Shown: positions 1 to 64,000 of the stretch, in pieces
Layout: every line of letters starts with the position of its first letter
Numbering within the stretch: position 1 is the first letter of the stretch
Assembly: GCA_965213705.1 (NCBI GenBank)
Contig: OZ243913.1
Span: forward strand, 1,184,001-1,248,000
DNA: 64,000 nt
Origin: Trueperaceae bacterium
GTDB lineage: Bacteria > Deinococcota > Deinococci > Deinococcales > Trueperaceae
Reading direction: 5' to 3'
Translations under genes and position numbers: made by a program
Notes under the pieces: generated by a model
Database searches by the model: none
Seen by the model: only the letters and a program-made list of their open reading frames with translations
What the model was told of the DNA's origin: nothing

Positions 1-115
1 GTCGTCGATAAGCTCGAAGCTTGCAATAAGTTCCAGGGTGGGTCGCCAATGCCAAGCGTTCACCTTTAGGTGGTGACGTTCGTCGGTAAGGTCAGTTAGG
101 TGAAAGCTCACTTTG

Positions 116-1153
116 TCACTCTTCCGGCAACCTAAAGTCCGGCGTTTCGCTGCCCGCTTCTTCCCGCTTTCCCCTAAACGAGGTGACTTCTCTAAACTCG
201 TCTTTGGTGTCTGCGTAAAGAACTCTCACCAACGGATTTCCGAGTTTTGCAGACCACTCGAGCCTCAAGCTGTTCAGCCCCGGCACCACATACGCGGCGA
301 CGTCCAGGTCGGTCGTGCCTGCAAAGTCCCCGACTTTTTGGTCGTTGATAAAAATAGCGATGGTATCGCCCCCCGTCACCACGCTGAGCAAGGTTTGTTT
401 GTCGACCGAGCCGTAACTGGGTTTTGGGTCCGCGCTGTCGGGCGTTGTGGACGACAGGTCGGGCAGGGTAAAACTCAGGGTCTTTGACGTTGCTTCTCCC
501 TCAGCGCCCAGAGCCGCATCAAAGGACAGCAGCTCACGGAACAAGTTAAGCTCTTCGGCGTAGTCGACGCTCAGCACGGCGCGCCCGACCGCGTCGCCCT
601 CGAGCCTCAACTCGTTCTCGCCGGGCTTGACCAATCGGCTCAGGTCATAATCGAAACCGCCGGTAAACTCGCCGACAAATTGGTCGTTTATGTAAACGGC
701 GAGCGGCTCCCCATTAATCTGCAAAATGTTGAGTAGAGTTTGCTCATCTCTGGAGCCGGGGCGCGGCATCTTTTCAGGCTCGAACATCCTAAAGCGTATT
801 GTCTTGCTGTTTGCTCTTTTTAACTCCGCGCTTTTGACGTCGATTTGTGCTATTTCGGCAAAAGCCCCCGCCTCGGCGGCGTGGGACAAGTGCGCCTCGT
901 AGAGCCTGCCCACGGGCGCGTCCCAGGACAGTTCAAAGGTGTTTTCGCCAGGGGTCAAGAGGTCGCTCACGTCCTGACGAACGTTGTCCTCGAAAGGTCC
1001 CAGTTTCTCACCGTTTAGGGTCACGTAGACCTCACCCCCTCTGGGGGCCATGTTGACGATAAGCAGCGTCTGTCCGTTGAAAGCAGCGTCGCCGGTCTGG
1101 GCGAGTGCCAGACCCACAAGGGCGAGCAAGAGGCAGAAAACGTGCTTGGGCAT
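116..1153 (-). CDS. Secreted protein with three tandem ~80-aa beta-rich repeats
   Basis: N-terminal signal peptide (MPKHVFCLLLALVGLALAQ); three repeats QTLL..[IL]N..[KF].G.F....D....PG.N...L; TAAACT 6 nt upstream of ATG (leaderless). Confidence 0.75.
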   Translation of the reverse strand: MPKHVFCLLLALVGLALAQTGDAAFNGQTLLIVNMAPRGGEVYVTLNGEKLGPFEDNVRQDVSDLLTPGENTFELSWDAPVGRLYEAHLSHAAEAGAFAEIAQIDVKSAELKRANSKTIRFRMFEPEKMPRPGSRDEQTLLNILQINGEPLAVYINDQFVGEFTGGFDYDLSRLVKPGENELRLEGDAVGRAVLSVDYAEELNLFRELLSFDAALGAEGEATSKTLSFTLPDLSSTTPDSADPKPSYGSVDKQTLLSVVTGGDTIAIFINDQKVGDFAGTTDLDVAAYVVPGLNSLRLEWSAKLGNPLVRVLYADTKDEFREVTSFRGKREEAGSETPDFRLPEE

Positions 1154-1200
1154 GGCGCGAGTTTAGCAAAAAAGTCGACAGCGAAGCTGACGCTCGGCTC

Positions 1201-1572
1201 TCAGGTGTCTACCTCAGCCGCGAGCCAGTTGAGATACGGCTGTTTGTCCCGTTCTCGCTTGGCTCGAGCGGCTTCGCCCTCTCCCAAGTCGGGGTGTTGC
1301 ATTTGCTCAGGATACTCGGCCCAGGCGAGAACGTCGCGGTAGTCCTCCTGAGCGGCGGCTAAATAGTGGCGCAGTTGCTCGAGGCTGCCGCCACTCAGTT
1401 TGAGCAGCCCGAGTCGGACGCGCTCGGGTTCACGCTGCCACGTCTCGTTGCCGTAGGCCTCGAGCAGAGCAAAAACCTGTGGCAACACCTCAACCGAAAA
1501 AAGCTGTTTTGCCTTTTTCTCGACGAGTGCCGTTAGTGCCCTAGTCCCACTCATTAAAAAGCACATCTCCAA
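1201..1572 (-). CDS. Hypothetical protein (possible immunity protein)
   Basis: 123 aa, ERVRLGLLKLSGGSLEQL...DYRDVLAWAEY; overlapping operon with neighbours. Confidence 0.6.
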   Translation of the reverse strand: MEMCFLMSGTRALTALVEKKAKQLFSVEVLPQVFALLEAYGNETWQREPERVRLGLLKLSGGSLEQLRHYLAAAQEDYRDVLAWAEYPEQMQHPDLGEGEAARAKRERDKQPYLNWLAAEVDT

Positions 1573-2020
1573 CTTTGTCGGGCGACCAGTGTCTGACGGT
1601 GCTGCGTTCTGTTTCGTCCAGCAAAGCCAGCACGTCGGCCTCAGCCGTCTTTATCAGGGTTTGGTTCAAGTAAGCTGCTGGCAGAGGGTGAAAGAACGCT
1701 TGGGCAAACGGCTCCGCCAACAGCGGCAGATCGAGAAACCGTTTGCTGAAGGGCGTCAACTCCCGAACAAACGCGAGCAAGGGCGTGTGGGCGTGGCGCA
1801 GCGCCCATACGCCTCCTTCGGGGCCAGCCAGGAGGGCGGCGTGATACGTGTCGTAGGTCAAGGTCTTGGCAGAGGTTTTACTCTCGCCGCGCCGCCAGAC
1901 CTCTTTGACCTCGAGGTCGCGTTCTCGGGCAGCTCCGTAGCAGGCAGCTTTGGAGACGCCGACCTCGACCCGCGTGTCGCCGTTCGTGACGCCCCTGGGC
2001 AGCCGAAAGAAGTCAATCAT
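1541..2020 (-). CDS. Hypothetical protein
   Basis: 159-aa ORF overlapping both neighbours, ends VLFNEWD. Confidence 0.6.
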   Translation of the reverse strand: MIDFFRLPRGVTNGDTRVEVGVSKAACYGAARERDLEVKEVWRRGESKTSAKTLTYDTYHAALLAGPEGGVWALRHAHTPLLAFVRELTPFSKRFLDLPLLAEPFAQAFFHPLPAAYLNQTLIKTAEADVLALLDETERSTVRHWSPDKVGDVLFNEWD

Positions 2021-2333
2021 GATCGAGGCGACGGGCGAGCTTCGCTAAACGCGTTTGGTAGGGCTCGGCAAGTTCGACTTCGGTCTCCGTCACCATGTAA
2101 AGGAGGTGATGGAGCGCCGCACCGGGCTCGTTATGCTGCACGTAGTCCGTCACGGTCGCTAAACCATCCTGCAAACCGGCCTGCGCCAAGGCGGTGCCGG
2201 GTTCGGGCTGCCCGCCAACTCGCCCAAACTCAAAGTTGACAAGCCCCTGAACATGGGCGGCCAAGCTGAGAAGTTCGTGCTCCACGTCGCTGGAATTCAT
2301 CTTGATATTTCCACCCTCTGAGGTAGTCTTCAA
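2013..2333 (-). CDS. MafI-like immunity protein (tentative)
   Basis: DYVQHNEPGAALHHLLYMVTETEVEL resembles the MafI-type 'HNExGxA..L' helical motif; start uncertain. Confidence 0.45.
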   Translation of the reverse strand: MKTTSEGGNIKMNSSDVEHELLSLAAHVQGLVNFEFGRVGGQPEPGTALAQAGLQDGLATVTDYVQHNEPGAALHHLLYMVTETEVELAEPYQTRLAKLARRLDHD

Positions 2334-2712
2334 AACTTATATCTTCATGTGCGTCGCCGCCAATCTCTCGGTAAGCGAACTCTTCGTCCGTCATCTGCTG
2401 CTCTGAGCGCACGTTGATGGTGTGACCCGTGTGCTCGGCCAGAAACTTTCAGAGCACTTTGTTCAGCCTTTCACGCCGCCACTGAGGCGTTGGCTCGTTG
2501 CCAGCGTGAAAGGCGTAGGGTCGACCCTTTTCACGCAGAGCTTTGCCCAGCCAAAGTAGTTGGCGGCAGTCGTGGCAAGTCAAGTAAGCGTAGATGCTCA
2601 TGGGGCTGTGGGGTTCTCAGTGCCTGGAGAACTGGTAAGACGATAGCAACAAGTTGCCCCGGTGCTCGGCAAGGTAGGCAGTGACGCCGTTGCTGTACGC
2701 TTTTGAAATGGG

Positions 2713-3235
2713 ATGAGTCGTACTCCCGTTAGGGAGGCCCTGAGGCGGCTTGAGGTCGAACAGCTTATTGAAAACGTTCCCCGGAGAGGTCTGATAATGC
2801 CTGAAGTGACCCTCGAGGATCTTACAGAACTATTTTCGATACGCGAATACTTGGAGGGGTTGAGTGCGCGTCAGGCGAGTCGACAAATGTCCGAACCCGA
2901 ACTGATGATGCTCGAGCACACCGTCGAGCAAACCGAACAAGCTATGAAAAGCGGTAACACAGCCGAATTAGCCGCTGCCAGCACCGCGTTTCACCAGCGC
3001 ATTCGGTTGGGTGCTCGCAATACACGCCTACCCAAGCTTCCCTCTTTTCTTTACGACGCACACCGCTCGACCGGGTTGCACGAACTTGACCCAATCCGGC
3101 AAAAACAAGCCGTCGAGGAGCACCGTGCTATTTTCGAGGCAATACAAGTGGGCGACGAAGACCTGTGCCGAGCGGCAGATGCGCAGGCACATTCAAGCGG
3201 CACTTCAAAATCAAGTAAAAGTGCGTTTCGTCTAA
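2713..3235 (+). pseudogene. GntR/FCD-family regulator, N-terminally truncated and frameshifted near 3165
   Basis: SRTPVREALRRL HTH helix, FH..I..GARN and EH.AI.EAI FCD motifs; C-terminus AERQMRRHI lies in another frame. Confidence 0.8.
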
Positions 3236-3915
3236 CGAGTGACCTTGTGTTTGTGAACGGTAGAATTTTTCTCCTGGTCACAGCTCGAAGAACTCTGTGC
3301 TAGCTGTAAGGGGTGACAAAATACTTGCCGTGTGCAGTGAGAGCGAACTCCGACCCTACTCGCCCAAAAACCTGAGGTTGTAGACCTCAAGGGTGGTTTC
3401 CTTATGCCTGGGCTCCACGACAACCAGGTGCATTTGACGCGTCACGTTTTCAAGCTTGGTCAGCTCAAGTTAGATGACGCGCAGACGCGGGACGAAGCTC
3501 TATCGCTCATTGCAAATGAGGTTTGCAACCTGCCTATTGGTGAGTGGCTGCTGGGTGCCGGATTTGCGACCGCTCGTTTATGAAAAGAAAAATATCGTCA
3601 CGACCTCGACAAGGTTGCGCCCCACCACCCTGTCGCCTTTGAGTCGCAGGATCACCATAGTGCCTGGGTCAACACGCTCGCTCTACGCGCGCTAGATATT
3701 TCAAACAACACGCCAGAGCCTGAACACGGGGTTATCCTCCGCGAGGCGGATGGGCATCCCAGCGGCCTGCTGCTCGAACGTGCCAGGTATATGGTGCGCG
3801 ACGGGCTCGGCGCACCTAGGGTTGAAAAAATAGTTGAGGCACTCGACCGCGCTGCACTCGATCTTGCGCGTCACGGTATTACGACTGCCCACCACATGGT
3901 TGCTGAACCTAACCA
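3236..3915 (+). pseudogene. YtcJ-like amidohydrolase (Amidohydro_3) remnant with several frameshifts
   Basis: Fragments across frames: DLVFVNGRIF, VVDLKGGFLMPGLHDNQVH, HHSAWVNTLAL, DGHPSGLLLE, ARHGITTAH; cut off by the Tn3 fragment. Confidence 0.8.
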
Positions 3916-4187
3916 CTACTGGCGACAACTCGGGCTGCGAGCTGTTTACTGAGGTAACCGCTGATGCGGGGGGACAGGTCATGAACATCACTCAGCAACC
4001 TTCCATAAAGCCGCACCGCACAGATTTGCACCGCGATGAACAGCCGGGCGTTTTGGCGATATCTACTTGCTTCAACCTTATCCGCTTCGGACAGTGTCCA
4101 GTCGCGCGCCATCTCCTCATCGGAGAAATCGCCGCGCACTTTTATCTTTTGGTAGCGGGGTCGCTTCAAGAATGTTTCTTGTGCCAT
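3909..4187 (-). pseudogene. tnpA: Tn3-family transposase N-terminal (DUF4158-like) fragment
   Basis: FSDEEMARDWTLSEAD...RLFIAVQICAVRLYGR; divergent from a resolvase; only 92 aa remain. Confidence 0.8.
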
Positions 4188-4358
4188 ATCTGCCTCCTAC
4201 GAGCGGGTAAAGAAAACCTTCGTTTTCTTGCCTTCCATTTACTTCAGCTCGAATCATCCCAAAACAGGCTTGAGAAGGGTAAGATAGCCAGTTAAAAAAT
4301 CTACGTTAAAGAATAGTGGTTTGCGGATGAGTTTCTTTACAGCACAAAGGAGAGTGAG

Positions 4359-4916
4359 ATGCTGATCGGCTACGCGCGCGTCTCAATGCAAGACCAGAAC
4401 CCAGACCTGCAGGAAGACGCGCTTTATAAGGCAGGGTGCAAAGAGGTTTATGTCGACAAAGTTACCGGCACCGCCGCGAGGCGGCCCGAACTAACGAAGG
4501 TAAAGGCCAGGCTGCGTGAAGGCGACACCCTCGTGGTCTGGCGGCTCGACCGCTCGGGTCGGTCGCTCAAAGACTTGATCAAGTGGGCAGCTTATTTAGA
4601 GAAAGAGGGGGTTGGCTTTAGGAGCTTGCAAGAATCCATCGACACCTCAACTCCTACCGGCACACTCGTGTTTCACATGTTCGCCGCCTTAGCCGAGTTC
4701 GAGCGCAACCTCATCATTGAACGCACGCAAGCCGGGCTGGCCGCGGCTAGAGCCAGGGGGCGTAGAGGTGGTAGGCGCAAAGCGCTTGATAAGAAGCAGC
4801 GGGCTAGGGCGGTCGAGCTGTACGAAAGCAAGGAGGTCTCAGTAAAGGAAATCTGTGAGCTGTTCTCGAGCTCCAAACCGACGCTGTACGGATACGTAAA
4901 AGAGGCTGGGGATTAG
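4359..4916 (+). CDS. tnpR: Serine resolvase/invertase
   Basis: IGYARVS..DQ, GDTLVVWRLDR.GRS, AEFER..I.ERT.AGL..ARARGR.GGR, C-terminal HTH; AAGGAG RBS. Confidence 0.93.
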   Translation: MLIGYARVSMQDQNPDLQEDALYKAGCKEVYVDKVTGTAARRPELTKVKARLREGDTLVVWRLDRSGRSLKDLIKWAAYLEKEGVGFRSLQESIDTSTPTGTLVFHMFAALAEFERNLIIERTQAGLAAARARGRRGGRRKALDKKQRARAVELYESKEVSVKEICELFSSSKPTLYGYVKEAGD

Positions 4917-4930
4917 TTGAGAGTCGCGTT

Positions 4931-5407
4931 TTACCCTGATTTAAGCTCTTCAGCTAAGCTGTCCCGGAAGCCTTTCCTGACCTTCTTGAGTAGATTAAGC
5001 AGTTGACGTTCCTCTTTGCTGCTCAGTCCTGTGTCCACCTGGTCGAAGTAGGCGTAGAGCCTCTTCGGAACTTCATCCTTGACGTTTGCACCGAGTTCGG
5101 TAGGGCGAATCAGAAATGCCCGCGCATCCTCAGGGCTTTGCTCACGCTCTAGCCAACCTTTTGCTTCTAACCGGCGAATCATACGCGAGACGTTGTGTTT
5201 ATCTTTTATCAGTAAACGCGTAATATCTTGTTGCGTTAAAACTTTTTCATTTCCCCAGACAATGCTCATGATCTGCCACTGCTCGGGCGTGAGACCGTAG
5301 TCCGCTAAAGCTCGAATGAGACCGTGACGGTAGAACGTGGCGACCCTATCCAGGTTGAACCCTAGGGCGTCATTCAGCGCTTCAGGAATTTTTTCTCTAG
5401 GCGTCAT
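4931..5407 (-). CDS. MarR-family transcriptional regulator
   Basis: GLTPEQW.I, DKHNVSRMIRRLEAKGWLERE.SPEDARA. Confidence 0.9.
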   Translation of the reverse strand: MTPREKIPEALNDALGFNLDRVATFYRHGLIRALADYGLTPEQWQIMSIVWGNEKVLTQQDITRLLIKDKHNVSRMIRRLEAKGWLEREQSPEDARAFLIRPTELGANVKDEVPKRLYAYFDQVDTGLSSKEERQLLNLLKKVRKGFRDSLAEELKSG

Positions 5408-5534
5408 GAGGAAAACCTTGTCTGAAGCTCGGTCCTGACATGGACGTGATTATAGGTCACCCGAGACTTGAGTAACTCGGGGAGAGGTACTTAAAGAAGC
5501 TAGCCTTGAAAGCCGATGCATTCCGAGTTTTGTA

Positions 5535-6033
5535 TTAGCGTGTCTTAGGCTCGTTCGCAAGGGATATAGCGGCGCAGAAAGCCGCTAAGAGGCTGAGGGA
5601 CACACGGAACCAGTGGATATTACTCCACGTTACCAAGTTCTCCTGCAACTGGTCGGCAGGCGGAGCTTGCCCAGCGAAGGTTGCATTCATGGGTAAAAAG
5701 TACACAACCGTTAATCCGAGCATCAACAAGAAGCTGGCTGCTGCAATTACGTTGAGTTGACGCTGTTTCGGCATGCGCCAGGTGATAACGAGGCCTTCCA
5801 AAGACGCAGGTTAAGGTGGGCAAAAGAATAGCTCCAAGCGTCTTGGGAATCAAAACGTTGAAGGGTCCGAACGCTGTGAAGAAGGCCTGAGGTGTCAGGT
5901 TTGTCCAATAGGGTACAAGCGTCAGCGCGACCATCAGCACGCAGCCCGCGAACATCGCTAGTCCGCAAACAGCAATTGCCTGAACGCTGACTCTCAGCGC
6001 CTGGGCAATTTCTCTTAAGGATAGTGTCTTCAC
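5535..6033 (-). pseudogene. DUF1772/anthrone-oxygenase-like membrane protein, frameshifted near 5805
   Basis: N-half GLAMFAG..VPYW in one frame; C-half YFLPMNA..W.NIHWFRV in another. Confidence 0.7.
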
Positions 6034-6500
6034 TGCGCCTCAACCGCCGAAATCCTAGCTCTACTGCGCCCTGAAAGCTTCATACCGTTATGGATGTTCA
6101 GACCCATAAGGCTGAGGTTGCTAGCTCCAGCTAAAAGCTCAATAACCTGGACAACGTAGAACTGTGGCCCAAAGTTGTCAGAAAGCGCTAAGTGACGTAG
6201 CCGCAGGGCTGTAGGCAGCAGTATGAACAGACCGGTGAGCGTTACAATAAGGCTGCGTCGCCATTCCCGCTTTAGCATTCGTCCGCTGCGCTTTAGAGCC
6301 ATCCTTTTACCGGATAATCCTGAAGCTGCGATAGTAGGAATTAGTAGGACTAAGCCTGGCAGAACGATGAGTCGTTTAACTCTCGTTATAGTCTCTAAAT
6401 TTCCGGAAACCTCGGTGAGAAGCGTTGCCGTAAAAAAGATGGCGATGAGCAGCGTGGCCAGTAAGCTGCTACCTCTATGTATCCACTTGAGCGTTGGCAT
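6030..6500 (-). CDS. Four-TM membrane protein
   Basis: Hydrophobic segments; first gene of the operon ending in marR. Confidence 0.75.
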   Translation of the reverse strand: MPTLKWIHRGSSLLATLLIAIFFTATLLTEVSGNLETITRVKRLIVLPGLVLLIPTIAASGLSGKRMALKRSGRMLKREWRRSLIVTLTGLFILLPTALRLRHLALSDNFGPQFYVVQVIELLAGASNLSLMGLNIHNGMKLSGRSRARISAVEAQ

Positions 6501-6517
6501 AATTTCTTACCTCATTC

Positions 6518-6543
6518 TATAAAGTTGTCATGACAATTTTATA
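6518..6543. promoter_or_regulatory. Palindromic operator (probably MarR)
   Basis: TATAAAGTTGTCATGACAATTTTATA, near-perfect 26-bp palindrome just upstream of the membrane protein-DUF1772-marR operon. Confidence 0.7.
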
Positions 6544-6881
6544 GGGGAACTATATACCTGTGTGACCTAGCTTTGGGAACGAAAGCGGAAATTCGTCCTT
6601 GTTAAGTTTTTAACAAATAGCGCACTTTGCAAGCTCTAAGCATACATTACGCACGAATACGCCCTTACCACTTGCAATACGCCGTAAGGCGTGCTTATAA
6701 TGGCTGCGTGGCAAAAGCGAACCCCCTACCAAAATCCGTTGGTAAGGGGGCGCTTGAAAGTCTCTAGCCGATTGGGTACTTGTGATGTGAGAGTCCCGGG
6801 TACCCATCGGGATAAAAGTTGATTCAGAGCCCATTTTACAATTTGTGGTGTCTTTGTGTCAACACGACGAAAGGACGCCTC

Positions 6882-7472
6882 ATGTTTAGAGGCAAAGTCG
6901 TTGTCAGGAATCTACCGCTAGACCTTGAGGGTCAAATAGAGGTAGAAGCCGAGACCAAGGAGCGCCTTGAGGACGCGACGGAAGCAGCTTTAAATGCTTT
7001 TGTGCGTATGAAGGCAAGGTACATTTCTCGAGGTACACATCGGGAACCCGAAACGCCCGAAACACCTCTTGAGGATGTAAGGAGACTAACCCCCCCGCAG
7101 ACACCACCAACTGCGGGGGGGGTGACCCCCCCGCAGGATGTTAAGGCTGGCGAACCTACCCGGTCTTTATCCTACGAAGGAGCGAAGACGATAGCCGATT
7201 TTGTTTACATAGCCTTAAAAGACCTTGGGGGTTTGTATGGCACAAATAAAGGGTACTCTAACAAGGAAATTCTCAACCACTTAGTCCTTACTGGCGGTGG
7301 CGAGGTAGTGCAAGGAACCAAGCGCCCTATCGGAGCGGTAGGTCAGGCAGTCCGAAACGATGACAGATTTGTTAGAGAAGAGGGTGACACTATGCTAACC
7401 GAGTGGATAGTTCAGCCTGAAACCTCTTCGGAACTCGTACATGTATCAGAGTCGTCAGGCTTTGAGTTTTGA
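6882..7472 (+). CDS. IS passenger protein with Pro-rich linker and C-terminal HARE-HTH-like winged helix
   Basis: TIADFVYIALKDLG...SNKEIL...KRPIGAVGQAVRNDDRFVRE...LTEW; AAGGA RBS before ATG 6882. Confidence 0.6.
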   Translation: MFRGKVVVRNLPLDLEGQIEVEAETKERLEDATEAALNAFVRMKARYISRGTHREPETPETPLEDVRRLTPPQTPPTAGGVTPPQDVKAGEPTRSLSYEGAKTIADFVYIALKDLGGLYGTNKGYSNKEILNHLVLTGGGEVVQGTKRPIGAVGQAVRNDDRFVREEGDTMLTEWIVQPETSSELVHVSESSGFEF

Positions 7473-7624
7473 GATGGTTTTTTGCGCCCGCTTTCTAACT
7501 TAGGCTCGTCAGGCCGCACGCGAAGGAATCGCTCTAGCGCCTCTTCAAAACTTAGGTCAAGCCCGAAGCTATCATCCTCTTCGGGCTTTTCCCTTTTGGG
7601 TGGTTTATGCTTCTTGCTCATCAA
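7412..7624 (-). CDS. Small ORF downstream of the IS1595 transposase
   Basis: LDLSFEEALERFLRVRPDE; overlaps the transposase stop. Confidence 0.5.
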   Translation of the reverse strand: MMSKKHKPPKREKPEEDDSFGLDLSFEEALERFLRVRPDEPKLESGRKKPSQNSKPDDSDTCTSSEEVSG

Positions 7625-8534
7625 TCAGTGCCTTATAGGTGAGTCTACCTTCTACCTGATGTAACAGATGGTTAAAGGCTACCCCATTCTTTTCTTCACG
7701 GAGGTTATACCGGAATGAGAACTCGTCTAAGTACCGCTCTAAGTGCTTCACGCTTACGAAGTGGTAGATACCGATTATACCCCGCTTGAGAAGCGCCCAA
7801 AAGCCTTCTATGCTGTTGGTATGTACGTCGCCGCGCACGTACTCGCCATTGGCGTGTGAGATGCTTTCGTGCTGGTACAGGTAAGCCAAGTTCAGGTAAG
7901 AACGAAACTCGTCAGTCAAGACTCTCGAGCCTATAGCTACATGGTCAAGGATGTGTTTCTCTATCTCTTTGGCTTTCAAGCTGTTGAGATTTACGACGCG
8001 CACGTTCCCCTTACGCTCTAACATTCCGAGTACAGGTGTCTTGGTTTTGGTGTTGCGCCCTTGCGTGCCGGGGGTGCGCTTGCTGGCGTGCTTGTTCTTC
8101 TCTTTGCCGCCTATGTACGTTTCGTCAACTTCCACAGTGTCTTTCAAAGGCGCTGCAAACGACTTAGTTTTAGCAGCGTAGCGAAGGCGGTGAAGCATGA
8201 ACCATCCGGTCTTTTGGGTTACGCCTATGTCCTTAGCCAGTTGCACGCTCGAGATACCTTTGGAGTGCTGTGTGATGAGGTAAATCGCCGCAAACCACTT
8301 GCGAAGGCTTATCTTGGAATCTTCAAAGATAGTGCCGACACGAATAGAGAACCGCTTTTTACAAGCGGCACACTTGAAGGTTTTGCCGTTTGAGAAGTGA
8401 TAAATCTTGTCGTGATTGCAGTAGGGGCAGAACTCACCTTCACGCCAGCGGATTGACTTCATGTGGTCAATACACGCCTGTTCGGTAGGGAACGTTTCAA
8501 AGAGTTCGTAAAGGCTTTTGAACTGCTTAATCAT
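7605..8534 (-). CDS. IS1595-family DDE transposase
   Basis: Zn ribbon CPYC..CAAC; GTIFEDSK; VEVDETYIGG; TDE..SY; HTNSIEGFWALLKR; YLDEF.FRYN. Confidence 0.96.
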   Translation of the reverse strand: MIKQFKSLYELFETFPTEQACIDHMKSIRWREGEFCPYCNHDKIYHFSNGKTFKCAACKKRFSIRVGTIFEDSKISLRKWFAAIYLITQHSKGISSVQLAKDIGVTQKTGWFMLHRLRYAAKTKSFAAPLKDTVEVDETYIGGKEKNKHASKRTPGTQGRNTKTKTPVLGMLERKGNVRVVNLNSLKAKEIEKHILDHVAIGSRVLTDEFRSYLNLAYLYQHESISHANGEYVRGDVHTNSIEGFWALLKRGIIGIYHFVSVKHLERYLDEFSFRYNLREEKNGVAFNHLLHQVEGRLTYKALIDEQEA

Positions 8535-8540
8535 GCTCTG

Positions 8541-8581
8541 AGTATAGCAGTTCTATATGATATTGTCAACCGTTTTCAAGT
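8541..8581 (-). promoter_or_regulatory. Sigma70 promoter of the transposase (leaderless) overlapping a 19-bp repeat
   Basis: TTGACA-17-TATACT, ATG 6 nt downstream. Confidence 0.75.
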
Positions 8582-8586
8582 AAGGA

Positions 8587-8778
8587 TTAGTTACGTTGGG
8601 AACGTGCTTTCTCTATGAGTAAGCGTATAAATTCCGAGCGATTTACCTCTTCTTTTTCGCACTCTTTATCAAGCCAGTCGGCTTGTTCTTCACTAAGCCT
8701 GATAGCTACTCTCGTATCGCCTACTTTGGGCCTACCTGCACCTTCGCGAGCGCCGCCGTGTGAGCTTCTATTATTCAT
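8587..8778 (-). CDS. Ribbon-helix-helix (CopG-like) protein with GGAR.GAGRPK N-terminus
   Basis: HGGAREGAGRPK, VAIRLSEE...NRSEFIRLLI; TTGACA-17-TACGCT promoter 6 nt upstream. Confidence 0.8.
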   Translation of the reverse strand: MNNRSSHGGAREGAGRPKVGDTRVAIRLSEEQADWLDKECEKEEVNRSEFIRLLIEKARSQRN

Positions 8779-8912
8779 AGCTAAAGCGTAGGTGATAAAC
8801 CTACGCTTGTCAACCGTTTTCAAGTTGCTTACGATTCTAAAGCCGGGTCACATAGGTATATAGTTCCCTTTCCAAAAACTGATCATTGCGCTTTTGCCAG
8901 CACTGAGTTGCT

Positions 8913-8952
8913 GCGAAACCGTAACTTTCTGTAAAGATGCGCCCGCTGGTCC
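8913..8952. repeat. Solo ~40-bp transposon terminal inverted repeat
   Basis: GCGAAACCGTAACTTTCTGTAAAGATGCGCCCGCTGGTCC; last 18 bp identical to 63912-63929, the end of a MITE. Confidence 0.7.
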
Positions 8953-9021
8953 ATTCTGAGTGATAATGTCCGAGGTGCGCCCCTTTCTATCAACCTCCGC
9001 TGGCGGCTCAAGGCCAAGCGC

Positions 9022-10779
9022 GTGAAAGTAGGTCTCGGTCACTACCGCGCTGCCTTGGTGGGTTACGTCCGCCCACTGTGGCGGCAGGCCGTAGCCTTAC
9101 TCGCTCTGCTGCTCGCCGGGGTGGGCTTGCAACTGCTGAGTCCATACCTTCTGTCGCAGTTCATCGACGCTGCGACCGGCGGGGGAGCCCTCGCCCTGCT
9201 TGTCAGGTTGGCGATTTTGTACCTGGCTGTCACCGTTGGCGTACAACTGTTGTCGGTAGTCGAAGCGTACGTGGCCGAGAACTTAGGTCTCGTCGCGACG
9301 AACGAACTCCGGGCCGACCTGGCCGCACACGTTTTAAGCCTTGACATGACCTTCCACAACGGTCAAACCCCTGGAGCCCTCATCGAACGCGTCGACGGCG
9401 ATGTCGGGCAGCTCAAGAACTTCTTTTCACGTTTCGCTGTCGACCTGCTCGGCAACGGCTTGTTGATGCTCGGCGTGCTTCTGGCTCTCACCCGCATTGA
9501 CTGGCGCGTCGGCGCAGTGCTGACGGCGTTCACAGTGTTGACGTTTCTCGTCATCTACGGCTTGAAAGACGTAGCCGTGCCTTACTTTCGCGCCTCGCGA
9601 CAGGCGTACGCCGAGCTGTTCGGCTTTTTGGAAGAGCGTCTGGCCGGCACCGAAGACGTGCGCTCGAGCGGCGCGACCGCCTACGTGATGCGCCGCTTTT
9701 TCGAGCGGGCGCGGCACGTCTTGCGCGCTCAGTTGCGCGCGGGCTTGGTCGGCGTGAGCACTTTCAGCCTTTCGGCGGTGCTGTTTTCGCTGGGCTCGAT
9801 TATCGCCCTGGGTGCCGGGGCGCTGCTGTTCCAGCGGGGGGTGGTCAGCATCGGGACGGTGTTTTTGATTTTCCGCTACACCCAACTTTTAACAGGCCCC
9901 ATCGAAATTGTCGGGCGACAGGTCCAGGACTTGCAGCAGGCGGGCGCGTCCATCCTCAGGATTGCCGACCTGTTGGGGACTGAGACCCAACTTGCGGCGG
10001 CCGGTACGGGTGAGTTGCCGCAAGGCGCGGTTGCGGTGGCCTTTCAGAACGTTTCTTTTCGGTATTCCGCGGGCGACCAAGAAGCGGATTGGGTACTCTA
10101 CGACTTGTCCTTCGCACTGAGGCCGGGGACGAAGTTGAGTTTGCTAGGCCGTACGGGCAGTGGCAAGACGACGCTGACCCGGCTGCTACTGCGCCTTTAC
10201 GACCCGACCGAGGGGACAGTCAGTCTCGGCGGCGTGCCGCTGCCCGGCCTGTGTGCCGAAACCGTCAACAAAAAAGTGGGCATGGTGACGCAAGAAATCC
10301 AGCTCTTTCACGCCACGGTCCGTGAAAACCTGTCTCTGTTTGACCCTGCCATCGACGACGCGCGGATGCTTGAAGTGTTGCACGAAGTAGGCCTTGAACC
10401 CTGGTACCGTTCGTTGCCGGCCGGGCTCGACAGCCGCCTCGCACCCGGCGGCGGCGACCTGTCGGCGGGACAAGCCCAGCTGCTGGCTTTTGTGCGGGTG
10501 TTTTTGAAAGACCCCGGCCTGGTCATTCTCGACGAGGCGTCCTCCCGGCTCGACCCCGCCACGGAACGGCAGCTGGGGCGCGCCGTCGACCGGCTTTTGG
10601 AGGGCAGGACCGCCATCGTCATTGCCCACCGCCTCGCCACCCTTCAGCGGGTCGACGACATCATGATTCTCGAGCAGGGGAGATGCGTTGAAGTCGGCAA
10701 GCGGTCCGTCCTGGCGGCGGACCCCGACTCGCGCTTTGCCGGTTTGCTGAAAACCGGGCTGGAAGAGGCGCTGGCGTGA
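9022..10779 (+). CDS. ABC exporter, fused TMD + ATPase
   Basis: 6-TM N-terminus; Walker [31 protein letters not shown]. Confidence 0.95.
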
Positions 10780-12605
10780 GCAGAAGGCCCGGTAGCAATC
10801 CTAGAGGCGTGGCGGGACTGCCCACCTGGCGCGTCGTTGTGAGGCTGGCGCGCTATCGGCCCTGGCTCTACTTAACGAGCGGACTTCTTGCCGGCGTCAT
10901 GTTTTATCTGTTCCCTTTGCTGCCCGGTCTGGTCGTCAAGCGGGTGTTCGACGGGCTTACGGGCGAGGCGAACGCCTCGGTAGGCTTGTGGACGCTGCTG
11001 GCGCTCTTGGCCGGGATTGCCGTCGCCAGACAGGCCACCATCATCGGCGCGGTCGCGGCGGAGACGAGCCTGCGGCTGGTCATCTCGACGCTGCTGCGTA
11101 AAAACTTGCTGGCGCGTATTCTTAAAAACCCCGGTGCCCGCGCCGTGCCCACCTCGCCGGGCGAGGCCGTCAGCCGGTTCCGCGACGACGTGGCGGCCCT
11201 GCCGAATTTTTTGAGCTGGACCCTCGACCCGGTCGGCCAACTTCTCGTCACCGTCGTCGGGCTGAGCGTGCTGGCGAACATCAACGCCCGCCTGACGCTG
11301 GCTGTTTTTATTCCGTTGGTGCTCACCCTTGTCGTCGTCAGGCTGGCCGGCACCCGCATCGAGCGCTACCGCAAGACCAACCAGGAGGCTATAGGCGCGG
11401 TCACCAACCTACTCGGCGAGATGTTCGGCGCGGTCCAAGCCGTCAAAATAGCGGGTACCGGCGCGCACCTCATCAACCACTTTCGACACGTCAACGAGGC
11501 GCGCCGCCGCGCGACGTTGCAGGACCTGCTCCTCAGTAGGCTCCTGGAGTCCTTTTCTACCAACAGCGCTAACATTGCGATAGGGGTGTTGCTACTCTTT
11601 GCCGCACGCCTCATGCAAAGTCCGCCCGGCGTAACCGCACGTTTCACGGTGGGGGACTTTTCGCTGTTCGTTTCCTACCTCGGCTGGTTGGCGACCGTCA
11701 CCAACATGTTCGGCAACTTCTTGACCCTGTACCGCCAGACGGGTGTCTCGCTGACGCGGCTGCTCGAGTTGCTGCCGAGGGTGGCTCCGGACACCCTCGT
11801 TGAGCACGGCCCGGTTTACTTGTGGGGCGACCTGCCGAGCGCCGCGCCGCCCAGCCACAGGTTTGAGGAACATGACAAGCTCGAGAGGCTCAGTGTGAGG
11901 GGTCTCAGCTACTTTTATCCGGGAACGGAACACGGCGTTCAAAACATCGACCTGGAACTTGCGCGAGGCACGCTGACGGTTATTACCGGGCGGGTCGGTG
12001 CGGGAAAAACGACCCTCCTGAAGGTACTTTTAGGCTTGCTGCCTAAGGACGCTGGGGACGTCCACTGGAACGGCGTTTCGGTCGACATCCCCGCCGACTT
12101 CTTCGTGCCGCCCCGCAGCGCCTACACCGCGCAGGTTCCGCGACTTTTTAGCGAAAAGCTCCGCGACAACATCCTTATGGGCTTGCCCGACGGCGCTTTG
12201 CCCGCGGCTCTTCACACGGCCGTGATGGAGCAGGACATCGCAGCGCTTGAGCAGGGATTGGATACCCCGATAGGGCCGCGCGGGACGAAACTCTCCGGCG
12301 GCCAAGTGCAGCGCGCCGCGGCGGCCCGAATGTTCGTTCGCGATTCCGAACTGCTCGTGTTCGACGACCTCTCGAGCGCGCTCGATGTCATCACCGAGCG
12401 CGCTCTTTGGGAACGCGTGCTGACGCGGGAGCGGACCTGTCTGGCGGTCTCCCACCGCAGGTCGGTGTTGCGCCAAGCCGACCGCGTCATCGTGCTTAAG
12501 GATGGGCGGGTCGAGGCCTCGGGTAACTTGGACGAACTGCTGGATCGTAGTGAGGAGATGCGGCGGCTCTGGGCAGGAGAATTGGAAGTGGACGCACAGA
12601 CGTAG
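10776..12605 (+). CDS. ABC exporter, fused TMD + ATPase (partner with degenerate Walker B)
   Basis: [23 protein letters not shown]; 4-bp overlap with the previous gene. Confidence 0.95.
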
Positions 12606-12665
12606 GTACTATCGCTATTCAATTGTTCTGCGACGGCAACCGTCATAGTAAGGCAAAAAACGCCT

Positions 12666-12899
12666 TTACTCTTCGAACTCCAACAGGTCATCAGGCGTTA
12701 CCTTTTGACCGGTCAGCTCACTTAGTCCACTGAGGATGTCCGCCAACACTTCAAGGTCAAGGCGCTTGAGGGTTTCACCCTGTCGCACCAAGCGATACAC
12801 AGTGTTCTCACGACCGCGCTCGACCCGCTGAGCCAGCTTGTAAGTCGTGATCTTCCTTTTTTCTAGGTAGGCTGCAAGCTTCCACACGACGCGGGCCAT
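12666..12899 (-). CDS. XRE/Cro-like HTH protein (77 aa)
   Basis: WKLAAYLEKRKITTYKLA...LDLEVLADI...TPDDLLEF; TAGCAT 5 nt before ATG. Confidence 0.8.
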   Translation of the reverse strand: MARVVWKLAAYLEKRKITTYKLAQRVERGRENTVYRLVRQGETLKRLDLEVLADILSGLSELTGQKVTPDDLLEFEE

Positions 12900-13021
12900 A
12901 GCGGATGCTAGCACCGGTTCTGGCAGATATAACACTGACGGAAGTAGTAACGTTAGAAGTGATAGTATAAGTTTCGGAGCGCAGTAACTCGGTATAACAC
13001 AGCTGAGAAAAGAGGCTCGAG

Positions 13022-13381
13022 ATGGCTGAACATCAAGGCGACGCGCCGGAGGACACGTCGGGGGTAGGGGAGACCCCCAAAACCCCAATACCCATGACCG
13101 ACACCGAGTTCGCCGTCGCCGTCGATGCCAAGCTGTGGGTCAGCCCGTCAGGCAACATGCGCAACAACACCGAGAACTACAGAGCGGTAGACGACGCGCT
13201 CGAAGACCGCGACGACGCTCTCAAACTCTTGCAAGACTTGCTCGAGCGCCTCATCCGCCTGCAAAGCTGGCGTACCTTTCCGCAACTCGCAGCGCCCATA
13301 CTCGAGGCCCTGCTCTTCGTCCAGGACATAGTCGGCCAGATAGCCGTTTTGGGACCCGACGACACGAAGTCTTCCCGGTAG
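13022..13381 (+). CDS. Hypothetical protein divergent from the XRE gene
   Basis: 119-aa ORF with AGAGG RBS and upstream AT-rich promoter region. Confidence 0.5.
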   Translation: MAEHQGDAPEDTSGVGETPKTPIPMTDTEFAVAVDAKLWVSPSGNMRNNTENYRAVDDALEDRDDALKLLQDLLERLIRLQSWRTFPQLAAPILEALLFVQDIVGQIAVLGPDDTKSSR

Positions 13382-13543
13382 GGGAGACTTCAAAGAAAGA
13401 AGCCGAACGGCTTGGTCCGGCTTAAAGCGTGAGCAGGGAAGTCGTAGGGGACGGTCGCTCAGTAAGAGAAGTGTAGCTCTACAAGTGTCATAAGAAACTG
13501 ACGGCGGTAGTCGCCTAGGGTGCAAGTCTGTTAGCCTACCCTC

Positions 13544-13846
13544 ATGTTCACCATCACCGTCGGCAGCCTGGTCGTGGTCAAGCGGAGCACCGCTATCTGC
13601 GACGAGGGTGAGGTGGGAGTATGCTATGAGCTGTACGGCACACCCGAGCAACCCGGTTACAGCTTTATTTTTGAGAGCGGTGGCTACGACGGCTTCAGTC
13701 CTGAAGAGGTCGACACTATCCTGGACGTGACCGGTGTGGTGTTGCCGTCGGTAGCCTCGTATGCGTTCGAGAACGTGGGGCGGCTCAAGCGGGACTTTCG
13801 GCAGGGAAGGTTCAAAGAAGCGTTCGGGGCTCGAGCCCAGGCATAA
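13544..13846 (+). CDS. Hypothetical protein (100 aa)
   Basis: Leaderless TAGCCT-6-ATG; a decayed paralogue exists at 22635-23054. Confidence 0.7.
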   Translation: MFTITVGSLVVVKRSTAICDEGEVGVCYELYGTPEQPGYSFIFESGGYDGFSPEEVDTILDVTGVVLPSVASYAFENVGRLKRDFRQGRFKEAFGARAQA

Positions 13847-14194
13847 AGATGGTCTGCAGCCTGTAATGCCTTTTATAGAGTCGTCCCACCGCAAGCTCAT
13901 GGCTCACTGAGGTAGTGCTTGACAGCGAAATAACAGAACTGACCAGGCGGGACTGCGAATCAGTTTATCAAAGCGCCTTCCCAAGTTTCACGAAACCCCT
14001 TTAAGCCATCTGTTGACCTTTCACAAAACCTTGTAAGATGCACGGATGCTGACCGAGACCTACAAGCGCGCCTTTGACCGCCTTGTCGCTACCAGAGACG
14101 AGCTGAGCGCCGACTTCTAGCACTTATTGAGAAAATTCGTGAGGCGATGCTGCCCTCATACGCGAGCGTACACCTCCGGCTGCGCCCGAGCACT

Positions 14195-15454
14195 TTAGTG
14201 TTCTTTCGCAGCGAGCCAATCCAGAAGAAGCGCAGCCGTCCAGGCGAAGGTGTGGCCGCCTAAGCCCTCGCCCGTGGCTGGATTAAAGTACTCAAACAGT
14301 CCTGAGCGGTCCACAAGGGCGAAGCTGTCCTCCTTAAGCCGCTCGGCCTGTGTGTCAAAGCCGTAGTCGAGTAGTCCCTGATAAACGAGCCAGTTTACGT
14401 TGATCCAGACCGGGCCGCGCCAGTAGCGCTTCGGCTCGAAGACCGGGTCGGCGGGGTCGAAGCTCGGCAACAGGTAGGAGACCTGGTTCGTCCAAGCCTC
14501 GAGAACGGCCGTGAGTTTGCGCGCCTGCTCGTCCGTAACAACGCCGGCGTAGAGTGGCATGAATCCTTCGAAGGTGCGGAGTTTGATAGATTCACCGCCG
14601 ACGAGGTCGCGTGAGTAGAAAAAGGCACCGTCCGGGTTCCACAGGTCCTGCAGCGCCGTTTTGCCCCGCTCGAGCCACCTTTCCAGTTCGTTCGTCTCGA
14701 ACCCGAGCCGCTGCGCCAAAGCGAGCAAATCGCGGTTCGACCGGTGCAAAATCGCGTTGAAGGCGACGCTGGCTACTTTGAAGGGGGACACTCGGTATAG
14801 GGTCGCCGGGTCGTAGTCGTGTTCGCGGAACAGTTTAACGAGGCCCATGTAGCGCTCGTACTCCTCGGTTTTGGGCCGCTGCTCGCTCGAAACGTGGCTG
14901 GTGTCGCGCCGCTCGGCTGGCAAGGCCACCCGGGGGACGCGCTGCAAAGCCCTGTCCCACAAGGGACTGTTGTCCATGCCGCTCTCCCAGGGGTGGAGGA
15001 TGGCGACCAAACCCGTTTCTTCGGAGTCGCGGGCGTGATAGAACCACCGGTGAAAAGCGAGGAGCTTTGGATAAAGACTGCGCGCTTTGGCCTCGGCGAG
15101 GGCGCTGTCCCCAGCACCCTCGAGCAGTCGCCGCACGACGGTCGCGAGCACCGGGGGTTGGGTGATGCCGCTGCTCGGCACCGGGCCGGTCGCGCCCCAG
15201 GCGTCGGGGCCGGGATAATAGCCGGGGTCGGCGCGGTGAAAGACGATGTGAGGCACCATGCCGTCCGGCCACTGGGCTGTAAGAAGCGTCTCGAGTTCTA
15301 CCCAAGCCCGCGCCTCGTCGAACGTCGCCCAACCGAGCGCGATAAAACCAGCGTCCCAGAGCCACTGATACGGATACAAGCGCGGCGAAGGGACCGTGTA
15401 GCTCCCACGGTCGTCGGTGCGAAGCGTGTCGCGGCAGGCTTCAAGCAGCGTCAT
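14195..15454 (-). CDS. GH63-like glycoside hydrolase (mannosyl/glucosylglycerate hydrolase type)
   Basis: PSPRLYPYQWLWD, DGMVPHIVF, SGITQPP, HPWESGMDNSP.WD, YWRGPVWINVNW, EYFNP.TGEGLG. Confidence 0.9.
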   Translation of the reverse strand: MTLLEACRDTLRTDDRGSYTVPSPRLYPYQWLWDAGFIALGWATFDEARAWVELETLLTAQWPDGMVPHIVFHRADPGYYPGPDAWGATGPVPSSGITQPPVLATVVRRLLEGAGDSALAEAKARSLYPKLLAFHRWFYHARDSEETGLVAILHPWESGMDNSPLWDRALQRVPRVALPAERRDTSHVSSEQRPKTEEYERYMGLVKLFREHDYDPATLYRVSPFKVASVAFNAILHRSNRDLLALAQRLGFETNELERWLERGKTALQDLWNPDGAFFYSRDLVGGESIKLRTFEGFMPLYAGVVTDEQARKLTAVLEAWTNQVSYLLPSFDPADPVFEPKRYWRGPVWINVNWLVYQGLLDYGFDTQAERLKEDSFALVDRSGLFEYFNPATGEGLGGHTFAWTAALLLDWLAAKEH

Positions 15455-16714
15455 CTAGCCCTTCACTCCCCCGGCGGTAAGACCGCCGACCAAGTATTTT
15501 TCAAACCAGAAAAAGAGCACCATAATTGGCACCGTGACGATGACCGCCCCGGCCATGAGGTACTGACGCGGCACTTCTTGCGAATTGAGCCCCACCATGC
15601 CGCGCGACAAGGTAAAGATGGCGGGCGTGTCGAGAAACATAAAGGCGAACAAAAACTCGTTCCAGGCGATCATAAAGACGTACAGTCCGACTGAGGCCAG
15701 TGCGGGCAAACTCAGCGGCAAGGTGATACGCCAAATCACGCCGAGGCGCGTCGCGCCGTCGATGAGCCCGGCCTCTTCCAAGTCTTTAGGCAGTGTTTGA
15801 AAGTAGCTGCGCAGCATGTAGAGCGCGACCGGCAAGGTCGTGGCGGGGTAAACGATGAGAAGTCCCGGCAGTGTGTCGCGTAAACCCAGTTGCGTGAAAA
15901 TCGAGTAGAGCGGAATGACCAGCACGATGGCCGGGAACATGTAGATGAGGAGAATCGAGCGCGACAGTAGCTTGCGGCCGGGAAATTCAAGCCGGGTGAC
16001 CGCGTAGGCGCCGAGCACCGATAAGACAAGTGTGACGACGACGGTCACGCTGGCGACAAAGGTGCTGTTGCCGATGAAGCGCCAAAAATTGAAGGTAATG
16101 AGCACCTCGCGGTAGCCGACAAACAGGTCCGAAAGACCCTGACTCAGGTCGATGCCGAGGTAGGTCGGGTTTTGCAGCAGTTCGGCCCTCGGCTTGAAGC
16201 TCGAGGCCACCATGAAGTAAAAAGGGAAGATGACGATGGTGAGGAAAAAGGTGAAGCCGACTGCGCGTAAGACGCGCAGCAGCAGCACCTCCAAATCGCT
16301 CCGACCGACTTCGCCGAGCTTTAGACCGCGCAAGCCGTAGCGCGTCAGTTGAGCGCTGGCGACAAAGGTGAGGAGTGAGCCCAGCACACCCCAAAAGGGC
16401 TCAATTTCAGTCACGCCGAGCGGTCGCCCGGCAAAGATGAAGAGCCACAGCGCGCCGACGAGCACGCCCAAACCCAGCGCCGGCAAAGGTCGTGTGTCGC
16501 GCTCGCCGCGCACCGTTCCAACGGCGACGCCCAGAGCTGCACCTGTGAGGAGTCCCCAGCCGAGCGGCAGCGCCGTGTCGAGTCCCCCCAACACGGTCGC
16601 CGATACCGTCCACAGGGTGAGCGCCAGCGTCACGGCGAGAGCGCCCACTATTGCGGCGACGAGCACACCGGGGAGCGAGCGGTTTCGGTTCGTACCAACC
16701 TGTAGGGCAGCCAT
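15455..16714 (-). CDS. Carbohydrate ABC permease (MalG-like, extended N-terminus)
   Basis: EAA motif LEEAGLIDGA; WNEFLFA; ends GLTAGGVKG; TAATG coupling. Confidence 0.92.
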   Translation of the reverse strand: MAALQVGTNRNRSLPGVLVAAIVGALAVTLALTLWTVSATVLGGLDTALPLGWGLLTGAALGVAVGTVRGERDTRPLPALGLGVLVGALWLFIFAGRPLGVTEIEPFWGVLGSLLTFVASAQLTRYGLRGLKLGEVGRSDLEVLLLRVLRAVGFTFFLTIVIFPFYFMVASSFKPRAELLQNPTYLGIDLSQGLSDLFVGYREVLITFNFWRFIGNSTFVASVTVVVTLVLSVLGAYAVTRLEFPGRKLLSRSILLIYMFPAIVLVIPLYSIFTQLGLRDTLPGLLIVYPATTLPVALYMLRSYFQTLPKDLEEAGLIDGATRLGVIWRITLPLSLPALASVGLYVFMIAWNEFLFAFMFLDTPAIFTLSRGMVGLNSQEVPRQYLMAGAVIVTVPIMVLFFWFEKYLVGGLTAGGVKG

Positions 16715-17964
16715 TACTCCTCCGGAGCGTAGCGAAAATAGAGCACCATAAAGAGAGCCAGAATCAGAAACAGCACGACCGCCACCGCCGCCCCGGCCCC
16801 GATGTCGGCCAGGGCGAAGGCTTGGTCGTAGACTTGGACGGTCAGCGTCTTGGTGCCGGCGGCACCGCCGGTGAGAAGGAAAATATCGTCGAACTTGTTG
16901 AAGGTCCAGATAAAGCGCAGCAAAAACAGCGTAGCGAGGATGCCGACGAGTTGCGGCAGGGTGATGTACCAAAACTGTTGCAGCGGGCTGGCCCCGTCGA
17001 CGTCGGCGGCCTCGTACATGTCGCGCGGAATAGCCTGAAAGCGGGCCAGGATGAACAGGAACGCGAACGGAAAATACCGCCACGCTTCAAAGGCGATGAC
17101 GGTAGAGAGCGCCAGTGGCAGCTCGAGCGTGGCCCCGAACAAGTTGACACCCACCGACCGCTGCCCCAAAAAGTTCACCGCCTCGCCCAACAGTCCAAAA
17201 CGTGTGCCGAGCGCGTTGACCGCACCGCTCAGGGGGTCGAGTAAAAATGACCAGGTAAACGCCACGGCGATAACCGGCGCGACGTAGGGAAACAAAAAGA
17301 GCCCGCGCAACAGGCCTTGCCCGAAAAATTGCGCGTTCAAGAGTTGGGCGGCGAAAAGCCCCAGTAGAATCGAACCCAAAGTGCCGAAAATCGTGTACCA
17401 CAGCGTAGTGCGCAGGGTCGGCCAGAACTCGGCCGAACGGAAGACGCGCGTAAAGTTGCGGAGCGTGAAAACGGTGTTAGTAAGGATATTAGGGGCGTTG
17501 CCGACAATCTCGGGGTCACTGGTGAGCGGGTCGGCCGCCGCGCTGAAAAATGGCTGATCGGCGAGGAAGTCCAGCTCGAGGTTTTCGCGGTAACCTCCCT
17601 CCCAGCGCCCGAGGTCGCAGCCTAAAGCTAGGCCGTCCTGCTGGCAGCGAGCGTCCGTCTCTACCAGGGTGAGCCCGGCGGGAAGCGTGTCGCGCAGCAC
17701 GACCTCGTCGACGGCTATGTCTTGTGAGGAGTTGCGCATCTGGTAACGAACCCGCAGCGTGTCGCCCGACGCCGCGGGCGTTTCTAAGACGCGTTCGCGT
17801 ACCACCGGGGCCGGCGGGCGCAAGTCCGCCAAGCCGACCGGCTTGAACGAGATCCAGAGGTTGGCGAGCACCGGGAACAGCACGATGGCGAAGACGATGA
17901 CAAAGGTCGGTGCCAGCATGAAGTAGGCCAACCGTGCTTCACGACGAGCAAGCGTACCTCTCAT
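16714..17964 (-). CDS. Carbohydrate ABC permease (MalF-like) with inserted DUF11-like loop
   Basis: MYEAADVDGA; insert VVLRDTLPAGLTLV...C...CDLG. Confidence 0.92.
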   Translation of the reverse strand: MRGTLARREARLAYFMLAPTFVIVFAIVLFPVLANLWISFKPVGLADLRPPAPVVRERVLETPAASGDTLRVRYQMRNSSQDIAVDEVVLRDTLPAGLTLVETDARCQQDGLALGCDLGRWEGGYRENLELDFLADQPFFSAAADPLTSDPEIVGNAPNILTNTVFTLRNFTRVFRSAEFWPTLRTTLWYTIFGTLGSILLGLFAAQLLNAQFFGQGLLRGLFLFPYVAPVIAVAFTWSFLLDPLSGAVNALGTRFGLLGEAVNFLGQRSVGVNLFGATLELPLALSTVIAFEAWRYFPFAFLFILARFQAIPRDMYEAADVDGASPLQQFWYITLPQLVGILATLFLLRFIWTFNKFDDIFLLTGGAAGTKTLTVQVYDQAFALADIGAGAAVAVVLFLILALFMVLYFRYAPEE

Positions 17965-18010
17965 AGGGCTCCTTTGCCCCGCTCCGCGTGTCGCGGAGCG
18001 GGGTCAGCGG

Positions 18011-19345
18011 TTAGCGGAGCGCTTCGACGCGCTGGACGAGCAAGTCGGCGGTGTCTTCGGCGCTGCGGTCGCCGTCCAGAAACGCACGCACGAGTTCGCT
18101 CATCACACGGGTGCCGTACAGGCGTGACAGCAGCGCGCCCTGGCCTTGACTGTAGGCCCAGCGGTTGCCCACGTCGAGACCGGCGACGATGCCGTCGATG
18201 ACGTCTTGGCTGTAGATGTCGGCGAGCGGCGCTTTGCGGTCCACACCGACCTCAAGTTGAGCCCAGCCTTCGGTGAACTCGTTGGGCGCGTCGGCGGTGC
18301 CGCGGCGCACCGGGAACAGGCCTTCGGGAGCCATCGACAGCCAAGTGAGGTAGGCGTCGTTGAGGACGTAGTCGACAAAGCTTTGCGCGGCCTGGGTGTC
18401 GGCGTCGACGCTGATGCCGAAGTAAGAACCGCTCGCCCAGCCCGCGCCGTCCGGGTTGCTGGGACCGGCGAGGCGGGTTACAAAACCGGTGTTTTTAGCC
18501 AGTTCGTCGCTCGTGGGGTCGGCCCCGGCGGTGACCGGCACGTTGTCGCGCAAGCCGGCCAACTCGTCCAAGATGAAGGGCGACCACATGATCATCGCCG
18601 CTTGCCCGCCCAAGTAGAGTTCACGCGACTGCTCCCAGTAGAGGTTGCCCGGCGGCGACGCGTCGGCAAGCTTTTTGTAGAACTCCAGGGTTTCGATGAC
18701 CTTGTCCCGGTCGAGCGAGATGGAACCGTCGTCGTTGACGAGTTGAACGCCGTCGGCGAGGAAGAACTCTTCCAACACTTGCATCATGTAGTCGTTGTCG
18801 ACGTCGGTGGCGGCCACGAAGCCGTACATGTCGGGCGGGTTGCCAAGCGCGTCGACCGCGGCCTCGATAGCGGCGAAGGTGGTAGGTGCCTCGAGCCCGG
18901 CTTCTTCAAACAGGTCTTTGCGGTAAACGATTAGCTGGGTCCAACCGTCGGACGGCACCGCCGCGTAACCGCCTTCGACGCGGGCCAAGTTCAGCGGCCC
19001 CTCGGCAAAGGTGTCCTCGCCCAGGGTTTCGACGGTCTCGGTGGCGGCTTCGATGTCGAGGATGCCCGCGTCGACCCAGCCGATGGTCTGACTGATGGGG
19101 TGGTAAATCACGTCGGGCAAGTCACCCGCGGAAAAAGCGGCGGTGACGCGGGTGGCAAGTTCGCTTTCTTCCACCGGCACCACCTCGACCGAGGTACCCG
19201 TGGCGGCCTCGAAGTCGGCGGCGATTTGCTCCTGCACCGCCATACGTTCGGGCTGTGTCTGGGTCGTCCAGAAGACGAGTTGCGCGTGAGCGGCGGCAAA
19301 ACAGAAAACGAGCAGACTTAACGACAGTTTGAACCAAAGTTTCAT
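18011..19345 (-). CDS. Sugar ABC substrate-binding protein
   Basis: Signal peptide, AGDLPDV, YRKDLFEEAGLEAP; AAGGAGG RBS. Confidence 0.93.
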   Translation of the reverse strand: MKLWFKLSLSLLVFCFAAAHAQLVFWTTQTQPERMAVQEQIAADFEAATGTSVEVVPVEESELATRVTAAFSAGDLPDVIYHPISQTIGWVDAGILDIEAATETVETLGEDTFAEGPLNLARVEGGYAAVPSDGWTQLIVYRKDLFEEAGLEAPTTFAAIEAAVDALGNPPDMYGFVAATDVDNDYMMQVLEEFFLADGVQLVNDDGSISLDRDKVIETLEFYKKLADASPPGNLYWEQSRELYLGGQAAMIMWSPFILDELAGLRDNVPVTAGADPTSDELAKNTGFVTRLAGPSNPDGAGWASGSYFGISVDADTQAAQSFVDYVLNDAYLTWLSMAPEGLFPVRRGTADAPNEFTEGWAQLEVGVDRKAPLADIYSQDVIDGIVAGLDVGNRWAYSQGQGALLSRLYGTRVMSELVRAFLDGDRSAEDTADLLVQRVEALR

Positions 19346-19404
19346 GTAGTTCCTCCTTAACCCAACGAGTTAAAACTTACGGCCTTGATGCACGGCTGAG
19401 GACC

Positions 19405-20433
19405 TTACTCAGCAATGGCGCTCTGCACCTCCTTTCTGGACTGTACCGACTGCCGGATTACGAACTCCGTCGGCACGACGGTTGCTTTGGGCGCGGCGCT
19501 ACCCATACGGGCGAGCATTGCCAAGGCAGCCTCGCGACCCATGTCTCGGCCGTTTTGGCGCACCGTCGTTAGGGGCGGGTCGACGTAAGCGCACCAGGGC
19601 AGGTCGTCGAAGCCAACCACGGACAGGTCGGCAGGCAGCTTGACCCCGCGCAGTTTGCAGCCGTGGTACAGCCCGAGGGCGACGCGGTCGTTGCTGCACA
19701 AAACTGCGGTCACGTCGGGACGGCGCGTCAAGACCTCCGCCGCCTCAACCCCCGCCTGCTCGCTCGAGTCGCCGGGGATGACGAGCGGCGTGAGGCTGTG
19801 CGCGTCGCAAAAGGCGAGGTAACTGGTAAGCCGCTCCCTACCGTCGCGCCTCAGCCCGGCAATGTGGGCGACAGAGCGGTGGCCGAAGGCAAACAAGTGG
19901 TGCATAGCGTCCGTCACACCGCCCGCGTTGTCGAGGCTCACCGAGCTGAAGTTATCCACCGCGTCGTCGGCTTCGCGCTGCACGAGCACGACCGGCACGT
20001 GGTCACCGGCAAGGGCTTTAAGGGCGCGAGCGGCGAGTCTGCTGCCGATCAGGATGAGCGCGTCTACCTTGCGGCCCAAAAGCAGCTCGACCGAGGCTTG
20101 CTCCTGAACCGTGTCGCGGTCGCTCGTCACGATCATAAAGTTTTTGCCGTGCGCCTCCAACACGTCTTCGATGCCGCGCACCATCTGCGCGTAGAGCGGC
20201 CCGGCCACGTCGGGGATGAGCACGCCGACAATCCCGCTCGTACCGGTGACCAGCCCGCGGGCCAAGCTGTTCCGGCGGTAACCGAGGCGTTTAACAGCCG
20301 CTTCGACTTTGGTCCGTGTGCGCTCGGTCACCCTACCCGTTCCCTGAAGGTCGTTGAGAACTCGAGACACCGTCGCGGTAGATACCCCTGCCGTTTGCGC
20401 AACGTCCAGAATAGTTGGATGATGCTTCGACAA
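19405..20433 (-). CDS. LacI-family regulator
   Basis: TILDVAQTAGVSTATVSRVLN; DLSVVGFDD; PPLTTVRQ. Confidence 0.95.
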   Translation of the reverse strand: MSKHHPTILDVAQTAGVSTATVSRVLNDLQGTGRVTERTRTKVEAAVKRLGYRRNSLARGLVTGTSGIVGVLIPDVAGPLYAQMVRGIEDVLEAHGKNFMIVTSDRDTVQEQASVELLLGRKVDALILIGSRLAARALKALAGDHVPVVLVQREADDAVDNFSSVSLDNAGGVTDAMHHLFAFGHRSVAHIAGLRRDGRERLTSYLAFCDAHSLTPLVIPGDSSEQAGVEAAEVLTRRPDVTAVLCSNDRVALGLYHGCKLRGVKLPADLSVVGFDDLPWCAYVDPPLTTVRQNGRDMGREAALAMLARMGSAAPKATVVPTEFVIRQSVQSRKEVQSAIAE

Positions 20434-20473
20434 AAGCTTATCCTCTCGACGAGACCTTTCAGACTAGGGCCTG

Positions 20474-20489
20474 ATGTAAGCGTTTACAT
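20474..20489. promoter_or_regulatory. LacI-type operator
   Basis: ATGTAAGCGTTTACAT palindrome with central CG, downstream of a minus-strand TTGACA-18-CATACT promoter. Confidence 0.8.
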
Positions 20490-20619
20490 TTTGTGTTGAC
20501 TTAAGTATGGCTTACAAGTAGGTCTTGTGTCAAGAATCAACAGGCTTCCTGCGAAAGTGTCAACTGAGCAACCGTAAAGCTGACTCGCGTCGCAACCCAT
20601 TGGACTTGATAAAAGAGGT

Positions 20620-21681
20620 CTAATAGCTAAGCGCCACTTTGAGGGCTTCTGCTGGGTGTTGGTCTACCAAACTGTAAGCATCTGCCGCCTGAGCGAACGG
20701 AACGCGGTGGGTGATGAACTTAGTCACGTCCAAACTGCCGCGCAGCAAGTCCGCGGCCACCGCGCGAAGACGGCCCCGGTCCCAGGCCGGGTAGTCCCGG
20801 TGCGGATTGCCCCAGCCGCGCATGCTCGAGACCATCGTGAGGCGGTTGTGATGCCACTCCTCGCCGAGCCGTAGCGCCGAGCCGCCCCCTTGGTAAAAAC
20901 CTGCCGCCACGACCACCCCCGCCGGGCGCACGCTCCGCATCGCCTGGTGCAGCGCGGCGTAGTTTCCCGAAAACTCTATCGCCACGTCCGCGCCCCTCCC
21001 GTTGACGCTTTTCAGGTCGTCCGTCGTCTTGACTTTAAGGCCTACGTCCACGGCTGCCGGGTCGAGGGTGAGGTCGGCACCGAGCTGAACTGCCAACTCG
21101 CGGCGGACGGCCAGCGGGTCCACCGCGCCGACCCAAGCCGCGCCGGCAAGGCGGGCGAGCTGGACCGCCAACAAGCCTAGAGCCCCGAGGCCGAACACCA
21201 AAACCCGGTCACCGACTTTGACACGTGCGTCGTGTACGGCTTGCAGGGCGATGCCGGTCGTCTCGAGCAGGACGGCCTGCTCGGGTTCCAGGCCGTTTGG
21301 GAGGTGGCCCAGGACACCCTGCCCCACCCGCGCGTCCACTGCAAAGGTGTGCGTTTCACGATGGGGCAAGGGCAAGTGAACCAGGTCGCCGACCTGAAAC
21401 TCACCCACCCCTACGCCCACCTCGCTGACGCGGCCGAGCCATTCGTAGCCCAAAGTCATAGGATAGGCGTCTTGAACCGGGTCAGGAACGAACAGTCGCA
21501 GCTCCGGATCGAAACGCTTCTCGCCGAAAGCCGAGGTGCCGCGGTAAAGGCTCAACTCCGTGCCGTGGCTGAGCGCGCTCAAAACGGCCTCGGCCCGAAC
21601 CTCTCTGGGCGCGAGCGGCGCTTCGGCGTAGCTCGAAAGTGCGAGGGTTCGCGGTGCGGTCAGCAACATTTCCTGGGGCAT
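20620..21681 (-). CDS. MDR-family (zinc-binding-type) dehydrogenase
   Basis: LSHGTE, LGYE, VFGLGALGL Rossmann motif, GADVAIEFSG. Confidence 0.9.
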   Translation of the reverse strand: MPQEMLLTAPRTLALSSYAEAPLAPREVRAEAVLSALSHGTELSLYRGTSAFGEKRFDPELRLFVPDPVQDAYPMTLGYEWLGRVSEVGVGVGEFQVGDLVHLPLPHRETHTFAVDARVGQGVLGHLPNGLEPEQAVLLETTGIALQAVHDARVKVGDRVLVFGLGALGLLAVQLARLAGAAWVGAVDPLAVRRELAVQLGADLTLDPAAVDVGLKVKTTDDLKSVNGRGADVAIEFSGNYAALHQAMRSVRPAGVVVAAGFYQGGGSALRLGEEWHHNRLTMVSSMRGWGNPHRDYPAWDRGRLRAVAADLLRGSLDVTKFITHRVPFAQAADAYSLVDQHPAEALKVALSY

Positions 21682-21729
21682 GAAACGTCTCCGGAGTCAG
21701 ATGACGTAGGATACCAGGGAGGAGGTTTA

Positions 21730-22614
21730 ATGACCTTCGGCCTGCACGCGTCCATGCTCGAGCCTTACTACCCTTTTCCGGACAGCCTCGTTAAAACGGC
21801 CGAAATGGGGGCAGACAGTTTTGAAATCGACATCGAGCTGTCCCGGCACGGCGAGCCCTGGCACCAGCGTCGCGGCGCTTGGCACGCGAGGTTGAAGCTC
21901 GCCCGTGAGGTAGCGGTAGACGTAGGCCTTGCCCTACCCTCGCTCTGCCTCGGCGCACTCTGGCAGTACAGCCTCGCCAGCAGTAACGAACATGAGCGGG
22001 CCACCGCGGTTGAAATCGTCGAGGACGCTGTGACTTGGGCCGCGAGCTTGGGTGCGTCCGCCTTGCTGCTTCCGGTCGGCCAGCCGCCAGGCTTGGCGGT
22101 GACGGCGGCTCGGCGAAACCTCGTAGCGAGTCTGCGACGCTGTTTGAAAGTTGCAGAACCAGCTGAAGTAACCCTGGCGCTAGAAAACTTAAGTCAGCGG
22201 CTGCTTTACACGTCCGCCGACTTTCTTAACGTTTTGGCGGAGGTTGACTCTCCCAACTGCGGCATCTACTTTGACCCAGGCAACCTGATGTATGTCGGCG
22301 AAGACCCGGCGACGGCCCTGCAGCGCCTTGGGTCTTACGTTGTCCGCGTCCACCTGAAAGACACCGCGGCGATACGCCGTAAGGTAACCATGCCTGGGCA
22401 CGCCGTAGGAGAATTCAGCCTCTGGGAGAGCCGAACGTCCGTTCCTCTTGGCAAGGGTGACGTCGATTGGGCTGCGCTTAGGGATGCGCTTGACACCATC
22501 GACTATAAAGCCGGCTTTGTTCTCGAGGTCCCGCCGGCACCTGCAGATGCTTGCCGTGTCCAACTGGATACCGCGCGACGCTTTTTCAAACTGTATCCAC
22601 GAAACAATTTGTGA
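21730..22614 (+). CDS. Sugar phosphate isomerase/epimerase (xylose isomerase-like TIM barrel)
   Basis: LALEN, FDPGN, VHLKD, LGKGDVDW, VLE; GGAGG RBS before ATG 21730. Confidence 0.88.
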   Translation: MTFGLHASMLEPYYPFPDSLVKTAEMGADSFEIDIELSRHGEPWHQRRGAWHARLKLAREVAVDVGLALPSLCLGALWQYSLASSNEHERATAVEIVEDAVTWAASLGASALLLPVGQPPGLAVTAARRNLVASLRRCLKVAEPAEVTLALENLSQRLLYTSADFLNVLAEVDSPNCGIYFDPGNLMYVGEDPATALQRLGSYVVRVHLKDTAAIRRKVTMPGHAVGEFSLWESRTSVPLGKGDVDWAALRDALDTIDYKAGFVLEVPPAPADACRVQLDTARRFFKLYPRNNL

Positions 22615-22634
22615 CGGGTTTTTAGCCTGTTCTC

Positions 22635-23054
22635 ACGCTGAACATCGGGGTGGGCAACCTGGTCGTGGTTAAACGAAGTACCGCCGTCTGCGACGAGAAG
22701 GTGATACCCTTTCCGTTTAATTCCCTCGGAATTGAATGCGAGCAGAGGGAGAAGAAATAAATACGAATTCCGGTAAGGAAGCGAAATACTCTTCCAAGGT
22801 TTACGAGCTGTATTACCGGAATCCATATGAGGTGTGCTATGAGCTGTACGGCACAGTTGACCGGCCCGGTTACGGCTTTGTCTTCGGACGGGGTGGCACG
22901 GCGGCTTCAATGATGAAGAGGTCGACATCTTTCTGGACGTGACCGGGGTGGTACTGCCGTCGATTGCTTCGTGTGCGAGAGCGTGGGGCAGCTCAAGCGG
23001 GACTTTCGGCAAGAGAAATTCAAAGAGGCGTTCGGGGCTCGAGCCCAGGTGTAG
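22635..23054 (+). pseudogene. Decayed paralogue of 13544-13846, interrupted by a MITE
   Basis: Colinear nucleotide similarity; ATG mutated to ACG, indels, 123-bp insertion. Confidence 0.85.
22705..22827. mobile_element. 123-bp MITE with TGA target duplication
   Basis: Absent from the paralogue; flanked by TGA (22702-22704, 22828-22830); imperfect ends TACCCTTTCCG / CGGAATCCATA. Confidence 0.7.
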
Positions 23055-23227
23055 CAAAATTTGTCTATCTCCTGTCAATTCGACACACCCCTACACCTCC
23101 GCACCGCATTACCCAGGGTTCGTCTGACGAACGACAGCATTTTTAAAGCGGGCATATCGAACTGGTACAACACGGTCAGCAGACAAGTCCGCAACAGGTG
23201 TCCACAGTCAGACGGCACCCCCGCACT

Positions 23228-24238
23228 TCACAGGTATTTGCCCACTTGTTCGCTGAGGTCGCAAGCTTCGGCGACGAATTCGTAGGAGCGCAGACGTTCG
23301 GCCGGGTCGTAGATGGCTGAGCTGATCATTAACTCGTCGGCCCCACTCGCCGCGGCTTGCTTTTCGAGTTCCGCGCGCACCGTTGCCGGGTCGCCGACAA
23401 TCAAGAGCCGGCGGTTACCAAGCACGACGGCGCGCTCCTCGGGAGTGTACGGGTACGCCTCGGCTTCCTCAGGACTGGGGTAGGCGTCGACCTGACCGCG
23501 CTGCAGCCGCAACCGGAACAGGTCGAGAGATTTCGCCAAATGGTCGGCGCGCTCGGCGGTCTCGGCACAAACGACCGAGACGGCAAGGATGGCGTGGGGC
23601 GCTGCAAAAGCCGTACTAGGCTCGAAGCTTTCACGGTAAGCCTGCAGGTGCGGCGCGGCGGGTGACGGGCTGAAGTGGCTGGCGAAGCTGTAGCCTAAGC
23701 CCAGCGAACCGGCGAACCTAGCGCTGGCCCCGCTCGAGCCCAGCAGCCAAATCGGCGGCAAGGTGACGCCACGCGGCACGACCTTGACCTCGTAAAACGG
23801 ATGGTCTTCGGGCAGGGTACCTGCAGAGAGGTCGCGCAGTTCCGCCAAGTGCTGGGGAAAGCTCTCGCCGCCGAAGGAGCGTAAGGCTCGGCTCGTTACG
23901 GGGTCGGTGCCGGGGGCGCGGCCGATGCCTAAGTCGATGCGTCCGGGATACAACGCTTGAAGCGTGTGGAAGCGCTCGGCGACTTGCAAGGGCGCGTGGT
24001 TCGGCAGCATGACGCCGCCCGACCCCACCCGAATCCGCTTCGTCGCGCCGGCGATGTAGCCGATGAGAATCTCGGGCGCGGAGCTGGCGATGCTCGGCAT
24101 ATTGTGGTGTTCGGCGAACCAGTAGCGCGTGTAGCCGAGCCGTTCGGCTGTTCTGGCAAGGTCGACGGTGCGGCGCAGCGCGTCTGCGGCCGTGTCCTGG
24201 GCGGTGACGGGGGCTAAGTCGAGAACGGAGAGCTGCAT
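23228..24238 (-). CDS. LLM-class flavin-dependent oxidoreductase
   Basis: [40 protein letters not shown]. Confidence 0.95.
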
Positions 24239-24258
24239 AGCTCAGGGTAAGGGTACAA

Positions 24259-24642
24259 ATGGCACCGGCGTGTTGCGCGGCCGGTGCAGAAGCGCCTCCT
24301 CACGCACATCTAAATTTAAGTTGCTCCTCGATGATTCTGAGCGGTCGCAAACTTACCCTGTCGTCTACCGAGTTCGTCATCCTCACGGCGACGATTTTGC
24401 TCGTGGCGCTGTCGATCGACGGGATGTTGCCCGCGCTGCCCGAGATTGCTCAGGATGGCGGTGTACAAGACACAAACGACCGCCAACTCGTCGCTTCTGT
24501 GTTGTTCTTGGGCCTGGCGGTGGGCCAGCTTTTTTACGGCCCGCTATCCGACACGAACGTCCGGAAACCGGCGATTTACGCGGGCTTCGGCCTGTTTATC
24601 GTCGGCTGTGTACTGTCTATGCTGGCGACGAGTTTGCCGTAA
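24259..24642 (+). pseudogene. Bcr/CflA-type MFS transporter, N-terminal fragment
   Basis: ALSIDGMLPALPEI, GQLFYGPLSD..RKP; stops after about 3 TMs. Confidence 0.8.
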
Positions 24643-24731
24643 TAGTTGGTGGGCTCGGCAAAGAAAAAGCGGGGCACAACCTAGCCCCGACTTTCTCGGT
24701 TCAACTTGCCGCAGCTACTTGCAAAAACTTC

Positions 24732-25436
24732 TTAAGCGCCCACAGCGTCCAGCGCCTGTCGAAATGTTTCGGTGGCGCGAACGATGCTCTCCAAGCCGGT
24801 ACCGGTGACGGCGTAGCCAATCAGATAGTTGACCGCGCCGTTTTCGACCAGCATGGGCAAATCGGCAGGAGTCAGCTTTCTATCGGTGGGTATAACCAAA
24901 GGCGTGCCGCTGCCCTGCAGCGCTTTAAGGACTAACTTGATGCGCACGACATCGTCCATGCTTAAAGGGTCTCCGAACGTCTCGACAGGAAGGAACGACC
25001 CCTCGATAACGTCTACTTCCGGCAAAGAACCGAGTGTAGCAATCATATCGAGCGTGTAGTCGGGGGTTGGTCCCAACCACTTCGTGATACCAGAAACACG
25101 CAGCATGTCAGGATGCGCGAACTTGGCATACAAGTCGACAAAATCAAACCCCATGTCACGGAGCTGTTCGACCTCGTCCGCACTCGTTCCGGCCCGCCCT
25201 CGGGGCACAATGCCGACAGGGACGGTTACGGCTTCGATGACCGCCTGTATTCTGTCGCGCTCGCGTTCTAGGTCGGGTATGACAATTCCTGTCACTCTGT
25301 GAGCTAGGTTGGTGTGTAGTTTGATGCCGTCCGCTCCGGCCTCCTCAACGGCCTTGGCAATTTCAGCGGAATTTTCGATCAAACTGACGCAGAGGGTAGG
25401 TTGCTGGCTTTTGAGCATTTCTAATATTCGAGGCAT
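24732..25436 (-). CDS. Hypothetical protein, probable TIM barrel
   Basis: VSL..N...AGADGIKLH.N, VPVGIVP; last gene of the operon; AAGGAG RBS. Confidence 0.7.
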   Translation of the reverse strand: MPRILEMLKSQQPTLCVSLIENSAEIAKAVEEAGADGIKLHTNLAHRVTGIVIPDLERERDRIQAVIEAVTVPVGIVPRGRAGTSADEVEQLRDMGFDFVDLYAKFAHPDMLRVSGITKWLGPTPDYTLDMIATLGSLPEVDVIEGSFLPVETFGDPLSMDDVVRIKLVLKALQGSGTPLVIPTDRKLTPADLPMLVENGAVNYLIGYAVTGTGLESIVRATETFRQALDAVGA

Positions 25437-25478
25437 GACTTCTCCTTCTTGTTTAATTAGTTACGCACTTTTTAACGT

Positions 25479-27101
25479 TCAGTCGACTGTCCCGAAGGGT
25501 TGGTCACGAGAGGTTAGGCGAATGTCTTCTGGCCAAGAAAGTTCGACACCGAAAAGATTTACCAAAAGGTCTCGAAACTCTAGCAATCGAACACCGTCAT
25601 TTCGAACCTGACGGGGCATCAGATTGTGGTTGAGACAGTGCGCCGCCAAAGCACCCGCCGCCTCGCCAATGTTCCATTCAACCGGATGGAGACGATAACA
25701 ACCGTTGGTGATGTGGGTCGTGCCAATGTTTTTGTTAGCCGGCAGAACGTTCTCTACCCGGACAGGTATAAGGGCACCCAAAGGAATTTGGAAAGGCCAG
25801 TTGCTCACGTCGACGTAGTCTCGCTGACCGGTGCTGGGGTGAAGGTCGATTCGGTAAGAACCGATACCGACGGAGTCATGAAAGACCTCGGCCCCTTGTA
25901 TGCCTTCGCGAGCTACAACACCGACGTGCTGTTCCAAAACTGTAAACTCAGCCCGAATGCGGCGGGATTCGCGTATGTAAGGAAAAAGAGCCAGCCCGTG
26001 GTTTGTGCCGGTTACGTCTCCGCGGAGTTTTAACCCAGAATAGCCAGTTCCACCGTCGAGCCGGGGTGCCTCGGTTTGCATCCAGTAAACCATTGAAAGG
26101 CCGAGTTGATGCGCGCCGCGCAAGTGCCGCCGCTTTTCTTCTTCGGTGACTCCAACGATGGGGCCAAGGGTGTAGTCGAGCTGCGGCCAGTTCGCGACGG
26201 TGATGTCACTGTCGAAGGTGCTTTCGGGGTAGGCCTTGCGGTAGAGAATCCGGCGGAAGTGCCACAGGTCGTCGATGCCTACGGCGTCGGTGTCCCCAGC
26301 GAAGATAGGTCGGGTATAAGGCTCGAGAGTGATGGGGTGACTCGTCGTCCAGCTGAGTTGCTTGGCCGGCCAGTAGCTGGGGTGGTAGTCACGCCAGAAG
26401 TCGTAGTCGGCGGGTTTTTCGATGGTGTGGTCCTCCCCCGGGTGGAAACTGAGTGCGAAACACCAGCTGACTGCCTGCTGGTCGAGTGGGTCGGCCTCGC
26501 CGGGTAGCGCCTGAGGTTCCCCCGTCTGAGCCTGGCTCTCAGAGCCCATGACGTGTTCGATGTCGGCCAGCTCGAGGAGGTCACCGAGCTCCGTGGCATC
26601 TATGACGAAAGGTGCTTCAACTGTGAGTGTGTCACCTGTTTCTTCGTTGCGGAAAGTCACCGTGGTGATGCGGTCGCGGCTGGTTTCAGCAGAAATAGGC
26701 TTGTGGTGGGTGAGGACGGTCATTTTCTGGCTTGCTCTTAAGGGAGCTATCATCTCTTCAATGACTGCGAGAGCTACGCGAGGCTCATGACACAATGGGC
26801 TCACGAAACCCATTCCTGGGTTGAGAAAAGGGTCACTTTTGAAACGGTCTAGGAGCGGATAATTTCTGCGGTAGTAGTTCCGTATCTTGTCGCGCAACAG
26901 GCGGTAGCTAGAGGTGCAACCAACGGATTCTATCCACGGATGTTCGTCTGGAGGAACGGCCTGGGTGGTGAGTTGGCCGCCCAGCCATTTCGTTTCTTCA
27001 GTGAGGATGACCCGACGTCCGAGTTGCACTGCGGCGAGAGCCGCGGCGATGCCGCCGAGCCCCCCACCAACGATAAGAACGTCCGTTTTGCCCTCTCTCA
27101 T
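25479..27101 (-). CDS. FAD-dependent oxidoreductase
   Basis: DVLIVGGGLGGIAAA, LGGQLT.Q.VP.DE, IDATELGD, PYIRESRRI, RLHPVEWNIGEAAG. Confidence 0.92.
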   Translation of the reverse strand: MREGKTDVLIVGGGLGGIAAALAAVQLGRRVILTEETKWLGGQLTTQAVPPDEHPWIESVGCTSSYRLLRDKIRNYYRRNYPLLDRFKSDPFLNPGMGFVSPLCHEPRVALAVIEEMIAPLRASQKMTVLTHHKPISAETSRDRITTVTFRNEETGDTLTVEAPFVIDATELGDLLELADIEHVMGSESQAQTGEPQALPGEADPLDQQAVSWCFALSFHPGEDHTIEKPADYDFWRDYHPSYWPAKQLSWTTSHPITLEPYTRPIFAGDTDAVGIDDLWHFRRILYRKAYPESTFDSDITVANWPQLDYTLGPIVGVTEEEKRRHLRGAHQLGLSMVYWMQTEAPRLDGGTGYSGLKLRGDVTGTNHGLALFPYIRESRRIRAEFTVLEQHVGVVAREGIQGAEVFHDSVGIGSYRIDLHPSTGQRDYVDVSNWPFQIPLGALIPVRVENVLPANKNIGTTHITNGCYRLHPVEWNIGEAAGALAAHCLNHNLMPRQVRNDGVRLLEFRDLLVNLFGVELSWPEDIRLTSRDQPFGTVD

Positions 27102-27129
27102 GCAATCTCCTCAATGCTTTTGATTTTTA

Positions 27130-28002
27130 TTACCCCTTAACTCCCGAGAGTGTGAAGCTCTCAACGATTTGTCGCTGAGCTAGGACGTAGACGATAAGCA
27201 CCGGAATGACGGAAAGAGTTGTGGCAGCCAGTTGGAGGTTCCATATAGGCAGGCCATACGTGTCGTTGTAGTTGTTGAGGGAAAGAGGCAAGGTAAACAG
27301 TTTTAGATCGTTTACAAAAACAAGAGGTTCTAAAAAAAGGTTCCAACTGTAAAGAAACGAAAGAATCGCCAAAGCACCGATAGCTGGCCGCGCGATGGGT
27401 AAGGCGATACGCCAAAAAGTCCCAAAGCGGTTGAGGCCATCGATCATGGCAGCGTCTTCGATTTCTTGGGGTAGGCTGAGAAAAAATTGTCGCATGAGAA
27501 AGGTACCGACGACCCCGTTCGCTCCAAAAACAGGTAAGAGAATGAGCGGAACGTGCGTGTCCACGAGGCCGAGGGACGACATCAGGAAAAAGTTCGGGAT
27601 AATGGTGACTTCAGTCGGCATCATCAGGGCACTGAGCAAGGCCAAGAAAATGAAGGTTTTGCCCCTGAACTTTATGCGCGCGAAAGCGTAACCGGCCAAG
27701 GAAGACACAAAAATCGTGCCGGCTGTGACGATGACGGCGATGTAGAGGCTGTTGAAGTAGTGCCGGGCAAACGGTTGGTAGGCAAAAACGTCGACGAAAT
27801 TCTGCCAGCGCCAGGTCGTGGGTAGCAAGGTGGGAGGGAAAGTAAAAATCTCGGTTGCAGACTTGAACGAACTGGTTATCATCCACCAAAACGGAAAGAT
27901 GAAGGGAATGCTGAGAAGCGCGAGTGAGACGTACCACAAAGCTGTAATGCTTGAGCGCCTGAACCTAGCACGACCTTTGGTTCCCTGGCGAACTCTCGTC
28001 AT
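27130..28002 (-). CDS. Carbohydrate ABC permease
   Basis: IEDAAMIDG, WN.FL.PL, ends SGVKG. Confidence 0.93.
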   Translation of the reverse strand: MTRVRQGTKGRARFRRSSITALWYVSLALLSIPFIFPFWWMITSSFKSATEIFTFPPTLLPTTWRWQNFVDVFAYQPFARHYFNSLYIAVIVTAGTIFVSSLAGYAFARIKFRGKTFIFLALLSALMMPTEVTIIPNFFLMSSLGLVDTHVPLILLPVFGANGVVGTFLMRQFFLSLPQEIEDAAMIDGLNRFGTFWRIALPIARPAIGALAILSFLYSWNLFLEPLVFVNDLKLFTLPLSLNNYNDTYGLPIWNLQLAATTLSVIPVLIVYVLAQRQIVESFTLSGVKG

Positions 28003-28928
28003 TCGGCCGCCCTCTGACGCAAGAACCACTGAACAATAGTAAGTGCGAGGGTGATGAAAAAGAGGATGACGGCGATGGTGCTCGCATACCCTGTTGCGAA
28101 GAAACGAAACCCTTGCTGGTAGATATAAAAAACGAGAACGAGAGTGGCGTTCGAGGGGCCGCCCGCCGTCATAAGCAGAATATGGTCGAAAACCTGAAGC
28201 GAACCGATGATGGTGATGACAGTAATGAGCAAGGTGGTGGGCGCAAGGAGGGGCAATTTTATTAGGAACAGGGTTTGCCACGCGCTTGCGCCATCTACAT
28301 GAGCGGCGTCACTATACTCTTTGGAAATGCTCTTAATGGCTGCGAGGTAGATGATGATGTTGAGACCAACGTTTTTCAAGACCCGCGTAAAGATGACGGC
28401 GACCATAGCCCAACTTGGCTCACGCAACCAGTTTGGGCCCGCAATGCCTACCAAAGCTAGCATTTGGTTAACAGTACCTTGCTCGCCCTGAAGCATAAAG
28501 CGCCACACAATAGCCCAGGCCACGGCGGACGTCACGACCGGAGCAAAAAAGAGCGTGCGAAAGAAGGTTACCCCAGGTAGTTGACGCGCCAAGAGAAGGG
28601 CAAGGGTTAGGGCGAGGACGATGTTGAAAGGAACGAGGCCAGCTGTAAAGACCAGCGTGTTGACTAGAACCTTTCGGAACACGGGGTCTTGTAAAAAGGC
28701 GCGTTGGAAATTCTCAAGCGCGACAAAGGTGCTTGTACCCGTCAACAGGTTGCGTTGGTGCAGGCTGTAGTAAAAAACAGCGACAAGCGGACCGACCACG
28801 AAGAGAATAAATCCAATGACTTGCGGTGATATAAACAGATAACCGAAAAAAGCATCCTGACGAGCTAAAGAAAAGCCTCTATTTTTGCGAACTGTGGCTC
28901 TGACGTGCGGTCTGTTCTTGCTGGTCAT
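27999..28928 (-). CDS. Sugar ABC permease
   Basis: YSDAAHVDGA, LQVFD..MT.GGP. Confidence 0.93.
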   Translation of the reverse strand: MTSKNRPHVRATVRKNRGFSLARQDAFFGYLFISPQVIGFILFVVGPLVAVFYYSLHQRNLLTGTSTFVALENFQRAFLQDPVFRKVLVNTLVFTAGLVPFNIVLALTLALLLARQLPGVTFFRTLFFAPVVTSAVAWAIVWRFMLQGEQGTVNQMLALVGIAGPNWLREPSWAMVAVIFTRVLKNVGLNIIIYLAAIKSISKEYSDAAHVDGASAWQTLFLIKLPLLAPTTLLITVITIIGSLQVFDHILLMTAGGPSNATLVLVFYIYQQGFRFFATGYASTIAVILFFITLALTIVQWFLRQRAAE

Positions 28929-29002
28929 CTACGTCCCTTTCAAAGAGCGGACGAAACAGTGAGAAACCAGAGTGAGCTTTGTTGGCTCACTCTGGTAACG
29001 CT

Positions 29003-30283
29003 CTACCTTGCAGTCAGAAGTGGGTTGATGGCGTTGCAGACCTCTGAAAGGACTGCCTGCACGTCCACGTCAGGGCGCCACAGGGAATCGAAAACAGGTC
29101 TGGCCGTCGCGTCGATCTGCGGAAAGTTTGGATGTGAGGGAATGACTGAGCCTTGGGCGATACCGTCAGCAATGATAGTCATGTCTTCTGCCGAGACAAG
29201 GGGGTTGCTGTCTAAAAAACTACTGGACTCGAGGACGGATAGCCGCGCCGGGGGAAAGTAGGCGGCCATCGTTGCCACATTCTCCGCGCGCGTCATGAAC
29301 TTAACGAACTCTGCCGCCAGTTCGCGGTTCTTCGCATTTTGAAATACGACAATGGCTGCCTGACCTATAATGGGCGCGTCGCCTGCCGGACCGCTGGGCA
29401 GAGGAGCGATGCCCCATTCGAAAGAAGCGTCAACTAGCTGGGCCGCGCGGCTGAGCTGACTGATGGTCAGGGCGGAACGGCCTGAGAAGAAACCGGCCTG
29501 CTCCCCGGGCGGTACGACACTTCGGTCCTCAAAAACCATGTTGTGGAAAAGCTGTGTAGCTGAAACGGCCTCGGGACTGTCGAGCTGGCACTCGGTACCT
29601 TCGCTATTCCACGCATCGGCCCCGTAAGCGCGCAGTAAAGGGGTGATGGTGACCCACACGCGCGGACCAAAGCCTTCACCGTCCGTCGTCTCGAAACCGT
29701 AGGTACCTGCGGGGGTTGCGTCCGCTGTGGCTTTAGCAACTTCGGCTAACTTTTCCCAGGTCCATTCGCCGTTTGCGGCGAGTTCGGCAGGTGTAGGCAC
29801 GCCCGCAGCCTCGAACATGTCACGGTTGAAGTAGGTAAAGAATGGAGAGGTCGAGAAAGGAATGCCGTAAACGGCGTCATCCTTGACCCAAAGTTGCAGG
29901 GAGGTCTCGGAAAAATCGGCGAAATTATAGCCTGGGTCGTTTCTCAGAACGGAAGCTAGGTCTGTCAGGACCCCAGCGTCAACGAAGGTGGGTGCGGCCG
30001 CTTCGGCGAGCCAACCCAGGTCAGGCGGATTGCCCCCAGCAAGTTGAATTGTTACTTTTTCGACGTAATCCCCAAACGGAATCACGTCGAGCTGAACGTC
30101 GACGTTGGGGTGTTCCTGTTTGAACGACTCGGCGAATCCATTTAGCATGTCGAGGTGCGCTTGGTTGCCGCTCCAGATGGTAAAACGAAGCGTCGTGGGT
30201 TGGTCTTGTGCAATCCCGAACCCTAACAGCAACGACAAACCCAGAATAATGACGCGCTGACCGTACCTTACAGTTTTCCGCAT
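29003..30283 (-). CDS. Sugar ABC substrate-binding protein
   Basis: Signal peptide, AGGNPPD, YFNRDMFEAAGV, WTWE. Confidence 0.93.
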   Translation of the reverse strand: MRKTVRYGQRVIILGLSLLLGFGIAQDQPTTLRFTIWSGNQAHLDMLNGFAESFKQEHPNVDVQLDVIPFGDYVEKVTIQLAGGNPPDLGWLAEAAAPTFVDAGVLTDLASVLRNDPGYNFADFSETSLQLWVKDDAVYGIPFSTSPFFTYFNRDMFEAAGVPTPAELAANGEWTWEKLAEVAKATADATPAGTYGFETTDGEGFGPRVWVTITPLLRAYGADAWNSEGTECQLDSPEAVSATQLFHNMVFEDRSVVPPGEQAGFFSGRSALTISQLSRAAQLVDASFEWGIAPLPSGPAGDAPIIGQAAIVVFQNAKNRELAAEFVKFMTRAENVATMAAYFPPARLSVLESSSFLDSNPLVSAEDMTIIADGIAQGSVIPSHPNFPQIDATARPVFDSLWRPDVDVQAVLSEVCNAINPLLTAR

Positions 30284-30344
30284 TCTTTACCTCCGCAATG
30301 AGAATGAGTTAAATTTATTGGCTTCGGTTTACTGTACCGGTCGT

Positions 30345-31397
30345 TTAGGCGCTCCCTCCTGTTCTTGGGGGACCGGATGTCCGTCCCTTAATGAAAGTGC
30401 ATGGCAGCGTGACGCTTCGGGCATCTATTTGCTTCGCCTCGAGGATTTCGATAAGCAAGCGAACCGCGTGACGACCCATGTCGCGTCGTGGAATTTTGAA
30501 GGTAGTCCAGTCTGGAACATCTTCCGTGGACTCGAGGGGATCGCCTAAAACAGCGAGAGAAAAATCTCGTGGTGGCCGCAAACCTCGTTTTTCCGCTAGG
30601 CGCATCAGCGGTTTGGCAAGCATGTCGTCCTCGACAACAAATGCCGTGATGCCCTGCCGAAGCCATTCCTCAATTTGCTCTATAGTCAGCGCTTCGGGAA
30701 GTACGTGACGTCGATAATCAGAGACCAGTGGAATATCACAGTGCCGGTACGCAGCCTCAAAGCCCTGTTGGCGATCAACAACGGGTTCATGGATGTTTTG
30801 CGAACCGAGCATCAGAATCTTTCTGTGGCCGAAGTCGAAAAGGTACTTCACAACTTCTGACGTGGCTGCGGCGTAGTCTGCTGCCGAATAAACAATCTGC
30901 CTGTTTGGCACACTGCGCCTTCCGACATGGACGAAAGGATAGCCGTCGTCAAGGAGCTGAGTAATTTCGCTCTTGTCTTTCTCGCGGCCTATTAGAATTG
31001 ATCCATCAGCCACCTGCAACCTGTTCATGCCGTTGTTGTAAATTCGCCGCTTCCCATCAGGAGTATGAGTGCTTGTAAACAAAAGCAGGTCGTAGCCCAG
31101 TTTTTCGGACTCTTCCTCGATGCCCAGGAGAAACGGATGATAAAAGCTTTGCTGATCTACAGGAAAGATTGATTCGTGCGTAAAAACACCTAAGATTCGG
31201 TTTTGTCCTAGTGCAAGGCTACGTGCTACCGGGTTGGGAACGTAGCCAAGCTCCCGGACAGCCGCTAAGACTCGAGATTCTGTCTCAGGACTTACGCGGA
31301 TGCTAGAACCAGGCTTGTTGTTAACCACTTTGGAAACGACTGCGGTAGAGACGTTGGCTCGCCTCGCAACATCTGTCAACTTGGTTCGCTTCCTCAC
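30345..31397 (-). CDS. LacI-family regulator
   Basis: KLTDVARRANVSTAVVSKVVN; LGYVPNPVARSL. Confidence 0.93.
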   Translation of the reverse strand: MRKRTKLTDVARRANVSTAVVSKVVNNKPGSSIRVSPETESRVLAAVRELGYVPNPVARSLALGQNRILGVFTHESIFPVDQQSFYHPFLLGIEEESEKLGYDLLLFTSTHTPDGKRRIYNNGMNRLQVADGSILIGREKDKSEITQLLDDGYPFVHVGRRSVPNRQIVYSAADYAAATSEVVKYLFDFGHRKILMLGSQNIHEPVVDRQQGFEAAYRHCDIPLVSDYRRHVLPEALTIEQIEEWLRQGITAFVVEDDMLAKPLMRLAEKRGLRPPRDFSLAVLGDPLESTEDVPDWTTFKIPRRDMGRHAVRLLIEILEAKQIDARSVTLPCTFIKGRTSGPPRTGGSA

Positions 31398-31410
31398 TGC
31401 CGCTGACTCC

Positions 31411-31480
31411 TTAACCGATAAAGCGGTTAATCTGCTTTGATTATGCGCTTAATCTTACGAGGCATTTTTATTTTTGTCAA
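31411..31480 (-). promoter_or_regulatory. Sigma70 promoter with LacI-type operator(s)
   Basis: TTGACA-17-TAAGAT; palindrome GATTATGCGCTTAATC at 31439-31454, weaker copy at 31418-31431. Confidence 0.7.
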
Positions 31481-31660
31481 GCATCTATCCCTGCGGGGGA
31501 CTGCTACAGAACTGTCTTGTGATTGAGCCCAAGCTCAGTGTGGAGGTCGACTGGAAAACGTGATAGCTAAAGGGCTATCTTTCCCAACCCTTGTCCTTTA
31601 GTGCAAAGATATAGAATAATTGTCGTAAAATCGCTCAGTACCAAAGTCAAGGGAGTCATA

Positions 31661-32452
31661 ATGCAAAAGTTAATCCACCGTTTTGCAATAGTCGCTCTTT
31701 TAGCAGCAACTGTCGCTTCTGCTCAAGACACAGCGACACCTGTAACGCTACCAGAGGCGGTGACGTTTAGCCAAGTCCTGGATCTCACCCAGCCGATGTA
31801 TGACGGGATGCCGTTCTGGCCCGGCGGGGTTCCATTTACAATGACGCGCCTTGTCGACTACGCGGAGGGAGGCTACCGCCTTCACAAATTCGAAGTAGGA
31901 GAAAATACCGGAACACATATAGATGCACCCTCTCATTTTATTGAGGGCGGCACCCCGATAGAAAACATTGCTCTCAACCAGCTCGTCACTCCGGCAGTGG
32001 TTATCGATATTCAGGACAAGGTCGCTCAGGATGAGGATTATCTGTTGAGCGCAGATGACATACGAGCCTGGGAAGCTGAGCACGGCGAAATTCCCTCAGG
32101 TGCGCTCGTTATTCTTAATACCGGTTGGTACAAGCGTTTCGGCGAACCGGAGCGTTACATCAATATGGATGCCGAGGGAGTGATGCGCTTTCCCGGCTAC
32201 GGACCCGATGCGGCCGAACTTCTTCTCGAGCGCGATGTTGCCGGCATCGGCATCGACACCTTGAGCCTTGACAACGGCTCTGCCGAAACATTTGCCACCC
32301 ATGACATCATGCTTGGGGCCGATAAGTATCAAATCGAAAACATGGCCAATCTTGATGCGCTTCCACCTACTGGGGCAACGATAGTCGTGGGTGTGCTGCC
32401 AGTGCGCGACGGCTCCCAGGCACAAGCACGAATTTTTGCGCTACTGCCTTAG
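31661..32452 (+). CDS. Cyclase-family (kynurenine formamidase-like) metallohydrolase with signal peptide
   Basis: ENTGTHIDAPSHF, GIGIDTLSLD, IENMANL. Confidence 0.9.
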   Translation: MQKLIHRFAIVALLAATVASAQDTATPVTLPEAVTFSQVLDLTQPMYDGMPFWPGGVPFTMTRLVDYAEGGYRLHKFEVGENTGTHIDAPSHFIEGGTPIENIALNQLVTPAVVIDIQDKVAQDEDYLLSADDIRAWEAEHGEIPSGALVILNTGWYKRFGEPERYINMDAEGVMRFPGYGPDAAELLLERDVAGIGIDTLSLDNGSAETFATHDIMLGADKYQIENMANLDALPPTGATIVVGVLPVRDGSQAQARIFALLP

Positions 32453-32703
32453 AGAGTGGCCTGAGTCATCTTTCTTGGTGGTGAGCTATCCTCTGGGACA
32501 AACTTGGGCTAGCTCCTACCCAGACACCGGTATCTGAGAGGCGTGGTTACAGCGAGTTGGATAAGGGCGAGGTGAGATGGTTGGGCCACCGTATGCAAAC
32601 GATGTGTCGTTCAGTCAGCCAAGAAAAAGAACAGAAGGGGACCCAACAAATTGACTCTCCCGCATTGACTGTGCTTGTTTTCGGTTTTCGTTCAGAACAA
32701 CTC

Positions 32704-33127
32704 ATGAGCACAATTCAAAGATGAATTCTATTGGGCGTTTCAACCCTTTTTCATTCCCGGTTATTGGACCGACCAAGTTGAGGGCAACAGCGTAGGTCTC
32801 GCCGTTTTTGCTCATTCCAACGGCAGTTCCGGCACCTGCCCCACCTGTCTCGTCTCTAGCTTGCGGGTACACAGCTATTACGTCCGCACCCTCAAAGACC
32901 TACCCTCTACGGATCAGCAAGTAGCCCTTTGCTTGCGCGTGCGTCGCTTCCGGTGCCTGAACAGTGCCTGCCCCAAGCAGGGCTTCGGGGAAGCCCTGCC
33001 CACGTTTTTAGAGGTCCGTGCTAGGCGTACTGAGCGCCTACAATCGGTTCAGGCTGCGGTTGGAACTGCGCTCGCTGCCGAGGAGGGTGCGCAGGTGGGG
33101 GGTCATGGGAGTAGTATACTGGGTTGA
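32704..33127 (+). pseudogene. ISL3-family transposase N-terminal fragment
   Basis: CPTC...VHSYYVRTLKDLP...LRVRRFRC.N.AC...RARRTERL. Confidence 0.85.
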
Positions 33128-33678
33128 CCGTGAGGCGGTTTGCGCCGTGTTAGCTCGTCAACTATAGTTCCTCTTTACGGTGTTAGGGGGGGTTTTAGAA
33201 TCCTACACGGCCTCCTGAACCCCTCAAAAACGCGGTAGCTTCACTCATGGACGATTTGAAAGTCTTGACCGAGACTGTGCCCGAGCGGGCCGCGGCCTTG
33301 GGCGAGGTGCGCCTTAGACACGTGCCTTGGGCCGCCGTCGGGTCGGGTGAGTTGAATCTGTAAGACTTTGTCAAAGGCATCTATTTGGACAGAGTCAGGG
33401 ACGGAATGGCTTATCTTGAGCACCTTCTCGAGGAGGGTGGTGAGGCTTGAGGGGTGGGGGAGAGGCGCACTCCAAAAAAAAACTAAGTTGTAGGATATTT
33501 CGCTGAGTTCATCGACATTCCTTCGCAAGCCCGGCCCCAGCGCACTCATGAGAAATGTCATTTAGGGCAAACAGAGGGAAATCCTATACTGCAGCATGGA
33601 TTCTCTCTCCAACCAACAACTCGAAAAGGCGATGCGGATAAACGCCAACTTAGGTGCTGACAAAGTCGGACGTCAAAG

Positions 33679-35781
33679 GTGAAAGCTACCGAGGCCAACT
33701 TCCTGGAGTTTCTTAAGAAGTCACCTCAGTTCGTCATCCCCATCTACCAGCGCACCTACAGCTGGACCGAACGCGAATGCCGCCAACTCTGGGACGATAT
33801 TTTGCGCACCGGCGACAACGACGCCGTCTCGGCCCACTTTATCGGCTCGGTCGTCTACATCGAGAAGGGACTCTACCAAGTCTCGAGTCAAAAGCCCCTC
33901 TTGGTCATCGACGGCCAACAGCGCCTGACCACCATGATGCTGGTCCTAGAAGCCCTGGCCCGGCAACTCGGCGAGGGTGAACCGGTCGACGGCTTCTCGG
34001 CCAGAAAGCTGCGCAACTACTACCTGCTCAACCCGCTCGAGGACGGCGAGCGAGCCTTCAAGCTGTTGCTTACCCAAACCGACAAGGACAGCCTGCTGGC
34101 CGTGGTGCAGCAGCGACACCTGCCCACAGAGCACTCATTCCGGTTGATAGAGAACTTTGCGTTTTTCGAACAACAAGTCAGGGGGTTGCGGCAGGACTTT
34201 GTCGCGCTTTGCAAGGGCCTCGCCAAACTTGTCATCGTGGATGTCTCCTTGAGCCGCGAGCAAGACAATCCCCAACTCATCTTCGAGAGTATGAACTCGA
34301 CCGGCCGCGAGTTGAGCCAAGCCGACCTCATTCGCAACTTTATCCTTATGGGCCTGGAGCCCGCCCACCAGACCCGGCTCTACGAGGACCATTGGCGGCC
34401 GATGGAGCTGGCGTTCGGTCAGGAAGCTTACGGTGCGCACTTCGACAGCTTTATGCGGCACTACCTCACGGTCAAAAGTGGTGACATTCCCAACGTCCGG
34501 CAGGTCTACGAGGCGTTCAAGACCCACGCCCGCACCCCCGTGGTGGCCGAGCGGGGTGTGGACGCGCTGGTCGCCGACATCCGGGCTTACGCCGACCACT
34601 ACTGCGCGATGGCGCTGGGCAGAGAAGCTGACAAAGACTTGGCGCTCGCTTTCCAAGACCTGCGCGAACTGCGGGTCGACGTGGCTTATCCGCTACTCCT
34701 CGAGCTGTACCACGACTACGCGGACGGGACGCTACCCAAGCCGGACTTTGTGCAGGCCGTCCGCCTTGTCGAGGCTTATGTTTTCAGGCGCTCTATCTGC
34801 TCGATTCCCACCAACTCGCTCAACAAGACGTTTGCCACCTTCGGCCGGACACTGAAGAAAGACCGCTATCTGGAAAGCGTGCAGGCGCAACTGCTCTTAC
34901 TACCTTCGTACCGGCGCTTTCCGCTCGACGAGGAGTTTGAGCGCGAAATCAAGGTGCGCGACCTTTACAACTTTCCGCGTCGCAGCTACTGGCTGCGACG
35001 GCTCGAGAACTTCGGCCGCAAGGAGCGAGTGCCCGTCAACGAGTACACCATCGAGCACATCCTGCCGCAAAACGAAAAGTTGTCCGGTAGCTGGCGGGAA
35101 GCGCTCGGCTCCGACTGGCAAAGTCTTCAAAAGACGTATTTGCACACCCTCGGCAACCTCACCTTGACGGGTTACAACTCCGAATACGGCGACCGGCCGT
35201 TCGTTGAAAAACGTGACATGCCCGGGGGGTTCAAGGAAAGTCCGCTTCGGTTGAATGAAGGTCTGGGTGCGCTCGCTACCTGGGATGAAACGGCTATCCG
35301 AGCACGAGCCGAGCGGCTCGCAAGCCAAGCCGCCAGGGTATGGGGCGCGCCGACGCTGACCCCGGAAGTGCTGGCGGCTTACCAGACTCAGGGTGCGCCG
35401 AGCCTGGGCTATAGCTTGGACGACCATCCGTATTTGGTCTCTGGTCCGATGCAACCCATCTTCGAGGCGTTTCGCCAAGAGGTGCTGGCTCTTGACCCGG
35501 TGGTGACCGAGGAGATTTTGAAGCTTTACGTGGCTTATAAAGCCGAGACAAACTTCGTGGACGTCGTGCCACAAGCTAAGCGGCTGCGTTTGTCTTTGAA
35601 CCTGCCCTTCCCGGACATCTACGACCCCAGGGGCCTGTGCAAGGACGTGTCAAACGTCGGGCGCTGGGGGAATGGGGATGTGGAGGTCGGTCTCTGCGAG
35701 CTTGCCGAGCTACCTTACGTGCTGGGGTTGGTGCGGCAGGCGTTTGAGAAGCAGATGGGGAATAGCGAGTTGGTGGGGTGA
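33679..35781 (+). CDS. gmrSD: GmrSD-type (type IV) restriction endonuclease, DUF262 + DUF1524 + C-terminal DUF5655-like domain
   Basis: IPIYQRTYSW, IDGQQRLTT, IFESMNSTG, HNH-like TIEHILPQ / LGNLTL..YNS. Confidence 0.92.
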   Translation: MKATEANFLEFLKKSPQFVIPIYQRTYSWTERECRQLWDDILRTGDNDAVSAHFIGSVVYIEKGLYQVSSQKPLLVIDGQQRLTTMMLVLEALARQLGEGEPVDGFSARKLRNYYLLNPLEDGERAFKLLLTQTDKDSLLAVVQQRHLPTEHSFRLIENFAFFEQQVRGLRQDFVALCKGLAKLVIVDVSLSREQDNPQLIFESMNSTGRELSQADLIRNFILMGLEPAHQTRLYEDHWRPMELAFGQEAYGAHFDSFMRHYLTVKSGDIPNVRQVYEAFKTHARTPVVAERGVDALVADIRAYADHYCAMALGREADKDLALAFQDLRELRVDVAYPLLLELYHDYADGTLPKPDFVQAVRLVEAYVFRRSICSIPTNSLNKTFATFGRTLKKDRYLESVQAQLLLLPSYRRFPLDEEFEREIKVRDLYNFPRRSYWLRRLENFGRKERVPVNEYTIEHILPQNEKLSGSWREALGSDWQSLQKTYLHTLGNLTLTGYNSEYGDRPFVEKRDMPGGFKESPLRLNEGLGALATWDETAIRARAERLASQAARVWGAPTLTPEVLAAYQTQGAPSLGYSLDDHPYLVSGPMQPIFEAFRQEVLALDPVVTEEILKLYVAYKAETNFVDVVPQAKRLRLSLNLPFPDIYDPRGLCKDVSNVGRWGNGDVEVGLCELAELPYVLGLVRQAFEKQMGNSELVG

Positions 35782-35801
35782 CGCGCCAAGGAGACAAGAC
35801 A

Positions 35802-36221
35802 ATGGAAGAACGTCTCAGTGCGCTGGCCGCGTTCCTACCCCGGTTCGAAGAGCCTGACTTCGCCTTTGGGGAATGGAGTCAACCCGCCACCGTGGAACCC
35901 GGCGTGATGGTCATGCCCTACTACGCCTACAGCGACACGGCCAACACCTTTGTCGAGATGGTTTACGAGTTCGACTGGATTGTTGCCGACCTCGACTGGC
36001 CCAGTTGGAAAGGCACGCCCGAAGCGACCGAGCTGCGCGACGACCCGGAAAAGCTGGCTCAGGCAACCCTTGGGCAGCTGGCAAAGCTTCTCACGGTGCT
36101 GGTTCGCCAGGACCGCTTTGTCGAAGGGGCGCTCGCCGGGGCTTACGAGGCTGGCCTCCTTACCGGGATTGTTCAGCGGGCCGCTTGGCTCGAGGTGGAA
36201 ATGACCGGAAACCAGACATAA
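35802..36221 (+). CDS. DUF6508-like protein
   Basis: PYYAYS..FV....DW..W..LLTVLVRQDRFVEG.L. Confidence 0.7.
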   Translation: MEERLSALAAFLPRFEEPDFAFGEWSQPATVEPGVMVMPYYAYSDTANTFVEMVYEFDWIVADLDWPSWKGTPEATELRDDPEKLAQATLGQLAKLLTVLVRQDRFVEGALAGAYEAGLLTGIVQRAAWLEVEMTGNQT

Positions 36222-36496
36222 ATTGCTTTCCGAAGGTTTTTAATCTTTCTCGTATTTGTAGCCGAGGGCGAACGAGCGCCTCACCATGCCCGCGGCAACT
36301 TAGCGAAGACCCAACACTGACGACGGCTGCTCACAAGGCGCGTGTTATTCTTTCCAGAAGGCCATAATGCCCAAATACCGAGGAAACAAAAAAGGTAGTC
36401 GACCGAGCCCTAGCGGCTTCTCGAGGTGTGATGTCGACGCTGCTCAAGTGGAAAAGTTTGGAGATACTGGGTGCCCGTTGAGATAAAAAGCGTGTC

Positions 36497-38911
36497 ATGG
36501 CGATAAAAAAGACCGAACTCTACAGCTCGCTCTGGGAAAGCTGCGACGAACTGCGCGGCGGCATGGACGCGTCTCAGTACAAAGACTATGTGTTGACGCT
36601 GCTCTTCATCAAGTACGTCAGCGACAAGTACGCCGGGGTGCCCTACGCGGCCATCACGGTGCCGGAAGGTGCGAGCTTTGCCGACATGGTTGCCTTGAAG
36701 GGCAAGACCGACATCGGCGACCAAATCAACAAGAAAATCATCGGCCCGCTGGCAAATGCCAACCAGCAGTTGTCCCAGTCCGACTTTCCGGACTTCAACG
36801 ACCCCGTCAAACTCGGCAGCGACAAGGAAATGGTCGAGCGCCTGAGCAACCTCATCGGCATCTTTCAGCGGCCTGCTCTGAACTTCAGCAAAAACCGCGC
36901 CGACGGCGACGACATCCTCGGCGACGCTTACGAGTACCTCATGCGTCACTTTGCCACCGAGAGCGGTAAGAGCAAGGGACAGTTCTACACCCCCGCCGAG
37001 GTCAGCCGCATCATCGCGCAAATCGTTGGCATCAAAGACGCGCAGACCAGCAGCGGCACTACCGTGTACGACCCCACCTGCGGCTCGGGCTCGCTGCTTT
37101 TGAAAGTGGCCGACGAGGCCGCTACTCGGGTCACGCTCTACGGGCAGGAAAAAGACGCCGCCACCTCGGGCTTAGCGCGCATGAACATGATTTTGCACGA
37201 CAACTCGGAAGCGTTGATTGTCCAGGGCAACACTCTCGCCGACCCGAAGTTCAAAGACGGCACCGTCCTCAAGACGTTTGACTTCGTGGTCGCCAATCCG
37301 CCCTTTAGCGACAAGCGCTGGAGCACCGGGCTCAATCCCCTTGAAGACCCCTTCGAACGCTTCAAACATGACGGCGCGCCGCCCGCCAAGCAAGGAGACT
37401 ACGCTTATCTGCTCCACATCATCCGCTCGCTCAAGAGCACCGGCAAGGGGGCGTGCATCTTGCCGCACGGCGTGCTGTTCCGGGGCAACGCCGAGGCCGA
37501 CATCCGCCGCAACCTGGTGCGCAAGGGCTACCTCAAGGGTGTTGTCGGACTACCCGCCAACCTCTTTTACGGCACCGGCATCCCCGCCTGCATCGTCGTG
37601 GTGGACAAAGAGCATGCGCACGGCCGCACGGGCATCTTTATGGTTGACGCGTCTCGAGGCTTCAGCAAAGACGGCAACAAGAACCGCCTGCGCGCGCTGG
37701 ACATCCACAAAATCGTGGACGTGTTCAACCGGCAGGTGGAAGTGCCCAAGTACGCCCGCATGGTGCCCTTTAGCGAAATAGAGAAGAACGAGTACAACCT
37801 CAACATTCCGCGCTACATCGACAGCCAGCAAGAAGAGGACGTGCAGGACATCGAGGGGCACTTGAAGGGCGGCATCCCCCGCGCCGACGTCGACGCCCTC
37901 GAGCTCTACTGGCAGGTCTGCCCGGCGCTCCGTGGTTCGCTGTTCAGGGACAAGCGCCCCGGCTACGTCGAACTGACCGTTGGCAAAGACGCCATCAAGC
38001 CCACCATCTTCGAGCACGAGCAGTTCGTCACCTTCACCTGCACCATGAGCAACCTGTTCGAAACCTGGCAAGCGCGGAGCAGCGAGAAACTTAAAGCCTT
38101 GGAAGCAGGCTGCCAACCCAAAGAAGTCATCACCGAGTTGGGCGAAGACCTGCTCGAGCATTACCAGAACAAGCCCCTCATTGACCCGTACGACGTTTAC
38201 CAGCACCTCATGGATTACTGGGCCGAGACCATGCAAGACGACCTTTACCTGATTGCCGCCGACGGTTGGAAGGCGGAAACCTACCGCGTCATCGAACGGG
38301 ACAAGAAGGGCAAGGGGAAAGACAAGGGCTGGGCCTGCGACCTCGTACCCAAACCTCTTATCGTCGCCCGCTACTTTGCCGCTGAGCAAGAAACCATAGC
38401 TAAGCTCGAGGCCGAGCTAGAAATGGTCGCCGCCGGGCTGACTGAACTGGAAGAGGAACACGGTGGCGACGAGGGCGCGTACGCAGAACTCGAGAAGGTA
38501 AACAAGGCGAACGTGACCGCACGGCTTAAGGAACTTAAAGGTATGTTCGGCGACGACTCCCAAGACGAGATGGACGCGCTGGAAGCCTGGTTGAACCTTT
38601 ACACCCGGCAGACCGACTTGAAAAAAGACCTCAAAGACGCCGAGGCCGAGCTTGACGCCAAAGCCTACGCCAAGTATCCGACACTTTCTGAAGACGCCAT
38701 CAAGACCCTAGTTGTAGACGACAAGTGGATGAACACCCTGCAACGCGCCATCTCCGGCGAGATGGACCGCATCAGCCAAACGCTGACAGGTCGTGTGAAA
38801 GAGTTGGCCGAACGCTACGAGACGCCGCTGCCTGTGCTCGGCGCGAAGGTAAGCGACCTCGAGGCCAAGGTCGGCGCGCACCTCCAAAAGATGGGTTACG
38901 CGTGGGACTAG
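36497..38911 (+). CDS. hsdM: Type I R-M methyltransferase subunit M
   Basis: GQFYTP, YDPTCGSG, VANPPF, LPHGVLFRG, NLNIPRY. Confidence 0.97.
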   Translation: MAIKKTELYSSLWESCDELRGGMDASQYKDYVLTLLFIKYVSDKYAGVPYAAITVPEGASFADMVALKGKTDIGDQINKKIIGPLANANQQLSQSDFPDFNDPVKLGSDKEMVERLSNLIGIFQRPALNFSKNRADGDDILGDAYEYLMRHFATESGKSKGQFYTPAEVSRIIAQIVGIKDAQTSSGTTVYDPTCGSGSLLLKVADEAATRVTLYGQEKDAATSGLARMNMILHDNSEALIVQGNTLADPKFKDGTVLKTFDFVVANPPFSDKRWSTGLNPLEDPFERFKHDGAPPAKQGDYAYLLHIIRSLKSTGKGACILPHGVLFRGNAEADIRRNLVRKGYLKGVVGLPANLFYGTGIPACIVVVDKEHAHGRTGIFMVDASRGFSKDGNKNRLRALDIHKIVDVFNRQVEVPKYARMVPFSEIEKNEYNLNIPRYIDSQQEEDVQDIEGHLKGGIPRADVDALELYWQVCPALRGSLFRDKRPGYVELTVGKDAIKPTIFEHEQFVTFTCTMSNLFETWQARSSEKLKALEAGCQPKEVITELGEDLLEHYQNKPLIDPYDVYQHLMDYWAETMQDDLYLIAADGWKAETYRVIERDKKGKGKDKGWACDLVPKPLIVARYFAAEQETIAKLEAELEMVAAGLTELEEEHGGDEGAYAELEKVNKANVTARLKELKGMFGDDSQDEMDALEAWLNLYTRQTDLKKDLKDAEAELDAKAYAKYPTLSEDAIKTLVVDDKWMNTLQRAISGEMDRISQTLTGRVKELAERYETPLPVLGAKVSDLEAKVGAHLQKMGYAWD

Positions 38912-39945
38912 CCGCGACGACCGAGTACCAGGGGCTTCTCGAGCGCATCTTGCAGACCTTTGAGCGGGGCCGCGCCCAGGCGCTCGGCGCGGTCAACCGC
39001 CAGCTTTTAGAGACCTATTGGCAGGTCGGGCGGTACATCGTCGAGTTTGAGCAGGGCGGCGAAGAACGCGCGGAATACGGCGCGGCGCTATTAGACACAC
39101 TCTCGAAAGACCTGAAGCTGCGCCACGGTAGGGGTTTTAGCCGCAGCAACCTCGTCTACATGCGCCAGTTTTATCTGGCCTACCCAAAAGGTGTGACACT
39201 GTCTGACGTTTTAAGCTGGTCGCACGTCATCGAACTCTTGAAGCTCGACGACCCTTTGGAGCGCGGCTTTTACGAACAACAGACGGCGCGCGAACGCTGG
39301 TCGGTGCGGGAACTCAAACGCCAAAAAGAAAGCTCGCTCTTTTTGCGCCTTGCCAGCTCCCGCGACAAGGCGGGCATCTTGCAGCTTGCCCGAGAAGGCC
39401 AAACCCTCACCCAACCCGCCGACCTCTTGCGCGAGCCCTACGTCTTCGAATTTTTGAAGGTCGCCGAGCCCGCACAGGTCTCCGAAAGCCAGCTCGAGGC
39501 CCTCCTCTACGACCACCTCCAGGCATTCTTGTTAGAACTCGGCAAAGGCTTCACCTTCGTCGGGCGGCAGGTCCGGGTGACGGTAAACAACACCCACTAC
39601 CGCGTAGACCTCGTTTTCTACCACCGCATCCTGCGCTGTTTCGTGCTCATCGACCTCAAGCTCGGCGAGGTGCAGCACGCCGACATCGGCCAGATGAACC
39701 TCTACCTCGGCTACTTCGCCAACGAGGAGAACATCGAGGGGGACGGGCCGCCCATCGGCATCATCTTTAGCCGCCAAAAAGACGAGCTTCTGGTTGAATA
39801 CGCTACCTACGGCATGAGCAGCCAGCTTTTCGTGCAGAAGTATCAGCTCTATTTGCCGGGGCGTGAGGAGCTGAGAGCCGAGTTGGAGCGGACGCTCGCG
39901 GAGGCGGAAAATATGAGTGGAGAAGGGAGAATTGAAAATGGATAA
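38902..39945 (+). CDS. YhcG/DUF1016 PDDEXK nuclease
   Basis: TYWQVGRYIVE.EQ.G..RA.YG, LSWSH, EPYVFEFL, FLLELGKGF, DLVFYH..LIDLK, GQMNLY. Confidence 0.93.
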   Translation: MGLAATTEYQGLLERILQTFERGRAQALGAVNRQLLETYWQVGRYIVEFEQGGEERAEYGAALLDTLSKDLKLRHGRGFSRSNLVYMRQFYLAYPKGVTLSDVLSWSHVIELLKLDDPLERGFYEQQTARERWSVRELKRQKESSLFLRLASSRDKAGILQLAREGQTLTQPADLLREPYVFEFLKVAEPAQVSESQLEALLYDHLQAFLLELGKGFTFVGRQVRVTVNNTHYRVDLVFYHRILRCFVLIDLKLGEVQHADIGQMNLYLGYFANEENIEGDGPPIGIIFSRQKDELLVEYATYGMSSQLFVQKYQLYLPGREELRAELERTLAEAENMSGEGRIENG

Positions 39946-41141
39946 TTCTCAATCCTCCACGCTCAACTCTCCACCGGTTCCTGCGGGGTACAAGCAGACG
40001 GAGGTGGGGGTGATACCGGAGGGCTGGGATGTGACATTTCTTGGGGATTTGTTGAGTGAGAAGCCAAGCTATGGAATAAATGCGCCAGCAGTTGCTTTTG
40101 ATTCAAGGTTTCCAACCTACTTGCGAATAACGGACATTTCTGAACAGGGTCGTTTTATTCATGAAGCAAAGGCCTCAGTTAATCATCCTGCGAGCACAAA
40201 TTATGGTTTGAACGCTGGCGACCTCGTTTTTGCAAGAACCGGGGCCAGTGTAGGCAAGTCTTATCACTATCGCTCTGAAGATGGTGAATTGGTTTTTGCT
40301 GGCTTCTTAATTCGGTTCAGTCCAGATAATCAAAAACTAATTTCCGAGTATCTCAAATTTTACGCGCAAAGTGGTTTTTATTGGAACTGGGTAAGGGTAA
40401 ACTCCATGAGGAGCGGACAACCCGGCATCAACAGCCAGGAGTATGCTTCACTGCCCGTTGCCCTCCCGCCCACCACCCTCGAGCAACAACTCATCGCCGA
40501 AGCCTTGAGCGATGCGGACGCGCTGATTAAGGGACTCGAGGGGCTCATCGCCAAAAAACTCGAGCTTAAAATAAGGTGCCATCCAGGAACTGTTACGCCC
40601 AAAGGACGGATGGGCAGTTAGAACTTTGGGCGAAATTGCATTTATAAAAACCGGAGGGCGCAACAACCAGGATAAAGTCGAAGATGGAGCGTATCCCTTT
40701 TTTGTTCGTTCCGCTACGGTGGAACAAATCAATAGTTACTCGTACGACTGTGAGGCCATCCTCGTACCTGGTGAGGGAGGCATTGGAAGCATATTTCACT
40801 ACATCAACGGTCGGTTCGACGTACACCAGCGGGTTTATGCCCTTACGCAGTTCACTCGAGAGGCATGCGGTAAATTTGTCTATTTTTATATGGTCAATTA
40901 CTTTGGTTCACACGCAATGCAAAACTCAGTGAAAGCAACAGTAGATTCATTACGTCTACCCACGTTTCAAAACTTCGAGATTTCCATGCCACCAACCCAT
41001 AAAGAACAAGTCGCCATCGCCACCATCCTCTCCGACATAGACGCCGAAATCACCGGGCTCGAGGCCAAACTCGCCAAAGCCCGTCACATCAAGCAAGGCA
41101 TGATGCAAGACCTCTTGACAGGGCGGGTGCGGCTGGTATGA
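39938..41141 (+). pseudogene. hsdS: Type I R-M specificity subunit split by a +1 frameshift near 40570
   Basis: GYKQTEVGVIPEGW; TRD1; spacer GAIQELLRPKDGW continues in another frame; ends KQGMMQDLLTGRVRLV. Confidence 0.9.
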
Positions 41142-41238
41142 GCTTGTCTGAGATACTCTCCGCACTGCGGAGACTTTGCAAACATAAACGTTTGGAGGCG
41201 AAGTTGCAGCACGTACACCAGCTCGAGGAGCCCGGCGC

Positions 41239-44200
41239 ATGAGCATCGGCCAGCCCGAACGGGTCACACAGGACCGGGTAGTCACACTTTTTCGGGACGA
41301 ACTCGGCTACACCTACTTGGGCGACTGGCAATACCGCCACGGCAACAGCAACATTGAAGAGGAGCACCTGAGCGCTTACCTGACGCGCAACGGTTACACC
41401 CCAAATCAAATCAGCGCCGCTATGCGCGAACTCCGCGGCGCGGCCGACACTTTCGGTCGCAGCTTGTACGAGAACAACTTGGCGGTCTACAAGCTGCTGC
41501 GCTACGGCGCGCCAGTCCACACCGAAGCGGGCAAGAACGCCGAAACGGTGAAGTTCATCAACTGGGAGGAGCCGGAGCAGAACGACTTCTACATTGCTGA
41601 AGAGGTCACGCTTCAAGGCGACTTCGAGCGCCGCCCCGACGTAGTGCTGTACGTCAACGGCATCGCGGTGGCGGTCATCGAACTCAAGAACAGTCGTGTC
41701 ACCGTCGGCGACGGCGTCCGGCAACTGCTGAGTAACCAGCAGCCGCGCTTCCACGCGGGCTTTTTCAGCACCGTGCAGTTCGTGTTTGCCGGCAACGACT
41801 CCGAAGGCCTGCGCTACGGCACCATCGGCACGCCGGAGAAGTATTTTCTGAAGTGGAAAGAAGACGAGGCGGACAACAGCCGCTTCAAGCTGGACAAGTA
41901 CCTTCTCAAGATGTGCGCCAAGGCGCGCTTCTTAGAGCTGATGCAAGACCTTATCGTCTTCGATGGCGGTACTAAAAAAGTGCCACGGGTGCATCAGTAT
42001 TTCGGCGTCAAGGCAGCCCAGGAGCACGTCTCAAGGTCCGAGGGTGGCATCATCTGGCACACGCAAGGGTCGGGCAAAAGCATCGTGATGGTGCTGCTGG
42101 CGAAGTGGCTGTTGGAGAACAACCCACACGCGCGTGTGGTCATCGTGACCGACCGCGACGAGTTGGACAAGCAAATCGAAGGCGTGTTCCAAGCGGCCGG
42201 CGAGACCATCCACCGCACCAGCAGCGGCCGCGACCTGATGCGCCAGCTCGGCGAGGCGACGCCGCGACTGCTGTGCTCCTTGGTTCACAAGTTCGGCCGT
42301 AAAAAGGTTGACGACTTCGAAACTTTCATCAACGAGCTGGAAGCCGCGCCCGACCCGGCGCAGGGTGAGCTGTTCGTGTTTGTGGACGAGTGCCACCGCA
42401 CCCAGAGCGGCAAACTACACCGCATCATGAAAGCGCTCCTGCCTAAAGCAGTCTTTGTCGGCTTCACCGGCACGCCCCTTCTCAAGAAAGACAAACAGAC
42501 GAGCCTGGAAGTGTTCGGCGGCTACATCCACACCTACAAATTCAAAGAGGCGGTTGACGACGACGTTATCCTCGACCTCATCTACGAAGCTCGTGACATT
42601 GACCAGCGCCTGGGTTCGCAAGCGCGCATCGACGCCTGGTTCGACGCCAAGACGCGCGGGCTCAACGAGTGGCAACGGGCCGCGCTACGTGAGCGGTGGG
42701 GCACCATGCAAAAGGTGCTCAGCTCAAAGTCGCGCATGGACCAAGTGGTCAGCGACATCGTTTTCGACTTTGGGGTGAAACCTCGTTTAAGCAACGACCG
42801 CGGCACGGCCATCCTCGTCGCCTCGAGCATCTACGAGGCTTGCAAATACCACGCGCTGTTTCAACGGACGGCGTTCCGGGGAAAGTGCGCCGTCGTTACC
42901 TCGTATAACCCTTACGCGGGCGACATCACCACCGAGGACACCGGCGCAAACACGGAAACCGACAAAGAGTTCATCTACGCCACCTACACCGAGCTTCTGA
43001 AAGACGTCGTCCCCCAACCGAACAAGACCAAGACCGAGACTTATGAGGACTGGGCCAAAGACCGCTTCAAAAACCAGCCCGCCAATATGAAGCTTTTGGT
43101 CGTAGTGGACAAGCTCCTGACCGGCTTCGACGCGCCGAGCTGCACCTACCTCTACATCGACAAGAGTATGCAAGACCACGCGCTCTTCCAGGCCATCTGC
43201 CGCACCAACCGGCTCGACGGCGACGACAAAGAGTTTGGCTACGTCGTGGACTACAAAGACTTGTTCAACAAGGTCGAGAAGGCCATCTCTGTTTACTCTT
43301 CCGAACTCGACCACAGTGTCGGCGGCACCGACCCCGAGGTGCTCATGAACGCGCGCCTTGCGAAGGGCAAAGAACGGCTGGACACCGCCCTCGAGGCCAT
43401 CCACCTCCTGTGTCAACCCGTGCCACCCCCCAAGGGTGAACTCGAGCATATCCACTACTTTTGCGGTAACACCGAAATGCCCGACGACTTAAAAGCGCAC
43501 GAGCCGCGCCGCGCCGCGCTCTACCAGGCGACAGCGGCATTGCTCAGGGCCTACGCCAACATCGCCGACGAGCTTTTGGCCGCTGGGTACAGTGACGGCG
43601 AGGTTACCCGCCTCAAAGACGCGCTCGAGCGGTATCTAAAGCTGCGCGACGTCGTCCGCCGGGCGAGTGGGGAAACGCTCGACTTAAAAACCTATGAAGC
43701 CGACATGCGGCACCTCATCGACACCTACATCGAGGCGGACGAGCCGCGAAAAATCTCTCCCTTCGACGATATGCCGCTGCTCGAGCTTATCGCCAAGACG
43801 GGCATCGCCAACGCCATCGACACCCTGCCGGAAAGTATCAAAGGTAATGAAACGGCTGTCGCCGAGACCATTGAAAACAACGTGCGCAGCAAAATCATCA
43901 AAGAGCACCTGAACGACCCGACTTACTACGGGCAGATGTCTAAACTTCTCGACGAAATCATCGCCAACCGCAAGGCCAAAGCCTTAGAGTACGAGGCGTA
44001 CCTGGCTCAGGTCGCCGAGCTGGCCCGCCGCGTAGAAGCAGGCCAAGCCGACGACACTCCGGAACGGCTTAACACGCCGGGGCTACGCGCGCTCTACGGC
44101 AGCCTGGGTCAGGACGAACACCTCGCCCTACAAGTTCATGAGACGGTGATGCGGGTCCGCCCCGACGACTGGCGCGGCACCGACACCCGCGAGAAGGTTA

Positions 44201-44340
44201 TCAACGCGCCATGTTGGACATCTTGCACCATGAGGCCGAGGTCGAGCGGCTTTTTCTCATCATCGAAAAGCAAAGGGAATACTGATGCCGCGACTCAAAC
44301 TCGGCGACGTCACGGTGGACGTGGTGCAAAAAGATATTAA
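41239..44340 (+). CDS. hsdR: Type I R-M restriction subunit R (apparent 1-bp deletion near 44204; ancestral stop at 44285)
   Basis: RPDVVLYVNG..IELK, WHTQGSGKS, DECHR, FTGTP, LLTGFDAP. Confidence 0.95.
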   Translation: MSIGQPERVTQDRVVTLFRDELGYTYLGDWQYRHGNSNIEEEHLSAYLTRNGYTPNQISAAMRELRGAADTFGRSLYENNLAVYKLLRYGAPVHTEAGKNAETVKFINWEEPEQNDFYIAEEVTLQGDFERRPDVVLYVNGIAVAVIELKNSRVTVGDGVRQLLSNQQPRFHAGFFSTVQFVFAGNDSEGLRYGTIGTPEKYFLKWKEDEADNSRFKLDKYLLKMCAKARFLELMQDLIVFDGGTKKVPRVHQYFGVKAAQEHVSRSEGGIIWHTQGSGKSIVMVLLAKWLLENNPHARVVIVTDRDELDKQIEGVFQAAGETIHRTSSGRDLMRQLGEATPRLLCSLVHKFGRKKVDDFETFINELEAAPDPAQGELFVFVDECHRTQSGKLHRIMKALLPKAVFVGFTGTPLLKKDKQTSLEVFGGYIHTYKFKEAVDDDVILDLIYEARDIDQRLGSQARIDAWFDAKTRGLNEWQRAALRERWGTMQKVLSSKSRMDQVVSDIVFDFGVKPRLSNDRGTAILVASSIYEACKYHALFQRTAFRGKCAVVTSYNPYAGDITTEDTGANTETDKEFIYATYTELLKDVVPQPNKTKTETYEDWAKDRFKNQPANMKLLVVVDKLLTGFDAPSCTYLYIDKSMQDHALFQAICRTNRLDGDDKEFGYVVDYKDLFNKVEKAISVYSSELDHSVGGTDPEVLMNARLAKGKERLDTALEAIHLLCQPVPPPKGELEHIHYFCGNTEMPDDLKAHEPRRAALYQATAALLRAYANIADELLAAGYSDGEVTRLKDALERYLKLRDVVRRASGETLDLKTYEADMRHLIDTYIEADEPRKISPFDDMPLLELIAKTGIANAIDTLPESIKGNETAVAETIENNVRSKIIKEHLNDPTYYGQMSKLLDEIIANRKAKALEYEAYLAQVAELARRVEAGQADDTPERLNTPGLRALYGSLGQDEHLALQVHETVMRVRPDDWRGTDTREKVINAPCWTSCTMRPRSSGFFSSSKSKGNTDAATQTRRRHGGRGAKRY

Positions 44341-44998
44341 GAACATTCACTTGAGCGTCTACCCGCCCGTGGGCCGGGTGCGCATTTCTGCGCCTGAGCG
44401 GATGGACTTGGACACCATCCGCGGCTTCGCCATCGCCAAATTGGGTTGGATCAAAGAGCAGCAGCGCAAGCTGCAAGCGCAGCAGCGTGAAACCCCGCGG
44501 GAGTACCTGGACCGGGAAAGCCATTATGTTTGGGGTAAGCGTTACCTGCTCGACGTCGCCGAGCACGACGGACCCGCTAAGGTAGACCTCGAGCACAGTA
44601 AGCTGGTGCTCTGGGTACGACCGGACGCCTCCGACGAAGCAAAGCAGGCAGCGGTCGAAAGCTGGTACCGCGAGCAGCTCAAAGAGGCGGTTCCCTCCTT
44701 AATTGCCAAATGGGAGCCCATGTTAGACGTAAAAGTGGAAAAATTCTTCGTACAGCGCATGAAGACCAGGTGGGGCAGTTGCAATCCGGGGTCAAGAAAT
44801 ATTCGGCTCAACACGGAGCTAGCGAAGAAGCCGCCCGAGTGTCTCGAGTATATCGTCGTGCATGAGATGGTTCACCTGCTCGAGCCTACGCATAACGACA
44901 GTTTTGTTGGGTTGATGAACCAGTATCTGCCGAAGTGGGCGTATTTCAGAGGAATGTTGAATAAACTTCCGGTGAGGCATGAGGACTGGTCTTACTAA
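44285..44998 (+). CDS. M48/YgjP (DUF45) metallopeptidase associated with type I R-M
   Basis: MKTRWGSC, YIVVHEMVHL.E..H. Confidence 0.92.
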   Translation: MPRLKLGDVTVDVVQKDIKNIHLSVYPPVGRVRISAPERMDLDTIRGFAIAKLGWIKEQQRKLQAQQRETPREYLDRESHYVWGKRYLLDVAEHDGPAKVDLEHSKLVLWVRPDASDEAKQAAVESWYREQLKEAVPSLIAKWEPMLDVKVEKFFVQRMKTRWGSCNPGSRNIRLNTELAKKPPECLEYIVVHEMVHLLEPTHNDSFVGLMNQYLPKWAYFRGMLNKLPVRHEDWSY

Positions 44999-45444
44999 AA
45001 ATTTTACCAAATCTCTGTACTTCACCTCTTTCTAGCGACCCCTTCAAACGAGACTGCCCGCAAGCGTCGACGCCGTGACCGTCCACGGCTTGGGCCGCTG
45101 CACCTTGTACCGCTACCTGGGATAGCTCCCTGATTGGAATACTGGAAACGGCGCAATTTTCATCTAAGCTCGGAAAGAATGGTGCTGTAGATGATTGAAG
45201 ATTTATGCCTTACCTGACTACCCCGGAAATCGTGTTGCCGTGCAACCAATACAAAGGGGAAGCCTACAAAGGCTAGGGCGTACATCCCCTAAACATACAA
45301 GATGTGCTATTCTAACGTTGCTTGTACGCGATATTGAGACTTGAACGAAGACATAGGCACTTGAGCGGTCCCACCCCGCGCTGATAAAGGCCGAAGCCTC
45401 CAAGAATCACCGTCGTGGACTGCGAATCTAGTGGAGGTGTTTTC

Positions 45445-46446
45445 ATGTTCCCCCTCGAAACGAGAGACCCTTACAGTCCCGACTCACCTTTTCCAGGAAA
45501 GTTTCAAATACTTTCGCTCGACGGCGGTGGTCTAAAGGGTGTTTACTCAGCGGCCGTTTTAGCGGCGTTTGAGGACGACGAGCAAGTAAGTATCGCTGAC
45601 CATTTCGACCTTATTGCTGGCACCTCCACGGGTGGCATCATCGCTTTGGCATTAGCTAGTGGGCTGAGCGCCAAGAAAATTGTTGAGTTCTATGAGCGGT
45701 ATGGGCTGGTTATTTTTCCCCGGCTGCGCTTTGGTTGGTGGAACCGCTTTTTCTCACACGGGTATAAGCAGGAACCCCTGAAGGATGCCCTGGTAGAAAC
45801 CTTTGGTGAGCACAAAACCATAGCCGATCTAAAAAAACGTGTGGTCATTCCCAGCTTTAATTTAGAGGAAGGGGCAGTCTATATTTTTAAAACACCCCAT
45901 CATTCGCGCTTCAAACGAGACGGTAAAGCCCCACTTTGGCAAGTAGCTCTCGCTACGAGCGCAGCGCCGACCTATTTTCCTGCCAGCACCCACTTAGAAG
46001 GTCTCCGCCTCATAGACGGCGGGGTGTGGGCAAATAATCCTTCTTTGGTGGCGGTGCTCGAGGCCAAAAGTGTACTGGGTGCGTCACTGGAAAACATCTA
46101 CGTTCTAAGTTTGGGGACGACAAAAGATTTGGTTAACAGACCTCTGGATTTAGATACGGGAGGACTAAAACAGTGGGCTGAGCCTGCGGCAGACGTCATT
46201 ATGCAAGCGCAGTCGACGGCCGTAAACAACCATCTCTTGCACCTGCTCCCGCGCGAAAACACAACCCGTTTAGACATGCTCGTTCCCGAGGGCATATTCA
46301 AGCTGGATCAAATCGACTATGCCCGTCTCAAAGCTAAAGCCCGTCACACAAGCCGCCACGACTGTCCCAAAATTCAACCCTTCTTGACCCACAGACCTAC
46401 GCCTTACCGACCCTTCAAAAAAGGAGATACCCATGTTAGCTATTAA
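45445..46446 (+). CDS. Patatin-like phospholipase, CBASS effector (CapV-like)
   Basis: LSLDGGGLKG, GTSTGG, ATSAAPTYF, DGGVWANNP; directly upstream of a CD-NTase. Confidence 0.92.
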   Translation: MFPLETRDPYSPDSPFPGKFQILSLDGGGLKGVYSAAVLAAFEDDEQVSIADHFDLIAGTSTGGIIALALASGLSAKKIVEFYERYGLVIFPRLRFGWWNRFFSHGYKQEPLKDALVETFGEHKTIADLKKRVVIPSFNLEEGAVYIFKTPHHSRFKRDGKAPLWQVALATSAAPTYFPASTHLEGLRLIDGGVWANNPSLVAVLEAKSVLGASLENIYVLSLGTTKDLVNRPLDLDTGGLKQWAEPAADVIMQAQSTAVNNHLLHLLPRENTTRLDMLVPEGIFKLDQIDYARLKAKARHTSRHDCPKIQPFLTHRPTPYRPFKKGDTHVSY

Positions 46447-47626
46447 AACCATGACACCTGTTCAAGCGCTGGTGGAAGCACTGGAGATCCCCGACTCTGC
46501 GTATGAAGCGGCGGCAGACCGTTACCGGGACCTTGGCGAATGGTTGCATGACGAGGCCAAAGCGAAGAGCGCCCTTTTCGACCCGGAGGTTCGTTCACAA
46601 GGCTCGTTCCGCCTTGGGACAGCCAATAGACCGTGGAAACGCGAAAGCTATGACCTGGATTTTGGCTGCACGTTCAAACGTGGGGTAGAGAAGACCGATT
46701 TCACCCAGGAGCAGGTGAAACGGCTTCTCGGCAGCGATTTGGAAGCGTACCGCCGTGAACGCGGCATTCACGATGAACTCGAAGAAAAACATCGTTGCTG
46801 GCGGCTGAACTACCAGGATCGTCTTTTGTTCCATATGGACGTCGTGCCGAGTATCCCTCACGATGAAGTCACACGCCGACAGCTTCAGGGAAGCATGACC
46901 AACACCGGGTTCGACATTCGCCTGGCACACGAGGTCTCAGAATTTGCGGTCGCAATCACGGATGACAGGCACCTCCAGTACCGACGGTTGACGGCTGATT
47001 GGTTGGTCAGCAATGCTGAAGGCTACGCCTTGTGGTTCGAGTGGCGCGTGCGCCAAGCACAAGAGGTGATGAAATCTATAATTATGAACAGGGGCGTAGC
47101 GAGCATTGCTGATTTACCCACCTATAAGTGGAAGACGCCGCTTCAACAGTGTGTGCAGGTTCTCAAGCGCCATCGCGATGTCATGTTCGAAAACGACTCG
47201 GACATCAAACCTCCTTCAATTATCCTTACCACCTTGGCGGCTAGGGCATACGAGGGAGAAGCGGATTTGCAGGCAGCCCTAGGAAATATCCTGGCGAACA
47301 TGGAGGGGTTCGTAAATACAACTTATCCCAGAGTTCCCAACCCTGTGAATCCGAGTGAAGATTTTGCCGACCGGTGGGCCACAAAAGAGGGACGTGAGTT
47401 GCAGCTCGAGCAAAACTTTTGGCTGTGGCTCGCACAAGCCAGAAGTGACTTCGCCATTATTACCTCGTCCGGCAGCACAGATGTTATTGCCGAGCAGGCG
47501 TCGCAGAAGTACGGGGTTCACCTGGACCAGCAAACCCTAGATGGACTCGTTAACGTAGTACCCAGCGTTTCAGCACCGGTCAGACCTTACAAGATAACGC
47601 AAGCGCCCAAGCCGTGGTGCCGTTGA
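46433..47626 (+). CDS. cGAS/DncV-like nucleotidyltransferase (CD-NTase, clade G-like)
   Basis: SQGSFRLGT..YDLD, EKHRCWRL.Y, FHMDVVP, LKRHRD, PSIILTTL, NPVNPSEDFADRW. Confidence 0.92.
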   Translation: MLAIKTMTPVQALVEALEIPDSAYEAAADRYRDLGEWLHDEAKAKSALFDPEVRSQGSFRLGTANRPWKRESYDLDFGCTFKRGVEKTDFTQEQVKRLLGSDLEAYRRERGIHDELEEKHRCWRLNYQDRLLFHMDVVPSIPHDEVTRRQLQGSMTNTGFDIRLAHEVSEFAVAITDDRHLQYRRLTADWLVSNAEGYALWFEWRVRQAQEVMKSIIMNRGVASIADLPTYKWKTPLQQCVQVLKRHRDVMFENDSDIKPPSIILTTLAARAYEGEADLQAALGNILANMEGFVNTTYPRVPNPVNPSEDFADRWATKEGRELQLEQNFWLWLAQARSDFAIITSSGSTDVIAEQASQKYGVHLDQQTLDGLVNVVPSVSAPVRPYKITQAPKPWCR

Positions 47627-48279
47627 CAGTCGATTATCAAGCGGTAGGCTTGCAAAACTTCCTGCAAGCCTACCCGCGTATGGCGGTCAGACCGACTAAA
47701 CGCCAAGCACTGTTGCTGGAGGGGCAGTTCGACTTCACGGCCGCGGCTGACGAACACAAGGCCATCACGGATAGCTACCAGCTCCGCATCTACGTGCCAC
47801 TTAAGTTCCCCAGAGAAATTCCATTGGTACATGAGACACGAGGTCGCATTCCGAGAACGGGCCAGTACCACGTCAATTCTGATGGCTCACTTTGTCTAGG
47901 TTCACGCCTCCGGTTACTCCAGTTGATTGCCACATCCGCAACGCTGACCGGGTTTGCTGAACACTGCTTGATTCCATATTTGTTTGCTGTTTCATACAAG
48001 CTCCAACACGGAGGAGCACTTCCCTTCGGGGAACTGGCGCATGGCCTACCTGGTGAGCTTGTGGACTATGTGGAACTTTTCGGCCTTCAGACGACAGACC
48101 AGGCGCGAGCCACTTTGCAGTATCTTGGAATGAAGAAAAGGAAGGCCAACAAACGTCCCTGCCCTTGTGGCTGTGGTCGCCGGTTGAGCCAGTGCCGATT
48201 CAACAACAAGGTGAGAAAGTTTAGACGGTTGGCAGAAAGAAGCTGGTTTAGGTCGGTTGCGAACATAAACAATAGATAG
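47614..48279 (+). CDS. Prokaryotic E2-fold protein with C-terminal SEC-C-like Zn motif
   Basis: Y.L.I..P..FP...P, HVNSDGSLCLG (E2 catalytic Cys context), CPCGCG.....C. Confidence 0.8.
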   Translation: MVPLTVDYQAVGLQNFLQAYPRMAVRPTKRQALLLEGQFDFTAAADEHKAITDSYQLRIYVPLKFPREIPLVHETRGRIPRTGQYHVNSDGSLCLGSRLRLLQLIATSATLTGFAEHCLIPYLFAVSYKLQHGGALPFGELAHGLPGELVDYVELFGLQTTDQARATLQYLGMKKRKANKRPCPCGCGRRLSQCRFNNKVRKFRRLAERSWFRSVANINNR

Positions 48280-48618
48280 ATTGAGCATTTACATCTACCC
48301 GTGGGAATCCGTTCTATTGGTACGTCTCCAACGTCATATCAAAAGGCCGTTACGCGGCGACAAATCCGACTGGGCCACCCCTATCAAAGTGCGTATCATA
48401 ATGTCCTCTCTGTTACGCACTCTCCTCGTCTTCTGCCTCAAGGACTCTCTTCCGAAGGACCCGAGCTACGCCTCAACGGTAAGTGCCTCAGCCCCAGCCC
48501 AGCGCCGGTGAGTCAGGGGGTACATTTGGAGAGAAACTCCAGGCTTGTTGAACTAGAAAGTTTCGGTTGTCGCCACAGCCAACGTTTCAAAAAAAGCTCG
48601 TTTTTGCTACCATGTCCT

Positions 48619-49122
48619 ATGACCCAAGTCGAGCTAGGGCAAAAGATTCACATGTTTCTACGCTTTCACGACTCGCTTGCCGCGGTGGTCAAAGACTCTC
48701 GCGCCTGGCGACAAGTGCAGCGCGGCCGGGAGCACAACCTGACTCTTTACGAAGCCGAACTAACGTCGCTGGGCCTAGAGCCGAGTCCGCTACTGGAAGA
48801 GCATCCCGCCTACCTCGCCTTTCGTGAAGCCGCAGTCCAAAACCGCTACGTCGACCCTGACAAAAACAACCTCGTCGAGCTGGGTGAGTGCCGGGCGGTC
48901 GACTCCAAAGCGGTCATGGACGTCAGCGGTGACGACATAGCTTTTGTGGACGTGAGCATGGTTCACCGCTACAGCCTTTATGTCGACGTGACGACCGGCA
49001 ATATCTACGCCAACGACCCAAACCCCGGTTCAGACGGCACATATCGGTTTATAAGCGACGAGTTTTTGTCCCCCAAGTGGCGAAAGAAGGCAGACGTCGT
49101 AGTTGCTGCGCATAAAGAGTAG
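48619..49122 (+). CDS. Hypothetical protein (167 aa)
   Basis: Leaderless TACCAT-5-ATG; host-like codon usage. Confidence 0.6.
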   Translation: MTQVELGQKIHMFLRFHDSLAAVVKDSRAWRQVQRGREHNLTLYEAELTSLGLEPSPLLEEHPAYLAFREAAVQNRYVDPDKNNLVELGECRAVDSKAVMDVSGDDIAFVDVSMVHRYSLYVDVTTGNIYANDPNPGSDGTYRFISDEFLSPKWRKKADVVVAAHKE

Positions 49123-49180
49123 CTACCCTAAAACAACTTTTCCTTACTATGCTATCCTTACAGTGTAAGTAAGGAGAAAC

Positions 49181-49420
49181 ATGGAGAAGGAAGCAACCCT
49201 CACAAGCAAAGGCCAGCTCACCCTACCCGCCGACATCCGCCGCGCCCTGCGGCTCGAGCGCGGCGATAAGGTCGTCTTTTCAACAGAAGGCGACACGGTG
49301 ACTTTGCGCCGAGCGCCCAAAGCCAACACTTTCGCCGCCTATGCAGGACGCTACCGCGAAGGCGCGGGAAAGACCCGCGAAACCATCAACACCGAACTGC
49401 GTGAGTTGCGCGGCGAGTGA
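49181..49420 (+). CDS. AbrB/MazE-family antitoxin
   Basis: TLTSKGQLTLPADIRRAL.L..GD.V. Confidence 0.92.
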   Translation: MEKEATLTSKGQLTLPADIRRALRLERGDKVVFSTEGDTVTLRRAPKANTFAAYAGRYREGAGKTRETINTELRELRGE

Positions 49421-49842
49421 CCGCGGTCGACAGCAACGTGTTTGTCGGCTTGCTGGCAGGCACCGAACATGAAACCGAGGTGGCGCAGCGAGCCTTAGAG
49501 GGGGCAGCTACGGAAGGCCCACTCATCCTCTGCCCGGCGGTTTACTCCGAGCTGATGGCGATGCCCGGCATGAGCGAAGAAGAGTTGGACGTTTTTGTAG
49601 AAGCTAACGGCCTCACTGTGGAGTGGCTGTTGGATCCTGAAGTGTGGCGAGCGGCTGGACAGGCTTACGCTGCTTATGCGACGCGCCGTCGCCGGCAGAA
49701 AGGGGACGAGGGGCCGCGGCGCATCCTGGCCGACTTTGTTATCGGCGCGCACGCGACGTTGGCAACAGGTAAGCTTCTTACGCTCGACCCGCAACTCTAC
49801 CGAGCAAACTTTGTGGGCTTAGAGGTGGTCGTACCAGCTTGA
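49417..49842 (+). CDS. PIN-domain (VapC) toxin
   Basis: AVDSNV, VYSEL, ADFVIGAHA, LLTLD; 4-bp overlap with the antitoxin. Confidence 0.92.
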   Translation: MTAVDSNVFVGLLAGTEHETEVAQRALEGAATEGPLILCPAVYSELMAMPGMSEEELDVFVEANGLTVEWLLDPEVWRAAGQAYAAYATRRRRQKGDEGPRRILADFVIGAHATLATGKLLTLDPQLYRANFVGLEVVVPA

Positions 49843-50102
49843 GGGTGAGTTGGGCCTGAGGCGAGGCTAGGCTGACCTTCTGCGCCACTTTTCAAGGTGA
49901 GCATAAAAGGGTGTCAAAACTGCCCCTGGGAAACCCCGTCAAACAGGGGCTCGAGCCCGTCCCTTTTGCCCGAGCCTAAAACGACCATTTTCAACCTTCG
50001 ATTGCACCAACGTCAGGTTTCACCACGATTGCATCCGCTGGAACAAAATGTACTTTGACCAACTAAGCTGGCGGCACAAGTAAGCAAACCTGTCAGAATT
50101 CC

Positions 50103-50984
50103 CTAACCCTTCAAACCTGATGCTGTGACACCCTCGATGACCCAACGCTGCGCAAACAAGAACACCAAAACCATAGGCACTACACTGATGACGGTTCCGG
50201 CCATGACAAGGTTCCACTGCGTCTGTCCTGGATAAAGCCCCTGAAGCGTCGCGAGTGCCAAGGGCAGTGTCATGAATTTGCGGTCGCTGACGATAAGCAG
50301 CGGCCAGAGAAAGTTGTTCCAGGAAGCCATAAAGCTAAAAATCCCAAGTGTGGCGAAGGCGGGGCCGGAGATGGGCACGATGACTCGTAAAAAGGTCGTG
50401 AAGGTGCTCGCGCCGTCAAGGGTGGCGGCTTCCTCGAGTTCGCCAGGTAGGTTTAGAAAAAACTGGCGCATCAGAAACGTTCCGAACGCGCTGAACATGG
50501 GCGGGACGATCAAACCGGCGTACGAGTTTGTCCAACCAAGGGTTTTGACGATGATGAAAAGCGGCGTGACGGTAACCGCGAAGGGCACCATGAGGGTGGC
50601 TAGGTAGAGGTAAAAGAGGACGTCGCGTCCCCGGAACTTGAACCGGGCGAAGGCATAGCCGCTCATCGAGCACAAAACGAGCTGACCGAGGGTGGTGGCG
50701 AGCGCGACGACAGCCGAGTTGAAGAATACGCGGGCCATCGGGAAGCTCGTCATCACCTGACGGTACGGTTCGACTGTCGGCTGGGCGGGGATGAGTTGTG
50801 GCGGCAGGGTCAGCAAGGCGTTGCTCGGCTTAAGGCTGGTCGAGAGCATCCACACGAAGGGCAGCAGCATGACGAAAGCCCCCAGAGTGATCAGCAATGT
50901 GACGAGGAGAGTGCGGGTGTTAAGCCGCATTCGCGCACTGGAGCGTGCCTGCGCGCCGACCCGCTCTAAACTCTTTTGTGTCAC
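50103..50984 (-). CDS. Carbohydrate ABC permease
   Basis: LEEAATLDGA, WNNFLWPL; start approximate. Confidence 0.93.
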   Translation of the reverse strand: MTQKSLERVGAQARSSARMRLNTRTLLVTLLITLGAFVMLLPFVWMLSTSLKPSNALLTLPPQLIPAQPTVEPYRQVMTSFPMARVFFNSAVVALATTLGQLVLCSMSGYAFARFKFRGRDVLFYLYLATLMVPFAVTVTPLFIIVKTLGWTNSYAGLIVPPMFSAFGTFLMRQFFLNLPGELEEAATLDGASTFTTFLRVIVPISGPAFATLGIFSFMASWNNFLWPLLIVSDRKFMTLPLALATLQGLYPGQTQWNLVMAGTVISVVPMVLVFLFAQRWVIEGVTASGLKG

Positions 50985-51850
50985 GTCCACCGCCGCTCGA
51001 GCCGTGACAGGACGAAGGTGGTGGAGAATATCAGCACGAACAGCGCCCACGACATGGCCGACGCGTAACCCATACGGCTGAAAGAAAAGGCGTTTTTGAC
51101 AATTCGCTCCACCAACACGGTCGTCGCGCCCGCGGGGCCGCCGCCGGTCATGACGTACACCTGGTCGAACACCTGAAACGAGTTGATAAGGCTGATGGTA
51201 AGTGCAAAAAAGAGGGCCGGGAAGAGCAAGGGAAGCGTGATGTGGCGGAGCTGTTGACATCCAGCAGCTCCGTCGATGCTGGCCGCCTCGTAATACTCGC
51301 GGGGGATGCCCTGCAAACCGGCCAACAGAATGACCATCACGAAGCCGACGTCTTTCCAAACACTCGTCAGGATGACCGCGAACATAGCCCAGCTCGGGTC
51401 GAACAGCCACGCCGGGCCCTGAATGCCTGCGTAAGAGAGGCTGTTGTTGACGAGTCCATAAGCAGGGTTGAGCAGCCATTTCCACACCAGCGCCACCGCC
51501 ACCCAGGAGGTGACGACGGGCAGAAAGTAGACGGCGCGGAAAAAGTTGCGCGCCGGGATGCGGCTGTTCAGGGCGACAGCTACCAAAAGCCCGGCGGTCA
51601 TCACGAGGGGAAGGTAGCCGCCCAGAAAGGTCAAGGTGTGGCGCAGGGCGGTTCGGAACTCGATATCGTCAGCCAAACGGCGAAAGTTTTGCAGACCCGT
51701 GAACTCGGGCGGCGTGAGCAAGTCCCAAGACGCGAACGACAACCCGAGGGAGGCAAGGATCGGCCCCACCAAAAAAAGGAGCACGCCGACGAGGCTCGGC
51801 CCCAAGAAAAGCAGGTAAGTCAGTGCGCGCCGCCCGCCCCGCTCGTACAT
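50981..51850 (-). CDS. Sugar ABC permease
   Basis: YYEAASIDGA, FQVFDQVYVMTGGGP. Confidence 0.93.
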   Translation of the reverse strand: MYERGGRRALTYLLFLGPSLVGVLLFLVGPILASLGLSFASWDLLTPPEFTGLQNFRRLADDIEFRTALRHTLTFLGGYLPLVMTAGLLVAVALNSRIPARNFFRAVYFLPVVTSWVAVALVWKWLLNPAYGLVNNSLSYAGIQGPAWLFDPSWAMFAVILTSVWKDVGFVMVILLAGLQGIPREYYEAASIDGAAGCQQLRHITLPLLFPALFFALTISLINSFQVFDQVYVMTGGGPAGATTVLVERIVKNAFSFSRMGYASAMSWALFVLIFSTTFVLSRLERRWT

Positions 51851-54228
51851 CACACCACCTCGAAGGTGGCGGCGGCTTCGCGGAGCCTGTCCAACTGTGG
51901 GCTGTCGCCACGAATAAAGACGGGCAGACGGTCCAAGGGCGCAGGGGCAACAACGGTTTGGGAACCAGCGAAGTGCGCACCGCTCCAAAAATCCACCCAG
52001 TCTCCGGGCGGAAGAGTCACCTCTCGAGTCTGCGCGCCTTTTTCCAACACGGGGCATACCAGAAGGTCGCGCCCGAACAGGTAGCTGCTGGCGTCACGCA
52101 TGAGCGCGTCGTGGGCCTCGGGCCAGACGAGGCCGGGATAGCGCATGAGGGGCTGGCCCGCCTCGGCGAGGGCCTTTGCTTCTTCCATGATGTAGTCGAG
52201 AAGGTGCATACGGAGCTTGGCGTAGGCGCGGTAAATCGTGAGGGCACGGGCGTCGTCGGAGCGCTCGGCGATATTCCAGGGGGTGCGGTCGCGGCTCTCA
52301 CCCGCGGTGTGCAGTTCGGAGTGGTACTGCATGACAGGGCAGAAGCAGGCCATTTGCGCCGAGCGCACGTACAGTTCGACGGTGGGCACCTCGCCGCTGA
52401 AGCCGCCGATGTCCCAGCCCCAAATGGAAACGCCTGCCAGCCCGGCGCTGAGGCCGGCCTGGATGCTGGCGCGGAAGGCGCTCCAGGTGCTGTTCTCGTC
52501 CCCCGCCCAGTGCGCCGGAGAACGTTGCGCGCCCGTGTAACCGGCTCGAGAAAAGGTAATCCCGTCGCCACCCGTCATGCGGCGCACGAAATCGTGGTAG
52601 GCGTCGACGTAAGCTTGGGGATAGCGGTTGACGAGTTCGACTCCCCGTTGCCCGTTGTGAGCGACGAGGTCGCGCCCCCAGAGGTGCTCGCCCCCGTCCG
52701 TCTTCAGGCCGTCGATGCCGAGTTCGTCGAACAGGTACCGGCGCTTGCCCAGCCACCAGTTCAGAGCTTCGGGGTGGGTGACGTCCAAAACGAGCGCGTC
52801 GGTGAACCACCACCCCTTGTTGCGGTAGGGCGTGCCGTCGGCGTTCTTGACGGCGTAGCCTTGCTCGAGCATGTACGCTTCGTCCGCGTCGTGCTGGGGG
52901 TGGGGCGCGTCGAGCTTCTTTTGGACGGGAATCTGCCACAGCAAAACGCGCACACCGTTTTCGTGACACTCGTCAATCATGGCTTTCGGGTCGGGCCAGC
53001 GCTCGCCGAAGCGGAAGTCGGTCAGCTGTAAGCGCTCGGAGCCTGCGACCGGGTCGTGCTCGGCGTCGTTGAAGATGTAAAACGTGCTCTCGTCGCTCCA
53101 GGCCTCGAGCACGAGTACGGTAGCGGGCACCTCCTCTTTTAGTGTGCGCCTCACCGCCGCTTCGACCTTGGTTTGAGTGTTCCAGGTGTTGGCGCTCATC
53201 CACGGCCCGAAGGCCCACTTAGGCGGCAAGGCTATCTCACCCGTGAGGCGCGTGTAAGCGCTCGTCACGCCGTACGGTTCGTCCCCGACGATGAGGTACT
53301 GGTGCAGGGCGGCGTCACGGCTCGGCACGACGTCGACGGTAACCACGGCGTCGTCACCGCGAGCGTCCAGGTAGCTGGGCGCGTCGGTGTCGAACCAAAC
53401 GCCCCAGGCACAAGAGGAGAGGAAGAAGGGAACGGGCAAGTAGGTCCGTCCCCCTTGCTCTTTGTATTCCTCGTAGACTCGCACGTCCCAACTCCGACCG
53501 CGCAGACCGGGTTCGGTGAAGCGCTCGCCGAGGCCGTACAGCTCTTCCTGGCCCAACGCAAAAGCGGTGCGGAAGCGGGTGACGTTGCCGTTGGGAAGCT
53601 CGAGCCACGCCACTGCAGCACTGCTGCGAGCGCGGGCGACATTTTCGCCGGGGCGGTGCAAAGTGAGTTCTGATGAGTCTTCTCGAATTCTCACCTCGAC
53701 GCCCTCGGCGGCTACGGTGGCGACGCCTTCCTGGCGAACCATTTTGCAGGCGAGTTTACCCTCAGGTAACGATGCGTCACTCGTTTGGAAACTCACCCTG
53801 CACACGCCGACCTCAGGAAAAGACAGATAAAGATGGGCTGTTGCCCCGTCGCCGGTCAGCAGGGAGACGTGCGCTACCGTATCGTGCGCTTCCACAGCAG
53901 CAACGCGCTCCACCCGCCGCCAGCAGCCGACCTCGAGAGCAAAGGGTCCCGCCGTCTCTTCGCCGGACGCTGTTCGGGCGTGAAGGGTGTAGCTGTGCGA
54001 ACCGGACTCGAGCTTGGGCAGCAGCGCGGTCCACACGTCGCCGCCGACCCATTGGGCCGGAAACCGACTTGCCTCGCCGCCGACGGTGAGCGCCACCCAG
54101 GCTTTCGTCGCCGCTGGAACAACGAAGCCGACCTGGACAGCCTCACCGGGTTCGGGGTCGCGGGGGAAACGCTCGGTCGGGAGGCGCTTGTAAGGGTCGT
54201 CGACGCCGTAAGGGTGGTGTTGAATCAT
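51850..54228 (-). CDS. GH31 alpha-glycosidase, 1,3-alpha-isomaltosidase/cycloalternan hydrolase-like
   Basis: YGLGERF, PKWAFGPW, GLKTDGGE, WAGDE.STW, WGWDIGGFSG, YLFGRDLLVCPV; N-terminal H.PYG..PY..ER.PRDP. Confidence 0.88.
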   Translation of the reverse strand: MIQHHPYGVDDPYKRLPTERFPRDPEPGEAVQVGFVVPAATKAWVALTVGGEASRFPAQWVGGDVWTALLPKLESGSHSYTLHARTASGEETAGPFALEVGCWRRVERVAAVEAHDTVAHVSLLTGDGATAHLYLSFPEVGVCRVSFQTSDASLPEGKLACKMVRQEGVATVAAEGVEVRIREDSSELTLHRPGENVARARSSAAVAWLELPNGNVTRFRTAFALGQEELYGLGERFTEPGLRGRSWDVRVYEEYKEQGGRTYLPVPFFLSSCAWGVWFDTDAPSYLDARGDDAVVTVDVVPSRDAALHQYLIVGDEPYGVTSAYTRLTGEIALPPKWAFGPWMSANTWNTQTKVEAAVRRTLKEEVPATVLVLEAWSDESTFYIFNDAEHDPVAGSERLQLTDFRFGERWPDPKAMIDECHENGVRVLLWQIPVQKKLDAPHPQHDADEAYMLEQGYAVKNADGTPYRNKGWWFTDALVLDVTHPEALNWWLGKRRYLFDELGIDGLKTDGGEHLWGRDLVAHNGQRGVELVNRYPQAYVDAYHDFVRRMTGGDGITFSRAGYTGAQRSPAHWAGDENSTWSAFRASIQAGLSAGLAGVSIWGWDIGGFSGEVPTVELYVRSAQMACFCPVMQYHSELHTAGESRDRTPWNIAERSDDARALTIYRAYAKLRMHLLDYIMEEAKALAEAGQPLMRYPGLVWPEAHDALMRDASSYLFGRDLLVCPVLEKGAQTREVTLPPGDWVDFWSGAHFAGSQTVVAPAPLDRLPVFIRGDSPQLDRLREAAATFEVV

Positions 54229-54252
54229 CCAAGTCTCCGCCGAAAGGGCCGA

Positions 54253-55482
54253 CTACCGACCGAGCAAAGCTTCGACACGGTCTTGGGCGCTCGCAAGGGC
54301 TTCTTCGACGGTCTTGGTGCCGAGGCGCGCCGCCTCCAACTCCTGGTTGATGATGTCTTGCAGTTCGGGCTGGTTCTCGACGACGGGCGGGGTAACGGCG
54401 TATTCGAGTGACGCAAATACGGCGTCGCGGTCGGCGGGCGCGCCGCGCTCTAAGTAAGGCTGGAGGACACCGGCATTGTCCAAGGATAGAGCGGGCAGTT
54501 CCCAGTTGCTCTCGATGCGGGTTTGGGTGACTTCGGGGCTGCTGGCGAGGAACTTCACCCACTGCCAGGCCGCGTCGCCAACGTCGCTGTCGTTGGCAAT
54601 CCCCGCGGCGTTGGCGAAGAAGTGCGTAGCCTTGCGAGCGCTGCCAGGCTCGACGGCAATATCCCAGTCGAAAGCGGCATCTTGGAACTTGTCGAACATC
54701 CAGATGCCCGAAACGAGCATCCCGAGTTGACCGTTTAAGAAGAGGTCTTCGTTGGCGACGCCTGAGAGTTGCGCGTCCGTGGGCATGACGCCGGCCGTCT
54801 GCACCTTGTCGACCAGGTAGTGCAGCGCTTGGCGGTTTTCCGGCGTGTCAATACGGATTTCGGAACCCACCTCGAGCCCGCCCCCAGCAGCGGCCGCCGT
54901 TTTGTAGAACTCCCAAAACTGAACCGGTTGGTAGATGCCCCACACGCGCTTCGACGGGTCGGTCAGCTTTTCGGCAGCGCTCATGACGTCGTCCCAGGTC
55001 CAGTCATTGGTGGGGTATTCGAGTCCGGCGTCGTCGAAGAGGTCCTTGTTGTAGTAAAGCACAACCGTCGAGAAGGTGATGGGAAGACCGTACTGGACGC
55101 CGTCGTACTGGAAAGCGTCTAACGCAGCTGGGTAAAACGTGTCTGCGGCGATGCCGGCCTCGCCTTCCAGGTAAGGTGTGAGCGGTTTGAGCGTCTCTCG
55201 AGAGGCAAAGGTGACGAAGTTTTCGTAATTGAGTTCGAACACGTCGGGTGCGTTGCCTGCTGCAAAGTCTGTTTGAAGCTTGGTGAAGTAGTTGTCAAAT
55301 GGGGCGGTGGCGTACTCGATGTTTATTTCAGGGTGTTGGGCTTCGAAAGCGTTAATGAGGGCTTCAAGGTCGGCCACATGGTCCTGGTTGGTCGTAAAGC
55401 TGTAGTAGTTGACAGTCGTCTGCGCAGCAGCCAAGCTAACAAAGAGAATAAAGGCGGCTAGGAAAAACTTTTTCATACTCAC
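54253..55482 (-). CDS. Sugar ABC substrate-binding protein
   Basis: Signal peptide, AAGNAPDVFELNYENF, YYNKDLFD.AG..YP..DWTW. Confidence 0.93.
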   Translation of the reverse strand: MSMKKFFLAAFILFVSLAAAQTTVNYYSFTTNQDHVADLEALINAFEAQHPEINIEYATAPFDNYFTKLQTDFAAGNAPDVFELNYENFVTFASRETLKPLTPYLEGEAGIAADTFYPAALDAFQYDGVQYGLPITFSTVVLYYNKDLFDDAGLEYPTNDWTWDDVMSAAEKLTDPSKRVWGIYQPVQFWEFYKTAAAAGGGLEVGSEIRIDTPENRQALHYLVDKVQTAGVMPTDAQLSGVANEDLFLNGQLGMLVSGIWMFDKFQDAAFDWDIAVEPGSARKATHFFANAAGIANDSDVGDAAWQWVKFLASSPEVTQTRIESNWELPALSLDNAGVLQPYLERGAPADRDAVFASLEYAVTPPVVENQPELQDIINQELEAARLGTKTVEEALASAQDRVEALLGR

Positions 55483-55540
55483 TCCTTAGGTGTAAGAGGT
55501 TTGGTTGTGAAATGTCTCAGGGGTTTAGGAAGCGAAAGAG

Positions 55541-56737
55541 TCAATCACCTCCTGTCAATGAGGCAGCCTCGGTGAGGTAGCGGCTGGCAGCCAAGGCGGC
55601 AGCCCCCCGCGCCCAAGCATCCTCCCCCCAGTTGTCCACAACGAGGTGAACATGCTTAGCTAAGTCTCCAAACGCGTGCTTACTGAGAGACGCCTTAGCG
55701 CGGGGCAGCATAAACTCGGCCGAGCGCATTCCCTCCCCGCTGAGGATGATGAGGCTGGGGGCGAAGATGTTGACGAGGGTGCTTAGAGCTAGCCCGAGCG
55801 TTTCCCCCGCCCCCTCGAGCACGGCGACGGCTTCTACATGACCCTGCTGAGCAAACTCGAGAAGCGTATCAGGTGTAGCCTCATTTGGAAAACCGGGAAC
55901 GTTACGTCTGGCTTGCTCGAGCAGAGCGTAGTCAGAAAGGTAGGCTTCGACCGAGCCTTGCTGCGTGTGCCGACTTTCAGGCCCTGATGAGTCGAGAACC
56001 GAATGTCCAAACTCACCTGCCCCGCCCCGCGGCCCCCGGTACACCTCGCCGCCGATGACGATGCCTAAACCTACGCCCCGGCCCAAAGTGACCACGAGAA
56101 AATCCTCATGCTGTTTCCCGGACCCGAACCAAGCCTCGGCCACGGCCAGCGCGTTGACATCATTCTCGACAAGGGTGGGGAGACTTAAGCGCTCTTCTAA
56201 AAGCTGCGCGAGTGGCGTGTCCGACCAATTAAGGAGAGCGGAGTGGCGTACTCTGCCCGTGTCCTGCTCGACAATGCCGGGCAGGTTGACTCCCAAGCCG
56301 ACAAGCTCCTTTTTTTCAAAGCCAACCTCCGCACAAAGGAGAGCAGTCAAACGCTCGATAACCTTCAGCACAGTTTCCAGGTCGTGATGCTCGAGCGCTT
56401 CGAAACACGAGGCCAGCACCTCAGCGTTCAGGTCAGCTAAAACCGCCGTCACTCCTACGTTGCTGACTTTGAAACCCACGACATGAGCATGCCCATAGTT
56501 TACGGCGAGCAAAATCGGTTTGCGTCCCACCGTCTTGGATACCCCTTGACGGTCTTCATAAACCAATCCTGCCTCAATCAAAGTCCCAGTGATAGCGGTG
56601 AGTGTGGCGGGGCTGAGCTGCAACTCGGTGGCAAGGTCACTGCGCGAAATTCTTGTAGCTCGGTGGATGGCGTTCAGTACAACCCCTTGATTCACCGAAC
56701 GGATTTTTTCGCGTGCCAGTCCAGCCGAAGCAGCCAT
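55541..56737 (-). CDS. ROK-family repressor
   Basis: N-terminal HTH ISRSDLA, ENDVNALA.AE, GVGLGIV, GAGEFGH. Confidence 0.93.
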   Translation of the reverse strand: MAASAGLAREKIRSVNQGVVLNAIHRATRISRSDLATELQLSPATLTAITGTLIEAGLVYEDRQGVSKTVGRKPILLAVNYGHAHVVGFKVSNVGVTAVLADLNAEVLASCFEALEHHDLETVLKVIERLTALLCAEVGFEKKELVGLGVNLPGIVEQDTGRVRHSALLNWSDTPLAQLLEERLSLPTLVENDVNALAVAEAWFGSGKQHEDFLVVTLGRGVGLGIVIGGEVYRGPRGGAGEFGHSVLDSSGPESRHTQQGSVEAYLSDYALLEQARRNVPGFPNEATPDTLLEFAQQGHVEAVAVLEGAGETLGLALSTLVNIFAPSLIILSGEGMRSAEFMLPRAKASLSKHAFGDLAKHVHLVVDNWGEDAWARGAAALAASRYLTEAASLTGGD

Positions 56738-56756
56738 CTCTCCTCCGCGTTCATAT

Positions 56757-56779
56757 AGTTTGTTTAGTAAAGCAATTAT
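56757..56779. promoter_or_regulatory. Putative ROK/XylR-type operator
   Basis: TAGTTTGTTTAGTAAAGCAATTA imperfect palindrome between a minus-strand TTGACA and the ROK start. Confidence 0.5.
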
Positions 56780-56968
56780 TAGGTTATGTCGCCTGATTTG
56801 TCAATAGGGTTACATGCGTAGATAGGGGTTCTAATTTTCTATGAAGTTTTCTCACAGAGGTTCGACGTCTCATAAAGGAGGTTAAGTGACGTTGATTACT
56901 CGGAGTCGGACTTTTCAAAATAAGTAACACAATGTCCTTCGGTTACTTACACCCTCACGCCAGTGAAG

Positions 56969-58495
56969 CTAAACATGCCTTCTGTTTTGAGAACTAAACC
57001 AGACCCGGTAAGTCAGCATCAAAGTGCGCGCTTCAGTCTCTGCCTTGAACTCGGGAAGTAAGCCTTTTCGGCAGGTGGGGCACCTGTTGTAAGGAAAACT
57101 TCTCGGCTTGGAGCGCCAAAACAAAGGTTCAAGCCCCGCCGGGATACGCGACGGGGAGGCGGTGACGAACACCATATCGGTGTTGCAGCAGCTGCTCTTC
57201 GTCACGACAAGTGGGCAGTGACCCGCTAACTTTGGGTCGACGCCGAAACGCTCAAGGTAACTTTTGACAAAGCTGAGCTTGGCAATGTCATGGTCGCCCT
57301 TGTGGGCTGCGGGTGAACGCGGTCTCGGCTGCAGCACGTGCCTGAACTGGCGATGGTGGTCCTGACAGCTCTCACACTCATGAGCCTTGCCGAACTGCCA
57401 GACGAAAGGGTCGTCGATGAGGTCTTTTATGTTAAGGCGAAGTGTCGCTTCGGCCGCTCGCTTTGAAAGTTGAGCCGTGTTGCGGGTGAGTTGAATCGTG
57501 GCTACTTGTTTACCGCCATTGAAAACGAGCACGCGCTCACCCGAGCGCCTGAACTGGTGGTGGCTCAGGCGCTTCGCCTCCAAGCGGCGGCCCTCGCAGC
57601 CGTCGTAATGCAGCCGGCAGTCGCTGGCAACCCGAATTTGCTCGGGTTCCGCCAAGGCCTCACTCAGAAGAAACCAAGCCGCGGCCATTGTCACCTCGTT
57701 CTGTGAGCAAGGCGCGTCGCCCTCGTGCAGAAGCGCGGGTGCTCGGCCGCCCGTGTCCAAAGAAACCAGTGCACCGCAAGCAGGGCAGGCGTACGCCGTT
57801 TCAGCCGAGGCGTTCTGGGCGTGAACCAACCCGACAGCGGAGAAAGCGTAGGGAACGGTTCGGCGCTGCCGGTCGCGTTCGGCGTCTCGAAGCTTTTGGT
57901 ACTCGTCGCACACGCCACACGACCGTTTGAAAGGCACCCTCGGTCGCCACACAGCCGGTTCGCCCTTGCGAACGGCTTCAAGCTCGAGCCACGGCAAGCC
58001 TGCCTCGCCGAGCGCTCGAGCCTTGGCCTCGCTCACCTCGTGCGCGTAGTAGATTTCGAACCCCATCACCACCGCGCCGGCCTGGAGAAGCGCAACGTCC
58101 AGGCGCTGACGACCGAACACCTGCTCGAGTGTGACCTGGTCGTAAGCGGGCAAGGCCACTTCGATGCGGGCGGTGTTTGTGCAACTCACGCGGCCGCCGT
58201 CCACGCTCTCGTGTCCTTGACAAGGTTGCACCAGGGTAAGGGTGTCGGGAAAACCCGCAAGATACTCGGCCAGGAGGCGCTTGCTCGCTTTGTGGAGAAC
58301 ACTCTCTTCAGTGCAGAATCCGCCGCGCGTCTCGGCGTAGTGCGCGAAGTGGGCCGCTCTCTTTGAGCCTCTGCGCACCCGGACATGGGTGCCGCAGTCG
58401 AGACACGTGTAAAAGTAGGCCAGCTTGGGGGCGGTAGCCGGGTCGGCGACGTTGCCCTCGGGCGTAACGGCGAAAGGAACCCCGTCGCCTTTCAT
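56969..58495 (-). CDS. CoiA-like PD-(D/E)XK nuclease with several Cys-pair Zn motifs and a degenerate internal duplication
   Basis: YTCLDCG..V.VRRG...AHFAH, ESVLHK.SK, RLDVAL..GFEI..AH.V...K; leaderless TAGACT-5-ATG. Confidence 0.7.
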   Translation of the reverse strand: MKGDGVPFAVTPEGNVADPATAPKLAYFYTCLDCGTHVRVRRGSKRAAHFAHYAETRGGFCTEESVLHKASKRLLAEYLAGFPDTLTLVQPCQGHESVDGGRVSCTNTARIEVALPAYDQVTLEQVFGRQRLDVALLQAGAVVMGFEIYYAHEVSEAKARALGEAGLPWLELEAVRKGEPAVWRPRVPFKRSCGVCDEYQKLRDAERDRQRRTVPYAFSAVGLVHAQNASAETAYACPACGALVSLDTGGRAPALLHEGDAPCSQNEVTMAAAWFLLSEALAEPEQIRVASDCRLHYDGCEGRRLEAKRLSHHQFRRSGERVLVFNGGKQVATIQLTRNTAQLSKRAAEATLRLNIKDLIDDPFVWQFGKAHECESCQDHHRQFRHVLQPRPRSPAAHKGDHDIAKLSFVKSYLERFGVDPKLAGHCPLVVTKSSCCNTDMVFVTASPSRIPAGLEPLFWRSKPRSFPYNRCPTCRKGLLPEFKAETEARTLMLTYRVWFSSQNRRHV

Positions 58496-58824
58496 AGCTC
58501 AGTCTAAATAGCGACGTGCTGGTAAGACGTAAAAATTCGACACCTTACTCGGGGTGTCAGCTCACGTCTACCGAGTCGGAAAATCTGTTCGCACTTGACA
58601 GCCAAACGCGCTAAATACTTCACACTCACACACGTCATGAAATTTATCACCAGTCACAAGGCCGGTCATGAGGAAGGTACAGGGTGAGTCATAGATAGCG
58701 CCTCGACCTGGATAAGTCGACACATCTCCAGACAATTAAAGTGCTGAGAGGAAGAAAACTCGTCTGCTTCAAAAACACGGGAGAGTCGGCGTTGGGCCAA
58801 AAATCACTAGCAGTGAGGCACGAG

Positions 58825-59799
58825 CTAGTACCGCACCCGAAAGGTCGGGCTGTCCTCGGGTCGCATGGTCCGGCGGTCATAGCCCCTGGTCGTGTCGATT
58901 TTCGAATGCCCTACCCACTCCTGCACCTTGGCGATGTCCGCTTCGTGTTCCAACGCGTTGGTAATGGCCGTGGCCCGGAGGGCGTGGACACAAAAGCCGT
59001 CCACCGCCGAGACACCCACCTCGTCGGCATACTTTTTGATGAGGGTGAGCACCCCCCGGGCCGTCATCGCTTTGTCGATGCTGGTTTTACTGTTCTTGGT
59101 CACCGGTCTGAACAGGGGTCCGGCCTTGTCCGCTTTGTGGCCTGCCGCTTCGAGGTAGGTATCAATCAGTCGCAAAGACTGGGGTGCGGCCGGGATACTC
59201 CAGAGCTTGTCACCCTTACCGTGGACCCGCAACTGGGTCACGCCCCGGTCTTCGTGGACGTCTCTCACCGTGAGCTTGACAAGTTCACTGCGCCGCAGGG
59301 CGTGGAACAAAAAAACTGACAGGATAGCGCGGTCTCGTTGACCTTTCAAGGTGTCATCAGGTGGGGCTGCCAGTAGGGCTCGAGCCTGGGCGTCACCGAT
59401 GGCCGGGGTTTTCTTCGAAGGCTTGTCCGGGCGCTTGACCCCTTGGGTGGGGTTGACTTCAACGGCGTTGTTCTCACACAGGTAGTCGTAAAGCGAACTC
59501 ACCGCGGACAACTTGCGCCGAATCGTGGCCGCGGCCAGGCCCAGTTCTTTGAGCTGGTCGCGCCAGTGAATCACGTGGGACCGGGTGACGTGTCTAAACT
59601 CGGTCGGCTCGCTAATGCCCACGAACTGCATGAAGTCGCGGACGTCTCGCCGGTAAGCCACGCGGGTGTTTTCGTTGTCGAGGTTGGCAAACCATTCGAC
59701 TTCCGGGGGAACGTCCGCCAACGCCAAGAACTGCGCGTCGGTTAAGCGCCGGGTCTGAAGCGTGTGGGCTCGAGCTTTCGTTCTTTCAATGTCGCTCAT
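58825..59799 (-). CDS. Tyrosine recombinase (XerC/D-like, plasmid/transposon resolvase type)
   Basis: SAM-like N-domain; ALRRSEL, HGKGDK, HALRAT, VGHS..TT..Y. Confidence 0.95.
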   Translation of the reverse strand: MSDIERTKARAHTLQTRRLTDAQFLALADVPPEVEWFANLDNENTRVAYRRDVRDFMQFVGISEPTEFRHVTRSHVIHWRDQLKELGLAAATIRRKLSAVSSLYDYLCENNAVEVNPTQGVKRPDKPSKKTPAIGDAQARALLAAPPDDTLKGQRDRAILSVFLFHALRRSELVKLTVRDVHEDRGVTQLRVHGKGDKLWSIPAAPQSLRLIDTYLEAAGHKADKAGPLFRPVTKNSKTSIDKAMTARGVLTLIKKYADEVGVSAVDGFCVHALRATAITNALEHEADIAKVQEWVGHSKIDTTRGYDRRTMRPEDSPTFRVRY

Positions 59800-59830
59800 G
59801 CTTGGACTTTAACACGTGGCTACTCCTATT

Positions 59831-59858
59831 GGTACTCATAAAAGACGTTATAGGTAGT
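59831..59858. other. dif-like 28-bp recombination site
   Basis: GGTACTCATAA-AAGACG-TTATAGGTAGT (11-6-11) just upstream of the recombinase. Confidence 0.6.
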
Positions 59859-59979
59859 AATGGGTGTTGCGGGAGGATGAGTTTTGGATGGCTTGGGAGT
59901 GAAGGTGTTTTTCCTAGACAGCGATTTGTGGTAAGAAAAGATGTTCACCTAATTCCGGCTCACGGTGATATATTGAAAT

Positions 59980-60237
59980 ATGGAACAACTACAAAAACAG
60001 ACAATCCGTTTCGATAGCCAAGGTAGGGCACTTATACCTAAGGTCTTTCGTGAGGCGATGGGGGTTAACGGTGGCGGGGAAGCGGTCGCCTGGCTCGAGG
60101 AGGGACGGTTGGTCTTGGAATCCAGGGCGGCCTTGCTCGAGCGACTCAAGGCGCGTTACCGGGATGTCGAAGGCTCTATGGCCGACGAGCTTATTCAAGA
60201 GCGGCGCGAAGAAGCGGCGCGGGAAGCGCAGGAGTGA
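59980..60237 (+). CDS. AbrB/MazE-family antitoxin
   Basis: FDSQGRALIPKVFREAMG. Confidence 0.88.
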   Translation: MEQLQKQTIRFDSQGRALIPKVFREAMGVNGGGEAVAWLEEGRLVLESRAALLERLKARYRDVEGSMADELIQERREEAAREAQE

Positions 60238-60617
60238 ACGGAGGCCCGGAGGTGCTCGACGCTTCAGCGTTGTTGGCGCTGTTGCAGGAAGAGCCGGGTG
60301 GGGAAAGCGTCAAGTTGGGCGGTTCGGTCATCAACAGTGTGAATTTCGCTGAAGTGGTGCAAAAGTCGCTCGCAAAAGGGAAACCCGTGCAGCGTTTGCT
60401 CGGAGAGTTGCGGCTGTTGGGTTTGGAGGTTGCCCCGTTCACCCCGGAAGAAGGCGTGATGGCTGCCGAACTCTATAACCACACGCGCGCTGCGGGCTTA
60501 TCCCTGGGAGACCGGGCTTGCTTGGCGACGGCGCGTTCGAGGAACGGTGTCGCGGTCACCGCCGACCGAGCTTGGGACTCACCTGACCACGGTGTCGCGG
60601 TTCGGGTGATTCGGTGA
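60234..60617 (+). CDS. PIN-domain (VapC) toxin
   Basis: VLDASALLA, VNFAEV, LSLGDRACLA, TADRAW. Confidence 0.92.
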   Translation: MNGGPEVLDASALLALLQEEPGGESVKLGGSVINSVNFAEVVQKSLAKGKPVQRLLGELRLLGLEVAPFTPEEGVMAAELYNHTRAAGLSLGDRACLATARSRNGVAVTADRAWDSPDHGVAVRVIR

Positions 60618-61020
60618 ACGCCACAGTCGGTGCCGGGACGGCCCCGTTCGGACAGGTCTGGGCTTCTTGAGAAACAGTTCAACCACGGGCACGGTCACGT
60701 CGGGTTTGAGTACGGGCAGCTCGAGCGTTAGAGCATCCGCAAAGCTGTCGGCGCTCGTAAACACGTCTGCGGCGTGGGGGTCGAAGCCGAGCCTTTTTAC
60801 TTCCGAGGCGTCGTGCAGAAACTGGGCGTAGTCCACCCTCTCGGCTAGGCCTTTGAGATGAACATGCAAGTACGGATAGGCGAACAGGTGCAAGTAGAGG
60901 CGTTTGCCGTTTTGGGTAGTGCGGCAGTCTGGGGGAGGGACAAAGTCGCTCTGGGTACAACGGTAAACCGAGCGGCCGTGCCGACGCATCCACTCGCCCA
61001 TACCATTCAGGCGTTCCAGC
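60579..61020 (-). pseudogene. Alpha-L-fucosidase (GH29) C-terminal fragment
   Basis: ERL..MGEWMRRHGRSVY, RLYLHLF.YP, YAQFLHDASEV, PVVELFLK; catalytic domain missing. Confidence 0.75.
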
Positions 61021-61081
61021 GTGAGGAGTTTGGCTCGAGCCGTCTTTGGTTTTTAAGTGAGGTTCTTGGCGGGTTGGCCTG

Positions 61082-61498
61082 TTAAGTGCGAGCGATAAAA
61101 GGATTGAGTATCGCTACACCCGTTCGCTGTACATCATCTACATTCCGCGTGACCAGTGTGAGGTCACGGGTCAGGGCGGTGGCGGCGAGCAGACCATCGA
61201 CCACGGGTAAGGTAGCTGTTGCATTCAAGCGCCCCCAGGTTTCGGCAATGTCACTCGTCACGGCTAGAACCCGTTCGCGGTAATCGCGTTGCAAGGTCTC
61301 GAGCCAGCTTTCATACACTTGAGCCTGAACCGGGTCACGGAGGCGGAGGCGCTCGATGCCCTGCCGAATCTCTCCGACGACGAGCACGCTGAGGAACAGG
61401 TCGTTTCCCTCAACCGTTGTAAACCAGGTTTTGACCGCTTCGTCACCCTTGGGTTTGCGGAGTTCGGATAGGACATTGGTATCGAGCAAATAGCTCAC
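61082..61498 (-). CDS. PIN-domain (VapC/FitB-like) toxin
   Basis: YLLDTNVLSELRK, DGLLAATA, LVTRNV.D. Confidence 0.93.
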   Translation of the reverse strand: MSYLLDTNVLSELRKPKGDEAVKTWFTTVEGNDLFLSVLVVGEIRQGIERLRLRDPVQAQVYESWLETLQRDYRERVLAVTSDIAETWGRLNATATLPVVDGLLAATALTRDLTLVTRNVDDVQRTGVAILNPFIART

Positions 61499-61743
61499 AG
61501 CTCGACGGTGCGTGCGGGGTCGGAGGCGCGTTCAAGCTCGAGGTCGCTCAAGTCGGGACCCGTCAACAAAAAGGCTTTGAAGTCTCCGCCGCTGCCACTC
61601 AGCTTACGGTAAGTCTCAGCCGACACGAGTACGGCGACTTCTTCCCCGTGGCGCGTCACTACCTGTGGACCTTCTTGTTGGGCCTTGCGCACCAGTTCAC
61701 TGAACTTTTGTTTTGCCTCTTGTACTTGCCAGGTCATACTCAC
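61495..61743 (-). CDS. Phd/YefM-family antitoxin
   Basis: WQVQEAKQKFSELV...GPQVVTRHG. Confidence 0.93.
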   Translation of the reverse strand: MSMTWQVQEAKQKFSELVRKAQQEGPQVVTRHGEEVAVLVSAETYRKLSGSGGDFKAFLLTGPDLSDLELERASDPARTVEL

Positions 61744-62225
61744 CTCTGTCTAGTCTGTCCAGATTGTAACACAATCCTGGTTCTGACCCTTTATGCAGAC
61801 ACTATCAAGTGCCAGAAGGCACAGGCATTTTAAACGCCTGTCTTTTGTCAAGGTCAAAGGCGGTCACGAGGGTCGAGACACGAGGGCCGCGTTAGAATTT
61901 TGTGATGCCCCACGGCTAAGCTGTTCTTACTGAGCCCTTCTCTTCCAACGTCTTTGCTCACACGACCCCTCGAGACCAGACTTTCCGGTCACTTTCTTTT
62001 TCAGACCGGACTCACCTGTCACCCGTTTCATTTCTTTACAACCTGGAAGGCTTTACCGTCTCAGACATTGAAACAGGGACTCCAGTTCTGTGACGAGCTA
62101 CCCTTGTCCAGTGCCCACCGGCGTCAGATAAACAGTTCGCTCGCAATCAACATCCGAACTGAGCAAATCCTGATTGCTTTAGAATGCTACTAAAATAACC
62201 TTAGTGTTACAAAGGAGATAACAAC

Positions 62226-62381
62226 ATGCCCGACCAAAAAGATAAGGCCCAAGACAAAAAGGCAATGGAGCAGAGAGAAGAGCAGGGAGAGGACTTGTCA
62301 GAACATACAGTCCATGAGCCGCAACCCGGCAAGAAACCCAAGCTCGAGCGTGATGAAGATGGCAATGTTGTAAAGGACTAA
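62226..62381 (+). CDS. 51-aa highly charged small protein (not in the ORF track)
   Basis: AAAGGAG RBS; MPDQKDKAQDKKAMEQREEQGEDLSEHTVHEPQPGKKPKLERDEDGNVVKD. Confidence 0.6.
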   Translation: MPDQKDKAQDKKAMEQREEQGEDLSEHTVHEPQPGKKPKLERDEDGNVVKD

Positions 62382-62391
62382 AGGGCCATCT

Positions 62392-62813
62392 TTAGATAAA
62401 CAGTTCGCTACTCACGCCGAAGTAGGCGGCCAGTTTCTTGGCGACAGCTTTGCTGATGTCGCGGCGCTGAGCGAGGATGGCGCTCAGGGTTGGCTGGGCA
62501 ATACCCGTGTCTTTGGCAAGCCGGTAGGCGCTGATGTCGCGCTGCTCGAGGTAATAGGCGAGCATTTGGTAGGGCGCGACCTCACCTTCTAAAATATCTG
62601 CATAATGCACCTTCTCCCACTCGCCGATGTAATAAGCCACCAAGTCGTACAGGGGTGCGTGTTCGGGGTCGGTGCAGTTGTAGCTGCTGGTCAACGCGTC
62701 GGCAAAAGCCACCAGGGCCTGGTAGTGTTCCTCGGTTTGGGGCACGGCCAACACCAAGTCGTCAGCGCCTGGGAAGCTTTTGCCCAGGCGCTGACAACTT
62801 GGCTAAGACTCAT
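62392..62813 (-). pseudogene. HigA-like HTH antitoxin, frameshifted in a 5' hairpin
   Basis: TEEHYQAL, C-terminal XRE HTH (LAKDTGIAQPTLSAIL..RRDISK); leaderless ATG at 62813 is 422 nt from the stop, so out of frame. Confidence 0.75.
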
Positions 62814-63067
62814 AAAGGTAAGCATAGCAGGACTGCTGCCCGCTTCGACCCTCGGCGACCGAAGAGGTTTTGCTGTCACTGACGGTAAAACTCAGGACCT
62901 TAGAGCCTACGCCGTAGGACTTTTTGTGTTAAAATAAATCGCATACCCAGTACCTTAGGAGTCTGGATGTTCCAAGTCCGAACCCGGTGGCAGGAAGACG
63001 CAGTAGCGCGCGCTTAACAAGATGTGTGCCACGCCGCCTGGCATGTTCCCCTCGAGAGAGGTCGGTA

Positions 63068-63298
63068 ATGGCGAAGAACCCATACCCACGCAAACGCTAC
63101 CGGGGCCGCTTGTCCTACCGCCACCGCGACGTGGCCGCCTTGCTGCTGGGCCGACCCTTAAAGCCGGGCGAGGTCGTACATCACAAAAGCGGCGACCGCG
63201 ATGATTACCACCCAGACAACCTGGGCATGTTCTCGAGCGCGGGCGCACACGCGCGCTATCACGGGGTGTCCCTAGAATTGGAACGAAAACTGCGGTAG
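63068..63298 (+). CDS. Small HNH endonuclease (HNH_3-like), 3' end replaced by a MITE
   Basis: HR.VA..LLGRPL..GEVVHH..GD..D..PDNL...H..YH. Confidence 0.75.
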   Translation: MAKNPYPRKRYRGRLSYRHRDVAALLLGRPLKPGEVVHHKSGDRDDYHPDNLGMFSSAGAHARYHGVSLELERKLR

Positions 63299-63553
63299 GA
63301 ATTTGCTCACCCTCAGTTTTTCTGTCCTATCAAAGTTTCGCCTATATTTGCAAAATATCTTTTTTGACATAAATCCCAAAACTCAAAAAGTGGGATGGGT
63401 TTTGGAACGTAGTTTTTGAGACGGGTTTTGAAGCACTATAAAGCCGTTATTTGTGCGCTTTCAGTCAACATTTTTGATGTGTCACAAACCACCGTTTTAG
63501 AGACGGTTAGAGTTTGGCTACCGCACTTTCCGTACGGATTCTAGGGACACCCC
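63263..63553. mobile_element. Tn3-type MITE (~291 bp)
   Basis: IRs GGGGTGTCCCTAGAATTGGAACGAAAACTGCGGTAG and (reverse complement) GGGGTGTCCCTAGAATCCGTACGGAAAGTGCGGTAG; non-coding AT-rich interior; no TSD. Confidence 0.85.
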
Positions 63554-63636
63554 CTCTTCACCTCTTCATCGACGGGGGCTACAAACGCACCTTTCAGGAG
63601 TGCGTCGAGGGCACGCTAGGCTGGAGCGTTGAGATT
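63554..63636 (+). pseudogene. Short IS5-like transposase fragment
   Basis: HLFIDGGY...LGWSVEI. Confidence 0.5.
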
Positions 63637-63929
63637 GGACCAGCGGGGGCATTTGAACCAAGAGTTACGGTTTGAGAGCTGATTTTAGGAGCGAAACCGT
63701 AATTTTCTGTTTTAGTGATTTGAAAAACGCTAGATTTTACTGGTTAAGCAAACCAACCTCTTCTTTACCACTCTCAGACTGGTCGAAAATCCATCTACAG
63801 GAGCCCTAAACTGCGTCAGTAATGCAGTTATAGTTTCAAAGGTAAGAAATTGAGGATAGGAATCGGGTTTCTTTACTCGCACTCACCGCCCATAACCGTA
63901 GGTTCCTGTTCAGATGCGCCCGCTGGTCC
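63637..63929. mobile_element. Second MITE (~293 bp)
   Basis: IRs GGACCAGCGGGGGCATTTGAAC / GTTCAGATGCGCCCGCTGGTCC (20/22); same end family as 8913-8952. Confidence 0.8.
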
Positions 63930-64000
63930 GGAATGTACCTTTTCGGGGGTTTGGGCGAAAAACCCCAATTTACAACGGCTGGATGACTTCTGGTGTGGTG

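Follow-up and report, generated by a model that had tools for sequence, protein, structure and literature searches.

How does a stand-alone E2 protein handle a cyclase whose C-terminal end carries no glycine? The question is raised by a three-gene operon (positions 45445..48279, + strand) in the window, the 64,000-nucleotide stretch of Trueperaceae genomic DNA analysed here, whose cyclase terminates in KITQAPKPWCR and has its last Gly at residue 371 of 397, a Gly-less end to which the first-pass annotation had already drawn attention. In the E2-CBASS of Serratia marcescens, formed by SmCdnG and SmE2 (PDB 8HSB/9KKB; bioRxiv 10.1101/2022.05.25.493364; mLife PMC12948482), the C-terminal Gly is described as highly conserved (PMC12948482), residues H87, C101 and H152 are required for cleavage, linkage and defence, and replacement of the Gly leads to the loss of linkage and defence (G406R) or to blocked linkage (G406V/L) (bioRxiv 10.1101/2022.05.25.493364; PMC12948482).

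Inspection of the open reading frames confirmed three overlapping genes on the + strand, encoding a patatin, a CD-NTase and an E2, with overlaps of 14 nt (patatin/CD-NTase) and 13 nt (CD-NTase/E2). They are flanked by a type I R-M system, a YgjP peptidase, an unassigned ORF and an AbrB-PIN pair, and gene annotation around the locus revealed no E1 or JAB gene in the operon or its flanks, in agreement with what had been claimed at first sight. The source genome (98%, apparently complete) encodes a single ThiF-family gene, located about 250 kb from the operon, and has no Prok-JAB match anywhere, which makes it unlikely that its own genome supplies an E1 or a JAB in trans; no ThiF or JAB match was found either among the 81 neighbour ORFs scanned at related loci. 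PADLOC models matched the E2 (E=6e-83), the cyclase (E=5e-112) and the phospholipase (E=2e-105), values that make the operon call more than a chance one. Judged from its gene content, the operon is an intact E2-only (type II-short) CBASS, as initially proposed, since it joins a CD-NTase with an intact site, an adjacent cell-death effector and a stand-alone UBC-fold E2 with its Cys, with neither E1 nor JAB; its anti-phage role is predicted.

The first gene (45445..46446, +) starts with an ATG 8 nt downstream of a GGAGG site and encodes a CapV-like patatin-like phospholipase effector of 333 aa, which contains the GGGLKG, GTSTG and DGG motifs and matches NCBIfam CBASS_lipase (285 bits, cut-off 200), Pfam Patatin and PADLOC (E=1.7e-105). 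The second gene (46433..47626, +) encodes a 397-aa clade G CD-NTase (CdnG) with 3'2'-cGAMP as its predicted product. Its closest PDB match is VcCdnG (9WOO, E=5e-120), which makes 3'2'-cGAMP (JBC PMC12804361), and 191 of its 392 aligned residues are identical to those of a plasmid protein that is itself 391/396 identical to 9WOO. Mapping of the catalytic residues onto VcCdnG predicted an intact active site: G57/S58, D74/D76/D136, the lid residues N194/Y198 and K245/R248/S262/E309/F311 are all retained, and K119 is replaced by His.

The third gene (47614..48279, GTG start) encodes the E2, of 221 aa. Its N-terminal domain (residues 1-143, 47614..48042, +) holds H86 and C94 within the HVNSDGSLCLG motif that the first-pass annotation had singled out, and ends with H143. 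No Pfam or NCBIfam match to the protein was obtained, PDB sequence searches returned weak rows only, and none of the Foldseek rows, which were of the UBC/UEV/RWD type, reached E<=0.001. The UBC fold is nonetheless present, with an AF2 model of high confidence (pLDDT 95) and VIA comparisons, covering residues 1-144 only, in which the best rows were the Tsg101 UEV (Z 9.5), Vps23 (Z 8.5), UFC1 (Z 7.8) and the Serratia E2 (8HSB_B, Z 7.5), a range of Z 7.5-9.5 that does not distinguish UEV from UBC. Profile comparison matched the protein to Serratia-type short E2s at 92.6%, and H86, C94 and H143 align with Serratia H87, C101 and H152, the first two by hhalign and the third by register. All three residues were present in 121/121 aligned close relatives; among 19 divergent relatives, C94 and H143 were kept in all and H86 in 18. 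At the position equivalent to Serratia K159 the window E2 has V150, and no conserved Lys is found there.

The remainder of the protein (48043..48279, +) forms a helical domain with a basic surface and a SEC-C-type motif, C183-x-C185-x-C187-x6-C194, corresponding to the sequence CPCGCG-RRLSQ-C noticed at the outset, and the basic character claimed for this tail is evident in residues 171-221, with 17 K/R against 1 D/E. SEC-C (PF02810) is the metal-binding domain of SecA. The window E2 shares with it the CxCx[SC]-x6-C spacing and the basic context, but departs from it in having Cys187 in place of Ser and in lacking the final His/Cys, a variant carried by 209 of 270 E2s; this substitution is predicted to be a ligand swap. 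The four Cys of this zinc-knuckle-type tail, predicted to bind zinc, were present in all 121 aligned E2 relatives, and divergent relatives, named SEC-C in RefSeq, have the canonical CxCxS-x6-CH. The Atlas matches of the E2 also carry PF02810, whereas the window protein, with its variant motif, has no Pfam match and produced weak matches when compared directly to SecA peptides (E 0.27-0.32).

What the E2 could recognise in a cyclase without a terminal Gly was suggested by the homologous tails. Among 120 cyclase homologues, 79 terminate in [KR]PW followed by 2-6 residues; Pro-Trp is the invariant pair of the alignment, and the residue after Trp varies (R27, C9, H8, M6, others). In the window this tag comprises K393-P394-W395-C396-R397 and the stop (47609..47626, +), and is the predicted E2 recognition site. 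The upstream gene terminates in P[WYF] plus 2-9 variable residues at 87 of 93 evaluable E2-SEC-C loci (84 strict tags and 3 looser ones), most of which are close relatives from one profile and therefore not independent, compared with 4/525 ORFs in the background; two of the six remaining loci have broken cyclases that still bear the tag. The distance of the tag from the C-terminus never exceeds about 9 residues, and at least two residues follow the aromatic one in every tail (79 CdnG, 112 PycC proteins, 65 distinct tails), which would suit a leaving group located past the scissile bond, the register being that of Y405-G406-E407 in Serratia.

The tag was not confined to CdnG. Directly upstream of E2-SEC-C, two further CD-NTase groups end in KPWTPSV, KPWVSLEDD and KPYGRHE, a Pycsar cyclase ends in RPWLKRS and a metallo-beta-lactamase (MBL)-fold protein ends in KPWQRG, the last two links consisting of one locus each (a PycC-E2 pair of Chryseobacterium, WP_181715769.1/WP_181715770.1, and an MBL-E2 pair of Runella, WP_013921736.1/WP_169705258.1). 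Its presence beside E2-SEC-C on Pycsar, on the MBL fold and on other CD-NTase clades indicates that the tag goes with the E2 and not with the cyclase fold, and the KPW tail is likely a portable tag read by the E2, which probably cuts or ligates it. Two other Pycsar loci carry a different tail (PSxS[FW]Ax), and the profile PDLC00767, sought for Pycsar loci of the L087 type, was found in 0/301 genomes of one phylum. ThiF/JAB-linked relatives terminate in KPQGFGGAE and KPDGFA. In a cyclase-first search of 401 genomes, CdnG was found in 8; four of them combine KPW with E2-SEC-C, and in the other four a tail of the NTF[YH]G type goes with a short E2 of the Serratia type, so the two kinds are about equally common among CdnG genomes. 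The E2 family is large (1,398 clusters at 50% identity, E<=1e-10); an E2 profile search of viral contigs yielded one spurious match and no true E2-SEC-C locus, and the DNA of the related Vibrio operon had no E. coli match. At locus L003 the E2-SEC-C gene has no tagged partner; it has integrase remnants on either side and is possibly a relic.

Two alternative origins of the tag were rejected. It is not a by-product of gene overlap, since it persists at L085, where the two genes only abut, and its synonymous variation and its K/R and W/Y/F exchanges are those of a protein-level feature. Nor is it a structural motif of CdnG, as near relatives have HKFYG (24) or GGRFG-type (11) tails and the tag is present on unrelated folds; a tree of 119 proteins computed without their tails requires no fewer than 3 changes of tail type.

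The operon, the fold, the catalytic residues and the co-occurrence of tag and E2 across unrelated partner folds form the observed base for a mechanism to which we give about an even chance, namely that the tag is recognised, cut and passed on by the E2, gated by the SEC-C domain, thereby switching the cyclase. The E2 likely recognises the C-terminal Lys-Pro-Trp tag, and the H86/C94 pair probably cuts just beyond the residue after Trp, so that a thioester forms without ATP. A Lys of a second cyclase or of some target protein would then accept the trimmed cyclase, with a change in cyclase activity, and the predicted 3'2'-cGAMP would activate the patatin, which would break down the membrane of infected cells. 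The helical SEC-C-type domain, standing at the place of the Serratia Lys159 lid loop, may be the gate, opened by a phage cue. The likely core of this scheme, a cleavage or transpeptidation reaction that acts on the tag without ATP, is supported by the invariance of H86/C94/H143 in register with the residues that Serratia needs, by the tracking of tag and E2 and by the flexibility of the VcCdnG C-terminus reported in PMC12804361. As points against the mechanism we counted the loss caused by Serratia G406R, V150, the UEV top neighbours, the single Pycsar and MBL loci, the relatedness of the loci and the orphan L003. Its boldest form, in which E2-SEC-C is a one-protein, ATP-free, glycine-independent ligase reading a portable [KR]P[WYF]-xx tag grafted onto several CD-NTase clades, Pycsar and MBL, with SEC-C as a phage-sensing gate, is tentative and more doubtful than probable; if true, bacterial immunity would have a third conjugation code.

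The retained His/Cys dyad would also suit a pure protease, cutting after Trp or the next residue and hydrolysing the thioester, so that trimming alone switches the cyclase and no conjugate is formed. This agrees with the lack of an acceptor Lys conserved across the family, with the arrest of ligation by bulky residues at the Gly-equivalent position in the systems studied and with the finding that phage proteases activate clade G CD-NTases in other systems by cutting an internal loop. However, it is not obvious how three unrelated folds would be switched by the loss of 1-6 residues from a flexible tail, and H143 is invariant, its Serratia counterpart being the His that controls isopeptide exchange; we regard this explanation as unlikely. 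The structural neighbours evoke another one. The UEV domains of Tsg101 and Vps23 are catalytically dead readers of proline-rich peptides, and being the best structural matches of an E2 whose partners end in a Pro-aromatic tag with free downstream sequence, they suggest a non-covalent reader that holds the KPW tail and releases or clusters the cyclase once a phage cue is encountered by the SEC-C/basic domain. A pure reader would have no need of the invariant H86/C94/H143, nor would it account for the constant proximity of the tag to the C-terminus and the two or more residues past the aromatic, and so we consider it improbable.

Lower still we place the idea that the tag merely docks the partner and the E2 Cys acts on some other substrate, e.g. 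a phage protein, as a sensor-protease, the cyclase being activated allosterically. The unconstrained residue at the scissile position and the orphan L003 would fit, but both studied type II architectures put the cyclase C-terminus on the E2 Cys, and the integrase remnants around the orphan hint at a relic. Conjugation specifically via Cys396 once Arg397 is trimmed, the route raised in the first-pass annotation, fits the register of Serratia Y-G-E and the small size of Cys, but is very improbable, since Cys occupies that position in just 9/79 CdnG homologues, 8/65 locus tails and 4/112 PycC proteins, Pro-Trp being invariant instead.

If acyl transfer is involved, a ubiquitin-like reaction that dispenses with a small C-terminal residue would be chemistry new to E2 enzymes and possibly a short-tag ligase tool. 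The new element here is that the tag is portable, occurring in CBASS, in Pycsar and at an MBL locus, and the tagged Pycsar and MBL partners offer a direct route to test one regulator gating unrelated immune enzymes.

The system resembles that of Serratia in combining a clade G cyclase with a stand-alone E2, without E1 or JAB, and in the UBC fold (Z 7.5, rmsd 4.8, 130 aligned) with the His/Cys/His triad in register. It differs in its effector, a patatin instead of 2TM-SAVED, and in the length of the E2 (221 aa, with the added SEC-C helical domain, vs 162 aa). Unlike the aromatic-Gly-x end of Serratia, window-type tails are [KR]P[WYF]-xx, and the window cyclase has no C-terminal Gly. Arg, which kills the Serratia system at the Gly position, occurs there more often than any other residue in the CdnG homologues with the KPW tail (27/79), so that either the S1 pocket is different or the cut must lie elsewhere. 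The lid-loop acceptor K159 is missing, the helical SEC-C domain coming next instead, and with V150 in its place the auto-inhibitory isopeptide of Serratia would have no obvious acceptor in the window E2. As a large E2 family pairs with a Gly-less Pro-aromatic tag, the accepted Gly-based mechanism cannot apply unchanged.

With Vibrio cholerae VcCdnG-Cap5 (9WOO; PMC12804361) the window cyclase shares the N/Y lid and the KPW tail (VcCdnG ends KPWFKQ), the effector being the Cap5 nuclease there and a patatin here. The nearly identical plasmid protein is encoded between HNH-SAVED and an E2-SEC-C gene, and an E2 gene is presumably present at the V. cholerae VcCdnG locus as well; the accessible sections of that study (PMC12804361) handle CdnG and Cap5 in vitro and discuss no E2, which suggests that the VcCdnG structure was studied without its likely regulator. 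The claim of a poorly characterised subtype thus stands as regards the E2, since no published study of an E2-SEC-C enzyme was found in the literature searched and the system departs from that of Serratia, but not as regards the VcCdnG tail nor the E2+SEC-C architecture, which is already catalogued (PADLOC models, Pfam, Atlas cluster name). Finally, the Cap2 (E2-E1) and Cap3 (JAB) module of type II CBASS, Pycsar and MBL systems (PMC10097602; bioRxiv 10.1101/2022.03.31.486616; discussed in PMC11601596) is likewise a single ubiquitin-like module that acts on the C-terminal tail of CD-NTases, of Pycsar cyclases and of MBL proteins. The window operon has no E2-E1 fusion, no JAB and no terminal Gly/Ala; the Cap2/Cap3 module requires E1, ATP, JAB and a terminal Gly/Ala, whereas the module described here consists of an E2 alone and a Pro-aromatic tag.

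PADLOC names the three forward-strand genes of the operon as a patatin-type phospholipase effector (45445-46446, E=2e-105), a CD-NTase cyclase (46433-47626, E=5e-112) and an E2 (47614-48279, E=6e-83), with overlaps of 14 nt (patatin/CD-NTase) and 13 nt (CD-NTase/E2), in agreement with the gene order proposed in the first-pass annotation. The operon is real and intact. The cyclase ends APKPWCR and its last glycine is residue 371, which bears out the glycine-less C-terminus described earlier; the reported lack of nearby E1 and JAB genes was borne out, profile searches of the whole genome finding a single ThiF gene, far from the operon, and no JAB match. PADLOC and Pfam gave no sign that the 273-aa ORF directly 3' of the E2 (48301-49122) belongs to the operon, with no match in the former and none significant in the latter. 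The CBASS genes lie in a defence island (33679-49842), after a type I R-M system with hsdM (36497-38911) and hsdR (41239-44340). Its hsdS-like gene occupies two ORFs (39917-40621 and 40626-41141), the split (39917-41141) being probably a frameshift. Other members of the island are a YgjP peptidase, an AbrB/MazE-PIN toxin-antitoxin pair, an ORF which we take to be DUF262-type nuclease-like and another (38725-39945) that is presumably PDDEXK/YhcG-like.

The AlphaFold2 model of the E2 was confident (pLDDT 95), and structure comparison of residues 1-144 confirmed the E2-like nature of the third gene, the resemblance being to the UBC/UEV folds of Tsg101 (Z 9.5), Vps23 (8.5), UFC1 (7.8) and the Serratia E2 (7.5); Foldseek gave the same picture, yet no match better than E=0.0014. 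All 121 aligned proteins share H86, C94, H143 and the four cysteines of the tail. When a profile of 19 divergent members of this family, here E2-SEC-C, was compared with four Serratia-type short E2s (alignment 92.6%), H86 and C94 paired with Serratia H87 and C101; by register, H143 stands opposite H152, and no lysine lies opposite K159. The SEC-C-like tail noticed at first reading is a variant of that motif, with cysteine replacing serine and the last histidine absent in 209 of the 270 stored E2s (canonical in 25). The domain bearing it has 17 K/R and 1 D/E, and its position and charge suggest that it may act as a sensor. The family numbers 1,398 clusters at E<=1e-10 and is sparse in the window's phylum (2 clear matches in 301 genomes). 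The view that this is a poorly characterised CBASS subtype stands for mechanism, which is unstudied, but not for cataloguing: PADLOC covers the family with several E2 models, and the Atlas cluster 'Type II CBASS E2 protein/SEC-C motif' carries PF26395 and PF02810.

A C-terminal [KR]PW followed by 2-6 residues was present in 79 of 120 cyclase homologues. Of the 84 loci found through the E2, 74 had a cyclase that counted as adjacent under the rule applied, and 72 of these cyclases ended PW; the other 10 loci comprised 7 without upstream DNA, 1 missed by the distance rule and 2 without a cyclase. The final tally covered 104 distinct E2s, 93 with enough upstream DNA, and at these mostly kindred loci the upstream tag was strict in 84 cases, of a looser P[WYF] form in 3 and missing in 6 (two of the last being broken cyclases in which the tag persists), against a background of 4 in 525 ORFs from 41 other loci. 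On this co-occurrence, the tag is very probably the recognition site of the E2. Scanned upstream ORFs (45 of 49) included 32 SAVED effectors and 9 patatins, downstream ones (36 of 64) 2 patatins, and none of the 81 matched ThiF or JAB. Three CdnG/E2-SEC-C pairs (loci L086, L088, L092) had an opposite-strand effector or none annotated nearby; other copies included an orphan flanked by integrase-type genes (L003, 4974-5618), a truncated remnant (L004, 4979-5275) and a gene interrupted by IS30 (L089, 3998-4516).

The tag goes with the E2 rather than with the cyclase. A plasmid from Chryseobacterium encodes a Pycsar effector, a PycC ending RPWLKRS and an E2-SEC-C, and 112 of 120 homologues of this PycC, considered as protein tails, end in [KR]P[WYF] plus 2-9 residues. 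On Runella plasmid NC_015694.1 (L095, 1899-6594), an MBL ending KPWQRG precedes an E2-SEC-C, and the operon also encodes a membrane protein and two more MBLs. Three CD-NTases from two other profile groups also carry the tag ahead of E2-SEC-C, and two-domain Pycsar cyclases upstream of divergent members have the variant tails PSKSFAE and PSSSWAT (L141, 4779-6347, reverse strand; L142, 3380-4927); TIR-type genes adjoin both loci. A cyclase-first search found CdnG in 8 of 401 genomes, four (one the search centre) with a KPW tail and E2-SEC-C and four with an NTF[YH]G-type tail and a short Serratia-type E2. Four viral-contig loci comprised two KPW cyclases with E2-SEC-C and two long untagged fusions, and two ThiF/JAB-linked plasmid relatives ended GFGGAE and GFA. 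Four PycC homologues (P0482, P0484, P0495, P0498) end H[RS]FHY[EG], akin to the CdnG HKFYG class; the same alternative tails therefore recur in both cyclase folds. Longer untagged CdnG/PycC relatives (L098, L152, L154, L156; 458-562 aa) have an extra C-terminal domain, presumably AGS-C-like, which suggests control either by this domain or by the E2 tag, as alternative modules.

According to the Serratia preprint (bioRxiv 10.1101/2022.05.25.493364), that E2 acts as a His/Cys protease: it cuts off E407 and becomes linked to G406 as a thioester, after which the cyclase is parked on K159 and assembled into chains that activate it; defence is abolished by G406R, C101A, H87A and H152A. The mLife paper (PMC12948482) states the terminal glycine alone as conserved in E2-CBASS. 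Because the catalytic residues are kept and the tag's aromatic residue, which matches Y405 in register, is always followed by two or more residues, we favour, with roughly even confidence, a mechanism in which the E2 would recognise the Pro-aromatic tag, cleave the tail without ATP and with a permissive P1, and then transpeptidate the cleaved cyclase. The strongest objection to such ligation is that arginine, lethal to the Serratia system at the glycine position, is the commonest residue at the equivalent position here (R27, C9, H8, M6 and others among the 79 tagged cyclases). An E2 that only hydrolyses is improbable; non-covalent holding of the cyclase is about as improbable, and action on another substrate is more doubtful still. 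Conjugation through cysteine after arginine trimming, one of the options first raised, is very unlikely, cysteine following tryptophan in 9 of those 79.

The nearest solved relative of the window cyclase is VcCdnG (9WOO; E=5e-120, PDB sequence search), which ends KPWFKQ and is identical at 391 of 396 residues to a protein from a plasmid of Vibrio gigantis, whose gene lies between those for HNH-SAVED and for a member of the E2-SEC-C family. VcCdnG makes 3'2'-cGAMP, which activates Cap5, in a paper whose accessible text has 'E2 enzyme' solely within a reference title (PMC12804361). Since those of its catalytic and lid residues that were mapped are all retained in the window cyclase save K119, replaced by H, the same product is predicted here.

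We found no paper on E2-SEC-C or the Pro-Trp tag in the open-licence PMC and bioRxiv literature, nor, in the accessible portions of published work, an E2-only MBL operon like that of Runella. The motif may already be visible in published figures, namely the logo drawn from 593 type II-short sequences (10.1101/2022.03.31.486616), the Serratia preprint's Extended Data Fig. 5 (bioRxiv 10.1101/2022.05.25.493364) and mLife Fig. 4D and S5 (PMC12948482). From the available text, one conjugation module common to CBASS, Pycsar and MBL is already known for E2-E1/JAB (PMC11601596), and E2-like genes adjoining Pycsar-like cyclases appear in a 2026 preprint (10.64898/2026.08.12.744502); that E2-SEC-C is a portable glycine-free ligase is a tentative proposal. 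The window operon belongs to type II-short CBASS and stands outside both the Serratia subtype and the Cap2/Cap3 type II systems.
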